64,000 nt of DNA, taken from NCBI GenBank assembly GCA_026707445.1, contig JAPOWV010000011.1:19927-83926 (forward strand), read 5' to 3'. Of the stretch, positions 1 through 64,000 are shown in pieces; the first letter of the stretch is position 1, and every line of letters begins with the position of its first letter. This DNA comes from Gammaproteobacteria bacterium. Its GTDB lineage: Bacteria > Pseudomonadota > Gammaproteobacteria > Steroidobacterales > Foliamicaceae. The position numbers and the translations under genes were made by a program. The notes beneath the pieces were generated by a model. It was not told where the DNA came from and did not search any database. It saw only the letters and a program-made list of their open reading frames with translations.

Positions 1-225
1 CACGTCGAGGCTCAGGTCCTCGATTTCGTCGAGGCCGCCGTTTTCCAGCAAGTCGCCGCTGACGGCGGTGATGGCCAGCGCCGTGTCCTGGATCGACGCC
101 TCGCGTTTCTCCGCGGTGACGATGATCTCTTCGAGGACGTTTTCCTGCGCCGTCAAGTTTGCCGCGACCATCATGCAGCCGCTAGTAAGTGCGGCCAGCG
201 ATAGCCGCAGTAAACGAGATTTCAT
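1..225 (-). CDS. TonB-dependent receptor, N-terminal fragment (gene continues past the left edge)
   Basis: Absent from the ORF track because it is truncated. The reverse strand from ATG at 225-223 (AGGAGA 7 nt upstream) reads MKSRLLRLSLAALTSGCMMVAANLTAQENVLEEIIVTAEKREASIQDTALAITAVSGDLLE. This is a signal peptide followed by a TonB-dependent receptor plug-domain signature. Confidence 0.6.
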   Translation of the reverse strand, partial: MKSRLLRLSLAALTSGCMMVAANLTAQENVLEEIIVTAEKREASIQDTALAITAVSGDLLENGGLDEIEDLSLDV

Positions 226-312
226 GCGAACTTCTCCTGTTAGTTTGGTTATTGGGGAATCCGGCGGCTCCCTTAGCCGCCGGGGCGGGAATGATAACGG
301 ATTGCGCGCGGA

Positions 313-1017
313 TTACCTAACGAGGGTGACGTTGCCGTGCTTCGCGAAGGCGGCCGCGACCTGGTCGAACACGACGCCCACGCGGATCACGCTGAAGTCG
401 CGGAAGTCGATGATGGTGCTGGAGTGCCCGTGCGGGTTGGCGTATTTCGACAGCCCGTAGTCGAAATGCACGCTGGCCGCCTCGCGCACCGGCGCCTCGA
501 TGTCCTCGTAACGGTACTTCGAGCCCTGCAGTGAGGTGTTGGCCGACGAGCCGAACACCGGCATGCCGCGCTCCCAGGACTGCCGCGCGATCTCGTTATG
601 AAACTGCCCGGCGTTGAGCAGCATGTCCATGGTCTCGGCCTTGGTGGAGGACTGCATCACGAAGGGATCGACGCGGGAGAAGAACTCGTGCCCGACTCGA
701 AACGGCGCGACGATGGAGAAGGGGATGTCCTCCTCGCGCACGATGGTCTCGGCCAGGTCGTGCTTCCAGCCGTCCATGACGTGAATCGCGCGGCTCATGG
801 CGGTGTTGGCGAACAGCCCGCCCGGTTTCTCGTAGCTGCGCTTCTTGGCCGCGTAGATGCGCCGGATCCCCGGCTCGGTGCAGGCATTGACCGCGTAGGC
901 CACGTCCAGCGGCGCGATCGCCACATCGCCGGCGGCGATGGTGTCGAGCAGCAGGGCCACGTCGGCCCGCAACTGCTCCTGCGGGACCGGGTCGGCCGTC
1001 GTGCGTTTGTTGGGCAT
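313..1017 (-). CDS. Sua5/YciO/YrdC-family (threonylcarbamoyl-AMP synthase-like) protein
   Basis: ORF 313..1056. Family-typical stretches are IAPLDVAYAVNA...IRRIYAAKKRSYEKP and GSSANTSLQGS. The ATG at 1017 (MPNKR) is preferred over the TTG at 1056. Confidence 0.6.
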   Translation of the reverse strand: MPNKRTTADPVPQEQLRADVALLLDTIAAGDVAIAPLDVAYAVNACTEPGIRRIYAAKKRSYEKPGGLFANTAMSRAIHVMDGWKHDLAETIVREEDIPFSIVAPFRVGHEFFSRVDPFVMQSSTKAETMDMLLNAGQFHNEIARQSWERGMPVFGSSANTSLQGSKYRYEDIEAPVREAASVHFDYGLSKYANPHGHSSTIIDFRDFSVIRVGVVFDQVAAAFAKHGNVTLVR

Positions 1018-1046
1018 AGGCGTTGAAGTCTTCCTTTTGTAAGTAT

Positions 1047-2423
1047 TTACTTGCAAAACGGTGCAAGAAGAGAGTCAATTAGACGAAGTTGTTGAAGTTT
1101 ATCCAGTCTGGAGGCGATTTCGGCGCCGTCGATACCGTTGTCGCCCGCGGTCAGCGAATCGAACTTCGCGACCAGGTCGTCGCGGCGCATCGGGTTGGCG
1201 GGCGTGCCCAGGCTGTCGAGCACGTCCGAGCGGCGGGTTTCGCCGTTGCGGTCCTTCAGTTCCAGCCAGCTTCCGAAGTGCGCCGGGAAGGCCGCCTGCA
1301 TGTCCGGGTCCGCCACCGCGTCAACCCGATCGGCGATCGCCAGCGTGCGCCGGTCCTCGAGCGCTTCGCCCATGAAGCCCGCGACCGAGGCCGGCCCGTA
1401 GTGGAGCGCCGCGCCCAGCGTGAACGGCAGGCTGTACTGCGCGGCCATCTCCGATGCCGGCCGGCGCAGCATGTGCTGGGTGACCATGATGTCGGGCCCG
1501 CCCACGACGATGGATTCGATTTCCTGCGGGTCCAGGCTGAAATCGTCCGTGACCTCGGCCAGCGCGTCGAGGGTCGAGTGAAAAAGCCGGCAGCAGGGAT
1601 AGGGCTTGTAGCTGATGCGGTGGATCTCCGGGCCGTCGGGGTGCGGGCGGTTCAGCCTTTCGGGGTCCGATTCGGCGCCGAAGTTGTGGATCAGGCCGTA
1701 GCGGCCCTCCAGCGCCTGCTCGGGTCCGGCGATGCCGAGCCCGGCGTGCTCGGCGGCCATCACGCCGTGCAGCGCCGCGTATCCGCCGTGCAGGCGCTTG
1801 ACGGTCGTGCCTTCCGGCTCCTGGCTGAACTGCATCGAGCCGCCGGCCATGGACAGGACCAGCCCCCAGCCGCGCGCCAGTTCCCTCGGCGAGAGGTTCA
1901 GCAGCACGGCCGCGGCCGCGGCGGCGCCGAAGCCGACGAACAGGCTGGTGGGATGAAAGCCCAGTTCGATGGTCTCGGCGGCGTTGGTGGCCGCGCCCAC
2001 GCGCCCGACCGCCTCGTAGCCGGCGTAAATCGCGGCGGCCAGCCGTTCGCCGCTCAGACCGTGATGGGCCGCCAGCGCCAGGCTGGAGCCGATGACCGCC
2101 GCGCCCGGGTGGCTGACCGATTCGTCGTGCGTGTCGTCAAGTTCAAGGCCATGGGCGGCGGTGGCGTTGACGAACGCCGCCAGCCCCGGCGCCAGGCGCG
2201 TTTGCGAGGCCAGCAATGGCGCGTTGCCCGAGCCCGCGTGCGGCGCGGCCCACTCGTGCATGCGCCGGCCCCAGGCCAGCAGCGAACCGGCGTAGCAGCA
2301 GCCGAGGTGATCCAGGACCAGGTTCCGGATCTGGTTGAGGTCGCGCTCGGCCGGCGGCGCGTCGCGCACCGCCAGCAGTTCCTCGGCCAGCGCCAGGCTG
2401 CGCCCGTTCTCCGCGACGCTCAT
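1047..2423 (-). CDS. MmgE/PrpD family protein (2-methylcitrate dehydratase-like), paralog 1
   Basis: C-terminal 458 aa of ORF 1047..4007, from the internal ATG at 2423 (MSVAENGRSLALAEELL...). It has PrpD-like stretches (AAHGLELDDTH, FHPTS, KPYPCC). Its start overlaps the hyuB stop (ATGA). Confidence 0.8.
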   Translation of the reverse strand: MSVAENGRSLALAEELLAVRDAPPAERDLNQIRNLVLDHLGCCYAGSLLAWGRRMHEWAAPHAGSGNAPLLASQTRLAPGLAAFVNATAAHGLELDDTHDESVSHPGAAVIGSSLALAAHHGLSGERLAAAIYAGYEAVGRVGAATNAAETIELGFHPTSLFVGFGAAAAAAVLLNLSPRELARGWGLVLSMAGGSMQFSQEPEGTTVKRLHGGYAALHGVMAAEHAGLGIAGPEQALEGRYGLIHNFGAESDPERLNRPHPDGPEIHRISYKPYPCCRLFHSTLDALAEVTDDFSLDPQEIESIVVGGPDIMVTQHMLRRPASEMAAQYSLPFTLGAALHYGPASVAGFMGEALEDRRTLAIADRVDAVADPDMQAAFPAHFGSWLELKDRNGETRRSDVLDSLGTPANPMRRDDLVAKFDSLTAGDNGIDGAEIASRLDKLQQLRLIDSLLAPFCK

Positions 2424-4249
2424 GATCGTTCGCGGCGCAGGGAATCGGTGGCGGGCAGGTCCGGCGCGCCGGTTTCCGGGTCGATCACGACGCCGTACTG
2501 TTCGCGCGCCTGCTCGCTCGAAAGAAGCCCGTCGAGCACGTTGTCGGCCACGCTCCCTGGATCGCGCTCCAGCGGGTCGCCGTAGCCGCCGCCGGACACC
2601 AGCGTGATCTCCAGCCGGTCGCCGGCCTCGAAACGGGCGTGCGACACCTTGGCCGGCAACTCCTGCTCGTCGGGAGTGCCCGGATTGACTTTCACCTGGC
2701 CGGGCAGTCCGTCGCCGCCGCCGAAAATGCCGCGCGGCGGATCGCCGGAGCGGTTGTCGCCGGTGGAACTGACCGCCGCACCCTCCAGAAAGCGCCAGGT
2801 CTTGACCGCGCCCATGCCGCCTCGCCAGCGTCCGGGGGCCGGAGCTTCGTCGCGCAATTCGTAGCGCTCGCACAGCATCGGCGCCGACAGCTCCATTTCC
2901 TCCAGCGGGTTGTTGCGGGTATTGGCCATCAGCGTATCCACGGTATCGAGTCCGTCGCGGCCATGACGGCCGCCGTACGAGCCCTCGTTGATCTCCACGT
3001 TGATCTGGTACTTGCCGCGGTACGACTCGAACGAATAGACGAAACAGGAGACATTGGCCGAATTGCCCCCGGTGACGCGCTCCGGCAGCGCCTCGCTCAG
3101 CGCCGCCAGGACCTGGTCGGGAATGCGGTTGATCTGGGTGAAGCGCGCCTCGCAACCGCGCGGGTAGATCGGGTTGAAGATGCTGCCCTTCGGGGCGTGG
3201 GCGAAGACCGGGCGGAAAACGCCGTCGTTTTGCGGCACGCCCGCGCCCTCGGCGGTCTCGTCCAGCAGCAGGGCCCGCACCGCGAAGTTCACCGCCGGCA
3301 GCACGCTGCCCTCGAACGGGCAGTTGAAGCCGGTCGCGGTCTGCGGCGTCGAGCCGGTCAGGTCCACGCAGATGTCGCCGCCGCGCACCAGGACCCGTGT
3401 CGCGATCTTCAGCGGCTTGCCGAAATGCTTGCCGTCGTCCTCCAGCCAGGCGTCCGGTGCCGGATACTCGCCGTCGGGCAGTTCCTGGATCCGTGCGCGC
3501 ATCCGCCGCTCGGCGTAGTTCATCCACTGTTCGGCCGCGCTCATCACGCGGTCCAGGCCGTGCTGCGCGATCAGCCCGGCGAAGCGCTCCTCGCCCAGCC
3601 GGCAGCAGGCGATCATCGCCTCGAGGTCGCCGGCGTTGGCCTCGGGCGTGCGCACGTTGTCCATGATCAGCGACCAGAGGTCCTCGCGCCGTTCGCCGGC
3701 GGCGTGCAGCTTCACCGCGTCCAGGATCTGGCCTTCGGCGAAGAAGTCCGGCACGTCCACGGAGAACCCCGGGTCGGCGGCGCCGATGTCCACCATGTGG
3801 CCGGTGCAGCCGGCGAATCCGACGTGCACGTCGCCCACGAACAGCGGCAGCAGCACGCCGTAGTCGGGGCTGTGCGAGGCGCCGTGATACGGATGGTTGT
3901 GAAGATAGACATCGCCGGGGCGGTAGCGCCCGCGGTGCTTGCGGTCGATGCCGCGCACGTAGGCCGGCAGGGAGCCGCAGTGCATGGGCGTGGAGTCGCT
4001 TTCGCACAACTGCCGCCCGTCGAAGTCCAGCAGCGCCGCGCCGATGTCGCGCGACTCGCGCATTACGCTGGAATAGGCCATGCGCACCAGGAGTTCGGCC
4101 ATCTCGTGGGCGATGGAGTGCAGCGCGCCGCCGATCACCTGCAGCGAGACGGGGTCGACGTCGACGCGGTTCCAGCGGCGCTCGGCGTGCGCTCCCAGTC
4201 CAGTGCTGCGCGCCTGGTCGAGTCCGGGCCAGATTTCGGCGGCGTTCAT
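2420..4249 (-). CDS. Hydantoinase B / oxoprolinase family protein
   Basis: ORF 2420..4693 from the ATG at 4249 (MNAAEIWPGLDQ...). The body is HyuB-like (DPVSLQVIGGALHSIAHEM, LHNHPYHGASHSPD, NEGSYGGRHGRDG). ATGA overlap with the upstream hyuA stop. Confidence 0.85.
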   Translation of the reverse strand: MNAAEIWPGLDQARSTGLGAHAERRWNRVDVDPVSLQVIGGALHSIAHEMAELLVRMAYSSVMRESRDIGAALLDFDGRQLCESDSTPMHCGSLPAYVRGIDRKHRGRYRPGDVYLHNHPYHGASHSPDYGVLLPLFVGDVHVGFAGCTGHMVDIGAADPGFSVDVPDFFAEGQILDAVKLHAAGERREDLWSLIMDNVRTPEANAGDLEAMIACCRLGEERFAGLIAQHGLDRVMSAAEQWMNYAERRMRARIQELPDGEYPAPDAWLEDDGKHFGKPLKIATRVLVRGGDICVDLTGSTPQTATGFNCPFEGSVLPAVNFAVRALLLDETAEGAGVPQNDGVFRPVFAHAPKGSIFNPIYPRGCEARFTQINRIPDQVLAALSEALPERVTGGNSANVSCFVYSFESYRGKYQINVEINEGSYGGRHGRDGLDTVDTLMANTRNNPLEEMELSAPMLCERYELRDEAPAPGRWRGGMGAVKTWRFLEGAAVSSTGDNRSGDPPRGIFGGGDGLPGQVKVNPGTPDEQELPAKVSHARFEAGDRLEITLVSGGGYGDPLERDPGSVADNVLDGLLSSEQAREQYGVVIDPETGAPDLPATDSLRRERS

Positions 4250-6315
4250 GTCGCGGGGGTCAGGCGGAGGTTCGAGAAGCGGTCCACTCGCGCCTGCCAA
4301 CCTGGCGGGATGGCGGTGGTGGTGTCGGGCTGCTCGACGATCGCGGGGCCTTCGATGCGGTGGCCCGGCTTGAGAGCGGAGCGCCGGTAAAACGACGTCG
4401 CCGGCGCTTCGGTCGCGCCGGGGAAGCGGCAGGGTGCGGTCAGCAGCGGCTCGGCGTCTTTCGAAGCCGCGTCCGCATCCTGCGCCGAAACGAGCGGCTT
4501 GCCGGGCACGTACGCGGACACGCCCAGGTTGATGACCCGCACGGGCATGTCCGGGTAGGCGCGCAGATAGGCGCGCTCGTGCTCCGTGTCGAAGCGCTCG
4601 CGCAGCGCCGCGGCCCACTCTGCATCGATGTTGCCGGGCGGCGCGTCCACCGCCAGTTCGTTGCCCTGGCCGGCATAGCGGCACTCGGCCCACAGTTTCA
4701 GGCGTACTTCGTCCGCGCCGAACCCGTCGCCGGCCAGCCGTCGGGTGGCTTCTTGCGTCATTTCATCGAAACGGCCGGACACGGCCGCGTAATCCAGGTC
4801 TTCCAGATCGCCCCAAAGCGTTGCCTTGAATTCATAGCGCACCTGCGCGCACAAGAGCCCGCCGGCCGCGCCCACGCCGGGGTGCGGCGGGATCAGCACT
4901 TCGCCGATGGCCAGCGCTGCGGCCACCGGCGCGGCGAAGGCCCCGCCCGCGCCGCCATAGGCTACCAGCGTGAATTCGCGCGGGTCAAAGCCCTTGGACA
5001 CGCTGGCCAGGCGCATCGCCTCGACCATGTTGTTGACCGCGATATCGAAGATGCCCCCGGCGGCGTCCTCCAGCGTCAGGCCCAGCGGCTTCGCGACGTG
5101 CCGGCGGATGGCGCCGCGGGCACGGTCGGGCGTCAGCGTGGAGACGGCGTCCGCCAGGTGATCGGCGCGGTACCAGCCGCTGACCAGAAGCGCGTCGGTA
5201 ACGGTCGGGTGTTCGCCGCCCTTGCCGTAGCAGGCCGGGCCGGGATCGGCGCCGGCGCTCTGCGGGCCCACGCGGAACATGCCCTCGGGGTCCAGCCAGG
5301 CGATCGAGCCGCCGCCGGCGCCCAGCGTGGCGATATCGACCATCGGCGTCATCACGTCGTAGTCGCCGACGCGGGTATCGAGCAGGCTGCGCATGCGCAT
5401 TTCGCCTTCCGGGGCCACGCCGATGTCCGCGGACGTGCCGCCCACGTCCAGCGTGATCACGTTCCCGCGGCCGATTTCGGCGCCGGCCTCGATGCCCGCG
5501 ATCAGCGCGCCGACCGGTCCGGAAAGCAGGAGATTGACCGGACGCCGCCAGGCTTCGGCCGGGGCGACCATGCCGCCGCTGGAAGTCATCAGGCGCAGTT
5601 GCGCCGGCACGCCCGCTTCCTCGAGCGCGGCGGCGAACCGGCGCACGTAGCGGCCGGTCACCGGGCCCACGTAGGCGTTCATCGCGGTGGTGGAGAAGCG
5701 CTCGTATTCGCGCACCAGCGGCGCGATCTCGTGGCTGGCGGTGACGTAGGCATCGGGGAACTCGCGCCGGGCGATTTCCGCGATGCGCCGCTCGTGTTCC
5801 GGGTTGAGGAAGGAGAACAGGCAGCAGACCGCGATGGATTCGACGCCCTGGTCCCTGAGAAGTGCAACGGCTTCGAGCACGTCGTCCTCGTTGAGCGGCA
5901 CTTCGACCTCGCCGTCGGGCGCACGGACCCGTTCGCGCACAGTCGTCCGCCAGCGGCGCGGCGCCAGGGGACGGCTCTGGCGGGCGATTTCCTGGTAGTG
6001 CGAGAAGTTGTACGGGCGGTCCTTGCGCCCGATGTGCAGGACGTCGCGGAAACCGCGGGTGGTGATCAGCCCGGTCCTGGCGCCCTTGCGTTCCAGCAGC
6101 GCATTGGTGGCCACGGTGGTGCCGTGACAGCAGAACTCGATGTCGGCGAAATCAAGTCCGGCCTTGCGCAGCAGTTCTTCTGCGCCCTGCATGGCCGCGC
6201 GGGCCGGGTCGTCGGGCGTGGAGGCGAGCTTGTGGGTGGCCAGGACCTGTCCGTCGCGGCCGGCGGCGATGAGGTCGGTGAAGGTTCCGCCGATGTCGAT
6301 GCCGATACGCGCCAA
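4246..6315 (-). CDS. Hydantoinase A / oxoprolinase family protein
   Basis: ORF 4246..6363. The TTG at 6315 gives the family-typical N-terminus (M)ARIGIDIGGTFTD. A second ATPase motif, LDVGGTSADI, is present. A start at 6363 (GTG) is also possible. Confidence 0.85.
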   Translation of the reverse strand: MARIGIDIGGTFTDLIAAGRDGQVLATHKLASTPDDPARAAMQGAEELLRKAGLDFADIEFCCHGTTVATNALLERKGARTGLITTRGFRDVLHIGRKDRPYNFSHYQEIARQSRPLAPRRWRTTVRERVRAPDGEVEVPLNEDDVLEAVALLRDQGVESIAVCCLFSFLNPEHERRIAEIARREFPDAYVTASHEIAPLVREYERFSTTAMNAYVGPVTGRYVRRFAAALEEAGVPAQLRLMTSSGGMVAPAEAWRRPVNLLLSGPVGALIAGIEAGAEIGRGNVITLDVGGTSADIGVAPEGEMRMRSLLDTRVGDYDVMTPMVDIATLGAGGGSIAWLDPEGMFRVGPQSAGADPGPACYGKGGEHPTVTDALLVSGWYRADHLADAVSTLTPDRARGAIRRHVAKPLGLTLEDAAGGIFDIAVNNMVEAMRLASVSKGFDPREFTLVAYGGAGGAFAAPVAAALAIGEVLIPPHPGVGAAGGLLCAQVRYEFKATLWGDLEDLDYAAVSGRFDEMTQEATRRLAGDGFGADEVRLKLWAECRYAGQGNELAVDAPPGNIDAEWAAALRERFDTEHERAYLRAYPDMPVRVINLGVSAYVPGKPLVSAQDADAASKDAEPLLTAPCRFPGATEAPATSFYRRSALKPGHRIEGPAIVEQPDTTTAIPPGWQARVDRFSNLRLTPAT

Positions 6316-6377
6316 GATGCCCGCGCCCCTTCGCGCGCCGAGAAAGACGGCGAATTTTCGCACACCGCGGGTCGTGT

Positions 6378-7763
6378 ATGGTTCGTGCGGCCATGGGTGC
6401 GCTGACCGAATCCGTTCTTGATTTCCTCTGCGGCGACGCTCCGGTGCGCGCGCCGGATAAAGCCCGGCGTATCGCCGTGACCGGGTTCATCGACTGTATC
6501 GGCGTGGCCCTGGCGGGAGCGGACCAGCCGGTGGTGCGCAACCTGCTGAAGTCCGACGGCGGGGGCGAGCCGGAGTCGCGGTTGCTGCTGAGCGGCGAAC
6601 GCCTGCCGGCCTCCGCCGCTGCGCTGATCGGATCCGCCGCCGCCCACGCTCTCGATCTCGACGACTACGCGTTCGCCAACCACACCAGCGCGGTGCTGGT
6701 GCCGCCGATCCTTGCGGAAGCCGAGGTGGTGCGGGCTTCCGGCGCCCGCATGATTGAAGCCTATCTGGCGGGTTACGAAGTCTGGAGCGTCCTTGCGCGG
6801 CGGGAGCAGACCTACATGCAGGGGGCAGGGTGGCACCCGACGGGCGTTTACGGCCCGGTGGGAGCGGCGGCCGCGCTCAGCCGCTTGCGCGGCATGCCCC
6901 GGCGCGAGACAGGCAACGCGCTGGGCCTCGCCGCAGCCGCGGGGGGCGGCGTGATGGACAACTTCGGGACGCAGGCCAAGCCCTACCAGGCCGCGCGCGC
7001 AGCGGAAGCCGGCGTGGCGGCGGTGCGCCGCGCGTTGGCGGGCCTGGACGCGGGGCCGCACGCACTGGACGGTCCGGGCGGCTTCCTGCAGACGATTTCT
7101 CCCAACGGCCACGTGGACCGCGCCTCGGCCGCCACGGAACTCGGCAAGGATTGGTACATGGCCGAACACGGGCTGAACATCAAGCGCTACCCGGTCGTGG
7201 GCGCGGCCCAGCGCTGCGTCGATGCGGCCCTGCAACTGCACGCCGACCACGGCCCGGAAGCCGCGGCGATCGAGCGTGTGACCGCGCGCGTCAGCGAGGC
7301 GCACTCGTCGGTCATGCAGTTCCGCCTGCCGGCCGATGCCATGCAGGCCAAGTTCAGCCTCGAGTTCGCGGTGGTCGCGCCGCTGATCTTCGGGCGCCTG
7401 GGTTTCGCGGAAATGCGCGACGAGTGCGTGCGCCGCGACGACGTGCAGTCGCTGATGCGGAAGGTGGAGCGGGAAGAAGGCGCGGACGACGATCCTGTAT
7501 ACCCGGTGGGGGCGCGCCATGACTCGGTGCGTGTCGCGCTAGCCGGCGGAACCGCGCTGGAGAGCGAGCCGGTCCATCGCTACCGTGGGCATGGGCAGAA
7601 CCCGCTTTCCCATGACGAGCTGCGCGCCAAGTTCATGGATTGCGCGACGGTTACCGGCGCAGTGCCCGAGGATGTGGCTGCCGATCTGTTCGAGCGTCTG
7701 TCGCGCCTGGAGGAACTGGACGGCGTCGGTGAACTTACTGAATTACTAAATATATCAGTATGA
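6378..7763 (+). CDS. MmgE/PrpD family protein, paralog 2
   Basis: 461-aa ORF with a PrpD-like layout (AAHALDLDDY, WHPTG, KRYPVVGAAQ). Divergent from hyuA across about 60 bp. The last about 10 codons are unusually AT-rich. Confidence 0.8.
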   Translation: MVRAAMGALTESVLDFLCGDAPVRAPDKARRIAVTGFIDCIGVALAGADQPVVRNLLKSDGGGEPESRLLLSGERLPASAAALIGSAAAHALDLDDYAFANHTSAVLVPPILAEAEVVRASGARMIEAYLAGYEVWSVLARREQTYMQGAGWHPTGVYGPVGAAAALSRLRGMPRRETGNALGLAAAAGGGVMDNFGTQAKPYQAARAAEAGVAAVRRALAGLDAGPHALDGPGGFLQTISPNGHVDRASAATELGKDWYMAEHGLNIKRYPVVGAAQRCVDAALQLHADHGPEAAAIERVTARVSEAHSSVMQFRLPADAMQAKFSLEFAVVAPLIFGRLGFAEMRDECVRRDDVQSLMRKVEREEGADDDPVYPVGARHDSVRVALAGGTALESEPVHRYRGHGQNPLSHDELRAKFMDCATVTGAVPEDVAADLFERLSRLEELDGVGELTELLNISV

Positions 7764-7799
7764 TATTAATTATATCTCACTTATATTATAGATTTTAGT

Positions 7800-9101
7800 T
7801 CAAACGCCAACCAGTAATTTTTCCAGCATGGCGCCGGCGGCCAGCACCCTCATGTCGGCGAACCGCGCGCCCACGAACTGCACGCCCACCGGTAGTCCCG
7901 CCGGACCCGTAAGGCCCGGGACCGTCACGCAGGGCAGCTGCAGCGCCGTGAACAGCCGGTTGAACGTGGCCTCGCCGTTTCCGTCCCGGCGCGGGATGGC
8001 TTCACCCGGCACCGAAGCCGTCAGCCAGGCGTCGTAATCGGCAAGGCGCCGGTCGAACACCGGGCGAAGGCCGCCGATCCCGTCGTAGGCCTCGGCCATC
8101 GCCCGCGGCGTGATCCCGCGGTTGACCTCGACCTCCTCGATGATGTCCTCGTGCAGGCCCTGCTTGCCGGCGCCGTGCTCGGCCAGCAGCGAGATCCGCG
8201 CCTCGCCGTGCATGATCACGTCCTGCCATTCATTGAGGTTCTCCGCTCCCGGAATTTCCTCCAGGCCCTCGACGCTGTGGCCGGCGGCCGCAAGCCTGTC
8301 GGCCGCGGTCTCCACGGCCGAGCGGCTGGCGGGCTCAGCGTCGGGCCAGTAGGGCGTGCGGTAAAGCCCGATCCGCAGGCTCCGGCCTGCTTCGGGCGCC
8401 TGCCATTCGCCCAGGTTCAGGACCTCCCCGGTCCGCGCCAGCAGTTCCACGTCCTCGGCCATCCAGCCGACGGTGTCGAGGCTGGGCGCATGCAGCCACA
8501 GTCCCTGCACCGGCACCCGCCCGTAAGTGGGCTTGAAGCCCGCCACGCCGCAGAACGAGGACGGCCGGATCACCGAACCGCCGGTCTGCGTGCCCAGCGC
8601 CATGGGCGCCATGCCGGTGGCCACGGCGGCGCCGGAACCCGCCGACGAGCCGCCCGGGGTGCGCTTGGGGTCGTGCGGGTTGGCGGTGGGAGGGTCGCGG
8701 CCGATGCCGGCGAATTCGACCGTGTCCGCCTTGCCCAGCAGCACGCAACCGGCCTGGCGCAGCAGACGCACGCAGGCGGCGTCCTGCCCGGCGCGCCGTC
8801 CCTCGTAGCGGGGCGAACCGCGCTGCGTGGGCAGGTCCACCGTATCGATCACGTCCTTGACCGCGAACGGCAAGCCGTGCAGCGAACTGCGCGGCCCGCG
8901 CAGTTCGCGTTCGCGGTCCCGCGCGCGCGCCTCGCCCAGCGCCCGCTCCGCGTCGAAGGCCGCGAACGCCTGCACGTCCTTTTCGCGGGCCTCGTAGCGC
9001 GCAATGCAACGCTCGACCGCCTGCTCGCTGGAGATCTCCCCGCGCGCCAGCCTCGCCCACAGACCCTGCGAGGGGAAGCCGGAGTCCGGATTGCGTTTCA
9101 T
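7800..9101 (-). CDS. Amidase (amidase-signature family)
   Basis: ORF 7800..9626 from the ATG at 9101 (MKRNPDSG...). Amidase signature GGSSAGSGAAVA plus LGTQTGGSVIRPSSFCGV. Confidence 0.85.
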   Translation of the reverse strand: MKRNPDSGFPSQGLWARLARGEISSEQAVERCIARYEAREKDVQAFAAFDAERALGEARARDRERELRGPRSSLHGLPFAVKDVIDTVDLPTQRGSPRYEGRRAGQDAACVRLLRQAGCVLLGKADTVEFAGIGRDPPTANPHDPKRTPGGSSAGSGAAVATGMAPMALGTQTGGSVIRPSSFCGVAGFKPTYGRVPVQGLWLHAPSLDTVGWMAEDVELLARTGEVLNLGEWQAPEAGRSLRIGLYRTPYWPDAEPASRSAVETAADRLAAAGHSVEGLEEIPGAENLNEWQDVIMHGEARISLLAEHGAGKQGLHEDIIEEVEVNRGITPRAMAEAYDGIGGLRPVFDRRLADYDAWLTASVPGEAIPRRDGNGEATFNRLFTALQLPCVTVPGLTGPAGLPVGVQFVGARFADMRVLAAGAMLEKLLVGV

Positions 9102-9178
9102 GGATGTGGTCCGGCCATAGTCAGGTCCGACGCCTTGCCGCCGACCATTATGGCCGCTCCCCCGGCGGCGGATTGCCG

Positions 9179-9958
9179 TCAGTGGGCTTCGTCGACGATG
9201 TGCAGGTTGACGCCCTGGCTGGCCAGTTGCCGGGCCGTTTCGGGCGGAATGCCCGCGTCCGTTACCAGCGTGTCGATCCGGTCGAACTTGCAGATGATGT
9301 GCGAGCAGCGCTTGCCGAATTTCGACGAGTCCGACACCAGGATGATCTCGCTGGCCATGTTGCACATCCGGCGGTTCAGGCTGGCCTCCTGCGCGAAGTG
9401 AGTGGTGACGCCAACTCCGGTGTCGATGCCGTCGGCGCCGAGAACCAGCTTGTCGAAATGCATGTGGCGCAGGCCTTCCTCGGCATGCTTGCCGAAGAAA
9501 CTCAGCGACCTGCTGCGCAGTATTCCGCCCGTTACCAGGATTTCGATGTGCGCGGCGCGGGCCAGCGCCGACGCTACGTTCAGGCCGTTGGTCACGACCG
9601 TGAGGTCCCGATGGTCCAGCAGGCAAAGGGCCACCTCCTCGGTCGTCGTGCCGGAGTCCAGGGCGATGGTGTGGACGTCGCTGCCGATCAGTTCGGCAAC
9701 GGCGCGCCCCAGGCGCCGCTTGACGGACAGGTTGTCCTTGTGCCGCTCCTGCATGGAAAGCTCGCGGGTCAGACGGTTGCTGGCCACGGCGCCGCCGCGG
9801 GCGCGCACGACCAGCCCCTTGCTGTTCAGCGCGTTCAGATCATTGCGGATGGTGACTTGCGAAACGTTGAGCATCCGGGCCAGTTCCTCCACCCCTACCT
9901 TGCCCTTGGACTCAGTCTGACGCACGATTTCGGAGCGCCTTTCGATCAGGCTCAACAT
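9179..9958 (-). CDS. DeoR/GlpR family transcriptional regulator
   Basis: N-terminal HTH (VEELARMLNVSQVTIRNDLNAL) and a C-terminal DeoR sugar-binding-like domain. The ATG at 9958 is preferred. The ORF-track start at 9976 is a TTG created by the 21-bp tandem duplication. Confidence 0.85.
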   Translation of the reverse strand: MLSLIERRSEIVRQTESKGKVGVEELARMLNVSQVTIRNDLNALNSKGLVVRARGGAVASNRLTRELSMQERHKDNLSVKRRLGRAVAELIGSDVHTIALDSGTTTEEVALCLLDHRDLTVVTNGLNVASALARAAHIEILVTGGILRSRSLSFFGKHAEEGLRHMHFDKLVLGADGIDTGVGVTTHFAQEASLNRRMCNMASEIILVSDSSKFGKRCSHIICKFDRIDTLVTDAGIPPETARQLASQGVNLHIVDEAH

Positions 9959-9992
9959 GAATTCCCCCCGGCTCAATGTGAATTCCCCCCGG
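9951..9992. repeat. 21-bp tandem direct repeat x2 overlapping the DeoR start
   Basis: ctcaacatgaattccccccgg (9951-9971) is followed directly by ctcaatgtgaattccccccgg (9972-9992), 19/21 identical. Each copy contains GAATTC and a C6/G6 run. Confidence 0.8.
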
Positions 9993-10151
9993 TTGATGCG
10001 AAATCCTAATCACTTGCATTGATTTTCACAACCGGCGCGGGCGCCAAACGCCTGGCCTCAAGGCGCGCGGCGCGCGGGCTGAGCGGGTCGGCGCGCCCAC
10101 GGCCATGCTTGCGGTTACGATAGCGCCCGAAACCGTTTCCGGTCCGCAGCG

Positions 10152-10745
10152 ATGGAGATCAGGGGAGAACAAAGTCTGGCGCACCCGCGCGAAGACGTGT
10201 GGGCGGCGCTGATCGATCCCGATGTGCTGGGCGCCTGCGTGCCCGGCTGCAAGTCCTTCGAGCGGATTTCCGAGGACAACTACCGCGCGTCCATGCAGGC
10301 CGATATCGGCCCGGTCAGCGCGGGATTCGCGGTCGAGATACGGATAGCCGATCCGGATCCGCCGCGCTCGTACCGCCTGGAAGGCAACGCCAAGGCGGCG
10401 GTCGGCTTCGGCCGAGGCCAGGCCGACGTTCGCCTGGAGGAAGACGGTCGGGGCGGAACGAAGCTCAGCTACGTGGCGAAACTGCAATTGGGGGGGAAAC
10501 TGGCGCAGGTCGGATCGCGCCTGTTGTCGGGCATTACGCGAAAGATCGCGGCGAACTTCTTCGAGCGCTTCGCGCAGGTGCTGGAGGGCAAGCGGCCGGT
10601 CGGCGCGGCGCGGGCGAAACGGCCGGGAGTCTGGTTCCAGGTGGCCCTGGGCCGGGTCTTCCGGAACCGGGTACTGCGCTGGGCCGTTGTGGCCGTGCTG
10701 CTCGGCCTGGCGGCGCTTGCCGTTTTCCTGTTGTTGACTTCGTGA
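10152..10745 (+). CDS. CoxG-like SRPBCC protein with C-terminal membrane anchor
   Basis: Family-like N-terminus (REDVWAALIDPDVLGACVPGC, LGGKLAQVGSRLL, ANFFERF) and a hydrophobic tail (WAVVAVLLGLAALAVFLLL). Confidence 0.75.
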   Translation: MEIRGEQSLAHPREDVWAALIDPDVLGACVPGCKSFERISEDNYRASMQADIGPVSAGFAVEIRIADPDPPRSYRLEGNAKAAVGFGRGQADVRLEEDGRGGTKLSYVAKLQLGGKLAQVGSRLLSGITRKIAANFFERFAQVLEGKRPVGAARAKRPGVWFQVALGRVFRNRVLRWAVVAVLLGLAALAVFLLLTS

Positions 10746-10838
10746 TTGGCGTTATTATCGGAGGCGGTGTGGTCGGAAGGCACGCCAGGGTCCGGCGATA
10801 GCCGGATGAGGGTAATCGCAAGTTAAGGAGGGGCGGGA

Positions 10839-11314
<476 letters not shown>

Positions 11315-11318
<4 letters not shown>

Positions 11319-13711
11319 GCGGCGACATGGGGATCGGCGTCTCGGCGCCACGCACCGAGGACCGGCGCTTCATCACCGGCAGGGGCCGGTATGTGGACGA
11401 CATCAACCTGCGCACGCAGCAGTACGCCTGGTTCGTGCGCTCGCCCCACCCGCACGCCGAGGTGCGCGGCTTGGACGCGGCGGACGCCCTCAAGATGCCC
11501 GGCGTAACGGCCGTGCTGACGGGAGCGGACATGCAGGCCGACGACATCGGATCGCTGCCCGTGGCCTGGGGCATCACCAGCAGGGACGGCTCGCCCGCTG
11601 TCGAACCCGCCTACCCGGCGCTGGCCACCGACCGGGTGCGCTACGTGGGCAACCCCGTGGCGGTGGTCGTGGCCGAAACGCGGACCCAGGCCCGGGATGC
11701 CGCCGAGATGGTGAACGTGGACTACGAGGAGCTGGAGTCGGTTTCCAGCGCAACGGCCGCGATGGAGGAAGGCGCGCCGCTGATCCATGAGGGCGCGCCC
11801 GGCAACACGTGCTTCGACTGGGAGTGGCTGCCGGCGGCCATGGCGCCGGACGCCAGGAGCAACACGGACAAGGCCTTCGACGAGGCCGCGCACGTCGTGT
11901 CGCTGGAACTGGTCAACAACCGCCTGGTCCCGAACGCGATGGAGCCGCGAGCCAGCCTGGCGGACTTCAATCCGGCCACCGGCCAGCTCACGCTTTACAC
12001 CACCAGCCAGAACCCGCATGTCAACCGCCTGCTGCTGTGCACCGCCACGCTGAAGATGCCCGAACACAAGGTGCGCGTCGTGGCGCCGGACGTCGGCGGA
12101 GGTTTCGGTTCGAAGATCTATCACTATGCCGAAGAACTGACCGTTTGCTGGGCGTCGCGGCGGCTGGGGGTCCCGGTGAAGTGGACCGCCGAACGCAGCG
12201 AGTCGTTCCTGGCCGACGCACAGGGGCGCGACCACGTGACCCGCGTGGAACTGGCGCTGGACGCCGAGGCGCACTTCACCGGCATGCGCGTGGACACCGT
12301 CGCCAACCTGGGCGGCTGGCTGTCGGCTTTCGGGCCGGCCATTCCCACCGTGTTCTATGCGCCCCTGCTGGCGGGGGTCTACAGGACGCCCAATATCTAC
12401 GTGACCGTCAAGGGCGTGTTCACCAACACCACGCCCACCGACGCCTACCGGGGCGCGGGGCGTCCGGAGGCCTGTTACGCGGTGGAGCGGGCGGTGGACG
12501 AGGCCGCGGTGCAGATCGGCATGGATCCGGCCGAGTTGCGCAGGCGCAATTTCATTCAGCCCGACGAGTTTCCCTACCAGTCGCCGGTGGGACAGCTTTA
12601 CGACTCGGGCGATTTCGAAGGCTGCCTGAACCTGGCCAGGGAGCTGAACGCCTACGAAAGATTCGACGAACGTCGCAGGCAGAGCCAGGCGAGGGGCAAG
12701 CTGCGCGGCCGCGGCATGTGCTTCTACATCGAAGCCTGCGGCGCCGCCCCGTCGCAGGCCGCCGGGCAACTGGGCGCGCGCGCCGGGCTCTACGAGGTCG
12801 CCACCGTCCGGGTGCATCCTTCCGGCAGCGTGCAGGTCCTGACCGGATCCCACAGCCACGGCCAGAGTCACGAGACCACATTCGCGCAGATCGTCGCCGA
12901 GCGGCTGGGCATCGATTTCGGCAACGTGGAGATCGTCCACGGCGATACGGGCGAGATCCCGTTCGGAATGGGCACCTACGGTTCCCGTTCCCTGGCCGTC
13001 GGCGGAACCGCGCTGTACAAGGCCCTCGACAAGGTCGAGGAGAAGGGACGCAAGATCGCCGCGCATCTGCTCGAGGCGGAGGCGGCCGACATCGAGTTCA
13101 CCGACGGCCAGTTCCGGGTGGCCGGAACCGACCGCGCGGTGTCCTTCGGGGACGTCGCGTTGGCGGCCTACGTGCCGCACAACTATCCGTTGCAGGAACT
13201 GGAACCGGGACTGGAGGAGACCGCATTCTTCGATCCGGAGAACTTCACATTCCCCTCCGGCTGCTACATCTGCGAGGTCGAAGTGGACCAGAACACGGGC
13301 CAGGTGGAGCTGTGCGATTTCGTTGCCGCCGACGATTTCGGCAACATCATCAATCCCATGGTGGTGGAAGGGCAGGTGCACGGCGGGCTGGCGCAGGGCA
13401 TCGGGCAGGCGCTGCTGGAGCACTGCCTGTACACGCCCGAAGGACAGTTGCTGAGCGGTTCGTACATGGACTACTGCATGCCGCGGGCGGACGATCTGCC
13501 GAATTTCGTGGTGGCCACGCGCTGCACGCCCACGCCCTTCAACCCGCTGGGCGTCAAGGGCTGCGGGGAAGCCGGCGCGATCGGCGCGCCGCCGGCGGTC
13601 ATCAACGCCGTTCTGGGTGCGTTGCGCCCGCTGGGGGTCAGGCATATCGACATGCCGGCCACGCCGCAGGCCGTGTGGCAGGCGATCGAGGCCGCCCGGT
13701 CCGGCGAGTAG
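11315..13711 (+). CDS. Molybdopterin-binding large subunit, form-II CoxL-like (AYRGAGR type)
   Basis: ORF 11240..13711 from the ATG at 11315 ([22 protein letters not shown]). The active-site loop reads [12 protein letters not shown] rather than the form-I AYxCSFR. Confidence 0.9.
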
Positions 13712-13725
13712 AGGAGGATAGAGCA

Positions 13726-14523
13726 ATGCGCGAATTCAATTACTACCGCGCCGGGTCGGTGCGCGACGCGGCCAAGCGCCTCGGCGCGGGCGGGAACGCC
13801 ATGCTGCTGGCCGGCGGCATGACGCTGCTGCCGGCGCTCAAGATGCGCCTGAATGAGCCCGGGGAACTTATCGACCTGGCCGGGATCGATGAACTCAGTG
13901 GCATCAAGCTGACCCGCAAAGGGGCCCATATCGGCGCCACGACCACCCATGCCGAAGTGGCCGGCAACGTGGAATTGCGCGCTGCGGTTCCGGTCCTGCC
14001 GCATGCCGCGGACGCGATCGGCGATCCGCAGGTGCGCAATCGCGGCACGCTGGGCGGTTCGCTGGCCAACAACGATCCGGCGGCCGACTATCCGGCGGTG
14101 GCCCTGGGCCTGGGCGCGACCATTTTCACCAACAAGCGCAAGATTTCCGCGGACGACTTCTTTACAGGGATGTTCGAGACGGCCCTGGGGCGCGGTGAGA
14201 TCATTACGCAGGTCCTGTTCCCGATACCGCAGCGGGCGGGCTACGCGAAATTCCCCAACCCGGCCACGCGCTACGCGCTGGTGGGCGTTTGCGTGGCGCA
14301 GTTCAAGACGGGCGTTCGGGTGGCCGTGACCGGCGCCGGCGCATCGGTGTACCGGCTGACGGATTTCGAAGACGCGCTGGATTCGGAATTCTCCGAAGTT
14401 GCGCTGGACGGGTTGACGGCTTCCTCGGCGAACCTGAACGACGACATGCATGCCGGCGCCGAGTACCGCGCGCACCTGGTGGGCGTAATGGCCCGCCGCG
14501 CCGTCACGATGGCCCTCGACTGA
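13726..14523 (+). CDS. FAD-binding medium subunit (CoxM-like)
   Basis: ATG at 13726 with GAGGAGGA upstream. MREFNYYRAGSV..., LLAGGMTLLP and RNRGTLGGSLANNDPAAD are typical of the FAD-binding subunit. Confidence 0.9.
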   Translation: MREFNYYRAGSVRDAAKRLGAGGNAMLLAGGMTLLPALKMRLNEPGELIDLAGIDELSGIKLTRKGAHIGATTTHAEVAGNVELRAAVPVLPHAADAIGDPQVRNRGTLGGSLANNDPAADYPAVALGLGATIFTNKRKISADDFFTGMFETALGRGEIITQVLFPIPQRAGYAKFPNPATRYALVGVCVAQFKTGVRVAVTGAGASVYRLTDFEDALDSEFSEVALDGLTASSANLNDDMHAGAEYRAHLVGVMARRAVTMALD

Positions 14524-14528
14524 CAGGT

Positions 14529-15416
14529 TTGACCGCAACACCGGACTCCGTGGAGCAGGTTCGCGGCCTGCTTGAGGGGCAGGACTACATAGCCGGCGAC
14601 CGCCTGAGCACCGCCGTCTTCCTGGCCCTCAGCCTCAAGCGTCCGCTGTTTCTGGAGGGCGAGGCCGGTGTCGGCAAAACCGAACTGGGCGTCGCGCTGG
14701 CCGCGGCGCTGGGGCGCCGGCTCATCCGCCTGCAATGCCACGAGGGCCTGGACCTGGCCGGGGCCGCCTACGAGTGGAACCACGCTCGCCAGATCCTGGC
14801 CATTCGCCTGGCGGAGGCCGAGGAGCGCGTGGACGAGTTGGCCGAAGACCTCTATTCCCGCGAATTCCTGATCGAACGCCCGCTGCTCGAGGCGCTTTCG
14901 CCCTTTCCCGGGGGACCGCCGGTGCTGCTGGTGGACGAACTGGACCGGGCCGACGAGCCTTTTGAGGCCTATCTCCTTGAGTTTCTCTCCGATTTCCGGA
15001 TGAGCATTCCGGAACTGGGAGAGGTCCGCGCGCCCGAGGCGCCGCTCGTCGTGCTGACGTCCAACCGCACCCGCGAGGTGCATGACGCGCTCAAGCGCCG
15101 CTGCCTCTACTGCTGGGTGGACTACCCGACGCAAGGCGCCGAGGAGCGCATCCTCAAGGCGCGCGTGCCGGGACTGCCCGATGCCCTGCGCGCGAAAGTG
15201 GTCGGTTTCGTCCAGGGCCTGCGCAGGGAAGGCCTGTTCAAGTCGCCGGGCGTGTCGGAAACGCTGGACTGGGCGGAATCGCTGATGGCCATGGGCGCCC
15301 GCGAAGTGGACACGCAAGCCGTCTCGGAGACGCTCGGCGCACTGCTCAAGTACCAGGAGGACCTGGAGCAGGTCGACGAGTCGGTCGTGGATCGCCTCCT
15401 TGCCGCCTCCGCCTGA
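14529..15416 (+). CDS. MoxR-type AAA+ ATPase (CoxD-like)
   Basis: Walker A LEGEAGVGKTELG and Walker B VLLVDELDRA. There is no in-frame ATG near the start. TTG at 14529 or GTG at 14550 are the candidate starts. Confidence 0.8.
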   Translation: MTATPDSVEQVRGLLEGQDYIAGDRLSTAVFLALSLKRPLFLEGEAGVGKTELGVALAAALGRRLIRLQCHEGLDLAGAAYEWNHARQILAIRLAEAEERVDELAEDLYSREFLIERPLLEALSPFPGGPPVLLVDELDRADEPFEAYLLEFLSDFRMSIPELGEVRAPEAPLVVLTSNRTREVHDALKRRCLYCWVDYPTQGAEERILKARVPGLPDALRAKVVGFVQGLRREGLFKSPGVSETLDWAESLMAMGAREVDTQAVSETLGALLKYQEDLEQVDESVVDRLLAASA

Positions 15417-16548
15417 CCCGGGCCTCGCGCAGCGCATCGTCAGCTTCGTGCGCACGCTGCGCGCGGCGGGATTGCCGCTGGGCGTGGGCAGGAGCGCGCT
15501 GGCCCTTGAGGCCGCGAAGCGCGTCGATATCGGCAATCGCGCCGAGTTTTCCGCCGCGCTGCGTTCGGTCCTGACCGCCGGTCCCGCCGAGGGCGTGCTG
15601 TTCGACTGCGCCTTTGCGATGTTCTTCGGCAACGCCGCGGCCTTCGCGCGGCTCGGGGACCTGCATGAGCTGGGCCTGCGTTCCATGGGTGAGGCCAGGC
15701 CTCCGCCCGGCGCCCTGCGGATGCTGCGGGCCATGGACAGCGCATCCAACCTGATCGCCGCGCCCGGCGCCCAGCGGGCCATTGCCGGCGCCGGCTATTC
15801 GCCGCAGGAGCGGCTCGCCTCCACGGATTTCGCCCAGATGACGCCGGAGGAACAGGCCCAGGCCCGCGAACTGCTGCGCCGCGGCGTGCTCTGCCCGAAG
15901 CGCATCGGCCGGCGTTACAAGTCCGCCGCGCACGGACCGCGGATCGACCTGCAGGCCACGCTGCGGGCGGGCCTTGCATCCGGCGGCGAGCTGGTGCGGC
16001 TGAAGCGCAAGGCGCGCCTGGCCGAGCCGATGTCGCTGGTACTGCTGTTCGACGTCTCGGGTTCCATGACGACCTATGCGCGCATGGCGATCCATTTCGC
16101 CCACGCGCTGTGCAGCGCCCGCCGCAACGTCGAAGCATTCGTTTTCGCCACCCGCCTGACCCGGGTGACGCGCGAACTGCGGGGGCGGGACGCGGACGTG
16201 GCGACCGCCGCGGCGCTCAAGGCCGCTCCCGACTGGGAAGGGGGCACGCGCATCGCCGAGGCCCTGCGCCAGTTCAACCGGCAATGGTCGCGCCGGGTGC
16301 TGGCCCGGCCCGGCATGGTGCTGCTATTCAGCGACGGCCTGGAGCGTGCCTACGTGGAAGAACTGCGGTTCGAGGCGGCGCGCCTGCGCCGCTCCTGCAA
16401 GCGCCTGGTCTGGCTGAACCCGCTTTTGGGCTACAAGGATTTCGAGCCCCGCGCCCGCGGCGTGCGGGCGCTGCTGCCCGCGGTGCACGAACATCGCCCG
16501 GGCCATAACGTCGACAGCCTGCTCGGGCTTGCCGACGCGTTAGAGTAG
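15400..16548 (+). CDS. VWA-domain protein (CoxE-like)
   Basis: TTG start overlaps the coxD-like end. N-terminal FVRTLRAAGLPLG and a VWA MIDAS-like LLFDVSGSM, as in CoxE-family proteins. Confidence 0.75.
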   Translation: MPPPPDPGLAQRIVSFVRTLRAAGLPLGVGRSALALEAAKRVDIGNRAEFSAALRSVLTAGPAEGVLFDCAFAMFFGNAAAFARLGDLHELGLRSMGEARPPPGALRMLRAMDSASNLIAAPGAQRAIAGAGYSPQERLASTDFAQMTPEEQAQARELLRRGVLCPKRIGRRYKSAAHGPRIDLQATLRAGLASGGELVRLKRKARLAEPMSLVLLFDVSGSMTTYARMAIHFAHALCSARRNVEAFVFATRLTRVTRELRGRDADVATAAALKAAPDWEGGTRIAEALRQFNRQWSRRVLARPGMVLLFSDGLERAYVEELRFEAARLRRSCKRLVWLNPLLGYKDFEPRARGVRALLPAVHEHRPGHNVDSLLGLADALE

Positions 16549-16554
16549 GGGACG

Positions 16555-17895
16555 ATGACGGACTTCTCGCTCGAATCGTTCATGGCCGGCGTCGTGCGGC
16601 GAAACCCGGGCGAGACGGAATTCCACCAGGCCGTGCGGGAAGTCGCCACCGACATCATTCCCTTCGAGGCGGAGAACCCCGTGTTCCGCGAGGCGCGAAT
16701 ATTCGAGCGGCTCGCGGAGCCGGACCGGGTCGTTTCCTTTCGCGTTTGCTGGGAAACGGACCGGCGCCGGATCCATATCAACCGCGGCTACCGCGTCCAG
16801 TGGAACAATGCGATCGGGCCCTACAAGGGCGGCCTGCGCTTCCATCCGTCGGTCAACCAGAGCATCCTGAAGTTCCTCGCTTTCGAACAGACCTTCAAGA
16901 ACAGCCTGACCGGGCTGCCCATCGGCGGCGCCAAGGGCGGCTCCGATTTCGATCCCAAGGGCCGGTCCGATGCCGAGATCATGCGGTTCTGCCAGGCCTT
17001 CATGACCGAGCTGCACCGGCACATCGGCCCCAACACCGACGTGCCGGCGGGCGACATCGGGGTCGGCGGGCGGGAAATCGGCTACCTGTTCGGCCAGTAC
17101 AAGCGCCTCCAGAACGCTTTTGAGGCCGTGCTTACCGGCAAGGCGCTCGAGTTCGGCGGTTCATACCTGCGCCCGGAAGCCACCGGCTACGGCGTGGTCT
17201 ACATGATGGAAGAGATGCTGGCGCTGAAAGACGAGGACCTGGAGGGCAGGACCTGCGTGGTATCGGGGGCCGGCAACGTGGCCCTGCACTGCTGCGAGCG
17301 GCTGATCCACATGGGCGCAAAGGTCGTGACGCTCTCCGACTCGTCCGGGTTCGTGCATGACCCGGACGGCATCGACGCGGACAAGTTCGCGTGGGTGCAC
17401 GATCTCAAGCTGACCCGGCGCGGCCGAATCGAGGAATACGCTAAGGAATTCGGCTGCGATTTCCATGCCGGGGACCGTCCCTGGGCGGTTCCCTGCGACC
17501 TGGCCTTTCCCTGCGCCACGCAGAATGAACTCGATGAGCCGGACGCGCGCGGGCTGGTCGAAGGCGGCTGCCGGGCGATCGCCGAAGGCGCGAACATGCC
17601 CAGCACGCCGGCAGCGATGAAATTCCTGGCGGAGGCCCGCGTGCCCCACATGCCGGGAAAGGCCGCGAACGCGGGCGGCGTCGCCGTTTCAGGCCTCGAG
17701 ATGAGCCAGAACAGCCAGCGGTTCAGCTGGTCCCGCGGAGAGGTGAACATGAGGCTGCACGACATCATCCGGCACATTCACGAACAGTGCGTCGGCCATG
17801 GCGAAGAGTCCGGGTTCATCAATTATTGCCGGGGCGCCAATATCGGCGGCTATACGAAGGTCGCCGAAGCCATGCTGGCTTACGGCGTCGTCTGA
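16555..17895 (+). CDS. gdhA: NADP-specific glutamate dehydrogenase
   Basis: 446 aa. Classic GDH motifs are GPYKGGLRFHP, LPIGGAKGGSDFDP and GVGGREIGYLFGQYKRL. Starts 6 nt after the coxE-like stop. Confidence 0.9.
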   Translation: MTDFSLESFMAGVVRRNPGETEFHQAVREVATDIIPFEAENPVFREARIFERLAEPDRVVSFRVCWETDRRRIHINRGYRVQWNNAIGPYKGGLRFHPSVNQSILKFLAFEQTFKNSLTGLPIGGAKGGSDFDPKGRSDAEIMRFCQAFMTELHRHIGPNTDVPAGDIGVGGREIGYLFGQYKRLQNAFEAVLTGKALEFGGSYLRPEATGYGVVYMMEEMLALKDEDLEGRTCVVSGAGNVALHCCERLIHMGAKVVTLSDSSGFVHDPDGIDADKFAWVHDLKLTRRGRIEEYAKEFGCDFHAGDRPWAVPCDLAFPCATQNELDEPDARGLVEGGCRAIAEGANMPSTPAAMKFLAEARVPHMPGKAANAGGVAVSGLEMSQNSQRFSWSRGEVNMRLHDIIRHIHEQCVGHGEESGFINYCRGANIGGYTKVAEAMLAYGVV

Positions 17896-17915
17896 ACGCA
17901 ACGGAGGATAAGCAA

Positions 17916-18758
17916 TTGGCCACGAATGCTCTCACTTACCTGGATACCAATGTCATGCCCTGGGAGGACAATCCGTGGATTCCCGGCTTCAAACGCCGGC
18001 TTCTGGTCCATGACGACTCGAAGGGATCCGAGATTCGAATCGACTACGTGCCGCCCGGCTGCATTCCCGACGTGCTTGAACTACCGCACCGCCATTACCA
18101 CAACACGGTAACGGAACGGGCCTACACCCTGTACGGCGACTTTCCTCACTGGGAGTTCAGCGAGGCCGAAGACCTTGAAGGCGAGATGATTGTATTTCGC
18201 CGCCATCTGTTCATGGACCGGCCGCCGAAGACCATTCACGGGCTGATGCCCGAACCGCTGTCCGAGACCGGGTGCGTGCTGCTTTACTGGAACACGGGGC
18301 CGGGCACCGGCGTGGCCGAGCCGGAAGCGCCCGTCGAATCGGTCGATATCCCTTTCGACGATGTTGCCGAATCTGACTTCCCCGAATTCGGCGATGCCCG
18401 ACTTTACGATACCGGCGAGGTTGCCTGGCAACCGCATCCCGTCGTACCGGGCTGGAAAGTCAAACCATTGGCCGCCGCCCATGAAAACTCCGGGGCGGTC
18501 AGACTCGTGCACATCCCCGCCGACTGGACCGCGCCACGGGATGGATTGGCGGTCTCCGGGGACGACCCGGCGCCCTGGCTGTTCGTCATTTCCGGCGACC
18601 TTGGAGTTCAGGTTGCAGAGAATGGAGCGCGACGCGACATCGGGTTGCAGGAAGGGGCGTTTCTGATGTGGCGAACCGGAGCTTCACTCCGCATGCCGCG
18701 CAAGCCCGCTACCCATGGCGGATGCACGGTGCTCTGCGTTGGCCACGACCTGTCCTGA
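17916..18758 (+). CDS. Hypothetical cupin-like protein
   Basis: ORF 17787..18758. The TTG at 17916 is 5 nt after GGAGGA. The alternative is an ATG at 17955. Beta-rich sequence with an HRHYH stretch. The cupin assignment is tentative. Confidence 0.45.
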   Translation: MATNALTYLDTNVMPWEDNPWIPGFKRRLLVHDDSKGSEIRIDYVPPGCIPDVLELPHRHYHNTVTERAYTLYGDFPHWEFSEAEDLEGEMIVFRRHLFMDRPPKTIHGLMPEPLSETGCVLLYWNTGPGTGVAEPEAPVESVDIPFDDVAESDFPEFGDARLYDTGEVAWQPHPVVPGWKVKPLAAAHENSGAVRLVHIPADWTAPRDGLAVSGDDPAPWLFVISGDLGVQVAENGARRDIGLQEGAFLMWRTGASLRMPRKPATHGGCTVLCVGHDLS

Positions 18759-20030
18759 GCCGAGGCAGGCGGCATTCAGGTCGGCGCGCGTCGGGAGCGT
18801 TTCCGCGGGATCGCCGCCGATCGAATCCACGGCCCGCGTGAACAGGTTGGGCAGCACTGCGTCGTCCCACTCGGGACCGTCCTTCCCGGTGCGCAGGATC
18901 ACCAGTTCCCGAGATGGAATCATGTAGAGCCGCTGGTCGCCGGCGCCGTCCAGGAAGAACACGTCATCGGCCACGAACGGTTCCGAATGTACGTTCCCCA
19001 TGAACTCGATGCTCGGGTCGTACTTGCGCAGGGACTCATGGGACGTTCCCAGCCATAGCTGCATCCCGTAGTTCTCGTTGGCCGCCGACGGCGTGGTCAT
19101 TTCGTCCACCCAGCCGGCCGGAATGACCTGGGACCCCGCGTAGCAGCCGTTCTGCATCAGCGCCTGTCCGATGAGGGCCCAGTCCTCGATCGCGGTCCAC
19201 ATGCAGCAGTCGGTGTGCACCATGCCGTCCTCCCGGTCCAGGAGGAGCCAGCCGTCGCGCAGCCCCAGCGGGGCCCAGAGCTTCTCGGAAAGGTAGTCGG
19301 CAAAGCGCATACCGATCGCCCGTTCCACCACGATTCCGGCCACCTGGCTGTTGGGATTGGCATGCGAGAACGCCGTTCCCGGGGCCGCGTAGATGCCGAC
19401 GTCGAGGTTGGCGGTAACGATGTCGGTCCCCATTGTGCGCGCCAGGCGCGCCGAGCCCGGATAGAAGGCAAACGTTTCCTCAAGGCCCCCGGCCATGTTC
19501 AGGAGATCGCGAACGGTAATTCCGCGGCGTTCGTCCGTGTCCCATTCCGGGAGGAAATCCGCCGCCGGCTGATCGACCGACTGCATGTGTCCGTCGGCGA
19601 TGGCGTGACCGACCAGTATGGAGGTCAGGACCTTGGTCAGCGAGTGCGTGCTGAACTCCGACTCGGGGGCCTGCTCGTTGAAATAACTGGAATGCGCCAG
19701 CCGCCCCTTGTAGAGCACCACCAGCGAATCGCTTTTCTGCTGCTCGGCCCATGAGGCGGCTTCCTCGTATACGGCCGAATCGATCGGGTTCTCGTCCTCC
19801 GGCCAGGCCTCCAGCGGCATGAAGTCGCTGCCGGCCACCAGTTCCTGCGGGTCATACCAGGCGCGCGCGGGACTCATGGGATTGCCGGACAGCGAGATTA
19901 CGTAGCGCTTGGCGTAGATGCCGTACCAGCCCAGCCGCGAAGGCAGATAGACCAGCACGCCGATGACGGCGATGACGATCAGCGTCCACTTGCCGGTCTT
20001 GGCAAGTCCTCTGAGTATGCGCTTGAGCAT
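18684..20030 (-). CDS. Beta-lactamase-fold serine hydrolase, paralog 3 (N-terminal TM anchor)
   Basis: SxxK motif in FSTHSLTKV. C-terminal FFLDGAGDQRLYMIPSRELVILRTG. N-terminal hydrophobic helix WTLIVIAVIGVLVYL. AAGGAGA RBS before the ATG at 20030. Confidence 0.75.
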   Translation of the reverse strand: MLKRILRGLAKTGKWTLIVIAVIGVLVYLPSRLGWYGIYAKRYVISLSGNPMSPARAWYDPQELVAGSDFMPLEAWPEDENPIDSAVYEEAASWAEQQKSDSLVVLYKGRLAHSSYFNEQAPESEFSTHSLTKVLTSILVGHAIADGHMQSVDQPAADFLPEWDTDERRGITVRDLLNMAGGLEETFAFYPGSARLARTMGTDIVTANLDVGIYAAPGTAFSHANPNSQVAGIVVERAIGMRFADYLSEKLWAPLGLRDGWLLLDREDGMVHTDCCMWTAIEDWALIGQALMQNGCYAGSQVIPAGWVDEMTTPSAANENYGMQLWLGTSHESLRKYDPSIEFMGNVHSEPFVADDVFFLDGAGDQRLYMIPSRELVILRTGKDGPEWDDAVLPNLFTRAVDSIGGDPAETLPTRADLNAACLGSGQVVANAEHRASAMGSGLARHAE

Positions 20031-20061
20031 GTTGTCTCCTTCTTGTTTCGGGGCCGCGCGC

Positions 20062-20919
20062 TTACTCGGGCGCGGCCGTCTCCACGTCGTCCGTGGGCCG
20101 GCCGGGAAGAATTCCGCCGTAGAGCACCGCTCCGCCGTACATCGGCGATTGCCACAACTGCTCGGAAAAGCGCGGTATGGCCATGGCCGCGACCGGGAAG
20201 CACTGGACGAAGTAATTTGGCCGTATGGGCAGTCCCTGAAGGGCGTAGCAGAAGAAATCGCGGTCGTCGATGTGCCAGAAGCCGTCCACGCCCTCCATGC
20301 TGGAACTCACCGAGCCGTCCTTGTTGTAGTAGGCGTCGAACTCGAATTCCTGCTCGTCGTCCACCCAGCGGTAGTGGGTGGTGTTGTGCATCAGATGGTT
20401 CCAGAAGCTCGGAAACCGCTCGGCGGGGGACGCGCCCCTGGGAGTTTCCAGGGCGGCGATGTCGATTTCCGGGCGCGGCCAGTCGGCGCCGCCGGTTTCC
20501 ATCATCATGAACGAGATCATGGGCAGGCGGTCCCGGTCGGGCACCGGTTCGGGAATCAGCATCGTGTTGCCCGGCAGATAGCTGTCGGGATTGGCGAGCC
20601 AGTCGTCCACGCGGTCCGGGGTCCAGGCGAATCCGGCCTCCCTGAGCGTCTCGGAATAGCTGAATTCCTCGCGTGATCCGGCGGTCCGGCCGATGACCTC
20701 CCACAAGTTGGGGCCGGCCAGGTGCAGGGCGTCTTCGGCAAGCGTGTGGCAGGCGCTGCAGCGCTGCTGAAAGGCCAGCCGGCCTCTCACGTAGTCGGCC
20801 CCGGCCAGCGCCTGGCGGGTCAGGCGCTCCTGCGCGTCCGCCGGCGCGGCCGGCAGGCACCAGGCGATGGCGGCAAGAACGAGGACTGCTGCTGAGCGTT
20901 TCAGTTCACGGCGATCCAT
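20062..20919 (-). CDS. Exported c-type cytochrome domain fused to a domain of unknown function
   Basis: Signal peptide (AAVLVLAAIAWCLPAAPADA), haem motif CSACH (aa 54-58) and a candidate distal Met in PGNTMLIPEP. About 170 further residues have no motif I recognise. The start abuts the upstream stop at 20920. Confidence 0.7.
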   Translation of the reverse strand: MDRRELKRSAAVLVLAAIAWCLPAAPADAQERLTRQALAGADYVRGRLAFQQRCSACHTLAEDALHLAGPNLWEVIGRTAGSREEFSYSETLREAGFAWTPDRVDDWLANPDSYLPGNTMLIPEPVPDRDRLPMISFMMMETGGADWPRPEIDIAALETPRGASPAERFPSFWNHLMHNTTHYRWVDDEQEFEFDAYYNKDGSVSSSMEGVDGFWHIDDRDFFCYALQGLPIRPNYFVQCFPVAAMAIPRFSEQLWQSPMYGGAVLYGGILPGRPTDDVETAAPE

Positions 20920-22197
20920 CTAGAGGATTCCGCGAATGATCAGATTGGGGATGAAAGCTTCGTCGAATCCCTTGTCGCGGGGAGGCGTATAACCCATTCG
21001 CAGCACGATCAGGTCCAGCTTCGGGCTGATCCATACGCGGACCTTGCCGCCGCCGTCCAGGTAGAACAGATCGTCTATCTCAAAGGGCTCCGAATGGTAG
21101 TTCCCGAACTGCGGGGGCATGCTCGGGAAATACGGCCGCCGTTCCACGTAGACCGTGTCGGTCCAGATCTGGAAGCCGTAATTCGGGTTGGGCTCCGAAC
21201 CGGTGAGCATCTCGTCCACCCAGCCGTCCGGCAGCAGTTGCGAGCCGTCGGGCAGCCGTCCGTCGTTCATCAGGAGATGAGCGACGCGAATCCAGTCCGA
21301 AGGGGCCGCGAGAAAGCAGCAGTACGAGATGACATTGCCGTCGACGCCGTCCAGGCGCATCGCGCCGCGCTGGCCTCCCATGGGCCGCCAGAGCTTCTCG
21401 CCCAGGTAGTGCGCGAAATTCCGGCCGGTGGCCCGGTGGAGGATCATGCCGGCGAGCTGCGTATTGGGGTTGTTGTGGGCAAAGGTCGTTCCCGGTTCCT
21501 CGGCCAGTCCAAACGACAGCACGGTGCCGTAGATATCGGTCCCCTCCACAAGCTGCATCATTTTCGAATACGGTTGCAGTCCGCCACGGCGATCGCCGAA
21601 TGGCAGCTCCAGCCCCGTGGTATTGAGGAGAACCTGTCGCACGGTGATCTGCCCGCGCGGATCGCCCTTCCACTCCTCGATGTACTTCTCGACCGGGTCG
21701 TCAAGGCTCCCGATATCGCCGTCAGCAACGGCAAACCCGGCGAGTATGCCGTGCAGGGTCTTGACCCAGGAATGGGAGCTGATGGGCGAACTCTCGTGGA
21801 ATCCCTCCATGTACTCGGCGTGACGGATCTTGCCCCGGTGGTAAATCATGAAGGCCTGGGTGTCCCGCTCCATGGCGTAGGCGGCGGCAGCGGCAACCGC
21901 GTCGGGATCGATGGTCGCCGGTTCTCCCGGGTCCGCACTGGGGAAGAACGGTTGCGAGATGCCTCCGTCGACCAGGATCATCGGGTTGTACCAGGTCTGG
22001 GGCTGGCGGAAGCCGGACTGTTCCGGCTGGTCGCGCCAGCGCCGCCAGAACTGGAATTCCTGCGCCTCCACATCGTTGACCCAGTCCACCTTCGCCTGGA
22101 TTTCCTCGGGCGTCATTTGCGTATTCGGCTGCTCCTGGGCAGCCGCCACGCCCAACGCGAGAAGCGTCGCCGCAGCGAGCGTAAGTCTTGTCTTCAT
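20920..22197 (-). CDS. Beta-lactamase-fold serine hydrolase, paralog 2 (signal peptide)
   Basis: ORF 20920..22260. The ATG at 22197 gives MKTRLTLAAATLLALGVAAAQ. SxxK in SSHSWVKT. C-terminal FYLDGGGKVRVWISPKLDLIVLRMG. Confidence 0.75.
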   Translation of the reverse strand: MKTRLTLAAATLLALGVAAAQEQPNTQMTPEEIQAKVDWVNDVEAQEFQFWRRWRDQPEQSGFRQPQTWYNPMILVDGGISQPFFPSADPGEPATIDPDAVAAAAAYAMERDTQAFMIYHRGKIRHAEYMEGFHESSPISSHSWVKTLHGILAGFAVADGDIGSLDDPVEKYIEEWKGDPRGQITVRQVLLNTTGLELPFGDRRGGLQPYSKMMQLVEGTDIYGTVLSFGLAEEPGTTFAHNNPNTQLAGMILHRATGRNFAHYLGEKLWRPMGGQRGAMRLDGVDGNVISYCCFLAAPSDWIRVAHLLMNDGRLPDGSQLLPDGWVDEMLTGSEPNPNYGFQIWTDTVYVERRPYFPSMPPQFGNYHSEPFEIDDLFYLDGGGKVRVWISPKLDLIVLRMGYTPPRDKGFDEAFIPNLIIRGIL

Positions 22198-22211
22198 TGC
22201 CTTGCTCCCTT

Positions 22212-23429
22212 TCATCTCAGCCCTCCCAGCAATACATTGGGCAGGCGCGCATCGTCCCAATCGGTCGCAAGCGCGCCGGTGCGCACGATAACCATGTCGG
22301 CGCTCGGAATGATATATACGCGCTGCCCGCCGAAGCCGTCGAAATAGGCCACGTCATCAGCCGCGAAGGGCTCGGAGTGCCAGGCGCGCAGTGTGGCCTT
22401 GGAGTTGTAGCTGCGCTGCTCCACGTACTCGTTTCCCAGCCAGGTCAGGAATCCGTAGTTCGGATTGTTGGGGCCGGGCGTGCGGACAGCCGCGATCCAG
22501 TCCTCCGGCACGACCTGGCGGCCGTTCGCGCGGCCGTTTTCGAGGTGCAGCAGGCCGAACCGCAGCCAGCCGCGTGCGGGAATGTCCAGGCAGCAGTAGC
22601 TGCGCGCCATGCCGCCTGCGGTATCCATTTGCACCCAGGCGTCGCCGCCCCCCAGCGGCTTCCAGAGTGCTTCTGACAGGTATTCCGCGTAGGGCCGGCC
22701 GGTGGCGTTTTCGATGACCAGGCCCAGAATCAGCGGATTGATGCTGTTGTATTCGAAATTCGTGGCCGGCGGCTCGACCGCCTGTTGCTCGAACGTGATC
22801 GGGCGCATGTCCTGGCCGATCAGCAAGCCCATCATCGGCCCCAGGCTGCCGAAGGCGAACGTCGGGAAATCGATTCCGCTGCTCTGCCAGAGCGCCTGGC
22901 GAATCGTGATTCCGGCGCGCTCGTCGCCGGCCCACTCGGGCAGGTAGAGGCTGATCGGGTCGTCCGCCGAGTCGATGTGCCCGTCGGCGATCGCTACGCC
23001 CACGAGCAGGGCGACCACCGACTTGTGCATGGACTGGGTTGACGTGAGCGTGGTTTCGTCGGCGCCTTCGTAGTAGTGCTCGAGCTGAACGCGGCCGCCT
23101 CGCCAGACGATCAGCGCGTCGGACCCGGTCTCGGCGCCGTAGTCCAGGGCCGCCTGCAGGCTTTCGATGGACAGGGCGCGTTCGCCGAAGGAGGCCTTGG
23201 GAAGCGGCTGCTCCGGGGTTCCCGGCACCAACTGCATGTGCCCGGGGCGCTCGCCGGCGAACTGGCCGATCAATCGAACGGTTTCAGTCGGCTTGGCCAC
23301 CAGGAAGCCCAGCACGACGAGCAGCACCAGGCCCACGACCCCGCCCACCGCCCAGGCGACGGTCAATCCCAAGATGCGCAGCAATCTCTTCACGAATCCG
23401 TTTGCAACCCCTGCCGAGCGCGTAATCAT
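22212..23429 (-). CDS. Beta-lactamase-fold serine hydrolase, paralog 1 (N-terminal TM anchor)
   Basis: SxxK in STQSMHKS. C-terminal AYFDGFGGQRVYIIPSADMVIVRTG. N-terminal helix VAWAVGGVVGLVLLVVLGFLV. Confidence 0.75.
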   Translation of the reverse strand: MITRSAGVANGFVKRLLRILGLTVAWAVGGVVGLVLLVVLGFLVAKPTETVRLIGQFAGERPGHMQLVPGTPEQPLPKASFGERALSIESLQAALDYGAETGSDALIVWRGGRVQLEHYYEGADETTLTSTQSMHKSVVALLVGVAIADGHIDSADDPISLYLPEWAGDERAGITIRQALWQSSGIDFPTFAFGSLGPMMGLLIGQDMRPITFEQQAVEPPATNFEYNSINPLILGLVIENATGRPYAEYLSEALWKPLGGGDAWVQMDTAGGMARSYCCLDIPARGWLRFGLLHLENGRANGRQVVPEDWIAAVRTPGPNNPNYGFLTWLGNEYVEQRSYNSKATLRAWHSEPFAADDVAYFDGFGGQRVYIIPSADMVIVRTGALATDWDDARLPNVLLGGLR

Positions 23430-23517
23430 AGCCGGGGATCGCAGGCATCCGGCCGTTGCGCCGTGTCAGGGCCCTCGCGGGCTAGAATTCGGGCTTTACG
23501 CGAATCCGCACGAAACG

Positions 23518-24852
23518 ATGATCGCAAGTTCCTACGCCAGCAGCCCCGACGCACTGCGCGCCCTGGTGCGGCCCGACGCCGTGCATCGCGACCTGTACAT
23601 ATCCGAGGAACTCTACGAGCTGGAACTGGAGCGCCTGTGGCGCAACACCTGGATCTACATGGGCCACGACAGCCAGGTTCCGAAGCCGGGCGACTTCTAT
23701 ACCGCGAGCATCGCCGGATCGCCGCTGGCGATGCTGCGGGGACGCGACGACGAGGTGCGGGTTTTCCTCAATCGCTGCGCGCACAAGGGCACACGGGTGG
23801 TCAGCGCGGTGCAAGGCAACTGCGGGAGCGCGCTCAGATGTCCGTATCACGGCTGGACCTATCGCCTTGATGGCAGCTTAAGGACGGTTCCGCAGAAGGG
23901 CGGCTACCGTGGCACGGAAATTTCCGAATCGGCCCACTTCAAAGGGCTGACGCCAGTGCCCAATCAGGAAATCTACCGGGGCTTCGTGTTCGTGCGCCTC
24001 AGCAACGAGGGGCCGGACTTCCATGACTATTTCGGCGATTCCCTGAGTTCGATCGACAACATGGCCGACCGCTCGCCGGAGGGCCGGCTGGAGATCGCCG
24101 GTGGCGTGCTGCGCTACTACCACGACTGCAACTGGAAGATGTTCGTGGAGAACCTGAACGACGCCATGCATCCGATGGTGGCGCACCAGTCGTCGGCCGG
24201 CGTCGCAAAGCGGCTGTGGGAGGAGGAGGGCGACGGCGGGGAGCCGCCCATGGTGGTGCAGCAGTTCGGGCCCTTCGTCAACGACTACGACTTCTTCGAC
24301 AACATGGGCGTGAAGATCTACGAGAACGGCCACTCGTATACGGGCGTGAAGTTCTCGATTCACTCGAAGTACTCGGCGGAGCCGGAATACGAGCAGCGGA
24401 TGGTGGAGGCCTACGGCCAGGAGCGCGCCCACGCGATCCTCGGCGAGAACCGGCACAACACGGTCTATTTTCCGAGCCTGACGGTCAAGGGCGCGATCCA
24501 GGCGATACGGGTGGCGCGGCCGCTGGCGGCCAACAGGACGGTGCTGGAAAGCTGGACTTTCCGCCTCGCGGGCGCGCCGGAGGAGCTGCTCAAGCGCACG
24601 ATGACGTATTCGCGGCTGATCAACGCGCCGACTTCGGTAGTGGGGCACGACGACCTGCACTGCTACAGCGAGATCCAGCGGGGGCTGCATGCCCAGGGCA
24701 ACGAGTGGGTCAGCCTGCACCGCAACTACGATCCCGCCGAGCGGGACGGCATCGCGGGCGTCTATAACGGGACCAGCGAGGTCTCGATGCGCGGCCAGTT
24801 CCGCGCCTGGCTCAAGTACATGCTTCCCCATGACGAGGCCGGCGCTTCGTGA
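23518..24852 (+). CDS. Rieske non-haem iron oxygenase, alpha subunit
   Basis: ORF 23167..24852 from the ATG at 23518. Rieske motif CAHKG...CPYHGW. Mononuclear iron motif NDAMHPMVAH (D-x2-H-x4-H). Confidence 0.85.
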   Translation: MIASSYASSPDALRALVRPDAVHRDLYISEELYELELERLWRNTWIYMGHDSQVPKPGDFYTASIAGSPLAMLRGRDDEVRVFLNRCAHKGTRVVSAVQGNCGSALRCPYHGWTYRLDGSLRTVPQKGGYRGTEISESAHFKGLTPVPNQEIYRGFVFVRLSNEGPDFHDYFGDSLSSIDNMADRSPEGRLEIAGGVLRYYHDCNWKMFVENLNDAMHPMVAHQSSAGVAKRLWEEEGDGGEPPMVVQQFGPFVNDYDFFDNMGVKIYENGHSYTGVKFSIHSKYSAEPEYEQRMVEAYGQERAHAILGENRHNTVYFPSLTVKGAIQAIRVARPLAANRTVLESWTFRLAGAPEELLKRTMTYSRLINAPTSVVGHDDLHCYSEIQRGLHAQGNEWVSLHRNYDPAERDGIAGVYNGTSEVSMRGQFRAWLKYMLPHDEAGAS

Positions 24853-24857
24853 TCCCG

Positions 24858-24963
24858 CCTGTTGTCCTGCCCCGCTCTCGCGGGAGACGCATGAACCCGT
24901 CCATGGGGCTCGGCGGCGACTCCTGTCGCCGACGCTCCCTCGAGAGCGGGGCAGGACAACAGG
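24858..24963. repeat. Long inverted repeat (23-bp perfect arms) between the oxygenase alpha and beta genes
   Basis: cctgttgtcctgccccgctctcg (24858-24880) is the exact reverse complement of cgagagcggggcaggacaacagg (24941-24963). The 60-nt loop holds a smaller hairpin (ggcgac tcct gtcgcc, 24915-24930). Confidence 0.85.
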
Positions 24964-24982
24964 CTCCCGTTCGCGCGGTCCC

Positions 24983-25471
24983 ATGAGTAGGGCGCATCCC
25001 AAGACGGGGGAGTTGGCGCGGTTCGTGTACCGGGAGGCGCGGCTGATCGACGAGAAGCGGCTGGACGAGTGGTACGCTCTGTTCGCGGAGGACGCGCTGT
25101 ACTGGATGCCGCTGGTGCGCGGGCAGACGGACCCGCACAGCCATACTTCGCTGTTCTGCGAGGACCGGTTTCTGCTGAAGGTGCGAATCGAGCGGCTGAA
25201 GAACCCGCTGTCGCACTCGCAGCAGCTGCCGAGCTTCTGCCAGCACGTGCTGCAGCGCCCCGAACTCGTCGAGCGGGACGACGACGCGTGGGAGTATTCG
25301 ATGCGCACGCCGTTCGTCTATCTCGAGACGCGGCTGGACGAGCAGTTCGTGCTGGGCGGCGTGGCGCACCATGATCTGCGCCGGGAGGACGGAGGTCTGA
25401 AGATCGCGGTGAAGCGCATCGAATTGCTGAACCGCGACGCGGCGCTGCCGTCCATACAGCTTTTCCTGTGA
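24983..25471 (+). CDS. Ring-hydroxylating oxygenase beta (small) subunit, NTF2-like
   Basis: ATG at 24983 within ORF 24689..25471. The sequence (FVYREARLIDEKRLDEWYALFAEDALYWMP...) is typical of beta subunits. Confidence 0.8.
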   Translation: MSRAHPKTGELARFVYREARLIDEKRLDEWYALFAEDALYWMPLVRGQTDPHSHTSLFCEDRFLLKVRIERLKNPLSHSQQLPSFCQHVLQRPELVERDDDAWEYSMRTPFVYLETRLDEQFVLGGVAHHDLRREDGGLKIAVKRIELLNRDAALPSIQLFL

Positions 25472-27120
25472 GCGTCGCGGCTCCGGGCACCGTGGCGCGC
25501 GTGCTGGAGGACGCGGCGCACCGGCACGGCGACAAGCCGTTTCTCCGCATTACGCGGGACACGGCCGAGCGGACGGGCATCGAGGCGGGCGACCTGAGTT
25601 ATGCCGAGGCCTGGGACCGCACGCGGGCGCTGATCGGCGATTTTTCCGCGATCGCCGACGGCGGTCCGCAACGGGTGGCGCTGCTGCTGGAGAACCGCCC
25701 GGAGATGTTCCTGCACTGGCTGGCGTTGAACGCGCTGGGCATATCGGCCGCGCCGCTGAACCCGGCCTGGCGGTCGGCCGAGCTTGGTTATGCGCTGGCG
25801 CACAGCGAATCGCGGCTCGTGATCGCTCTGCCGACACGGGTGGCCGAGCTGCGGGACGTCGTGAGGCAGGAAGGGTTGGACGTGCCGGTGCGGGCGCTCG
25901 GCGAGGACCTTCCGAAACTGCCGTCGCGGCCCGGGGGCGGGCAGCAGCCCGAGGACCCCGCCGACCGCGAGTGCGCCCTGCTGTACACGTCGGGGACCAC
26001 GGGCAAGCCCAAGGGCTGCATGCTCAGCAACCGCTATTTCACGATGATCGGCCACTGGTACACGGCGCTGGGCGGCTTGTGCGCGCTGGACAGGGACGGA
26101 GATTGCGTGATCACACCGCTGCCCATGCACCACATGAACGCGATGGCCTGCTCGACCATGGTCATGCTGGTCAACGGCGGCTGCATCGTGCCGCTGGACC
26201 GGTTTCATCCGCGGAGCTGGTGGCGGGAGGTCCGGGAATCCGGCGCGACCATCGTTCATTACCTGGGCGTGATGCCGGCGATCCTGCTCAAGCTGGAGGA
26301 GGACCCGGCCGAGCGCCGCCACCGCGTGCGTTTCGGGTTCGGCGCCGGCGTGGGCAGCCGTCAGCATGTGCCGTTCGAGGAGCGCTTCGGGTTCCCGCTG
26401 GTAGAGGCCTGGGCGATGACCGAGACCGGCGCCAGCGCCGCGATGATCGCCAACCACGAGCCGCGCAAGCGCGGCACGGCCTGTTTCGGCCGGCCATTGC
26501 CGGCGGTGGACGCGCGCATCGTCGATGACCGGGCGAATGAAGTGCCGGTGGATCGGCCGGGCGAGTTGTGGGTGCGCCACGCTGGCGGCGACCCTCGGCT
26601 TGGCTTTTTTTCGGGCTATTTCAGGGACGCCGCCGCCACCGAGTCCGCCTGGGAGGGCGGATGGTTCCACACCGGGGACATCGTGGCGCGCGATGCCGAC
26701 GGCGACATGCACTTCGTCGACCGCAAGAGCAACATGATCCGGCGCAGCGGCGAGAACATCGCCGCCGTGGAGGTCGAAGGGGTGCTGGCCGAGCATGATG
26801 CCGTCGCCGAAGCGGGCGTCGTGGCGGCGCCCGACGAGATCCGCGGAGACGAGGTGTTTGCCTGCATCAGGCGGAAGGGCGGCAGCGCGGACTCCGGCGA
26901 CACGCAATCGCTGGCGGAGGAGCTGGTGCGCTACTGCCTCAAGCGGCTCGCCTACTTCAAGGCGCCCGGCTACGTCGCGTTCGTCGATGCCTTGCCGCAC
27001 ACCACGACGGAAAAGCTCGACCGGGCGGCGCTGAAGGTCCTGGCCGCGGATCTGCTGGACCGCGCCGACTGTCTGGACACGCGCGCGCTCAAGCGTCCCG
27101 TCCCGTCGAGGGCGGCATGA
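25468..27120 (+). CDS. AMP-dependent acyl-CoA synthetase/ligase
   Basis: AMP-binding motif LLYTSGTTGKPKGCML, later WFHTGDI and a C-terminal lysine region. Start overlaps the upstream stop. Confidence 0.85.
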   Translation: MSVAAPGTVARVLEDAAHRHGDKPFLRITRDTAERTGIEAGDLSYAEAWDRTRALIGDFSAIADGGPQRVALLLENRPEMFLHWLALNALGISAAPLNPAWRSAELGYALAHSESRLVIALPTRVAELRDVVRQEGLDVPVRALGEDLPKLPSRPGGGQQPEDPADRECALLYTSGTTGKPKGCMLSNRYFTMIGHWYTALGGLCALDRDGDCVITPLPMHHMNAMACSTMVMLVNGGCIVPLDRFHPRSWWREVRESGATIVHYLGVMPAILLKLEEDPAERRHRVRFGFGAGVGSRQHVPFEERFGFPLVEAWAMTETGASAAMIANHEPRKRGTACFGRPLPAVDARIVDDRANEVPVDRPGELWVRHAGGDPRLGFFSGYFRDAAATESAWEGGWFHTGDIVARDADGDMHFVDRKSNMIRRSGENIAAVEVEGVLAEHDAVAEAGVVAAPDEIRGDEVFACIRRKGGSADSGDTQSLAEELVRYCLKRLAYFKAPGYVAFVDALPHTTTEKLDRAALKVLAADLLDRADCLDTRALKRPVPSRAA

Positions 27121-28280
27121 GCCGGAAGAGCTATGAAGGCGTTGCGCTGGCCGCGCCGGTGACGGTTCCGTACAGGCGCTATTCCACGCGCGACGCGCAC
27201 TGGTGGATCGCGCGGGCCCTGGCGGCACTGCTGAAGGACACCGGACTGAAGAAGGACGCCATCGACGGTCTGGGCATATCGAGCTTCACGCTGGGCCCGG
27301 ACACCGCGGTGGGACTGACGCAGCACCTGGGGATGTCGCTGCGCTGGCTGGACCACGTGCCCATGGGCGGCGCTTCCGGCGTCGTCTGCCTCAGGCGCGC
27401 GGCCCGCGCGGTGCAGGCGGGCGATGCCGAAATCGTCGCCTGCATCGCCGGCGACACCAATCACGTGGACACGTTCCGGCGCACGCTTTCCACCTTCAGC
27501 CGGTTCGCCCAGGACGCCGTTTACCCGTATGGATCGGGTGGCCCGAACGCCAGCTTCGCGTTCATCACCGACTGGTGGATGCGGCAGTATGGCGTCGCGC
27601 GCGAGGATTTCGGCAAGCTGTGCGTGGCCCAGCGGCGCAATGCCATGGACAATCCTCACGCGCTGCTGCGCAAGCCGCTCGATCTCGAGGACTACCTTGG
27701 GGCGCGGGTTATCGCAGAGCCGCTGCACCTGTTCGACTGCGTCATGCCCTGTGCCGGGGCGGACGGCTACCTCGTTATGACGGCGGAGCGCGCCGAGGCC
27801 CTTGGGCTGGAATCCGTACGAGTGCTGGGCGCGATCGAACGGCACAACGCCTTTCCCGACGACCCGGTGCAGATACGCGGGGGCTGGGCGCTGGACCGCG
27901 ACGAACTCTGGGCGCAGGCGGGCGTGGGCCCGCGCGACATGGACTTCTTCCAGGCCTACGACGACTATCCGGTGATCACGCTGATGCAGATCGAGGAACT
28001 GGGCTTCTGCCCGTCCGGCGAGGGTGCCGCCTTTGTGCGCGAGCATGAATTCGCTTATGACGGCGACTGTCCGCTGAACACCTGCGGCGGCCAGTTGTCG
28101 ATGGGCCAGGCGGGCGCCGCCGGAGGGTTCCTGGGGCTGGTGGAAGCATTGCGCCAGCTCCTGGGCCGCCCGCTGGGGAAGCAGGTTGCCGGCGCCACGC
28201 ACGGCGCGGTTTCCGGTTTCGGCATGATCAACTACGACCGCGGCCTGTGCAGCGCCGCCGCCGTCCTTGCCCGCTCCTGA
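27117..28280 (+). CDS. Thiolase-fold protein (SCP-x / lipid-transfer type, DUF35-partner class)
   Basis: 387 aa with thiolase-like N- and C-terminal halves (CIAGD, NTCGGQLSMGQAGAAGG). Immediately followed by a DUF35-type gene. Confidence 0.75.
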   Translation: MSRKSYEGVALAAPVTVPYRRYSTRDAHWWIARALAALLKDTGLKKDAIDGLGISSFTLGPDTAVGLTQHLGMSLRWLDHVPMGGASGVVCLRRAARAVQAGDAEIVACIAGDTNHVDTFRRTLSTFSRFAQDAVYPYGSGGPNASFAFITDWWMRQYGVAREDFGKLCVAQRRNAMDNPHALLRKPLDLEDYLGARVIAEPLHLFDCVMPCAGADGYLVMTAERAEALGLESVRVLGAIERHNAFPDDPVQIRGGWALDRDELWAQAGVGPRDMDFFQAYDDYPVITLMQIEELGFCPSGEGAAFVREHEFAYDGDCPLNTCGGQLSMGQAGAAGGFLGLVEALRQLLGRPLGKQVAGATHGAVSGFGMINYDRGLCSAAAVLARS

Positions 28281-28283
28281 GCC

Positions 28284-29534
28284 ATGCGCGCCAGGCCCCG
28301 CCTCAAGAACCCCATCCTGCGCACGCGGCAGCCGCTGACGCCGCCCATGCCGCGCAGCCGCACGGCGCTGGGCCTGACGGCGCAGGCGGCCGAAGGGCGG
28401 TTCTCGCTGCAGCGTTGCGAATCCTGCGGCCAGGTGCAATACCCGCCGGCGGACAGCTGCCGGGCATGCCTTTCCGAGGAGTTGCCCTGGACGCCGATGT
28501 CGGGCCGCGGCGAGCTGCTGGCGCACACGACGCTGCATCACAGCAACGATCCTTTCTATCGCGAGCGGCTGCCCTGGCGCCTGGGACTGACCCGTCTCGA
28601 GGAGGGCCCCGTGGTCGTGGCGCACCTGCACCGCGATTGTCCGCCGCCACCCGCCGCGGTAGGCGTTACGGCTAAACTGGACAAGGCGGGCCGAGGCGTG
28701 CTGGTGGCGCTCCCCGCGGACGAACTGGGAGACATGAGCACGGATCCACGCCACGGCGAATTCTCTTGCGACCCCGAACACCGCAAGGTGCTGGTGACCG
28801 ACGGCAAAAGCCGGGTCGGCCAGGCGCTGGTGCGGGAGCTCGCTGCGGCGGGCGCGGCCGTCATCTGGGTGGGCCAGGCCGAGCCGTGGAAGAAATTCGC
28901 GGGCCAGGATGCCGTCGAAAAGCTGCCGCAGGTGACGGTAGTGCCGCTGGACCTGACCGATGAGCGCGGGGTCAAACGCATCGGTGCGGAGATCGGCGGG
29001 CGGGTGGACATTCTGATCAACAATGCCGAGGTGCACCGCACCCAGGGCATCGCGGACAGCGGCGGGGCGGAAATGGCCCGGCGGGAAATGGAGGTCAACT
29101 ACCTGGGTCTGTTGCGCCTGGCCCAGGCTTTCGGCCCGGCAATGCGCGCCCGCGGCGCCGACGGCGGCGCGTCGGCCACGGCCTGGGTGAACGTGCTGAG
29201 CGTTTACGCGCTGAGCAACTATCCGCCGCAGGGCACGTATTCGGCCTCGAAGGCCGCGGCGCTGTCGCTGTCGCAATGCCTGCGCGCGGAGATGCAGGAT
29301 GCGGGCATCCGGGTCGTGAACGTGTTCCCCGGCCCCATCGACGAGGAATGGAACCAGCCCCTGCCGCCGCCCAAACTGGCGCCGGAACGGCTGGCACGGG
29401 ACATCGTTCGGGGACTGCGCGACGGCGTCGAGGACCTGTTTCCCGGGGACGTGGCCAGGGAATGGCTGGCGCGATGGAAGGACAACCCCAAAGTGCTGGA
29501 GCGCGAACTGGCGCTGGAGTCGCGGACCGCATGA
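28284..29534 (+). CDS. Fusion protein: N-terminal DUF35-type Zn-ribbon/OB-fold domain plus C-terminal short-chain dehydrogenase
   Basis: Zn ribbon CESCGQVQYPPADSCRAC followed by OB-like TTLHH...VVVAHL. Then an SDR with a degenerate glycine motif (VTDGKSRVG), NNAE and YSASK (YxxxK). Confidence 0.7.
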   Translation: MRARPRLKNPILRTRQPLTPPMPRSRTALGLTAQAAEGRFSLQRCESCGQVQYPPADSCRACLSEELPWTPMSGRGELLAHTTLHHSNDPFYRERLPWRLGLTRLEEGPVVVAHLHRDCPPPPAAVGVTAKLDKAGRGVLVALPADELGDMSTDPRHGEFSCDPEHRKVLVTDGKSRVGQALVRELAAAGAAVIWVGQAEPWKKFAGQDAVEKLPQVTVVPLDLTDERGVKRIGAEIGGRVDILINNAEVHRTQGIADSGGAEMARREMEVNYLGLLRLAQAFGPAMRARGADGGASATAWVNVLSVYALSNYPPQGTYSASKAAALSLSQCLRAEMQDAGIRVVNVFPGPIDEEWNQPLPPPKLAPERLARDIVRGLRDGVEDLFPGDVAREWLARWKDNPKVLERELALESRTA

Positions 29535-30259
29535 GCGGGAACCGGGTGTGGCTGACGGGCGCCAGTTCGGGCATCGGCGCCTGTATGGTGGAAATGCTGG
29601 TGGAGCAGGGCAGCGAGGTGATCTGCTTCTCGCGCCGGCCCGCGGCGACCGATTCCGGCGCGGTGAAATCCATTGCTGTCGACCTCTCCGATCCGGAAGC
29701 GACCCGGCAGGCGTTCGAGGAAGCGGCGGGAAGCGTTCCGTCGAACCGGCTGGTGCACAACGCGGGCGTGATTCGCGAGCGGCCGCTGCCGGAAGTCACG
29801 CAGGACGACATGGACTCGCTGGCGCGCCTGCACATGGGCGCCGCGGTGGCGATGGTGCAGGCCAATCTCGACTGCATGTGCGAGGCCGGCTGGGGACGCA
29901 TCGTGCTGATGTCCAGCCGCGCGGTCGTGGGACTCGCCAAACGCACCGCTTACGCGTCCACCAAGGCCGGCATGCTCGGCCTGGCGCGCACCTGGGCGCT
30001 GGAACTGGCGCCGCTGAAGGTGACCGCCAACGTCATCCTGCCGGGCCCGATCGCCGAGACCGAGATGTTCGACGACGTCGTTCCTCCCGGAAGCGACCGC
30101 GCCGGGCAACTGGCTTCCTCGATTCCGATCGGGCGCCTCGGCCGGCCCGATGACGTCGCCCGCGCCGCCCTGTTCTTCCTCGACCGCGGCAACGGCTTCG
30201 TGACCGGCCAGGCGCTCTACGTTTGCGGCGGCACCTCGGTCGGTTCGTTGACGCTGTGA
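29531..30259 (+). CDS. Short-chain dehydrogenase/reductase
   Basis: ATG at 29531 (ATGA overlap). TGASSGIG, HNAG and YASTK motifs. Confidence 0.85.
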   Translation: MSGNRVWLTGASSGIGACMVEMLVEQGSEVICFSRRPAATDSGAVKSIAVDLSDPEATRQAFEEAAGSVPSNRLVHNAGVIRERPLPEVTQDDMDSLARLHMGAAVAMVQANLDCMCEAGWGRIVLMSSRAVVGLAKRTAYASTKAGMLGLARTWALELAPLKVTANVILPGPIAETEMFDDVVPPGSDRAGQLASSIPIGRLGRPDDVARAALFFLDRGNGFVTGQALYVCGGTSVGSLTL

Positions 30260-31038
30260 CCGAACTGCTCCAGGACCTTCTGGCGGGAATCGCCGCGGAC
30301 AAGCTCAAGGTCGTCGACCTTACGCACACGCTGGGTCCATCCTTTCCCCAGCTCAGCCTGCCGCCGGAAATGGGCCAGGCGCTGCCTTACCGAAGCGAGG
30401 AGATTTCCCGCTACGACGGCCGCGGCCCCGCCTGGTACTGGAACAACTTCACGCTCTGCGAGCACACCGGAACGCACTTCGATGCGCCGATTCACTGGGT
30501 TTCCGGTCGCGAGCTGCCCAACAACTCGGTCGATACGATTCCACCCGAACACATGATCGCGCCGGCCTGCGTGATCGACTGCACCGCCGACGCCGAGCAC
30601 GACGCCGACTTCCTGCTGACCCGCGAGCGCCTGGAGGAATGGGAGGCCGAGCATGGCCGGATCCCGGCCGGCTCATGGGTGCTGATGCGCACCGGCTGGG
30701 CGCGCCGCGTGAACGATCCGGTGGCGTTTCAGAACTTCGACGAGATCGGCCAGCACACGCCGGGCCCGGACGTGGATTGCGTCCGTTTCCTGGTCGACGA
30801 GCGCGACGTGCTGGGCTTCGGCACCGAGACCATAGGCACCGACAGCGGCCAGGCGCAGCGGCTGAATCCGCCGTATCCCTGCCACTACTACATGCACGGC
30901 GCGGGCAAGTACGGACTGCAATGCCTGAACAACCTCGACCGGCTTCCGCCCACCGGTGCGGTCCTGTTCACCGCCCCGCTCAAGCTGGAGGAAGGCTCCG
31001 GCAGCCCCCTGCGCGTCCTCGCCCTCACTCCCGCCTGA
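30256..31038 (+). CDS. Putative cyclase / kynurenine-formamidase-like metal hydrolase
   Basis: HxGTHxDxPxH motif (CEHTGTHFDAPIHW). GTG at 30256 forms a GTGA overlap with the upstream stop. The ATG at 30223 is an alternative. Confidence 0.75.
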   Translation: MTELLQDLLAGIAADKLKVVDLTHTLGPSFPQLSLPPEMGQALPYRSEEISRYDGRGPAWYWNNFTLCEHTGTHFDAPIHWVSGRELPNNSVDTIPPEHMIAPACVIDCTADAEHDADFLLTRERLEEWEAEHGRIPAGSWVLMRTGWARRVNDPVAFQNFDEIGQHTPGPDVDCVRFLVDERDVLGFGTETIGTDSGQAQRLNPPYPCHYYMHGAGKYGLQCLNNLDRLPPTGAVLFTAPLKLEEGSGSPLRVLALTPA

Positions 31039-31064
31039 AAGCCCGCCCGCGACGGGACGCGGCA

Positions 31065-31292
31065 TTAGCCGCCCTGCATAACCCTTGGGGCCGGACCGCT
31101 CCCGGTCTGAGGCGTCGAGGCCATCATGATCCCTTTCAGTTCCCCGATCGCGAGCGCGTTCGCGTGTCCCTGCTTCTCCAGCCGCTCAAGAATATCGCGG
31201 TTGGCGCGCACCTCGGCGATCACTTCGTCCAACCGTTCTTCCGAGAGCGTATGAAGATTGTCAATGGCGGTGGCAATCCGTTTGATGTCCAT
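31065..31292 (-). CDS. Small hypothetical protein (75 aa, helical/coiled-coil-like)
   Basis: Internal ATG at 31292 of ORF 31065..31370, preceded by AGGAGG 5 nt upstream. MDIKRIATAIDNLHTLSEERLDEVIAEVRANRDILERLEKQGH... No motif recognised. Confidence 0.45.
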   Translation of the reverse strand: MDIKRIATAIDNLHTLSEERLDEVIAEVRANRDILERLEKQGHANALAIGELKGIMMASTPQTGSGPAPRVMQGG

Positions 31293-31473
31293 ATATTCCT
31301 CCTGTTCACGCCCGCCACTCAGACATAACGCCCACCCTTCAGGCTCATGTCCGTATTGGATTACGCTCACGGAAGGTAGCAGTGCCAGCGCTCATGTAGA
31401 CTCGCCGTTGACCGGTTCTATGCCGTCGCCGTCTCTTGGGCATTCATTCACTATAATTTGGGAAAGAAACGCA

Positions 31474-32670
31474 ATGAACTTCAAAGTCTACGGTCCATTC
31501 AAGCTCAATACAGAGTCTGATACCAGATGGATTGATCAAGCAGAGATCAAAAAATTCTGGGTCGAGGTGGCGAAGCATGAAAACCTGGGAAAAGCCTGCG
31601 GCGTGTATTTGTTTTGTGTTGAAGGCAAGCAGAAGGGGGTGAGTAAGACTACAAACCTGCCGTGGTATGTGGGTAAAGCAGAGAGACTGACTTTCAAGCA
31701 AGAGTGCTTTAACCACCGAAATCAGCTTTCATACAACAAGGTCATTTCGCAACTGTATAGAGAAGTTACCGCAATCCACTTCTATTTCGTTGCTCGCCAT
31801 GATGAGGACGGAAAGTTCTCCGCTCCCGCCAAGAAAGATGAAAAAACACCATATGAAGGAGTGCGCTTAGTTGAACGATTATTTATGCGAAAGTCACTGG
31901 CGGCGAATAATGACTTATTGAATATGAGGGACTTGACGAACGCAAGACGAACACGCATAAGGAACATATTGAACTGGTCGGTTCCAGGGAGAGACGATAG
32001 CAGCGTAAGGGCGCTCAAGGACAGCCTGGGCATCAATGATCATGTATCGCTTTTAGAGGACGAGTCTGATGCGAAGAATTTGTATCAGGTGTATGGTCCG
32101 TACCACTTCCCCACTTATAAGACTACTACTAAAGCAGTAGGCAAGGAGTTTATTTCAGCGTTCTGGGATCAATTTGCCAGTAAGCCCAAAAGCATACCCG
32201 ATTTCCCTAAAGCGACTGGTGTGTATGTGATCGGAGTTCGTTGGAAAGATAGCATCACTCCGCACCACATTGGAACAAGTAAAAGAACCTCGTATCAAGA
32301 TGCCTGGAAGGGGGAGAGAGGTCGGATTGCCGGCATCGTCCGACAACGAGGCGCGCCAGTTGTTTTCTTTTTGCCAAGAGTTTCCCCTAAGTCACATCAC
32401 AAAGTCGAGAAAATCAAGAAAACTTCCTCGATATCGAAGAATATGGAATTTGTCGAAAAATGGCTCCTTAGATACGGCATCGCAAAGAACCGAGAGATCA
32501 CTACTGGTGAGGGCGAAACTGCCAACATAATGAGAAAATTGCATGTTGAAGGATTTATCAAGCCCCAACGCGGAAAGCGGAGCAAGTCAGTCAGTCAGTT
32601 AAGGGAATTGTTCGAGAAGAAGAATAAACAGGAGGGTGAACGGCGAACTGCGGATTCTGCCAAGCAGTGA
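31474..32670 (+). CDS. Hypothetical protein with an internal duplication, two GIY-YIG-like modules (398 aa)
   Basis: ATG at 31474 within ORF 31258..32670. aa 5-190 and aa 206-398 align: VYGPF/VYGPY, FW/FW, GVYLF...YVGKAER / GVYVI...HIGTSKR, FYF/VFF, VERLF...N / VEKWL...N. Basic C-terminal tail. The CDS call is fairly secure. The nuclease-fold assignment is inference. Confidence 0.6.
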   Translation: MNFKVYGPFKLNTESDTRWIDQAEIKKFWVEVAKHENLGKACGVYLFCVEGKQKGVSKTTNLPWYVGKAERLTFKQECFNHRNQLSYNKVISQLYREVTAIHFYFVARHDEDGKFSAPAKKDEKTPYEGVRLVERLFMRKSLAANNDLLNMRDLTNARRTRIRNILNWSVPGRDDSSVRALKDSLGINDHVSLLEDESDAKNLYQVYGPYHFPTYKTTTKAVGKEFISAFWDQFASKPKSIPDFPKATGVYVIGVRWKDSITPHHIGTSKRTSYQDAWKGERGRIAGIVRQRGAPVVFFLPRVSPKSHHKVEKIKKTSSISKNMEFVEKWLLRYGIAKNREITTGEGETANIMRKLHVEGFIKPQRGKRSKSVSQLRELFEKKNKQEGERRTADSAKQ

Positions 32671-32695
32671 AGTTGAAAACGGAGCTATCGGTGAT

Positions 32696-33499
32696 TTAGC
32701 CTGAATCGTCTTGTTCGGAGCGCCTTGAACATTTCGAGGCAGGGCTTTGCATCTTGCGGGCACGAAGGACGACGGGTGTCGGTTGATCTTCCACAACGCG
32801 GTAGGCTACGAATACGTGCTCGCGGCCGGCGTTTGGGTTGGGAACTTCTGTAGTCGTCATTTCGTTCGTGCGCAGATCGAAGCTGTAAACCACGACAATC
32901 TGATCTACTTCTCGCCGAGTCAACCTGCCAACTTCAACCAGGTCGTCATCGACTGCGTGCTCTTCGGGAAGAAGCAGGGTTCGGTTATGTGCCGTGCCTT
33001 TTGCAAGCGCATACGGGGTTGGCGCCACGTACATCTTGCGGTCTCGGACCAGGATGTCGCCGTAGCTGCCGAAACCGCGAAAGCTCTTGTTCTCATGGAC
33101 ATACGTGTTGTCGGCGTTGAGAAAGCTGCCGTGGCAAATTACAAGATCAAGCACGGGATATTGATCACCGTCAGGCTTCCTGGGATAGCGTCCGAATACG
33201 TAGTAAACCTGCCGGCCGTTATGTTCGCCGCACGGTGGCTGACTGTTGCAGTCATAGTTGGCCTTGCGGCCCGGATAGGCGAGCCCCTTGAGTTCGAAGC
33301 CTTCCGTAAACTTGACAAGCCGGAAATCGGGGTAGGAATTGCGGCCGGGCGAGTCAAAGTTGAGGCCCACGCCTTCGAGTCTTGCCTTGAACCAATTCTG
33401 GAAATGGAACTCCTTGTCTCTCCGGCCTTCACGCTTTATGAGGTCTCCGCGATCCATCGCCTGAACGCAGGCCTTGAATAGAGTCGAGGCGTTGGACAT
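32696..33499 (-). CDS. PD-(D/E)xK nuclease-fold protein (candidate restriction endonuclease)
   Basis: 267 aa. E30 (KEFHFQNWF), P57-D58 (SYPDFRLV) and E69-L-K71 (GFELKG) give a canonical E...PD...ExK arrangement. Starts 3 nt after the methyltransferase stop. Confidence 0.55.
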   Translation of the reverse strand: MSNASTLFKACVQAMDRGDLIKREGRRDKEFHFQNWFKARLEGVGLNFDSPGRNSYPDFRLVKFTEGFELKGLAYPGRKANYDCNSQPPCGEHNGRQVYYVFGRYPRKPDGDQYPVLDLVICHGSFLNADNTYVHENKSFRGFGSYGDILVRDRKMYVAPTPYALAKGTAHNRTLLLPEEHAVDDDLVEVGRLTRREVDQIVVVYSFDLRTNEMTTTEVPNPNAGREHVFVAYRVVEDQPTPVVLRARKMQSPASKCSRRSEQDDSG

Positions 33500-33502
33500 G
33501 CC

Positions 33503-35758
33503 TTAACCCGCTTCAACGCACATGCGTGGTTCCTGCTGGAGCGAATGTGCTTGATCGATCATCGCATTCGCCTTGGGCAGTGATTCGTCCAGCAGGCGCA
33601 GGGCCAGTTCGGTCGATGGCAGGTGCGAGAGTTCACGCAAAAGTTGGGCCATTACGATAATGCGCGCATCATTGCGGCTAAGGCTGCGTCCAGCTTCAAT
33701 CAGCCGAATGACCTGCTTCGTTACCCGAGTTTCAATCGGCCGGCAAATATCTCCATTCACCGAAATCGCTTTTAGCTGCGACCGTTTGCGGCACACTACA
33801 ATGATATCGAGATCAATAGGCTCCTTGGCTTGATGCTTGGGCATCGCAACCGACATTTCAGCCTTGATCGGGTGGGTTGCGGTGACTCCGAACCCTGAGT
33901 CCATGAGAGCACGCAGGACACAACGCCAGCCTTCGGGCCGGGAATGGTGATAAGTAAAAGCGAGCACCCCGTCATCCTTCAGAACACGGCAAGCTTCTTG
34001 CAATACGCTGCACAGGCGATCGGCGAAGTCGTCCGCTTCCGCGGTCTGCACTTCACGAGCCGAGCGCGTTGTATCCTTCAGCCGGGATCCGTCCGGGTCG
34101 AGAATGTGACGCTGCCAAACATGGAAGAAATCGGCAAGCTGCGAGTAATGGACATTGTCGAAAAAAGGTGGGTCAGTCAGGACGGCATCTACGGAAGAAT
34201 CCGGTAAGTCAGTCGCGCTGGAATCCCCGCAGGATAGATAAACGTGCCGGCCCTCAGAGAATTCGGTGTAGCTGGTTGCCGTATCGAACCCTATGTTTTC
34301 GGACAAGCCATATACCTTGTTTGTGGTCCGCTTCTTTGCCCTCGTGACAAGCTGGAGTTCGAAAGGGTTGTCTGCATAGTCGAGCGCACGCCGTATGCGG
34401 CCCTCGAACATCGTAGTGAATGATCCTGAACTCTTTGGCGTGCCCCAAAGGTTGGCTTCCAGCGGCGTCCGTTCGGGCTTGAGAATGTGGTGAGCGAACA
34501 TGTGCCGGACAGCCCCGGTGCCTTCGCCCTTATAGGAGGCAAACATATTGTTGAACTCCAGTGCGCCGGAAAAAAGGCAGGTAAAGAGCTCGCGAATGAC
34601 AGGGTCGCCGATTAACCTGATCCGATCAGCCAGAATTGATAGACATAGCAATTGGCGAGCGTTGAACATCTCGTGCCAATATCGGTAGTTGTACCCCAAG
34701 ACCTGATTCGTGTTATAGCCGGGGCAAATCTTCACAACCGGAAACGGGTCATTCCTGGTAGCAAGCAGACGCTTTGCCTCGTCATAGAGTTCGCGGTCTT
34801 CGTCTGAAGCGGGAAGATAGGCTTTTGTCCCGTCAGGCATGAGAACGAGCTTGGCATACAGACGGTGATCCGGCGGGATGTCTTCCGCCCGAATCGACTT
34901 GACTATTCGGAAGCTGTCGGCGCAGTGGGGACATGTCGCTATCTGTCCATTTGCCGGGCCACGGTTTGGGTCGAAGGACTCCCCACATGAACAACAGCGC
35001 TTCTCAGTGTCCTGTATGTGGACTTCATTGATCGCATCGCAAGACGGACAAACAGCCTGTGCTCTCGGGAATTTTTTCGGGTATGCGTGCTGCGCGAAAA
35101 TCATCGAAGAAAAGAGGTCAACGGATTCTTCGCAAGATGGGCACTCGACCACCTTTACCCAAAAAAAGTAAAGCACGTCCGCGAATTTGCCGTCGGGAAG
35201 CTGAGTACTGTAGAAGTTTCTTATTCTGTCGGCGACATCATTTTCAATTGCACGAAACGTACTGAGGATGGCCTTGCGGTCATGGACGGAGAGCGCGCAC
35301 TTCACCAGGAAATGGGCAACCGGGTTGATATCGCGGCCCACTGCCCGCGCACCCAATTTGGCCGCCTCCAACAGCGTTGTGCCGCTGCCCATGAACGGAT
35401 CGAAAACAACCCGATCCCGAATGCGCACCGGTTTGTGGAAGAGTTCCAGTTGGTTAATTCCGCTCGGCGCAAACGTACCGATTACCATTGCGCGGAATAC
35501 GGTCCCAAGTCTCTGTGCCCACCATTTGTGAATATGGGTTGTAGGCCGGTTGATTTCCTTTCTCCAACTTTCCTTCTCGGCAATTTCGCTTAGCGCTTCA
35601 AAAGGAAAACTCTCGTCCTCGATCGCACGCGGACCGGAAGTCGGTGTCAGATGGATGACTGCTTCCGAGGCATCTTCGAAAGGAAGCTGGAGAGTGCTGT
35701 CCGCATCCGCAAAGGTCTGCCAGCGAGATAGGGAACTCGATGTACTCATGGGAGGCAT
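33503..35758 (-). CDS. DNA methyltransferase with Zn ribbons (DUF1156/COG1743-like, probably N6-adenine)
   Basis: 751 aa. DUF1156-like N-terminus (FPFEALSEIAEKESWRKE...HIHKWWAQR...RA). SAM motif I VFDPFMGSGTT (aa 118-128). CxxC pairs at aa 206/209, 237/240, 255-258 and 276/279. FNARQLL. Motif IV TDPPFF (aa 528-533). Confidence 0.85.
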   Translation of the reverse strand: MPPMSTSSSLSRWQTFADADSTLQLPFEDASEAVIHLTPTSGPRAIEDESFPFEALSEIAEKESWRKEINRPTTHIHKWWAQRLGTVFRAMVIGTFAPSGINQLELFHKPVRIRDRVVFDPFMGSGTTLLEAAKLGARAVGRDINPVAHFLVKCALSVHDRKAILSTFRAIENDVADRIRNFYSTQLPDGKFADVLYFFWVKVVECPSCEESVDLFSSMIFAQHAYPKKFPRAQAVCPSCDAINEVHIQDTEKRCCSCGESFDPNRGPANGQIATCPHCADSFRIVKSIRAEDIPPDHRLYAKLVLMPDGTKAYLPASDEDRELYDEAKRLLATRNDPFPVVKICPGYNTNQVLGYNYRYWHEMFNARQLLCLSILADRIRLIGDPVIRELFTCLFSGALEFNNMFASYKGEGTGAVRHMFAHHILKPERTPLEANLWGTPKSSGSFTTMFEGRIRRALDYADNPFELQLVTRAKKRTTNKVYGLSENIGFDTATSYTEFSEGRHVYLSCGDSSATDLPDSSVDAVLTDPPFFDNVHYSQLADFFHVWQRHILDPDGSRLKDTTRSAREVQTAEADDFADRLCSVLQEACRVLKDDGVLAFTYHHSRPEGWRCVLRALMDSGFGVTATHPIKAEMSVAMPKHQAKEPIDLDIIVVCRKRSQLKAISVNGDICRPIETRVTKQVIRLIEAGRSLSRNDARIIVMAQLLRELSHLPSTELALRLLDESLPKANAMIDQAHSLQQEPRMCVEAG

Positions 35759-35964
35759 CCGGGAAACCCATTGAGCCAGAGAGGCATAGATGAGCGCTAA
35801 TTTACACGATATGGAAGGAGCGCGCGCAATTATCTACTAACGCTAATCTCACGACTGCCTGAGCGATGTCCTGATGGATGGAAGCTTGCATAATATTTAC
35901 AAGTGCTTGCATTGTCCTGCTGCGCGCATTACCTATCATCAGACTTCAGGAGGAAACCCTGTCC

Positions 35965-36768
35965 ATGCGCATTCAATTCTCAAGCGGACTCGTTTTCATT
36001 GCACTTCTTGCGGCGCCCGTTTACGCAACGGCCCAGGTGGAAATCATCGAGCCCCAAGACCGCTCGCCGGGTATCGTCAAGATCGCCCGGGGCACCACCG
36101 AATGCCGGGAGCCGTCCAGGGACAACGCCCGCTGCGCCACCGAATACTGGACCCTGTATTTCCATGCGGACGGCAGCCGCTATATGCACGTGGTCTCCGA
36201 CAACATGCGCTTCGGCCAGGCGCGCCACGCCATGGTCTGGATCGATCCGAAGGGCGACACGCGGGAGGCTTATCTCAACACCTGGACCCAGGACGGCGTG
36301 ATCGGTTCGGCCTATGTGGTGAAGCGGGAAGACAGCGTGGACGTGGCGGCCTCAGACCTCCAGTTCGAGCGGGCCGGCGAAGGCATGATCCGCGAAGAAG
36401 TGAATGCGCTCGCCCGGCTGGACTCCATCGGCGTCGGGCCGGCCTCGGCCGACGGGCTTCATTTCCTCCACTACGACTTCGACGCGCCCGGCAAGCAGCC
36501 TCACGGCATCTACTGGATGGGCGGCACTCTGCACGGGACGATGGTCGGCGTGATCGCCCTGTCCCAATACACATATCTCGGCGAAGAGGAGATCACGATC
36601 GCCGACGGCAAGACCTTTCCGGCCGACAAGTTCGAGATGGTCAGCGGCACGAAGGTGTGGCTGACCAAAGAGGACCGAATCCTGCTGCGCATGGATCTCG
36701 TTTTCGGCGCGGCCTACGGCTCGATTTTCGAAACGGTCAGCCTGGACATCACCGAGGTGGGGTCCTGA
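35965..36768 (+). CDS. Exported hypothetical protein
   Basis: ATG at 35965 (AGGAGG upstream) gives the signal peptide MRIQFSSGLVFIALLAAPVYATAQ. GC returns to the host level. No motif recognised. Confidence 0.6.
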   Translation: MRIQFSSGLVFIALLAAPVYATAQVEIIEPQDRSPGIVKIARGTTECREPSRDNARCATEYWTLYFHADGSRYMHVVSDNMRFGQARHAMVWIDPKGDTREAYLNTWTQDGVIGSAYVVKREDSVDVAASDLQFERAGEGMIREEVNALARLDSIGVGPASADGLHFLHYDFDAPGKQPHGIYWMGGTLHGTMVGVIALSQYTYLGEEEITIADGKTFPADKFEMVSGTKVWLTKEDRILLRMDLVFGAAYGSIFETVSLDITEVGS

Positions 36769-36771
36769 ACC

Positions 36772-37650
36772 ATGGTTTCACGACGGGATGCGACGGCGTT
36801 GATCGCCACCATGGGGTTGGCGCCCGCGGCTCTGCACTGGAGGGAGGCCAGTGCCGGCGAACATGCGCCGGAGTTACCGACGGACCCGGTCGAACAGAAC
36901 GCCGCCAGGGTGCGCATCGTGGGACGCCTCGATGAAGGGGAGAGTTTCTGGCAGGGGGCCAGCCGTATATTCGCCCTGACCGCGGACGGCGTGACGCCGC
37001 TGCTCGAAAACCGCGGCGGCGAGAGGTCCTGGTGGCGGCCCGACGGGCAGGGGACCTGGCGGCGCTACCCGTCGTCGATCAATTTCTTCATCGACCCGGA
37101 CACCGGCGCATTCATCGACTCGTTCGAAAATCCGCTCACAGGCCGGACGGTCCGCCTTGAGCCGGCCCTGCAGCGGCGCCAGGACGGCGAGGTGTTTACC
37201 CCCAGGGGCAGCTACTTTCAGAACAGCAGGGCGCGATTTCCCGAAATGTACGACGACAAGCCGCTGGACCTGGACTGGCGGGTGGACAACGGTTCGATCC
37301 GTCTGTTCGAAATCGAGAAGTTCGCGCCGGTTGCGCCACAGCCCATTTACGAAACCCACACCTACTTCGCTCCGGCCGAGGTGGCGCTGGACGACGGCGC
37401 CGTCCAGTCCCCGGCCGTGCGCGCCGGCTGGTTCGTCGGCAGCTTCAGCCACTGGCTCGACATGGCCGACGTGGAGGGCTACATGGTCTGGCACTTCGAG
37501 AGCACCAAGGTGTTCTCACTGGAAGAACTGGGCGAGGATTACATCGCCCATGCCCGGGCAAGAAACGCCCTTTTCGACGTCTCGCCCGAGTTCGACGAAG
37601 GGCCGGACTATCTCGAAACGGTGGAAAGGCGCCGCAGAACGGAAGACTGA
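36772..37650 (+). CDS. Hypothetical protein with Tat-like signal
   Basis: MVSRRDATALIATMGLAPAAL resembles a twin-arginine signal. Starts 3 nt after the preceding stop. Function unknown. Confidence 0.6.
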   Translation: MVSRRDATALIATMGLAPAALHWREASAGEHAPELPTDPVEQNAARVRIVGRLDEGESFWQGASRIFALTADGVTPLLENRGGERSWWRPDGQGTWRRYPSSINFFIDPDTGAFIDSFENPLTGRTVRLEPALQRRQDGEVFTPRGSYFQNSRARFPEMYDDKPLDLDWRVDNGSIRLFEIEKFAPVAPQPIYETHTYFAPAEVALDDGAVQSPAVRAGWFVGSFSHWLDMADVEGYMVWHFESTKVFSLEELGEDYIAHARARNALFDVSPEFDEGPDYLETVERRRRTED

Positions 37651-37753
37651 CCCGGGCCTGTTTCAACGTGATCGCAACCGTCTTGCGGTTTGCGGCATCC
37701 ATAAGAGCGAAAGAGGCCGTTACGGCCATGACCTGAAGAAGGGAGACCGACCG

Positions 37754-38233
37754 ATGAGGAAGATTCTGATCACGTCCACCGCAGTGTTCCTGGCGCTCGG
37801 CGCCAGCGCCGCCCAGGCCCACGATCCCGCTGCGCAGCGGACGGACTGGCTCGGCGAGAGGCTGGAACTGAATGACGAGCAGAAGGCGCAGGTGAACGAG
37901 ATTTTTGCCGAAGCGCAGGATCAGCGCGAGGCTATCCGGGAGCAGGCCAGGGAAGAGCGCAAGGCCGCCGTTGAGCAACGGCGGGCCCGGTGGCAGCAGG
38001 TCAGGGCGCTCAACGAGTCGACGCGCGAGCGGCTGTCCGCCGTGCTGACCGAAGAACAGAACGCTCAGCTTTCCGACATGCGCGAAGGAATGAAAGAGCG
38101 CGCGATCATGCGGCGCGGCGCTCAGCGAAGAGGCTGGGGGCGCGGCATGGAGCGCAGAAGGGACATGGCCCGGCGCATGATGCGGCATCGCTACAAACAG
38201 GAACAATCCGAAAACCCCGCCGCCGACGAATAG
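37754..38233 (+). CDS. Spy/CpxP-family periplasmic protein (LTxxQ repeats)
   Basis: ATG at 37754 in ORF 37157..38233. Signal peptide MRKILITSTAVFLALGASAAQA. LNDEQKAQV and LTEEQNAQL motifs. Highly charged helical sequence. Confidence 0.65.
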   Translation: MRKILITSTAVFLALGASAAQAHDPAAQRTDWLGERLELNDEQKAQVNEIFAEAQDQREAIREQAREERKAAVEQRRARWQQVRALNESTRERLSAVLTEEQNAQLSDMREGMKERAIMRRGAQRRGWGRGMERRRDMARRMMRHRYKQEQSENPAADE

Positions 38234-38301
38234 ATAGACCCCTCCCTCCCCCCTGAAGCGGCGGGGGATCCCGGGGCCCCATGACGCAGGGGCCCGAGCG
38301 A

Positions 38302-38338
38302 GCGCCGGCGCAGCCAAAGGAACGAGCTGCGCCGGCGC
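38302..38338 (+). terminator. GC-rich hairpin downstream of the Spy-like gene (possible terminator, no U-tract)
   Basis: gcgccggcgcagc (38302-38314) and gctgcgccggcgc (38326-38338) form a perfect 13-bp stem with an 11-nt loop. The downstream sequence is not T-rich. Confidence 0.35.
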
Positions 38339-38405
38339 ATCTCTGTACGGTTGCTTCGCGGGCCGACGATCACCTGACAAGCGCGCACCGGCGTACAATC
38401 GCCGG

Positions 38406-40301
38406 ATGCCCGAAATAACGCTTCCCGACGGCAGCCGCCGCTCCTACGACGAGCCTCCCAGCGTGGCCGACGTGGCCGCCGATATCGGCCCCGGCCTGGC
38501 GCGCGCGGCGCTGGCCGGAAGGGTGGGCGGGGAGCTCGTGGACACCGATTTTCGCATCGAAAACGACGCCGATGTTGCGATCGTGACCGCCCGGGACGCC
38601 GACGGACTGGAAGTGCTGCGCCACTCCACCGCGCACCTGCTGGCGCAGGCCGTCCAGGAGCTTTTCCCCGGCGCCCAGGTCACGATCGGCCCGGTGATCG
38701 AAGACGGCTTCTACTACGATTTTTCCTACGAGCGCGGCTTCACCCCCGAAGACCTCGAGCGCATCGAAAAGCGAATGAAGGAGCTGGCGAAGGCCGACCT
38801 GCCCGTGGCCCGGGAGACCCTGGCCCGCGACGACGCCGTGGAATTCTTCAAGTCCATCGGCGAGCATTACAAGGCCGAGATCATTGCCGGCATTCCCGCG
38901 GACGAAGCCATCACGCTGTACGGCCAGGGCGAATGGAAGGACCTCTGCCGCGGTCCGCATGTGCCCTCCACCGGACATCTCAAGGCCTTCAAGCTGACCC
39001 GCACCGCCGGCGCCTACTGGCGCGGCGATTCGTCCAACGAGCAGTTGCGGCGCATCTACGGCACCGCCTGGGCCGATTCGAAGTCGCTCAAGGCCTACCT
39101 CAAGCGCCTGGAGGAAGCGGCCAAGCGCGACCATCGGCGCATCGGCACCGATCTCGACCTGTTCAGCATCCAGGAGGACGCCGGCGGCGGCCTGGTCTTC
39201 TGGCATCCGAAGGGCGCCCGCATCCGCCGGGTGATCGAGGACTTCTGGCGCGAACGTCACGAGCAGGCCGGCTACGAGCTGCTGTACACGCCCCATATCG
39301 CGCTGGAGGACCTCTGGGACCGCTCCGGACATACCGACTTCTACCGCGAGTCGATGTATTCGCCGGTGGAGGAGGAGGGAAGGGGCTACCAGTTGCGGCC
39401 CATGAACTGCCCGTTTCACATCCTCATCTACCGCAACCGGCTGCGCTCGCACCGCGAGTTGCCGATGCGCTGGGCGGAGCTGGGGACCGTTTACCGGCGC
39501 GAGATGTCCGGCGCGCTGCACGGACTCATGCGGGTGCGCGGCTTCACCCAGGACGACGCCCACGTTTTCTGCACCGAGGACCAGATCACCGAAGAGATTC
39601 TGCGCATCCTGGACCTGGCGCTGGAACTATTCGGGGCCTTCGGTTTCGAGGAACTGAACACCGTGCTGGCGACACGGCCCGAAAAGGCCGTCGGAACGCC
39701 GGAAATCTGGGACCGGGCGACCGCTGCACTGGAATCGGCGCTTAACGAGAGGCAGATGAGCTACGAGGTCGATCCGGGCGGGGGCGCCTTCTACGGACCC
39801 AAGATCGATATCAAGATCCGCGACGCCATCGGGCGCGAGTGGCAGTGCTCGACGGTGCAACTCGACTTCAATCTGCCGGAACGATTCGAGCTGGAGTATG
39901 TCGCCGCCGACGGAGCGCGGCGCAGGCCGATCATGATTCACCGGGCCCTGCTGGGGTCGCTGGAGCGCTTCTTCGGCATCCTGATCGAGCATTACGCGGG
40001 CAAGTTTCCGTTCTGGCTGGCGCCGGTGCAGACGGTCGTGCTGGCCATTACCGAGCGCCAGGAGGCCTATGCCCGACAGGTGCTGAATGCCTTGCAGGAC
40101 GCGGGATTGCGCGCCGATGCTGACTTGAGAAGCGAAACGATAGGCTATAAAATCCGCGACCACACTTTGCAGGGTGTTCCCTACCTCCTGGTGATCGGTG
40201 ATCGTGAGGCCAAGGAGGGCACCGTAGCCGTGCGGTCCCGCGAGGACGGCGATCTCGGCGCCATGTCTCTCGATGATTTCATGGCCAGGACAACGGCTTG
40301 A
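38406..40301 (+). CDS. thrS: Threonine--tRNA ligase
   Basis: 631 aa. TGS-like N-terminus [20 protein letters not shown], class II motifs and conserved operon context. Confidence 0.95.
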
Positions 40302-40357
40302 GGATCGGGCGCTCCGCAAGGCATTGATGAGAACTTAGCTGCCCGGAGGATATCAAT

Positions 40358-40879
40358 ATCGCTCAAAAGAAGCGGATTCTTCGCAACGAGGAGATCGAAG
40401 CCTACGAGCTTCGCGTAATCGGCGAGGATTCCAAGCAGATCGGCGTCATGAATCGCGAGGATGCGCTTCGTACCGCCCAGGAGCGAGGTCTCGACCTCGT
40501 TGAAGTGGACCCCAACGCCACCCCTCCCGTTTGCAAGATACTCGACTACGGACGCTACGTATTCGAGCAGAACAAGCGGGCGCACGCGGCAAGGAAGCGG
40601 CAGAAGCAGATTCAGGTCAAGGAGATCAAGCTGCGGCCCGGCACGGACAAGAGTGATTACGACGTCAAGTTGCGCAACGTGTTGCGGTTTCTGGAGCACG
40701 GCGACAAGACCAAGATCACCTTGCGCTTTCGCGGACGGGAAATGGTGCACCAGGACCTGGGCGCGAAGTTGCTGGACCGGGTGCGCGAGGACCTGAGCGA
40801 AGTCGCGCTGGTGGAGCAGGAGCCGAAACTGGAAGGGCGGCAGCTCACGATGGTGATGGCGCCGCGCAAGAAGAATTGA
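40358..40879 (+). CDS. infC: Translation initiation factor IF-3 (non-canonical ATC start inferred)
   Basis: The ORF track begins at an internal ATG (40448). The frame is open from 40331 and encodes the conserved IF-3 N-terminus ([26 protein letters not shown]). ATC at 40358 lies 7 nt after GGAGGA. ATC at 40352 or ATT at 40376 are alternatives. Confidence 0.85.
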
Positions 40880-40904
40880 GCCGATAGAGAGCCTGAGAGA
40901 CGAT

Positions 40905-41102
40905 ATGCCAAAGCAGAAAACCAATCGCGGCGCGGCCAAGCGCCTGAGGCGCACCGGGGGCGGCTCGTTCAAGCGCGCCCGCTCGCATCTCAACCACATC
41001 CTCACCAAGAAGAGCAGCAAGCGCAAGCGCAAGCTGGGCTCTCCCGCCACGGTAGCGAAAGCGGACGTGGAGAACGCCAAACGGCTTCTCCCCTACGCAT
41101 AA
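40905..41102 (+). CDS. rpmI: 50S ribosomal protein L35
   Basis: 65 aa, [13 protein letters not shown]... and conserved position after infC. Confidence 0.95.
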
Positions 41103-41118
41103 GCCGGAGAAATTCACT

Positions 41119-41469
41119 ATGGCCAGGGTCAAACGTGGCGTCACGACGCATGCAAGGCACAAGAAAGTCCTGAAGAAGGCCAAGGGCTACCAGGGTGCGC
41201 GCAGCCGCTCGTACCGGGTGGCGCGCCAGGCCGTCACCAAGGCCGGCCAGTACGCCTACCGGGACCGGCGTCAGCGCAAGCGCAATTTCCGCGCGCTGTG
41301 GATCATGCGCATCAACGCCGCGGCGCGGCAGCACGGCATGTCGTACAGCCGCTTCATGAGCGGATTGCGCAAGGCGGAAATCGAACTGGACCGGAAGGTC
41401 CTGGCCCATATCGCGGTGCACTACCGGGAGGCGTTTGCCGAATTGGCGAAGCGCGCGGCGGCGGCCTGA
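41119..41469 (+). CDS. rplT: 50S ribosomal protein L20
   Basis: 116 aa, [24 protein letters not shown]... Confidence 0.95.
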
Positions 41470-41509
41470 TCCGCTGCTGATGTCCGGATAGCCGTTGGGT
41501 ACGGCCGTC

Positions 41510-42496
41510 ATGGAGGATCTTCAAGACAGGGTGCGCGACGCGCTGGCGGAAATTGAATCCGCCCAGAGGCTTTATCAGTTAGAAGCACTCCGGGTCCGCC
41601 TGCTGGGGCGCAAGGGCGAGATCACCGCGCAACTGAAGGCGCTGGGTTCGCTGCCGGCCGACGAGCGTCCCGCTGCGGGCAAGGCGGTCAACGAAGCCAA
41701 GAACGCGATAAGCGCCGCGATCGCGGCGCGCAAGCAGGCTCTGAGCGACCGCCGGCTTGACGAGGAACTGAGCGGCGGCGGCATCGACGTGACGCTGCCG
41801 GGCCGCGGCATTCCCCCGGGTGCCCGGCATCCGGTCACGCGCACGATACGGAGGATGCGCGACATCCTCATCGGCGCCGGGTTCTCGGCCCGGTCGGGGC
41901 CGGAGGTGGAAGACGAGTTCCACAATTTCACGGCCCTGAACATGCCCGAGAACCATCCGGCCCGGGCCATGCACGACACCTTCTACCTGCCGTCCGGCAT
42001 GCTGCTCAGGACGCACACCTCGCCGGTGCAGATACGGTCGATGCTGGCCGAGGGCGCGCCGCTGAAGATCATTTCCCTGGGGCGCGTGTTCCGGCGCGAC
42101 TCGGACCAGACGCATACGCCGGTTTTCCACCAGGTCGAGGGTCTCGCGGTCGATGAGAACGTGAGCCTGGCGAACCTGAAGTCGCTGCTGCACGAATTCG
42201 CCGAACGCTTCTTCGAGCGCAAGGTCGAGGTGCGGTTCCGCGCGTCGTACTTTCCATTCACCGAGCCGTCCGCGGAAATGGACGTGCGCTGGGGCGACGC
42301 CGGCTGGCTGGAGATCCTGGGCTGCGGAATGGTGCACCCGGAAGTGTTGCGGCACGGCGGCGTGGACCCCGAGCGCTATACGGGTTACGCGTTCGGCATG
42401 GGCGTGGAGCGCATGGCCATGCTGCGCTACGGCGTCGGCGACATCCGCCGCCTGTTCGAGAACGATATCCGGTTCCTGGGACAGTTCGCGCCATGA
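41510..42496 (+). CDS. pheS: Phenylalanine--tRNA ligase alpha subunit
   Basis: ATG at 41510 (the track start at 41495 is a TTG). Class II motifs ([28 protein letters not shown]). Confidence 0.95.
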
Positions 42497-44526
42497 AGAT
42501 CGATACGGCATGGCTGCGCGAGTGGTGCGATCCCGGGGTCGGCGACGAGGCCCTGGCGCACCAGCTCACGATGGCCGGCGTGGAAGTCGACGACCTGGTT
42601 TCCGGTCCCGACGGTTCCGCCGTGTTGGAACTGGCGCTGACGCCCAACCGGGCCGACTGCTTCTCGGTCCGCGGGGTCGCGCGCGAAGTTTCGGCCCTGT
42701 TTTCCGCGCCGCTGGCGGCGCGGGACCTGGCGGAGACGCCGGCGGCCATCGATGCGCGCAGAGAACTGGGGCTGGTCGCGCCGGAGGCCTGCCCGCGTTT
42801 CGCCGGCCGCGTGATCGAGGGCCTCGATCCCGCGGCGGAGACGCCCGAATTCATCAAAAAACGGCTTGCCGCCGCCGGCGAACGGCCGCAGCACCTGCTC
42901 GTGGACGTGACCAACTACGTGATGCTCGAGATGGGCCAGCCGATGCATGCCTACGACCTGGAACGGTTGAACGGCGGCCTGTGCGCCCGCTGGGCGGAGC
43001 CCGGCGAATCGCTGACCCTGCTGGACGGGACCGAACTGAAGCTGGATTCCGAGGTGCTGGTGATCGCCGACGAGAAACACGCGGTCGCCGCCGCCGGGAT
43101 CATGGGCGGGCTCGCCAGCGCAGTGGGCGAGAAGACCTCCGGCGTCCTGCTGGAGTCGGCGTTCTTCGCCCCCGGCGCGGTCGCCGGCAGGGCCCGCAGG
43201 CTGGGGCTGCAGACCGAAGCTTCGCTGCGGTTCGAACGCGGCGTGGACCCGTCGGGCCAGGTCGAGGCCGTCGAGAGGGCGACCGAACTGATCATCGCGG
43301 CTGGCGGCGGAAAGCCGGGGCCGGTGATCGATTCGGTATCGGAGAAAAACCTGCCGCGGCGCGGGGCAATCGGCCTGAGACGCGGGCGGCTGGCCGCGCT
43401 GCTGGGAGTCGCGTTGCCGGACGGGGACGTGACCGCCATGCTGCGGCGGCTCACAATGACTGTGGACGAAAGCGAAGCGGGCTGGCGGGTCACTCCGCCG
43501 TCATTCCGGTTCGACCTGGCCGAGGAGGCGGACCTGGTGGAGGAAATCGCGCGCGTTCACGGCTACGAGAACATTCCCGAAACGCCGGCGAACTGGAGCG
43601 CGCACCCCTCCGCCTCCACCGAGCGGCAGGTCGATCCGGACCGGGTGCGGGCGCTGCTGGTCGATCGCGGTTACTACGAGTGCCTGAACTACAGCTTCCT
43701 CGACGAGGAATCGCACAAACCGTTTCATTCCGGCGAACAGGAACTTGAGCTGGCCAATCCGCTGTCCGGAGAACTCTCGGTGTTGCGCCGGTCGCTGTGG
43801 CCGGGGCTGCTGCGCAACTACCGGACCAATCGCGACCGCGGGACGCCGGACGCCCGCCTGTTTGAAATCGGCGTCTGCTTTTCCGGTGCGCCCGACGACA
43901 TCCGCGAGGAAACCTGGCTGGCCGGTTTGCTGGCCGGGAGCGCGATGCCGGAGCAGTGGGGGGCGCGCCGGCGCGACGCGGACTTTTTCGATGCCCGCGG
44001 CGACGTCGAGGCCATCCTCGCCCTGGACGGTTCGCGGCGCGAGTTTGATTTCCGGGCCGGCGGGCATCCCGCCCTTCGCCCCGGACGTTCGGTCAGGATC
44101 TTACGCGGCAAGGACGAAGCGGGCTGGGTGGGCGAGTTGCATCCGGAGCTTGCCGACGGGAGTCCGGCGCCGCAGCTGTTTGCGCTGCGCCTGGACGCGG
44201 TGCTCGAATCGCGCGCGGCCCGGGTGACCGAGGTTTCCCGCTTCCCCGCCGTGCGCCGCGACCTTTCCCTGGTTGCGCCGCCGTCGGTGCAGGTCGGCGA
44301 CCTGCTCGGCGCCGTCCGCTCCCAGGTCGGCGAATTGCTGCGCGAAGTGATCGTTTTTGACGTTTACGAGGACCGCAAGAGTTTGAACTCTGATGCAAGA
44401 AGCGTGGGTTTAGGCTTGATTTTTCAGTCAATTTCGCGCACACTTACGGACGCGGAAGTGGATCGGGCCGTTGCGGAAGCCGTTTCGCTTCTGGTGGAGA
44501 AGTTTGGGGTCAGCGTTCGGCAATGA
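42493..44526 (+). CDS. pheT: Phenylalanine--tRNA ligase beta subunit (short form lacking the N-proximal OB tRNA-binding domain)
   Basis: 677 aa. It aligns with PheT at [11 protein letters not shown]...LTMAGVEVD and then jumps to [12 protein letters not shown]. The B3/4, B5 and FDX-ACB-like C-terminal regions are present. Confidence 0.9.
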
Positions 44527-44828
44527 AACGAAACATGCTTACCCGGGCCGGGATCGTCAGCTCCCTGCACGCCAATATCGGCATGAGCAAGCAGGAAAGC
44601 GCGATGGTCGTCAACGCGGTGTTCGAGAGCATCAGCGATGCGCTGGTCGAAGGCAACCGCGTGAAGATCTCGGGTTTCGGCAACTTCGACCTGCGCGACA
44701 AGGGCGAGCGGCCGGGGCGCAATCCGCGCACCGGAGAGAGCATTCCGATCAGCGTGCGCAGGGTAGTGACCTTTTCCGCGGGCCAGAAACTGAGGCAACT
44801 GGTGGAAGCGGGTGCTGGACCAGATTGA
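44523..44828 (+). CDS. ihfA: Integration host factor alpha subunit
   Basis: [40 protein letters not shown] is the IHF-alpha signature. ATG at 44523 or 44535. Confidence 0.9.
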
Positions 44829-45168
44829 CCGGGATCTGAAGCTACCGCCGATTCCGGCGAAACGCCTCTTCACCATCGGCGAGGCCAGCGCGCTTTGCCA
44901 GGTGGAACAGCATGTGCTGCGTTACTGGGAAAAGGAATTTCCGCAACTCAATCCCACCAAGCGCCGCGGCGGGCGCCGCTACTACCAGCCGCAGGACATC
45001 ATGCTGATCCGCCAGATCCGGCATCTGCTGCAGGTTGAAGGCTATACGCTGGCCGGCGCCCGGCAGCGCCTGGAAGGCGAGGATTCGCGCCAGGACCAGA
45101 GCCACATGAAGCAATTCGTTCGCCAGATGCGGGTCGAACTGGAGGAATTGCACCGTTTGCTGCGGTAG
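44812..45168 (+). CDS. MerR family transcriptional regulator
   Basis: [28 protein letters not shown]. Conserved position after ihfA. GTG start overlaps the ihfA end. Confidence 0.8.
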
Positions 45169-45172
45169 CGCG

Positions 45173-45206
45173 GCCGCCACGCAATTGAACCTGCACCCGG
45201 TCCGGG
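45173..45206. repeat. 34-bp direct repeat, copy 1 (matches the tRNA-Pro upstream region)
   Basis: gccgccacgcaattgaacctgcacccggtccggg compared with copy 2 gccgccacgcgatagaatctgcacccggtccggg (47298-47331), 31/34 identical. Confidence 0.8.
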
Positions 45207-45258
45207 ACATGACCGGGGAGCAACGGATGATTACCGCGCCCGGCTGAGCGCCGGCAGG

Positions 45259-45780
45259 ATGTCTGTCGTCATTCCCATACTGCTCGTGCTTGCCCTGCTG
45301 TGGGTGCTGCTGGCGGTGGTGGCGGTTCAGCCCGAACCGTCCGTCCCCAACTCGTTGCCGCACCCCGACATTGACGGAATGATGGCGGGAAGCGACGGGC
45401 TGGCGCGCCTGGCGGAGATCGGCTTGCCGGCTTTTTCACTGCAGGCGGCAACGCTGATCCTGGTTGTGCTGATGATCGCCCTCGGCGTTTCCAGGCGCTA
45501 TAGGACTTTGCCATTCTGGCTGGGGCTGGCCGCCACGGCCATCCTGTTCCTGTTCGTGTGGTCGCGCATTTTTCTCGGACATCAGCACTTTCTGAGTACG
45601 GGGGAGGTTCACTACGTGCTGGGATTCCCGGCGCCCACGGCGTGGGTGGGCTACGGCATCTGGGCTTCCGGTCTGGCGCTCCTGCTGCTGTACGTCCTGG
45701 GCTTCCGGAAGTTCATCTACACGCACGAAGACGAGGCCGAGTTTGAGCGCCTCGTGCAGGAACTCCCGGACGGCGAGTGA
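45259..45780 (+). CDS. Small integral membrane protein (about 4 TM) coupled to the symporter
   Basis: 173 aa with hydrophobic segments (VVIPILLVLALLWVLLAVVAV and others). Stop overlaps the symporter start. Confidence 0.6.
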   Translation: MSVVIPILLVLALLWVLLAVVAVQPEPSVPNSLPHPDIDGMMAGSDGLARLAEIGLPAFSLQAATLILVVLMIALGVSRRYRTLPFWLGLAATAILFLFVWSRIFLGHQHFLSTGEVHYVLGFPAPTAWVGYGIWASGLALLLLYVLGFRKFIYTHEDEAEFERLVQELPDGE

Positions 45781-47276
45781 TGGAAGCGCTTCGTTCCGAG
45801 ATCATCCTCGGCTTCGTTGCCGCCTACCTGGTGTTCTGTGTCGCCGTGGGGCTATGGGCCATGCGGCGTACGCATTCCGCCGGCGATTTCTTCGTGGCCG
45901 GCCGCAGCCTGGGGCCGTTCGTGGTCGCGATGGCGATTTTTTCCAGCACCCTGAGCGGCTTCGGATTCGTGGGCGGGCCCGGGCTGGTGTACGCGACCGG
46001 CGTCAGTTCGCTGTGGATGGTGGCGGTGTCGGCGATCGGCTACGGGGTCGGCTTCTGGCTGGTGGCCAAGCGCATCCGCATGGTGACCGAGGTTCGCCGC
46101 TGCCTGTCGCTGCCCGACGTCGTCGCGGCCCGCTACAACAGCGAGGGCGCGCGTTTTCTGACCGCGCTGACCATCCTCCTCGGCGTAATGGGTTACCTGG
46201 CTACGCAGATCCTTGCCCTGGCGCTGGTCATGCAATCGATCCTGCAGGGGACCGAGGCCTTCGCCGGCGTCAGCCTGGTCAGCTGCGTCCTGTTCGCCAC
46301 CGCCATCCTGGTCTTCTACAGCGTCACCGGCGGCATCATCGCCTCGGTCTATACGGACCTCGTGCAGGGTGCGGTCATGATCGTGGCCGGCCTGCTGATC
46401 GTCATCGTCGCCGCCAACGTTTTCGACGGCGGCATCGAGCAGGCATCGGCGATTGTCCTGGCGGACAATTCCGAAGCGATGATGCCCTTCGGCACGGCAG
46501 GGATCATTGCCTGTTTGAGCTGGTTCTTCATTTTCGGGTTCGGACTGGCGGGCCAGCCGCACCTCATTACCAAGATGATGATGAACAAGCGGATTTCGGA
46601 TAACCGCACGATCTACCCGATGTCGGTCTTCGGCTACATCATGGCCGCGCTGTTGTGGGTCTCGGTGGGCATCGTAATGCGCGCCGTGGTGCTGGACGGC
46701 GGCCACGATCCGCTGGGGGCGCCGGACGCCGCTGCGCCCGCATTCCTGTCGGCCTTCGCTCACCCCCTGCTGGCGGGCGTGGTGTTTGCCGCCTTGCTCG
46801 CGGCCATCATGTCCACGTCGGACGCGTTTCTGAATATCGGCACCGCGGCGGTCATTCATGACATTCCGATCGCAATCCGGGGCCGGTCGCTGGATCGCGA
46901 GCTTCTCTGGGCGCGCGTATTCACGATCGTGATCGCAGCGGTCGCGGCCGGCTTCGCGCTGTTTTCCTTCTACCAGAACGAGCGTCTCGTTGCGATATTG
47001 GGGGCCTTCGGCTGGAGCACCTTCGCCGCCGCCATCGTTCCGGTCGTCGTCATCGGACTGAACTGGAAGCGGGGCACGGCCCGGGGTGCGGTCGTTGCGG
47101 TGCTTGCCAGCCTCCTGATCAATTTCGGCATCGAGATACTCCCGATCTCGCTGCCGAAGGACATCAACGGCGGCTTTCTCGCCATGCTGACGTCCATCAC
47201 CCTGTTCATCTGCGTATCGCTGCTCGACAAGCGCCCGAAGCACGCTCCGGAGATGGCCAGGATCATGAAGATCTGA
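45777..47276 (+). CDS. Sodium:solute symporter family transporter
   Basis: 499 aa, polytopic. The N-terminal region (GDFFVAGRSLGPFVVAMAIFSSTLSGFGFVGGPGLVY) is typical of the SSF family. Confidence 0.85.
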   Translation: MMEALRSEIILGFVAAYLVFCVAVGLWAMRRTHSAGDFFVAGRSLGPFVVAMAIFSSTLSGFGFVGGPGLVYATGVSSLWMVAVSAIGYGVGFWLVAKRIRMVTEVRRCLSLPDVVAARYNSEGARFLTALTILLGVMGYLATQILALALVMQSILQGTEAFAGVSLVSCVLFATAILVFYSVTGGIIASVYTDLVQGAVMIVAGLLIVIVAANVFDGGIEQASAIVLADNSEAMMPFGTAGIIACLSWFFIFGFGLAGQPHLITKMMMNKRISDNRTIYPMSVFGYIMAALLWVSVGIVMRAVVLDGGHDPLGAPDAAAPAFLSAFAHPLLAGVVFAALLAAIMSTSDAFLNIGTAAVIHDIPIAIRGRSLDRELLWARVFTIVIAAVAAGFALFSFYQNERLVAILGAFGWSTFAAAIVPVVVIGLNWKRGTARGAVVAVLASLLINFGIEILPISLPKDINGGFLAMLTSITLFICVSLLDKRPKHAPEMARIMKI

Positions 47277-47297
47277 AGCGATTCGTGCGCCGGCGCA

Positions 47298-47327
47298 GCC
47301 GCCACGCGATAGAATCTGCACCCGGTC

Positions 47328-47331
<4 letters not shown>
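47298..47331. repeat. 34-bp direct repeat, copy 2 (tRNA-Pro promoter/leader, includes TAGAAT at 47310-47315)
   Basis: See copy 1. The last 4 nt are the first 4 nt of the tRNA. Confidence 0.8.
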
Positions 47332-47404
<73 letters not shown>

Positions 47405-47431
47405 TTTTCGTTTTGCCGACCCGAATCAATC

Positions 47432-48493
47432 ATGGGCCAGACCCTTCAGCGTAGTTCCCTGTTAGTGCTGGTCGCCGCGGTCACCGCGGCGTTCATCCTG
47501 CTGCTGGCCGACCTCCTGTTGGCGGTGTTCTGGGCCGTAGTGCTGGCGATTCTCTTTCACGGCCTGTACCGGCGCCTGGTCCCGCGGCTTTGGAACAGGC
47601 AGTCGCTGGCGGCTGCCGCCGTCCTCCTCGTCGTGCTGGCCGGCGTGGTGGCGCCGGTGCTGCTGCTGGGATGGGCGGTGGTGGGCGACGCCAGCGAGTT
47701 CTATGCCGCCGTCGAAAGGGGCGCGCTGGATCCCGGGAGGGCGCTGGATGCGCTTGGCGCCTGGCTGCCCTGGGTGCGGGAAATCCTGGACAACTTCGGA
47801 CTGGATTTCGAGCAGATGCGTTCCGGGCTGACTTCGATGGTCGGCAACGCCGCGCGCTTCGCTGCGACCGGGCTGGTCGCCGCCGGGCAGGGTGCGCTGA
47901 GGCTGATGCTGCAGTTGGTGGTGATGCTGTATCTGCTGTTCTTCTTTCTGCGCGACGGCGACAAGCTCGTCGATACGCTCGTTCGCATCCTGCCGTTGGG
48001 CGACGAGCGCGAATACGAACTGCTGGGCCAGTTCGCCACCGTGTCCCGGGTGAGCGTGACTTCCCTGGTCGTTATAGGCGCGGTGCAGGGCGGACTTGGC
48101 GGCGTCACCCTGGCGCTGCTGGGAATCGGCAGCCCGGTCCTGCTCGGTGTTCTCATGGGCGTGCTGTCGGTCATTCCCGCCGTGGGCCCGGGACTGGTGT
48201 GGGCGCCGATTGCAATCTGGCTGTTCGCGTCCGGCATGTGGGTGCAGGGTCTGATCCTGGTCATCGTCGGCGTGCTGATCGTGGGGCTGGCCGACAATCT
48301 CTTGCGGCCGATGCTGGTGGGCCGGACCGCGCGGCTGCCGGACTACGTCGTGCTGCTGGCCACCCTCGGCGGGCTCTCGGTATTCGGGTTCTCCGGGCTG
48401 GTGATAGGGCCGGTCCTTGCGGCGCTGTTCTTTGTTTCCTGGCGATTGTTCGAAGAGGAATTTTCGCCGGCGGAAACCCGGGATGAGCCATGA
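47432..48493 (+). CDS. AI-2E family transporter (PerM/UPF0118-like)
   Basis: ATG at 47432 in ORF 47360..48493. Multi-TM protein with family-like LFFFLRDGDKL and GLADNLLRPMLVG stretches. Confidence 0.8.
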   Translation: MGQTLQRSSLLVLVAAVTAAFILLLADLLLAVFWAVVLAILFHGLYRRLVPRLWNRQSLAAAAVLLVVLAGVVAPVLLLGWAVVGDASEFYAAVERGALDPGRALDALGAWLPWVREILDNFGLDFEQMRSGLTSMVGNAARFAATGLVAAGQGALRLMLQLVVMLYLLFFFLRDGDKLVDTLVRILPLGDEREYELLGQFATVSRVSVTSLVVIGAVQGGLGGVTLALLGIGSPVLLGVLMGVLSVIPAVGPGLVWAPIAIWLFASGMWVQGLILVIVGVLIVGLADNLLRPMLVGRTARLPDYVVLLATLGGLSVFGFSGLVIGPVLAALFFVSWRLFEEEFSPAETRDEP

Positions 48494-49896
48494 ACACGCG
48501 CTCCGTCCACCGCGAGCTTGCCTCGATCGTCGGCGAGCGGCATTGCGTTGCCGACGCTGCGCTGCTTGAGCCCTGGCTCGAGGAGCCCCGCGGGCGCTAC
48601 CACGGCGAGTCGCGGCTGCTGGTGGCTCCTGCCAGCGCGAAGGAAACCGCCGCCGTCCTGGCCTGCTGCAACACGCGGGGGGTCGGAGTGGTGCCGGTGG
48701 GCGGCCGCACCGGACTGTGCGGCGGCACGCATTCGCAAGCCAACGAGATACTGCTGAGCCTGCATCGCCAGAGGCGGGTGCGCGATCTTGACGCCGGCTG
48801 CCTGACCGCCGAGGCCGGCTGCGTGCTGGCCACGCTGCAGGAACGCGCCGACGAGGCGGGCTGTCTGTTTCCGCTGAGCCTGGGTTCGGAGGGCAGTTGC
48901 CAGCTGGGCGGGGTGCTGTCCACCAATGCCGGCGGCATTCACGTGCTGCGCTACGGCATGGCGCGCGAGATGGTGCTGGGGCTGGAGGTCGCCTTGCCCG
49001 ACGGGCGGGTGCTGTCGGACCTGAAGCCGCTGGCCAAGGACAACACCGGCTATGACATCAAGCAGCTCTTCATCGGCTCGGAAGGGACCCTGGGCGTCAT
49101 CACCGCGGCCGCGCTGCGCCTGTACCCGCGACCGCAGGCATGGATTACCGCGCTGCTGGGCGTGGCCGGACCCGATCAGGCGGTTTCGCTTTTCCGCGGC
49201 GCGCAGGCGGCGCTGGGCGAGGAGCTCAACGCCTTTGAACTGATTTCGCGCGGGGCGGCGCAATTGTGCGGGGAGCAACTGGAGGGGGTTCCGATTCCCG
49301 GGGACATCGATGCGCCCTGGCTGTTGTGCGTGGAACTGGCCGGCGCCGGCTCGGAGTCCGCGTTGGCCGAGCGCCTCACCGGTTTTCTGGAAGACGCCCG
49401 CGAGCGGGGCGAGTTGCTCGACGCCGTATGCGCGGTCAGCGAGGCGCAGCGCGAGGCGATCTGGCGCCTGCGCCATGGCGTGCCCGAGGCAATGCGCCTG
49501 TCCGGACCGGCCCTGCGCCACGACCTGGCCGTGCCGCCGGAACGCATTGCCGGGTTCCTCGATTCGGCGCTGGAGATGTGCCGCGAACACTTTCCGGGCG
49601 CCCAGCCCCTGCCGTTCGGACACGTGGGCGACGGCAATCTGCATTACTCCGTTCCCTGTCCGCCCGAAGTCGATCCGGACCGGTTCTCCGAGCAGGGCCG
49701 GCTGCTCAGCGCCGAATTGCGCGAACTGGCATGGTCGATGGACGGCAGCTTCAGCGCCGAGCACGGCGTGGGCCTGCTGCTCAAGGACGAGCTGGAACGG
49801 CTTGGCGATCCCGTCAAGCTTCAGTTGATGCGTGCGCTCAAGCGCGCCCTGGATCCGCGCGGGATCATGAATCCCGGCAAGGTATTGAGCGCATGA
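48490..49896 (+). CDS. FAD-linked oxidase (GlcD / D-2-hydroxyacid dehydrogenase-like)
   Basis: 468 aa. FAD-binding PCMH-type N-terminus (VVPVGGRTGLCGG), C-terminal HVGDGNLHY and SAEHGVG. Confidence 0.85.
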   Translation: MNTRSVHRELASIVGERHCVADAALLEPWLEEPRGRYHGESRLLVAPASAKETAAVLACCNTRGVGVVPVGGRTGLCGGTHSQANEILLSLHRQRRVRDLDAGCLTAEAGCVLATLQERADEAGCLFPLSLGSEGSCQLGGVLSTNAGGIHVLRYGMAREMVLGLEVALPDGRVLSDLKPLAKDNTGYDIKQLFIGSEGTLGVITAAALRLYPRPQAWITALLGVAGPDQAVSLFRGAQAALGEELNAFELISRGAAQLCGEQLEGVPIPGDIDAPWLLCVELAGAGSESALAERLTGFLEDARERGELLDAVCAVSEAQREAIWRLRHGVPEAMRLSGPALRHDLAVPPERIAGFLDSALEMCREHFPGAQPLPFGHVGDGNLHYSVPCPPEVDPDRFSEQGRLLSAELRELAWSMDGSFSAEHGVGLLLKDELERLGDPVKLQLMRALKRALDPRGIMNPGKVLSA

Positions 49897-52481
49897 ACGC
49901 GCCATGGGCAGTGCTCAAGTTCGGCGGCGCCAGCGTGGCCACGGCTGCCGGCTGGGACACGGTCGCGCACCTGGTGCGGCGCCGCCGCGAGCAGGGCGTG
50001 CGGCCCATCGTCGTGCACTCGGCCCTGGCCGGCGTCACCGACCGGCTCGAGACCCTGATCGAGCTGGCGCGCCGCGACGAGCACGCCGGCCTCGAGCGGG
50101 AGCTGGGCGATAGCCACCGCGAACTGGCCCGGGAAATGAACATCGACGATCCGGAAGGCTGCCTCGGAGCGGAACTCGAGAACCTGGCGCAATTGCTTCG
50201 CGGCATAGCCCTGACCGGCGAGGCGGGCTACCGGGCCCGCGTCAAAGTGCTGGCGCTGGGCGAGCGGCTTGCCGGGCGGCTGGGAGCGGCCGCGCTGGAA
50301 CTCAGCGGCATAGCGATCTCGCCGGTGAACCCTGCGAAGTTGCTGCGGGCGACGGCGCGGGACTGGGCCAGCGAACGCGATTCCATGCTGCACGCCGTGT
50401 GCGCGCACGATCCCGATCCCGAAGCGGTCGCACTGCTCGAAAGTCTTCCGGGCGTGCCGTTGACGCAGGGTTACATCGCCCGCAATGCCCAGGGCGAGGA
50501 AGTGCTGCTCGGCCGGGGCGGTTCCGACGTTTCCGCCGCGGCGCTGGCCGCTGCCATCGGCGCCCGGCGGCTGGAAATCTGGACCGACGTGCCCGGCATA
50601 TTCAGCGCCGATCCAAGGGAGATCAGCGGCGCGAGGCTGCTGCGCAGGCTCAGTTACGCCGAAGCGCAGGAGATCGCCACTTCAGGCGGCGGCGTGCTGC
50701 ATCCGCTGTCGATCGCCCCGCTGCGCGACGGCCGGATCGGGATGACCGTGCGTTCGACGCTGAATCCCGAACTGCCCGGCACAGCCGTGGGACCGGCCGA
50801 GGAATCCGACAGTGCGCAGGTCAAGGCGGTCATGCTGCGCAGCGGAGTGCCGCTTGTCTCGCTGGAGACGCTGGGGATGTGGCGCCGGGTCGGTTTTCTC
50901 AAGGAGGTATTCACCTGCTTCGGCGACCTCGGGCTATCGGTGGACCTGGTTTCAACCTCGGAGAGCAACGTCACCGTTACGCTGGATACCGATCCCGAAG
51001 TGCTGACCCCGGAGCTGATGGGCCGTCTGCGCTCGCAACTGGAGCGCATAGGGCAGGTGACCATCACGACCAATACCAGCGTCGTGACCCTGGTGGGACG
51101 GCGCATCAGAGCGGTGCTGCACGAGGTCGGACCGGCGCTGGAAGCGTTTCGCGAGCAGCCCATCCATCTTCTCAGCCAGGCGGCCAGCGACCTGAACATC
51201 AGCTTCGTGGTGGAGCCGGCGCAGGCCCGCCGGCTGGCGCAGAGCCTGCATGGGCGGCTGATCGTGCCGGATGACGGCGACGAGTTGTTCGGTCCCGCCT
51301 GGGAGGAACTGACGCAAGCGGCGCCGGTTGCGCCAACCGGCGCCGACGCGCCCTGGTGGGCCGAACGGCGCGTCGAGTTGCTGAAGCTGGCCGAAGAGCG
51401 CGGGGCGACTTACGCCTACTGTCTCGACCGCGTGGCGGCGCAGGCGGAGCGGCTCAAGAGGCTGGAGTCGATAGACCGCGTCTATTACGCGATCAAGGCC
51501 AACTCGAACCCCGGCGTGCTGCGGCGCGTTCGCGACAGCGGCCTGGAGTTCGAGTGCGTATCGCCCGGCGAGGTCCGGCTGCTGCGCGAGCTGTTTCCGG
51601 AGCACGAACCCGGACGCATCCTGTTCACCCCGAATTTCGCGGCCCGGTCCGAATACGGCGAAGCGCTGGAGGCCGGCGTTCAGTTGACCGTGGACAACCT
51701 CGGCGTGCTGCGCGACTGGCCGGAACTGTTTGCCGGAAAGGACCTGTTCCTTCGACTGGATCCCGGGGTAGGGCGCGGACTCCACCGGCATGTACGCACT
51801 GCCGGCGTGCATTCCAAGTTCGGCGTGCCGCTGTTCGAGGTGCGGCGGGCCGCCGAGGCCGCCGCCGCGGCGGGCGCGCGGGTTGCCGGGCTGCACGCCC
51901 ACATGGGAAGCGGCGTTATGGATCCCGGCGCATGGGCCCCGATCGCCGAGACGCTGATCGAATGCCTGGAGCACTTCCCGGATGCCCGCGTGGTCAATCT
52001 CGGCGGCGGCTTGGGCGTTCCCCAGCACGGCGGCGAGCAGGGCCTGGACCTTGCGGAGCTGGACGCCAACCTGGCGCGCTGCCGCGAGAACGCGCCCCGC
52101 GAACTGGAATTCTGGCTCGAGCCCGGCCGCTACGTCGTGGCCGAAGCCGGCGTGCTGCTGGCGCGGGTCACCCAGGTCAAGGGCAAGAGCGGCGCCCGCT
52201 ACGTAGGCGTGGAGACCGGGATGAACTCGCTGATACGCCCGGCGCTTTATGGTTCCTACCATGAGGTGCACAACCTCACCCGGCTGGACGAGCCGGCGAC
52301 GCGGCTTGTGAACGTGGTGGGTCCGATCTGCGAGAGCGGCGACGTGCTGGCCCGCGACCGCATGCTGCCCGAATGCCGGGAGGGCGACGTGCTGCTGTTC
52401 GCCAACGCCGGGGCCTACGGTCGCGTGATGGCCTCGAATTACAACCTGAGGGAACCCGCCGCGGAGGAGGTGATCGAGTGA
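49893..52481 (+). CDS. Bifunctional aspartate kinase / diaminopimelate decarboxylase fusion
   Basis: ATG at 49893 (ATGA overlap) in ORF 49266..52481. N-terminal aspartokinase (VLKFGGASV, RGGSDVSAA, ACT-like region). C-terminal PLP decarboxylase (YYAIKANSN, HSKFG, EPGRYVVAEAG, CESGD). Confidence 0.85.
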   Translation: MNAPWAVLKFGGASVATAAGWDTVAHLVRRRREQGVRPIVVHSALAGVTDRLETLIELARRDEHAGLERELGDSHRELAREMNIDDPEGCLGAELENLAQLLRGIALTGEAGYRARVKVLALGERLAGRLGAAALELSGIAISPVNPAKLLRATARDWASERDSMLHAVCAHDPDPEAVALLESLPGVPLTQGYIARNAQGEEVLLGRGGSDVSAAALAAAIGARRLEIWTDVPGIFSADPREISGARLLRRLSYAEAQEIATSGGGVLHPLSIAPLRDGRIGMTVRSTLNPELPGTAVGPAEESDSAQVKAVMLRSGVPLVSLETLGMWRRVGFLKEVFTCFGDLGLSVDLVSTSESNVTVTLDTDPEVLTPELMGRLRSQLERIGQVTITTNTSVVTLVGRRIRAVLHEVGPALEAFREQPIHLLSQAASDLNISFVVEPAQARRLAQSLHGRLIVPDDGDELFGPAWEELTQAAPVAPTGADAPWWAERRVELLKLAEERGATYAYCLDRVAAQAERLKRLESIDRVYYAIKANSNPGVLRRVRDSGLEFECVSPGEVRLLRELFPEHEPGRILFTPNFAARSEYGEALEAGVQLTVDNLGVLRDWPELFAGKDLFLRLDPGVGRGLHRHVRTAGVHSKFGVPLFEVRRAAEAAAAAGARVAGLHAHMGSGVMDPGAWAPIAETLIECLEHFPDARVVNLGGGLGVPQHGGEQGLDLAELDANLARCRENAPRELEFWLEPGRYVVAEAGVLLARVTQVKGKSGARYVGVETGMNSLIRPALYGSYHEVHNLTRLDEPATRLVNVVGPICESGDVLARDRMLPECREGDVLLFANAGAYGRVMASNYNLREPAAEEVIE

Positions 52482-52780
52482 GCAATGAAGGCAACGGCGC
52501 TTCGGCGGATTTCCTGCTGGAGCTTGAGGCCGTAATCCGGTCTCGCGCGGAAGCCGCGCCGCAGGAAAGCTACACCGCAAGGCTGCTGGGCGAAGGCATT
52601 CAGCGGGTGGCGCAAAAGTTCGGCGAGGAATCGGTGGAACTGGCGCTGGCGGCGGCCGCCGGCGACCCGCGGGCGGTGCGCGCCGAGGCGGCCGACGTGC
52701 TCTATCACCTGCTGGTCCTGCTGGAAGGAGCCGGCGTGTCGCTGGCCGAAGTCCTGGAGGAACTGCGCTCCCGCCGCTGA
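52478..52780 (+). CDS. hisE: Phosphoribosyl-ATP pyrophosphatase (stand-alone HisE)
   Basis: GTG at 52478 (GTGA overlap with the upstream stop). SYTARLLGEG..KFGEESVELALAA......EAADVLYHLLVLL is the HisE signature. 100 aa with no HisI domain. Confidence 0.8.
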   Translation: MSNEGNGASADFLLELEAVIRSRAEAAPQESYTARLLGEGIQRVAQKFGEESVELALAAAAGDPRAVRAEAADVLYHLLVLLEGAGVSLAEVLEELRSRR

Positions 52781-52804
52781 TCCCTGGCTCCAGCGCGCTT
52801 TTGG

Positions 52805-53572
52805 TCAGTCGCGCACGGATACGTTGCGGGCGGCCAGGTATTCCTTTAGGTCGGGGATCGCGATCTGGCCCGAGTGAAACACGGTCGCGGCCAGCGCGCC
52901 GTCCACCCGCGCCCGGCGAAAGACATCGACGAAGTGTTCCGGCGCGCCCGCGCCGCCGGAGGCGATCAGCGGAACGCGGCAGCAGTCGCGCACCGCGCAA
53001 AGCTGTTCGATGTCATACCCCTGGCGCACGCCGTCCATGTTCATGCAGTTGAGCACGATTTCGCCCGCGCCGCGCTCCTGCACTTCACGGACCCAGTCCA
53101 GCGTGTCGCGCCCCGCTTCGCGGCTCAGCGAGGGGTCGCCGGTCAGCTCGTGCACGCGCCAGCGGCCATCGCCGCCGCTGCTGTCGATTCCCACCACCAC
53201 GCACTGCGAGCCGAACCGCCGGGCCAGTTCGCCGATCAGGTCGGGGTCGGCCAGCGCCGGGCTGTTCACGGAAATCTTGTCGGCGCCGTTCATCAGCACT
53301 TCCTCGGCCCCGGCGACATCGCGAATGCCGCCGGCCACGCAGAAGGGTATGTCCAGGACGTCGGCCACGCGCAGGATCCAGCTCCGGTCCACGGAACGGC
53401 CGTGCGGACTCGCGGTGATGTCGTAGAACACGACTTCGTCGGCGTGTTCCTCGCGGTAACGGCGCGCCAGGTCCAATATCTCGCCCATCACGCGGTGCTC
53501 GCGAAAACGCACGCCCTTGACCACCTGGCCGTCGCGCACGTCGAGGCAGGGGATTATCCGCCGCGCCAGCAC
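52805..53572 (-). CDS. hisF: Imidazole glycerol phosphate synthase cyclase subunit
   Basis: GTG at 53572 gives (M)[20 protein letters not shown]. Matches HisF along its full length. Confidence 0.9.
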
Positions 53573-54288
53573 CGTTCCGCTTCCTCGGCGCTGATGCGCC
53601 CTTCGAGCAAGGCCTTGCCGGAGACCGCCGCGGCCACCCCGGTGTCGGCCAGCGCCTGGAGGTCGTCCGCCCGCGATACGCCGCCGGAGGCGATAAACGA
53701 GGCCTGGGGCGCCCTTCGGACGCATTCGGCGTACAGGTCCGTGTTCGGGCCGCTCAGCATGCCGTCCCGATCGACGTCGGTGCACAGAAACCACCGGTAA
53801 CCCTGGTCCAGGAGCAGATCCAGCAGGACCCACAGCGAGCGGCCGCTCTCCCGCGCCCAGCCCCGCGTCAGCACCTCGGGATCGCTGCCGGAGCGCACGT
53901 CGAGCGCCGCCACCAGCCGGTCGGGCCCGTACCGCTCCACCCAGAGGCCGGCCCGCGCCGGATCTTCCGCCAGCGCACTGCCGCACACGGCCCGCTGAAC
54001 CCCGCTCTCGTAGATTGCGCGAAGCGATTCGTCGTCGCGTATGCCGCCGCCGACCTGTACGGAAAGCGATGTCGCCTCCACGACGCCGGCAATCATGTCC
54101 GCGTTTTCGCGCCGGCCGGAGCGGGCGCCGTCCAGATCGACGACGTGCAGGCTGCGCGCGCCCAGGCCGGACCAGGTTCGGGCCAGCTCAAGCGCGTCCC
54201 TGGAATAGAACACCGCATCATCGAAGCGGCCGCGATGCAGGCGCACCACCTGGCCGCCCATCAGGTCGATGGAAGGAATCAGTTCCAC
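53554..54288 (-). CDS. hisA: ProFAR isomerase
   Basis: (M)[32 protein letters not shown]. Confidence 0.9.
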
Positions 54289-54884
54289 GGAAGTTCAAGA
54301 AAATTCTTCAGCAGGCGCTGGCCGTGTTGCCCGGACCGCTCCGGGTGGAACTGCACGCCGAAGAAATTGTCCTTGTTGACGACCGAGGCGAAGCGGCGGC
54401 CGTGTTCGGTGTCGCCGACGCAGTGCTTTCCGGGCGGGGCGGCGTAGCTGTGCACGAAGTAGAACCAGGACCCGTCCGGGATTCCGTCGAACAGGCGCGA
54501 TTCCGCGCGCCGTTCCACCTGGTTCCATCCCATGTGCGGGATCGTGTGCTCGGGGGAGGCTTCCAGCAGGTCCACCTGCCCGGGAATGACGCCGAGGCAG
54601 GGCGTATCGTCCTCGCTGGATACCTCGTAAAGCAACTGCATACCCAGGCAGATGCCGAGCACGGGTTGCGTCAGGCGGGGTATGAGCTCAAGGAGGTGCG
54701 CGTCGGTCAGCCTTCCCATTCCGGCCCCGGCGGCGCCCACGCCCGGCAGGAGGACGCGTTCCGCGGCTTCGATCCGGCCGGCGTCCCGCGTGAAGTGCCC
54801 TTCCACGCCCAGTCGTTCGAGGGCGAATCGCAACGATGCGATATTGGCCCCGCCGCAATCCACCAGGGCCACGTCCCGGTTCAC
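54279..54884 (-). CDS. hisH: Imidazole glycerol phosphate synthase glutaminase subunit
   Basis: GTG at 54884 (GTGA overlap). GICLGMQLL catalytic Cys and FGVQFHPERS. Confidence 0.9.
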   Translation of the reverse strand: MNRDVALVDCGGANIASLRFALERLGVEGHFTRDAGRIEAAERVLLPGVGAAGAGMGRLTDAHLLELIPRLTQPVLGICLGMQLLYEVSSEDDTPCLGVIPGQVDLLEASPEHTIPHMGWNQVERRAESRLFDGIPDGSWFYFVHSYAAPPGKHCVGDTEHGRRFASVVNKDNFFGVQFHPERSGQHGQRLLKNFLELPWN

Positions 54885-55948
54885 AGGACGCCCTTGGTGC
54901 TGGGTATGTCGCCTCCCTCGCGAGCAACCGCCTGGCGCAGGGCCCTCCCTACGCCCTTGAAGCAGGATTCGATCATGTGGTGGGTGTTCTCGCCGCGCAC
55001 CCGGATATGCAGCGTGGCGCCGCTGGCTTCCGCCAGCGAACGGAAGAAATGCTCGACCAGCTCGGTGGGCAGCCCGCCCACGCGCTCGCGCTCGAACCTG
55101 CCCTTGAACTTGAGCCACGGTCGCCCGGACAGATCCAGCAGGACCTTGACGTCGGCCTCGTCCATGGGCAGCTCGAATGCGAAGCGGCCGATCCCGCGGC
55201 GGTCGCCGAGCGCTTCCTTCAGCGCCGCGCCCAGCGCCAGGGCGCAGTCCTCGACGGTGTGGTGCTCGTCCACCTCCAGATCGCCTTCGCAGCTGAGCTT
55301 CAGCCCGAAGCCGCCGTGCTTGGCGAGCTGTTCCAGCATGTGGTCGAAGAAGCCGATACCGGTGGCCACTTCGGCGCCGGCCGGCGCGTCGAGATCGACC
55401 TCCACGCTCAGGTCGGTTTCGCGGGTCTTGCGCCGTGCGCGGCCGATCCGCGGCGCATCGACGATCTCCCGAACGATCCGCTCCCAACTACCGGGCTGCG
55501 CGGCATCGACGCGGAAGCCGCGCACGCCCAGGTTTTCGGCGAACTTGAGGTCGGTCTCGCGGTCGCCGATCATGACGCTCGCCGCCCGATCCACGGGCCG
55601 CTCGCGCATGAACGCGTTGACCAGACCGGTCAGGGGCTTGCGGCAATCGCAACCGTCCTCGTCCCGGTGCGGGCACACGAACACTTCGGCGAACGCGATG
55701 CCCTGCGAGGCCAGCAGCGCCATCAGGAATTCGTGCGGTCCGTCGAAGTCCTTCCGCGGAAAGCTGTCGGTTCCGAGACCGTCCTGATTGCTGACCATGA
55801 CCAGCTCGAAGCCGGAGTCCTGCAGCCGCCGCAGCGCCGGCACGACGCCCTGCGCCAGCCTGAGCTTCGCCAGGCTGTCCACCTGGAAGTCGGACGGCTC
55901 CTCGATAAGGGTTCCGTCGCGGTCGAGAAAGGCGATGCGCGCGCTCAT
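54881..55948 (-). CDS. hisB: Bifunctional histidinol-phosphatase / imidazoleglycerol-phosphate dehydratase
   Basis: N-terminal HAD motif FLDRDGTLIEE and C-terminal IGPD motifs (GIGFFDHML, HHTVED, NTHHMIES). Confidence 0.9.
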   Translation of the reverse strand: MSARIAFLDRDGTLIEEPSDFQVDSLAKLRLAQGVVPALRRLQDSGFELVMVSNQDGLGTDSFPRKDFDGPHEFLMALLASQGIAFAEVFVCPHRDEDGCDCRKPLTGLVNAFMRERPVDRAASVMIGDRETDLKFAENLGVRGFRVDAAQPGSWERIVREIVDAPRIGRARRKTRETDLSVEVDLDAPAGAEVATGIGFFDHMLEQLAKHGGFGLKLSCEGDLEVDEHHTVEDCALALGAALKEALGDRRGIGRFAFELPMDEADVKVLLDLSGRPWLKFKGRFERERVGGLPTELVEHFFRSLAEASGATLHIRVRGENTHHMIESCFKGVGRALRQAVAREGGDIPSTKGVL

Positions 55949-57006
55949 GCCGCCGCCCTCAATGTCGCCAGCAGCCCGTCGTTCTGCTCCGGCGTGCCCA
56001 GCGTTATGCGCACGCAGGACTCAAGCCCCGGCTCGTCGGGAATTCTGCGCAACAGGTAGCCGCCGTCGCGGGCCGCGGCGGTAAAGCCATCGGCGTCGGC
56101 GACTTTCAGCAACACGAAGTTGGTGCGGCTGGGATACACGGTCGCTACCTGAGGGAGTTTCGCCAGGAGTGCGCTGACGCGTTCGCGCTCCTCAATGACA
56201 AGTGCTATGCGGCCTTGCATCCTGGCCAGGCTTTCCGGTTTCATGGCCTCGAGCACGGTGTGTTCGCACAGTGCGGAAAAGCTGTACGGAGATTGTACGC
56301 GGCGCATCAGCCCGATGATCTCTTCGCAGGCAATCAGGGCGCCGCAGCGTACCCCCGCCAGCCCCAGCGCCTTGGATACGGTGCGCAGGACCACGACGTG
56401 CGGGTGTGCCGTGATCCATTCGGCGCCGGGGTTCAGGCCCGCGAACTCGGCGTATGCGGCATCGAGTACCACAACGGTTCTCTCGCGGGCGTATTCCACC
56501 AGTTCCAGGACATCGTCCGGGGCCATCAGGTTGCCCGTGGGATTGTTCGGGGAACACAGGATCAGCAGCTTCACATCATCGGACCAGGCGGCCTTGATGG
56601 CCGGCACGTCGAGCGAGAAGCCGTCTTCGGCCCGCAACGGAACTTCCAGGACCCGCGCGCCCTGCAAACGGCCGTACCAGCGGAACATCTCGAATGACGG
56701 GGGGCAGAAGATCGCGCCGTCGCGCCTCGATTCGCAGAACGCCCGGTACAGGCAGTCGATGCCCTCGCTGCTGCCGCGCGTGACGGAAATCTCCTCCGGG
56801 CGCACGCCGTAGTGTTCGGCCATGCGCTCGGTCAGCTTCGCGGGGAAAAGCAGCGGGTAAAAGTTGAGCCTGCCCGGCGCCGGGTCGTAGTCGGGCGCCC
56901 AGGGCAACTCATTGGCGTGCAGACGGGCCAGCGTCGGCGTTGTCGGCGCCCGGTAGGCCCGGCCCTTCTGCACGGCTTCCCGCGCCAATGACGTGATCCA
57001 GCTCAT
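55945..57006 (-). CDS. hisC: Histidinol-phosphate aminotransferase
   Basis: 353 aa. ANELP, SPNNPTG and SKALGLAG (PLP lysine) motifs. Operon position. Confidence 0.85.
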   Translation of the reverse strand: MSWITSLAREAVQKGRAYRAPTTPTLARLHANELPWAPDYDPAPGRLNFYPLLFPAKLTERMAEHYGVRPEEISVTRGSSEGIDCLYRAFCESRRDGAIFCPPSFEMFRWYGRLQGARVLEVPLRAEDGFSLDVPAIKAAWSDDVKLLILCSPNNPTGNLMAPDDVLELVEYARERTVVVLDAAYAEFAGLNPGAEWITAHPHVVVLRTVSKALGLAGVRCGALIACEEIIGLMRRVQSPYSFSALCEHTVLEAMKPESLARMQGRIALVIEERERVSALLAKLPQVATVYPSRTNFVLLKVADADGFTAAARDGGYLLRRIPDEPGLESCVRITLGTPEQNDGLLATLRAAA

Positions 57007-57009
57007 GGC

Positions 57010-58305
57010 TCAGTCCCTGCGGATGATGCGCCCGCCCAGCATCACGAATTCGACGTTCTCCAGGATCGAGATGTCTTCCACGGGATCGCCGGGCACGGCG
57101 ATGATGTCGGCCTGTTTGCCGGCCGCGATGCTGCCGATTTCGCCCTCGAGGTCCATCAGCGCGGCGCCGTTGAGCGTACCCATGACGATGGCGTCCATCG
57201 GCGTTACGCCCTGCCGAACCAGCGCGGCAAACTCCCGGGCGGAGTGGCGGTGAGGGAATACCTGGTCGGAGCCTACCGCCATTCTCACGCCCGCCTTGTA
57301 CGCTTTTCTGAAACTCTCGTCCCTGATTTTCGCGACTTCGCGGGCCTTGGCCATGATTTCCGGCGTCATCCGGCGGGATTGCGTGCTCCCCAGGATGTAA
57401 TCGAGGACGTACACGGTCGGCACCAGCCAGGTTTCCGACTCGACCATCATTTCGATGGCCTCGTCGTCCATCAGCGTGCCGTGCTCAATGCTGTCGAAGC
57501 CGGCCCGAACCGCGGACTTGACGGCGCTCGCGCCATGTATGTGCGCGGTGATCTTCTTGCCGTGGCGATGAGTTTCGTCGGAGAAGGCTGCGAGCTCCGC
57601 GTCGGTAAACGCCTGCACCCACGGGTCGTCGCCCACGGACATGATGCCGCCTGTGGCATGTACCTTGATCCAGTCCGCGCCGTACTTGAGTTCGCGGCGT
57701 ACCGCCTCGCGGGCCGCATCCTCGCCGGCCGCGATGACATACGGCGCGGTGGGCACGCCGCTGTCGGCAGCGATGGCGTTTCTGTCGCAATGCCCGCCAA
57801 GCGGACAAAGAAAGTGCGGGGCCACCTGCATTCGAGGGCCCGTGAACAGCCCCCCGGCGATCGCGTCGCGCAGGGCGATGGACCCGAAACCGACGTCGCC
57901 GTCGCCCGGTATGCGCAGCGTCGTATAGCCGTGCTGCAGCATTGTCTGCGCGTTCCTGAGGGCGACCAGCGTTTTCTCCGCGCTGGAGGAGTTCAGGCCC
58001 GGCCCGCCGACCATCAGGTGTGTGTGCGCGTCGATCAGGCCGGGCAGGCAGTAATGCCCGGTCAGATCGACGACGCTGGCGCCGTCCGGCGCGGCGACCC
58101 CGGAGCCCACGGCCGCTATGACGCCGTCGGAAACGAGAATGTCCTGCCGCTGAATGAGTCGTTCGCGCTCGACATCAACCAGGACGCCGCACCGCAGCAA
58201 AGTGGAGTCGGCCGACGTCGTGCCGGCGAGCAAAGCGAGCAGCAGGGCAACCGGCCATCGGCGCATCGGCCTGCGGTCGCCGCCGGGCAAGTCTCTGGCG
58301 TTCAT
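57010..58305 (-). CDS. Exported metal-dependent amidohydrolase embedded in the his operon
   Basis: ATG at 58305 (ATGA overlap with the hisD stop), or an ATG at 58266 giving MRRWPVALLLALLAGTTSADS. GLIDAHTHL, KVHATGG, AHIHG and GSDQ motifs of the amidohydrolase superfamily. Confidence 0.8.
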   Translation of the reverse strand: MNARDLPGGDRRPMRRWPVALLLALLAGTTSADSTLLRCGVLVDVERERLIQRQDILVSDGVIAAVGSGVAAPDGASVVDLTGHYCLPGLIDAHTHLMVGGPGLNSSSAEKTLVALRNAQTMLQHGYTTLRIPGDGDVGFGSIALRDAIAGGLFTGPRMQVAPHFLCPLGGHCDRNAIAADSGVPTAPYVIAAGEDAAREAVRRELKYGADWIKVHATGGIMSVGDDPWVQAFTDAELAAFSDETHRHGKKITAHIHGASAVKSAVRAGFDSIEHGTLMDDEAIEMMVESETWLVPTVYVLDYILGSTQSRRMTPEIMAKAREVAKIRDESFRKAYKAGVRMAVGSDQVFPHRHSAREFAALVRQGVTPMDAIVMGTLNGAALMDLEGEIGSIAAGKQADIIAVPGDPVEDISILENVEFVMLGGRIIRRD

Positions 58306-59612
58306 CGCTCGGGTCTCCGGCGCACTTCCGCGGCGCGCGCGTGGGCCTCCAGCCCCTCGGTGCGGGCTAGCACGGCAATGGAGCCCGCAATGCTTTCCAG
58401 CCCTTCCCGGGAAAGTTCCTGAACGCTGATCCGCTTGTAGAAGTCGATCAGCCCAAGGCCGCTGGCCCAGCGGGCGCTGCCGTAGGTGGGCAGCACGTGA
58501 TTGGCGCCGTTGCAGTAATCGCCGCTGGATTCCGGCGACCACGGACCGAGGAAAACGGCGCCCGCGTTGCGGATTTCCGCCGCCAGCGCGCGCGGGTTCG
58601 CAACCTGCAGCAGCAGGTGTTCGGGGGCGTAGCGGTTGGCCACTTCGACGGCGTCCTCCAGCGAGTCCACGACCAGCAGGGCGCCGGCCGACAGCGATTT
58701 CTCCAGCACGTCCGTTCGGGGCAGCGTGCGCAACTGCCCGGCGATCGCTTCCTGGACGGCCGTCGCCAGCCGTTCGTCCAGGCACAGCAGCAGTACGTGC
58801 GCGTCCTCGCCGTGTTCGGCCTGGCTGAGCAGGTCCAGGGCGACGAATTCGGGATCCGCGCTCCGGTCGGCGATCACCATGGCCTCGGTCGGCCCCGCGG
58901 GGAGGTCCTGCGCCGGTCCGCCCGGCTGCATGGCCGCCAACTGCTTGGCGGCGGCGACCCAGCGGCTGCCGGGTCCGAAAATCTTGTCGACCCGGGGCAC
59001 GCTTTCGGTGCCGTAGGCCATTGCGGCGACCGCCTGGGCCCCGCCCAGCTTGAATATGCGGTGCACCTCGCACAGGCCCGCCACATAGAGAATGGCCGGG
59101 TTGATGCTGCCGTCGGCGGCAGGCGGCGCGCAGAGGATGCGCTGAGGGCAGCCGGCCAGTTGCGCGGGCGCCGCCAGCATCATTGCCGTGGAGGGCAGGG
59201 GGGCGGCCCCGGAAGGCACATACAGCCCGACCGCCTCGAGGGGGCGGTACCGCTGCTCGCAGACCACGCCGGGGACCGGCTCGGTGCGGGAGTCCGTTGG
59301 CCTTTGGGCCTCGTGGCAGCTGCGAATGTTGTCCAGCGCCGCGTGAATCGCCTCGCGCTGTTGCCCGCTCAGCAGAGCGGCGGCGTCCGCGATTTCGCTC
59401 TCGCCGGCTTCGATTTCGCCGAGTTCCACGCCGTCCAGTTCGGCTTCCAGCTCCCTGAGCGCCCTGTCCCCGCCGGCGCGCACCCGGTCCATGATGTCCT
59501 TCACGCGCGCTTCCAGCGCAGGGTCGGCGGGAGCGGCAAGCCGCTCGAGGACCGACGCGCGCTGGCTTTCGTCCAGCGCGTTCCAGCGGTAGACGGGCGG
59601 GATCGCAGTCAT
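58302..59612 (-). CDS. hisD: Histidinol dehydrogenase
   Basis: ATG at 59612 (ATGA overlap with the hisG stop). [15 protein letters not shown] and NHVLPT motifs. Confidence 0.9.
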
Positions 59613-60514
59613 TCCAGCATCTTCTCCACCGGCAGCACCAGCACGGAACTGGCGCCCGCATCCTTCAGGGCCTCCAGCGTCTCCCAGAATACGCTTTCCC
59701 GGCAAACCGCATGCACGGCCACCCGATCATCGCGCCCGTCCAGCGGCATGATGGTGGGGGCCTCGGAGCCGGGCAGCAGCTCCGCGATGACGGGCAGGGC
59801 GGAGCGCGGCGCGTGCAGCATGATGTACTTGGTTTCGCGGGCCTGCATTACGCCGTCCATGCGGCGTTTGAGCAGATCCACCCAGTCTTTTCTTGCGGCC
59901 GGCAATTCGGCCGGGCTCAGGAGCAGCGCGGCCCGGCTTTCCAGCACCGTTTCGCCTTCCCTGAGCTGGTTGGCCGCCAGGGTCTTGCCGCTGGAGACCA
60001 GGTCGCAGATGGCCTCCGCGCGGCCCAGTCGCGGCGCAAGTTCCACCGCGCCGGAGAACGGAACGACTTCGGCGGTCACGCCCGATTCGGCCAGAAAGCG
60101 TCCGGTCAGTCGCGGATAGCTGGTCGCGACGCGGAGTCCCTCCAGGTCGGCGGCCCTGCGCGCCTCGCCGTCTTTGGGGTAGGCCATCGCCAGGCGGCAA
60201 TCGCCGAACGCCAGGCTGCGGATGCTTTCGGGGGCGGGCTGGCCGCTCTCCAGCCCCAGGCGCTGCTCCTCGGCAACGTTCAGGCCGACGATCCCCAGGT
60301 CGCAAGCCCCTTCGCGCACCAGGCCCGGGATTTCGTCGTCGCGCACCAGCAGCACGTCCACGGGCATGTTTTCGGCCACGGCCAGCAGTTCGTCGGCGCC
60401 CTGGGTGAGCCGCAGGCCGCAGCGCTTCAGTAGAGCCAGCGAGTGGTCGGTGAGACGCCCGGACTTCTGTACTGCGATCTGTACGCGTTCGCTGCGCTTC
60501 CATTTTGATGTCAT
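59609..60514 (-). CDS. hisG: ATP phosphoribosyltransferase (long form)
   Basis: ATG at 60514 (ATGA overlap with the leuB stop). IAVQKSGRL, DLVSSGKTL and a C-terminal regulatory domain. Confidence 0.9.
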   Translation of the reverse strand: MTSKWKRSERVQIAVQKSGRLTDHSLALLKRCGLRLTQGADELLAVAENMPVDVLLVRDDEIPGLVREGACDLGIVGLNVAEEQRLGLESGQPAPESIRSLAFGDCRLAMAYPKDGEARRAADLEGLRVATSYPRLTGRFLAESGVTAEVVPFSGAVELAPRLGRAEAICDLVSSGKTLAANQLREGETVLESRAALLLSPAELPAARKDWVDLLKRRMDGVMQARETKYIMLHAPRSALPVIAELLPGSEAPTIMPLDGRDDRVAVHAVCRESVFWETLEALKDAGASSVLVLPVEKMLE

Positions 60515-61572
60515 GGAGTGCTCCTGCCGAGACGGGCGAGGATGGCCTCGGTCAACTGCTCGGTCGTTGCGCTTCCCGCGATGTCGGCCGTGCGCACGCC
60601 ATCGGCAATCGAGGCGGCGACCGCCGCTTCGACGTCGCGGGCGGCTTCGGGGCTGTTCAGGCTCAGTTCCAGCATCATCGCCACGGACAGAATCATGCCG
60701 CATGGGTTCGCCAGGTTGCGGCCCTCGATGTCCGGCGCGGTCCCGTGAATGGGTTCGTAGAGGGCGCGCCGGCCTTCTCCAACGGAGGCCGAGGGCGCCA
60801 TTCCCAGCGAACCGGTCAGCACCGAAGCCTCGTCGGTGAGGATGTCGCCGAACATGTTTTCGGTCACGAGGACGTCGAACTGCGCGGCGTGCGTGAGCAG
60901 GCGCATCGCCGCGGCGTCCACCAGGAGGTGATCGAGCTCGAGTTCCGGGAACTCTTCGGCGATCACGCGCCCGGTCACCGTCCGCCAAAGGCGCGACGTG
61001 GCCAGGACGTTGGCCTTGTCGATGGAAGTCAGGCGGCCACGGCGGCTGCGCGCGAGTCCCGCCGCGTAGCGCACGACGCGTTCGACTTCTTCGCTGCTGT
61101 ACGTGCACAGGTCGCTGGCCGCATCGTCGCCTTCCTGCTTTTCGCCGAAATAGACGCCGCCGGTGAGTTCCCGCACGACGATCAGGTCCACGCCGGCCAG
61201 CTTGTCCGCGCGCAGCGGCGAGGCGTCCGAGGCGCCTGGCAACGGCCGGATCGGGCGAAGGTTTGCGTACACGCCGAGCAGCGCGCGCAGGTTCAGCAGG
61301 CCCTGTTCCGGCCGTAGTGCCGGATCCGCCGGCGGCGGTCCCGGCAGGCCGACCGCGCCCAGCAATACGGCGTCCGCCTCAAGGCAGAGGTCGCGCGTCG
61401 AGGAGGGGAAGGGGGCACCCGTTTCGGCCAGCGCGCGGCCGCCGAACGACGCCTCCCGCGTCTCAATATCCAGCGAGTGCCGGTCGGCCGCGGCCCTCAG
61501 CACGCGCAGGCCCGCGCGCATGACCTCCGGCCCGATTCCGTCGCCGGGCAGAACGGCAATGAGGGACGTCAA
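60511..61572 (-). CDS. leuB: 3-isopropylmalate dehydrogenase
   Basis: IAVLPGDGIGPEV, NMFGDILTDE and HGTAPDI motifs. Confidence 0.9.
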   Translation of the reverse strand: MTSLIAVLPGDGIGPEVMRAGLRVLRAAADRHSLDIETREASFGGRALAETGAPFPSSTRDLCLEADAVLLGAVGLPGPPPADPALRPEQGLLNLRALLGVYANLRPIRPLPGASDASPLRADKLAGVDLIVVRELTGGVYFGEKQEGDDAASDLCTYSSEEVERVVRYAAGLARSRRGRLTSIDKANVLATSRLWRTVTGRVIAEEFPELELDHLLVDAAAMRLLTHAAQFDVLVTENMFGDILTDEASVLTGSLGMAPSASVGEGRRALYEPIHGTAPDIEGRNLANPCGMILSVAMMLELSLNSPEAARDVEAAVAASIADGVRTADIAGSATTEQLTEAILARLGRSTP

Positions 61573-61575
61573 TGG

Positions 61576-62154
61576 CTAGCCTCCCGCACGCTGTTCCCAG
61601 GCGCTGATCCGGTCGCTCTGCCGGAGCAGGTAACCGAGTTGATCCACGCCGTTCATCAGGCAGTAGCGCGCAAAACGATCCAGTTCGAAGGGCGCAGGCG
61701 GCCCCTCGGGAAGTTCGACCCGGGTTTTCTCCAGGTCGATCGCGATTTCCGCTCCCGGATTGGCCTTGAGCCAGCGGTGCGGCTCGTCGTCGATTACCAC
61801 GGGGACGAAGCCGTTCTTGAGCGAGTTGTTGCGAAAAATGTCGGCGATGCTGGTGCTGATAACGGCGCGCAGGCCGGCCTCCAGCAGGGCCCAGGGCGCG
61901 TGCTCGCGGGACGAACCGCAACCGAAGTTGTCGCCCGCGACCAGGATGCTGCGGTCCCGGTTCTCGGGGCGGTTGAGCACGAAGTCGGGGTTGAGTTCGC
62001 CGTCGCCGGCGTAGCGCCAGTCGTGGAAGGCCGCGTCGCCCAGGCCCTTGCGCACGGTGGTCGTGAGGAAGCGCGCGGGAATGATCTGGTCGGTATCGAC
62101 ATTGTCGATGTCGAGCACAACGGTGCGCGATTCGATGCGAACGATCTTATCCAT
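61576..62154 (-). CDS. leuD: 3-isopropylmalate dehydratase small subunit
   Basis: ATG at 62154 in ORF 61576..62373. DNVDTDQIIPARFL and GDNFGCGSSREHAPWAL. Confidence 0.9.
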   Translation of the reverse strand: MDKIVRIESRTVVLDIDNVDTDQIIPARFLTTTVRKGLGDAAFHDWRYAGDGELNPDFVLNRPENRDRSILVAGDNFGCGSSREHAPWALLEAGLRAVISTSIADIFRNNSLKNGFVPVVIDDEPHRWLKANPGAEIAIDLEKTRVELPEGPPAPFELDRFARYCLMNGVDQLGYLLRQSDRISAWEQRAGG

Positions 62155-62168
62155 GACGGCGCCCCGGT

Positions 62169-63575
62169 TCAGCGGTCCATCAGCTCGCGCGGGTCCGCCA
62201 CCCGGCCCCGTATCGCGCTGGCCGCGGCCGTCAGCGGGCTGGCCAGGACGGTGCGCGCGCCCGGTCCCTGGCGGCCCTCGAAATTGCGGTTGCTGGTGCT
62301 TACGCAGAGCTTGCCGGCGCCGACCGTGTCGCCGTTCATGCCGATGCACATCGAGCAGCCCGCTTCGCGCCATTCGGCGCCGGCCGAAAGGAAGATCTCA
62401 TGCAGGCCCTCGGCTTCGGCCTCGCGCTTCACGATCTGCGAGCCCGGCACGACCAGCATGCGGACGTTGTCCGCGACCCGGTTTCCGCGCATCAACTCCG
62501 CCGCCGAACGCAGGTCGCTCAGCCGGGAATTGGTGCAACTGCCGAGGAAAACGATGTCCACGTCGCGCCCCTGCAGCGGCTTGCCCGGCTCCACGCCCAT
62601 GTAGGCCAGCGCCTTGTCGATGGCGGGATCGCCGCTGCCGGGCACCGGTTCGTCGATCTGCGCCGACATTCCGGGATTGGTGCCGTAGGTCACCATCGGG
62701 CGAAGCCGCCCCGCATCCAGGCTCACTTCGCGTTCGAACTGCGCGTCGCCGCGGTCCTCGAGTTCGCGCCAGCGCTCGAGCGCGGCGTCCCAATCGGCGC
62801 CCGCCGGCGCCATCGGGCGGCCATGCAGCCACTCGTAGGTCGTGTCGTCCGGCGCGATCATGCCGGCGCGGGCGCCGGCCTCGATGCTCATGTTGCACAT
62901 GGTCATCCGCTGTTCCATGGTCAGCTCCCGGACGGTTTCGCCGCGATACTGGAGGACGCGGCCCGTACCGCCGCCCACGCCCAGTTTGCGGATGATCGCC
63001 AGGATCAGGTCCTTGGAAGTCACGCCGGGACCCAGGCGGCCGCTCACGTTGACCGCCAGCGCGCCCGGGCGGCGCTGCAGCAGGCACTGCGTAGCCAGCA
63101 CGTGGCCCACTTCGGTGGTGCCGATGCCGAAGGCCAGGGCGCCGAACGCACCGTGGGTACTGGTGTGGCTGTCTCCGCAGACCACCGTGTGGCCCGGCCA
63201 GGTCGCGCCCTGTTCCGGACCCACGACATGCACGATTCCGCGTTCCGGACTGTCCAGACCGCGCAGCTCCACGCCGAACTCCGCGCAGTTCTCGATCATC
63301 GCGCGAACCTGGGCCGCCGCCGCGGGCAGCGCGACCCTATCCAGTTCTTCGAGCGTCGAAGCCGGCTCGGTCGGCGTCGAGTGGTCCATCGTCGCCAGCG
63401 TGCGGTCCGGCCGGCGCACCGGCAGGCCGTTCGCGCGCAGCACGTCGAACGCCTGCGGCGTCGTCACCTCGTGCACCAGGTGCAGGTCGATGTAGAGCAC
63501 CGCCGGCGTGTCCGGCGTTTCCGGGACGACTTCGTGCGCGTCCCAGATCTTGGCGAGCAGGGTCTTTCCGGACAT
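62169..63575 (-). CDS. leuC: 3-isopropylmalate dehydratase large subunit
   Basis: 468 aa. [28 protein letters not shown] and [10 protein letters not shown] motifs. Confidence 0.9.
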
Positions 63576-63581
63576 CGGCGT

Positions 63582-64000
63582 TCAGCCCTCCTTTTCGATT
63601 CCTTCCACCGGTTCCAGCCAGCCGCGCGGATCCTCAGTGCGTCCGTCGAACAGCCCGAAGAAGGCGTCTTGCAGGGCCCGGGTCAGCTCTCCGGGCTTGC
63701 CGTTGCCGATCGTCAGCCGGTCCAGGCTGCGCACCGGCGTGATTTCCGCCGCCGTGCCCGCCAGGAAGACTTCGTCGGCGATGTACAACACCTCCCGCGG
63801 CAGCGCCTCCTGTATGACCGGGATGCCCAGCCGCGTGGCGAGCTTGATCACCGTGTCGCGGGTGATTCCGGGAAGAATCGATGCGGAATAGGGCGGCGTG
63901 TAGAGCTTGCCGGCCACCGCCACGAAGACGTTCTCGCCGGCGCCTTCGCTGACCAGTCCGTCATGGGTCATGGCGAGCCCCTCGACGTAGCCGTTCTCCT
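63582..64000 (-). CDS. ilvE: Branched-chain amino acid aminotransferase, C-terminal part (gene continues past the right edge)
   Basis: EGAGENVFVAV.GKLYTPP...ILPGITRDTVI...EVFLAGTAAEITPV is the class IV aminotransferase signature. The open frame reaches the window end. Confidence 0.8.
   Translation of the reverse strand, partial: ENGYVEGLAMTHDGLVSEGAGENVFVAVAGKLYTPPYSASILPGITRDTVIKLATRLGIPVIQEALPREVLYIADEVFLAGTAAEITPVRSLDRLTIGNGKPGELTRALQDAFFGLFDGRTEDPRGWLEPVEGIEKEG

Follow-up and report, generated by a model that had tools for sequence, protein, structure and literature searches.

Introduction

Orthodox Type II restriction-modification (R-M) systems with a PD-(D/E)xK enzyme have a separate methyltransferase (MTase) gene and an adjacent small endonuclease gene in one operon, lack specificity, helicase and translocase subunits, and spread as a unit. 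In the DUF1156/COG1743 anti-phage MTases (DUF1156_antiphage, PADLOC DUF1156_MTase, Hma HmaB, BREX PglXI) a DUF1156-like segment at the N-terminus precedes motif I, the Zn-ribbon insert comes next, and the catalytic DPPx motif lies at the C-terminus; these MTases are accompanied by partner genes. In the GIY-YIG superfamily (UvrC/Cho, Eco29kI, Hpy188I, GIY-YIG-RAMA) a beta-hairpin carries GxY and YxGKA, and after it come a helix, a strand, a second helix in which a Glu is invariant, and then an Asn. GIY-YIG is also a classic homing-endonuclease fold, and free-standing homing endonuclease genes (phage T4 seg/mob, I-TevI relatives) are solo, ORF-sized cassettes with differing flanks, no terminal repeats, and presence/absence polymorphism. 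For GIY-YIG candidate type IV enzymes, an architecture with fusion to RAMA or HARE-HTH has already been described (PMC11037411).

In the 64-kb stretch of DNA analyzed here (the window), a GC-poor island had originally been proposed as a possible composite module, in which one methylase would be combined with two different nucleases. We find no single system here. The island is instead of mosaic structure and lies in a hypervariable chromosomal spot, with the 75-aa/cyclase genes on one side and the DUF4890/thrS genes on the other. The likely components of this mosaic are a Type II-like R-M operon, an independent nuclease-like gene encoding a 398-aa protein, and a native 75-aa gene.

The low-GC island and its edges

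The predicted sharp drop in GC was confirmed (0.52 inside vs 0.67±0.035 outside). In 400-bp windows GC was 0.672 ± 0.035 outside the island, with a mean of 0.522 and a minimum of 0.45 inside 31200-36000, the sole stretch of the window with GC that low. All four predicted ORFs are intact and in place: a 75-aa ORF on the minus strand (31065-31292, from the ATG of MDIKR; the mechanical GTG ORF extends to 31370), the gene for the GIY-YIG-like tandem protein of 398 aa on the plus strand (CDS 31474-32670), and, both on the minus strand, the genes for a PD-(D/E)xK protein of 267 aa (32696-33499, here denoted REase) and a DNA methyltransferase of 751 aa (33503-35758). With the host GC taken as 0.67, the values by gene were 0.46 for the 398-aa gene, 0.556 for the REase, 0.543 for the MTase and 0.60, near the host value, for the 75-aa ORF. 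No mobility genes are present in the window, as had been noted for the island, and the island ORFs gave no integrase or transposase match to profile families. Nor is there a flanking tRNA, the sole tRNA of the window being tRNA-Pro at 47328, and a search for direct or inverted repeats flanking the island gave none that were convincing, in agreement with the absence of a convincing target duplication noted before.

The low-GC island is thus real, but its proposed extent (31040-35964) had to be revised at both ends. Homology to three relatives (loci L007, L018 and L067) breaks at window position 31313-31316 in all three. Foreign variable DNA accordingly starts at about 31314-31317 and the 75-aa gene lies outside it. 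Comparison with relatives places the right end of the variable region at 37672, past the edge assumed originally. The left edge of the hotspot, with about 127 bp of DNA upstream of the 398-aa cassette (31314-31440, no strand), has no match to the cassette flanks in L002 or L003. On the right, a further variable segment of the same hotspot (35828-37672, plus strand; GC 0.61-0.65) lies outside the R-M pair and holds two ORFs that sister genomes lack, one of 296 aa without a family match in Pfam (35878-36768) and one of 292 aa matching Pfam DUF1838 (36772-37650). This segment is unmatched in L007 and L018, and essentially unmatched in L016 and L067.

The 75-aa gene, which encodes a helical protein (MDIKR...) and has an AGGAGG ribosome-binding site upstream, belongs to a family of only 16 clusters, all 61-96% identical. 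It adjoins the cyclase gene in L007-L010, L018 and L067. In L018 it is kept though the R-M pair has decayed, and in L016 the R-M pair is kept and the 75-aa gene is absent. The gene is native and lineage-specific, borders the hotspot by chance, and is neither cargo nor part of the foreign DNA of the island in which it had been counted.

The predicted methyltransferase and endonuclease genes

The 751-aa protein has an N-terminal motif I (FMGSGTT, aa 122-128), four CxxC motifs making two Zn ribbons (aa 206-279) and a C-terminal motif IV (DPPF, aa 529-532). It matched Pfam N6_N4_Mtase (2.8e-13), PADLOC MTase_II (4.5e-29) and phrog_10183 (1e-113), and scored 22.3 bits against DUF1156, below the cut-off of 24, and 113.6 bits against NCBIfam DUF1156_antiphage, where the cut-off is 1000. 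Motif order and profile scores support the predicted assignment to the Zn-ribbon N6/N4 methyltransferases, with an N-terminus that resembles DUF1156, and the DPPF motif suggests that the methylated base is N6-adenine.

In the 267-aa protein the residues E30, P57-D58 and E69-L-K71 were invariant in 37 aligned homologues, as expected for the E69-x-K71 signature of the predicted PD-(D/E)xK protein. The predicted model is poor (pLDDT 66) and the Foldseek matches obtained with it are weak (E 0.07-0.5, probability up to 0.72), with HincII, MvaI, SfiI, Sau3AI, Hjc and MutH at the top and the best ones all PD-(D/E)xK restriction enzymes. A PDB sequence match was found to a VRR-NUC entry (4qbo, E = 0.13). 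The family comprises more than 4177 clusters, is annotated "hypothetical" everywhere, and has no Pfam or NCBIfam model. The best explanation, judged from the motif and the fold matches, is that the protein is the predicted restriction endonuclease of the R-M pair.

The two genes form an operon in the window, with the MTase gene first and a gap of 3 nt to the REase gene. They are adjacent in 17 of the 19 loci that carry the nuclease (pairs in L007-L017, L059-L064 and L067, but not in L018, which is decayed, or L065, which is divergent). The loci with the pair span several phyla and include Paraburkholderia, Tectomicrobia, four plasmids and three viral contigs, and both gene orders, M-then-R and R-then-M, occur among them. 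As part of the reading that we hold to be likely, the pair would be an ordinary two-gene Type II-like R-M module with predicted activities. The MTase, in which motif I is followed by the double Zn-ribbon as a putative target-recognition insert and then by the catalytic DPPF, would methylate the host copies of the recognition sequence, and the co-transcribed endonuclease would cut the same sites in unmethylated incoming DNA.

The 398-aa protein

The two halves of the 398-aa protein are homologous (BLASTP E = 2e-8, 21% identity over 151 aa), and the protein is a true internal tandem duplication, as predicted. An AF2 model was obtained with a pLDDT of 86.6 and a pTM of 0.81. The N-terminal, GIY-YIG-like domain (aa 1-190; 31474-32043, plus strand) contains the candidate catalytic residues G43-V-Y45, W64-Y65-V-G67-K-A, E134 and N145/N150, which are invariant or nearly so in two alignments (A3, A5); G43, Y65, G67, E134, N145 and N150 are invariant. 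The paralogous C-terminal domain (aa 203-385; 32080-32628, plus strand) retains G249-V-Y251 and an xIG/YVG hairpin. Alignment A3 shows no conservation at the counterpart of E134, and the C-terminal domain is therefore probably catalytically degenerate. The family has 1333 representative clusters; among the 150 best-scoring ones listed, single-domain proteins of about 175 aa predominate, with matches to the N-terminal half. On these matches, this half is a member of a large unannotated family of such proteins with GIY-YIG-like motifs.

In a profile search of the PDB the GIY-YIG domain of UvrC ranked third, and its alignment falls exactly on GVY...YIGKA. Comparison with UvrC/I-TevI by hhalign gave a probability of 57% (E = 1e-4; negative controls 0.2-0.4%), in a match that spans 30 columns only and with a manually composed reference alignment. 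Weak NCBIfam matches were to Cho, UvrC and PRK07883, a DEDD exonuclease model that we take to cover fusions of such an enzyme with a GIY-YIG domain. Some relatives are fused to RAMA or HARE-HTH, and AAA_21, AAA_15, UvrD, integrases and four DNA MTase families are found near single-domain relatives. On the other hand, direct tests of the GIY-YIG assignment failed: Pfam GIY-YIG gave zero matches in 49 + 10 + 10 members of the family, Foldseek with the full-length model returned no GIY-YIG structure from PDB or BFVD, and no invariant Arg lies at the canonical position.

The resemblance of GxY...YxG could be superficial, and the protein no nuclease; its role might then be structural, for example, or that of a regulator that binds DNA or nucleotides. 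In keeping with this, no family member has a nuclease match in Pfam, PADLOC or PHROG, the canonical Arg is missing, and Foldseek against the PDB gave no neighbour at E <= 0.001 despite the confident model. We nevertheless regard it as rather unlikely, since several weak signals converge on a UvrC/Cho-type GIY-YIG domain with clean negative controls, the invariant Tyr, Tyr, Glu and Asn lie on the expected secondary-structure elements, and RAMA and HARE-HTH, to which relatives are fused, are DNA-reader domains. The protein is probably GIY-YIG-like, with motif support that is weak but convergent. It would then be a single-chain pseudo-dimer, in which the N-terminal half keeps the GIY-YIG-like set Tyr45, Tyr65, Glu134 and Asn145 and the degenerate C-terminal half probably serves DNA binding or architecture only. 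Most likely the protein is a nuclease that acts on DNA independently of a methylase, whether as the effector of a defence island or as the product of a selfish gene, and it would work without the neighbouring R-M genes.

Distribution of the 398-aa gene

The cassette with the 398-aa gene (31441-32700, plus strand) was delimited by blastn matches of window 31472-32700 to L002 7999-9243 (82%) and of window 31441-32673 to L003 7969-9225 (78%). The neighbours of the cassette differ between L002 and L003, and the contexts are unrelated. None of the 46 loci of the family outside the lineage of the window (L001-L006, L019-L058) has a copy of the R-M family within 6-8 kb, no R-M locus outside this lineage carries the 398-aa family, and the 25 most frequent Pfam families listed among neighbours of nine two-domain loci include no DNA methylase. 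Within the lineage, L007-L010, with about 90% nucleotide identity to the window, have kept the REase, MTase and 75-aa genes (the MTase is cut at the contig end in L010) and lack window 31314-32758. In L016 and L018 the 398-aa gene is reduced to remnants, and in L067, where the R-M pair is present, there is no trace of it.

These data bear directly on the composite system, in which the MTase, the PD-(D/E)xK protein and the tandem protein, with or without the 75-aa protein, would work together and a single methylase would protect from both nucleases. In favour of it, all the genes are GC-poor and lie next to one another, the distance between the end of the 398-aa gene and the stop codon of the convergent REase gene is 25 bp, their adjacency is old enough to have left remnants in L016 and L018, and the homologue in L002 is also found beside a DNA MTase. 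The gene distribution nevertheless largely refutes such a system: none of the loci from outside the lineage combines the two families, the M+R pair is intact in L007-L010 and L067 although nothing is left there of the 398-aa gene, and the 75-aa gene is kept where the R-M pair has been lost but is lacking in the R-M-bearing L016. GC also differs (0.46 for the 398-aa gene vs 0.55 for R-M). In other genomes the MTase-nuclease pair alone is conserved, an outcome that the original prediction had itself named as speaking against it, and we consider a composite system very improbable. In at least three lineages (the window, L016 and L018) the 398-aa gene has been a neighbour of the R-M pair from their common ancestor onward, and in L002 its homologue adjoins an MTase-HNH fusion; the family may therefore have a loose functional or selective link with methylases. 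Overall, the likely reading is that the 398-aa gene is a stand-alone module, independent of the R-M pair.

Such a module could be a selfish cassette, free-standing and homing-endonuclease-like, which cuts empty alleles, is copied in, and landed downstream of the REase gene by chance. DNA similarity to other copies is indeed confined to the ORF and about 30 bp on each side, with unrelated flanks, terminal repeats and target duplication were sought and not found, close relatives differ at this locus in having the gene, a degraded form of it or none, and its GC is 6-19 points under that of the host in 12 of 12 loci. However, the polymorphism resembles decay through different deletions more than gain, with remnants in L016 and L018 and with deletions in L007 that exceed the cassette. 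In six loci the gene occupies one syntenic site although the encoded proteins are only about 36% identical to that of the window, pointing to long vertical retention. Moreover, tblastn of 50,697 phage and 72,556 plasmid records gave nothing, a pattern scan of 2.9 million viral contigs gave one single-domain match, and no intron or intein context was seen. A selfish cassette is thus quite unlikely.

Comparison with known systems

The R-M pair of the window shares with orthodox Type II systems (best fold matches HincII, MvaI and SfiI) the adjacent, separate genes in one operon, the PD...ExK motif, the lack of further subunits, and the wide spread as a unit. It differs in that the REase family has no Pfam or NCBIfam model and its activity is a prediction, and in that the MTase, at about 750 aa, is of unusual size and has a double Zn-ribbon insert separating motif I from motif IV. 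The DUF1156/COG1743 anti-phage MTases have the same order of segments, but the matches of the window MTase to them are partial, with scores far under the family thresholds, and their partner genes are absent, the 267-aa nuclease being the sole conserved partner. The 398-aa gene resembles free-standing homing endonuclease genes in its cassette size, flanks, lack of terminal repeats and presence/absence polymorphism. In contrast to these, it is all but missing from collections of phages and plasmids, is syntenic in some lineages, and has a polymorphism that in this lineage is explained by deletions.

The remaining interest of the locus lies in the uncharacterised nuclease-like family of the 398-aa protein. 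This protein departs from the GIY-YIG superfamily in a hairpin about 10 residues longer than usual, in the canonical Arg and the Pfam and Foldseek matches that it lacks, and in combining a conserved and a degenerate copy in tandem within a single chain. We know of no described GIY-YIG enzyme with this last arrangement, and a literature search for a single-chain tandem GIY-YIG enzyme found nothing. What it has in common with the superfamily is the GxY and YxGKA hairpin, the succession of helix, strand and helix with the invariant Glu, the Asn 11-16 residues after this Glu, the weak profile links to UvrC and Cho, and, among its relatives, the RAMA and HARE-HTH fusions (PMC11037411).

Gene content and composition of the island

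Between positions 31200 and 36000 the GC content has a mean of 0.522 and a minimum of 0.45, compared with 0.672 ± 0.035 outside this region (400-bp windows over the 64 kb), and no comparable dip was observed elsewhere in the 64 kb. The GC drop described in the original prediction was thus confirmed, and the four open reading frames that it had placed here are all present: a 75-aa ORF on the minus strand (31065-31292, counted from the ATG), a 398-aa ORF on the plus strand (31474-32670) and, again on the minus strand, ORFs of 267 aa (32696-33499) and 751 aa (33503-35758), hereafter called REase and MTase and together the R-M pair. The GC content is 0.46 in the 398-aa gene, 0.54-0.56 in the REase and MTase genes, and 0.60, close to the host value, in the 75-aa ORF.

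When the four proteins were compared with Pfam, PADLOC, NCBIfam and PHROGs only the MTase gave matches, and none of the four matched an integrase or transposase family in Pfam, PADLOC or NCBIfam. Direct and inverted repeats flanking the island are short chance-level matches, none of them convincing, and the sole tRNA of the window is a tRNA-Pro at 47328, in line with the earlier description of an island without integrase, transposase, flanking tRNA or convincing target duplication. Scans for promoters and terminators gave nothing above shuffled expectation.

The 75-aa ORF, originally counted as a component of the island, has to be removed from it. Its family consists of 16 clusters, all from close relatives, and the gene is found beside the cyclase gene with or without an intact R-M pair, while it is missing from a sister locus (L016) that carries the pair. 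It is a native, lineage-specific small gene outside any island system.

The REase and MTase genes form a conserved pair

The MTase matches Pfam N6_N4_Mtase above the cut-off (2.8e-13), and also the PADLOC Type II MTase models and phrog_10183 (1e-113). Its translation contains motif I (FMGSGTT, aa 122-128), motif IV (DPPF, aa 529-532) and, between aa 206 and 279, four CxxC motifs that would form two Zn ribbons.

The REase gene is separated from the MTase gene by a gap of 3 nt. Its product has no Pfam or NCBIfam model, and members of its family are annotated as 'hypothetical' in the records, and once as 'DUF956 family protein'. In 37 aligned homologues the residues E30, P57-D58 and E69-x-K71 are invariant, which is the classic PD...ExK arrangement. 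The AlphaFold model is mediocre (pLDDT 66, pTM 0.72), and its top PDB neighbours, almost all of them PD-(D/E)xK proteins (HincII, MvaI, SfiI, Sau3AI, Hjc and MutH), are weak matches with E values of 0.07-0.5 and probabilities of at most 0.72. The best PDB match by sequence is the VRR-NUC entry 4qbo (E = 0.13). The family comprises more than 4177 clusters, with relatives that are 70-93% identical in Gammaproteobacteria, Acidobacteria, Tectomicrobia, Magnetococcales and Paraburkholderia; such spread and conservation are unusual for a restriction enzyme. Since it lacks a profile model, annotation pipelines overlook these R-M systems.

The REase and MTase genes adjoin in 17 of the 19 loci carrying the REase, the two exceptions being a decayed sister locus (L018) and a divergent viral contig (L065). 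Adjacent genes were found in the sister genomes (L007-L010, L016 and L067), in Paraburkholderia humisilvae (L011, L012), in a Tectomicrobia metagenome-assembled genome (L013-L015), on four plasmids (from Tabrizicola, Tomitella, Rhodococcus and Acidiphilium) and in three of four viral contigs. Two gene orders occur, MTase followed by REase as in the window, and REase followed by MTase in a plasmid and viral branch. The GC content of the pair is below that of its flanks in all five hosts checked. Across the examined loci no third gene was found to be kept with the pair, nor any S, Res or helicase subunit, and together with the adjacency in 17 of 19 loci this argues for a Type II-like R-M module that is transferred as a whole. 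On testable criteria the pair qualifies as a Type II R-M system with a predicted endonuclease.

On the 8.2-kb MOBQ plasmid of Tabrizicola (L017, NZ_CP034332) the pair is followed by genes for a DUF262 protein and a HEPN-like nuclease (4592-6936), so that a second defence module is stacked beside an R-M pair of the same family.

The 398-aa gene is independent of the R-M pair

The two-domain family of the 398-aa protein comprises 61 clusters, and its genes are found in quite different surroundings. In L001, L006 and four more syntenic loci the gene is solitary among metabolic genes, and in L003-L005 it is solitary beside a thioredoxin-domain gene near sdh/lepB/rnc/era/recO/mutL. The homologue in L002 adjoins a fusion of a methyltransferase and an HNH nuclease, and that in L020 lies beside SLOG, ThiF and multi-ubiquitin genes. 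When all 48 loci with a gene of this family were searched by tblastn for the REase and MTase of the window, these were found only in L016 and L018, both of the window's own lineage. Conversely, no R-M locus outside the window's lineage contains a gene of the 398-aa family. The 398-aa gene is thus independent of the R-M pair, and the distributions of the two are unrelated.

According to the original prediction the methylase and the two nucleases could together constitute one composite restriction or defence module, a proposal that would be refuted if only the MTase-nuclease pair were conserved. It is indeed this pair that stays together, in the 17 loci out of 19, and the 398-aa family occurs without it outside the window's lineage; the composite system was therefore not borne out.

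The two-domain genes have a GC content of 0.39-0.51, which is 6-19 points under that of their flanks in 12 of 12 loci (among L001-L006 and L020-L028). Low GC was also observed in the six syntenic loci, where the gene appears to be vertically inherited. Between the cassette DNA of the window (about 31441-32700) and its copies in L002 and L003 the identity is 78-82%, and in both comparisons the similarity stops about 30 bp past the ORF on either side. No match to the 398-aa protein was obtained by tblastn in plasmids or phages. One single-domain match was obtained on a plasmid, among neighbours all annotated 'hypothetical protein', and sequenced phages and plasmids are essentially devoid of the family.

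Two of the homologous loci have features of their own. In L002 the gene at 6532-7887, directly upstream of the 73%-identical homologue, encodes a 451-aa fusion in which an N6_N4 DNA methyltransferase is followed by an HNH nuclease at the C-terminus. In L020 (3575-7163) the homologue is 56% identical and apparently split in two ORFs, and its neighbours (SLOG-cluster2, ThiF and multi-ubiquitin) make up a ubiquitin-like conflict-system neighbourhood.

The 398-aa protein resembles GIY-YIG nucleases

The two halves of the 398-aa protein are homologous (BLASTP E = 2e-8, 21% identity over 151 residues), and its structure model is confident (pLDDT 86.6, pTM 0.81), which makes the single-chain pseudo-dimer suggested originally a reasonable description. 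When 1.84 billion representative proteins were searched with a profile, 1333 clusters (50% identity) were obtained at E <= 1e-3, of which 736 at E <= 1e-10. Among the best 150 of the 1333 clusters, all but about 12 represent single-domain proteins, about 175 aa in length, whose match is to the N-terminal half. Neither the 398-aa family nor these shorter relatives have a Pfam, NCBIfam or PADLOC model.

In an alignment of 87 sequences of the N-terminal domain G43, Y65, G67, E134, N145 and N150 are invariant, and Y45, F47, P63, V66, F74 and E77 nearly so. In the model, the motifs G43-V-Y45 and Y65-V-G67 are located on the strands of a beta-hairpin (residues 43-53 and 59-69), and E134 on a helix comprising residues 128-144. 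A GxY and a YxG motif on hairpin strands and a Glu on a later helix is the layout of the GIY-YIG active site. An invariant Arg in the helix after YIG was not observed in the alignment, where position 71 has only a majority of Lys/Arg.

Comparisons with known GIY-YIG proteins gave weak, sub-threshold matches that are consistent in their direction. The UvrC GIY-YIG domain 1yd3 was third of three PDB profile matches (E = 0.81), aligned exactly on GVY...YIGKA. An hhalign comparison with a small, approximate, hand-written UvrC/I-TevI alignment gave a probability of 57% (E = 1e-4) that covers the hairpin only, while two unrelated control comparisons gave 0.2-0.4%. Among the 87 members there were weak NCBIfam matches, most often to PRK07883 (three members), which we take to be a DEDD exonuclease fused to a GIY-YIG domain, and to excinuclease Cho (two; E = 0.007), and once to UvrC. 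On the other hand, Pfam GIY-YIG was not matched by any of 49 two-domain members and 20 single-domain or longer relatives, a PDB sequence search with the 398-aa protein gave no match, and Foldseek with the full-length model did not retrieve any GIY-YIG structure from PDB or BFVD. The best Foldseek results, USP28 in PDB (E = 0.058) and one viral protein (TM 0.18), are not meaningful.

The 398-aa protein thus resembles GIY-YIG nucleases, yet it fails the formal tests for membership or passes them only marginally. We consider it fairly likely that the N-terminal domain is a GIY-YIG-like nuclease; a protein that is not a nuclease at all is a possible alternative, with the conserved hairpin motifs and E134 on one side and the missing family and structure matches on the other. 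The C-terminal half retains GVY and xIG/YVG, whereas the equivalent of E134 is not conserved, and the chain probably contains one predicted active site and one degenerate half with an architectural or DNA-binding function. The fold assignments made at the outset were largely reasonable: the PD...ExK residues are invariant and the tandem halves are real.

Sister haplotypes and history of the locus

Five sister haplotypes with about 80-93% nucleotide identity share the synteny Rieske...ChsH2-SDR-cyclase, a variable spot, and DUF4890-thrS-infC-rpmI-rplT-pheST. Sample names suggest that the lineage is probably associated with sponges. The L007 type (L007-L010) has the 75-aa, REase and MTase genes, the last one cut by the contig end in L010, and lacks the DNA corresponding to 31314-32758 of the window, a deletion that also takes the last codons of the REase tail. 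In L016 the 75-aa gene is absent, and a 398-aa gene with its middle part (31666-32503) deleted lies beside the R-M pair. L018 has kept the 75-aa gene, but of the 398-aa gene only the final 125 bp are left and of the REase gene only the 3' third, and the MTase gene is gone. L067, finally, contains the 75-aa gene and the R-M pair, with the REase tail broken by a transposase-like ORF and without any trace of the 398-aa gene.

The window, L016, L018 and, in part, L067 have the long REase tail (…RKMQSPASKCSRRSEQDDSG) in common, which makes a deletion, and not an ancestral empty site, the best reading of the short-tailed L007 type. Fresh insertion of a 398-aa cassette into an L007-like allele was rejected in view of the remnants and long REase tail in L016, L018 and L067, and L018 was likewise rejected as an empty site, since it is a decayed one. 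No true pre-insertion allele was found among the sister loci.

The left breakpoint (31313-31316) is the same in L007, L018 and L067, whereas the right breakpoints all differ. It precedes the start codon of the 75-aa gene by about 20 bp and is located just upstream of the gene's ribosome-binding site. Selection keeping the 75-aa gene is probably the explanation for this common end, although a recurrent position of this kind may also reflect a recombination hotspot.

The variation extends to the other side of the R-M pair, where 1.85 kb of the window (35828-37672) are unmatched in L007 and L018 and essentially unmatched in L016 and L067. This stretch contains a 296-aa ORF with a hydrophobic N-terminus and no family match (35878-36768) and a 292-aa ORF of the DUF1838 family (36772-37650; 1.8e-10). 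It belongs to the variable hotspot as well but has no relation to the R-M pair. The picture is that of a hypervariable accessory-gene hotspot with contents gained and lost piecemeal, and the window contains the only fully intact copy of both modules among the compared haplotypes.

Other rearrangements and repeats were seen in this lineage. In L067 (6680-8772 and 9339-18223) the REase tail runs into a GC-rich putative transposase ORF, the DUF4890-like gene occurs a second time, and the cyclase/SDR/ChsH2 cluster is duplicated, its copies being separated by a DDE transposase/DruA-like ORF. In the window, positions 24857-24964 form a near-perfect palindrome of 108 nt that folds into one long hairpin (-85.9 kcal/mol). 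Related copies are found at three places in L018, and the element looks like a dispersed REP/MITE-like repeat of the lineage.

Likely role of the 398-aa protein

The genes next to single-domain relatives encode, among others, AAA_21 (three), SMC_N (three), AAA_15 (two) and UvrD (two) proteins, phage integrases (two), four DNA methylase families (one each), a T4SS coupling protein and a transposase, suggesting mobile or defence-island surroundings and no obligate partner. Based on these neighbours, the low GC and the near-absence from phages and plasmids, we favour a chromosomal, methylase-independent nuclease of defence-island type. The main alternative is a homing-type selfish gene, which would agree with the ORF-sized cassette, its unrelated flanks elsewhere and the presence/absence polymorphism that close relatives show at this site. 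The remnants in the sister loci and the over-sized deletions indicate, however, loss and not gain.

The defence-island reading can be taken further, to a proposal that we regard as rather unlikely. The 398-aa protein and its relatives of about 175 aa would then represent an undescribed methylase-independent GIY-YIG-like branch of stand-alone anti-phage effectors, and the tandem form would be a single-chain heterodimer of a catalytic and a recognition half. In this island the enzyme might then act as a complement to its R-M neighbours, for instance against modified DNA that the R-M system lets through.

The interest that is left is modest and concerns two families: the REase family, which is widespread and unannotated, and a large uncharacterised one that looks like divergent GIY-YIG, to which the 398-aa gene leads and in which it is a reasonable candidate for a stand-alone nuclease or defence gene.

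Comparison with known systems

No literature on tandem or pseudodimeric GIY-YIG enzymes was found in a search, and we know of no described counterpart of the tandem single-chain GIY-YIG-like form. Two relatives of the 398-aa protein carry a C-terminal RAMA or HARE-HTH domain, DNA-reader modules known on restriction enzymes, while ten other longer relatives showed no reader domain. An architecture of GIY-YIG and RAMA is mentioned in PMC11037411 as a candidate type IV enzyme. The 398-aa protein of the window has no reader domain, which a type IV (modification-dependent) enzyme would couple to its nuclease domain.

For the MTase, likeness to systems with larger gene sets was considered. Its PADLOC matches to HmaB (aa 298-563) and PglXI (aa 479-656) are partial, and none of the BREX or Hma partners (PglZ/BrxC, helicase/ATPase) is present in the window region, so that a BREX or Hma system was rejected. 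The scores against the NCBIfam model DUF1156_antiphage (NF042963; 113.6 bits, cut-off 1000) and Pfam DUF1156 (PF06634; 22.3 bits, cut-off 24) are both under the cut-offs, and the MTase is therefore not a member of the DUF1156 anti-phage family. The papers found for DUF1156 name the term only a single time each. A DUF1156 anti-phage system was rejected on these scores and on the lack of partner genes, as neither the large ATPase nor the other partners were matched among the neighbours in the window. In contrast to the DUF1156 anti-phage methyltransferase, the conserved partner of the MTase, in 17 loci, is the 267-aa nuclease. The layout is that of a conventional two-gene R-M system with an unrelated neighbour, so that the locus should not be listed among new composite systems of defence.
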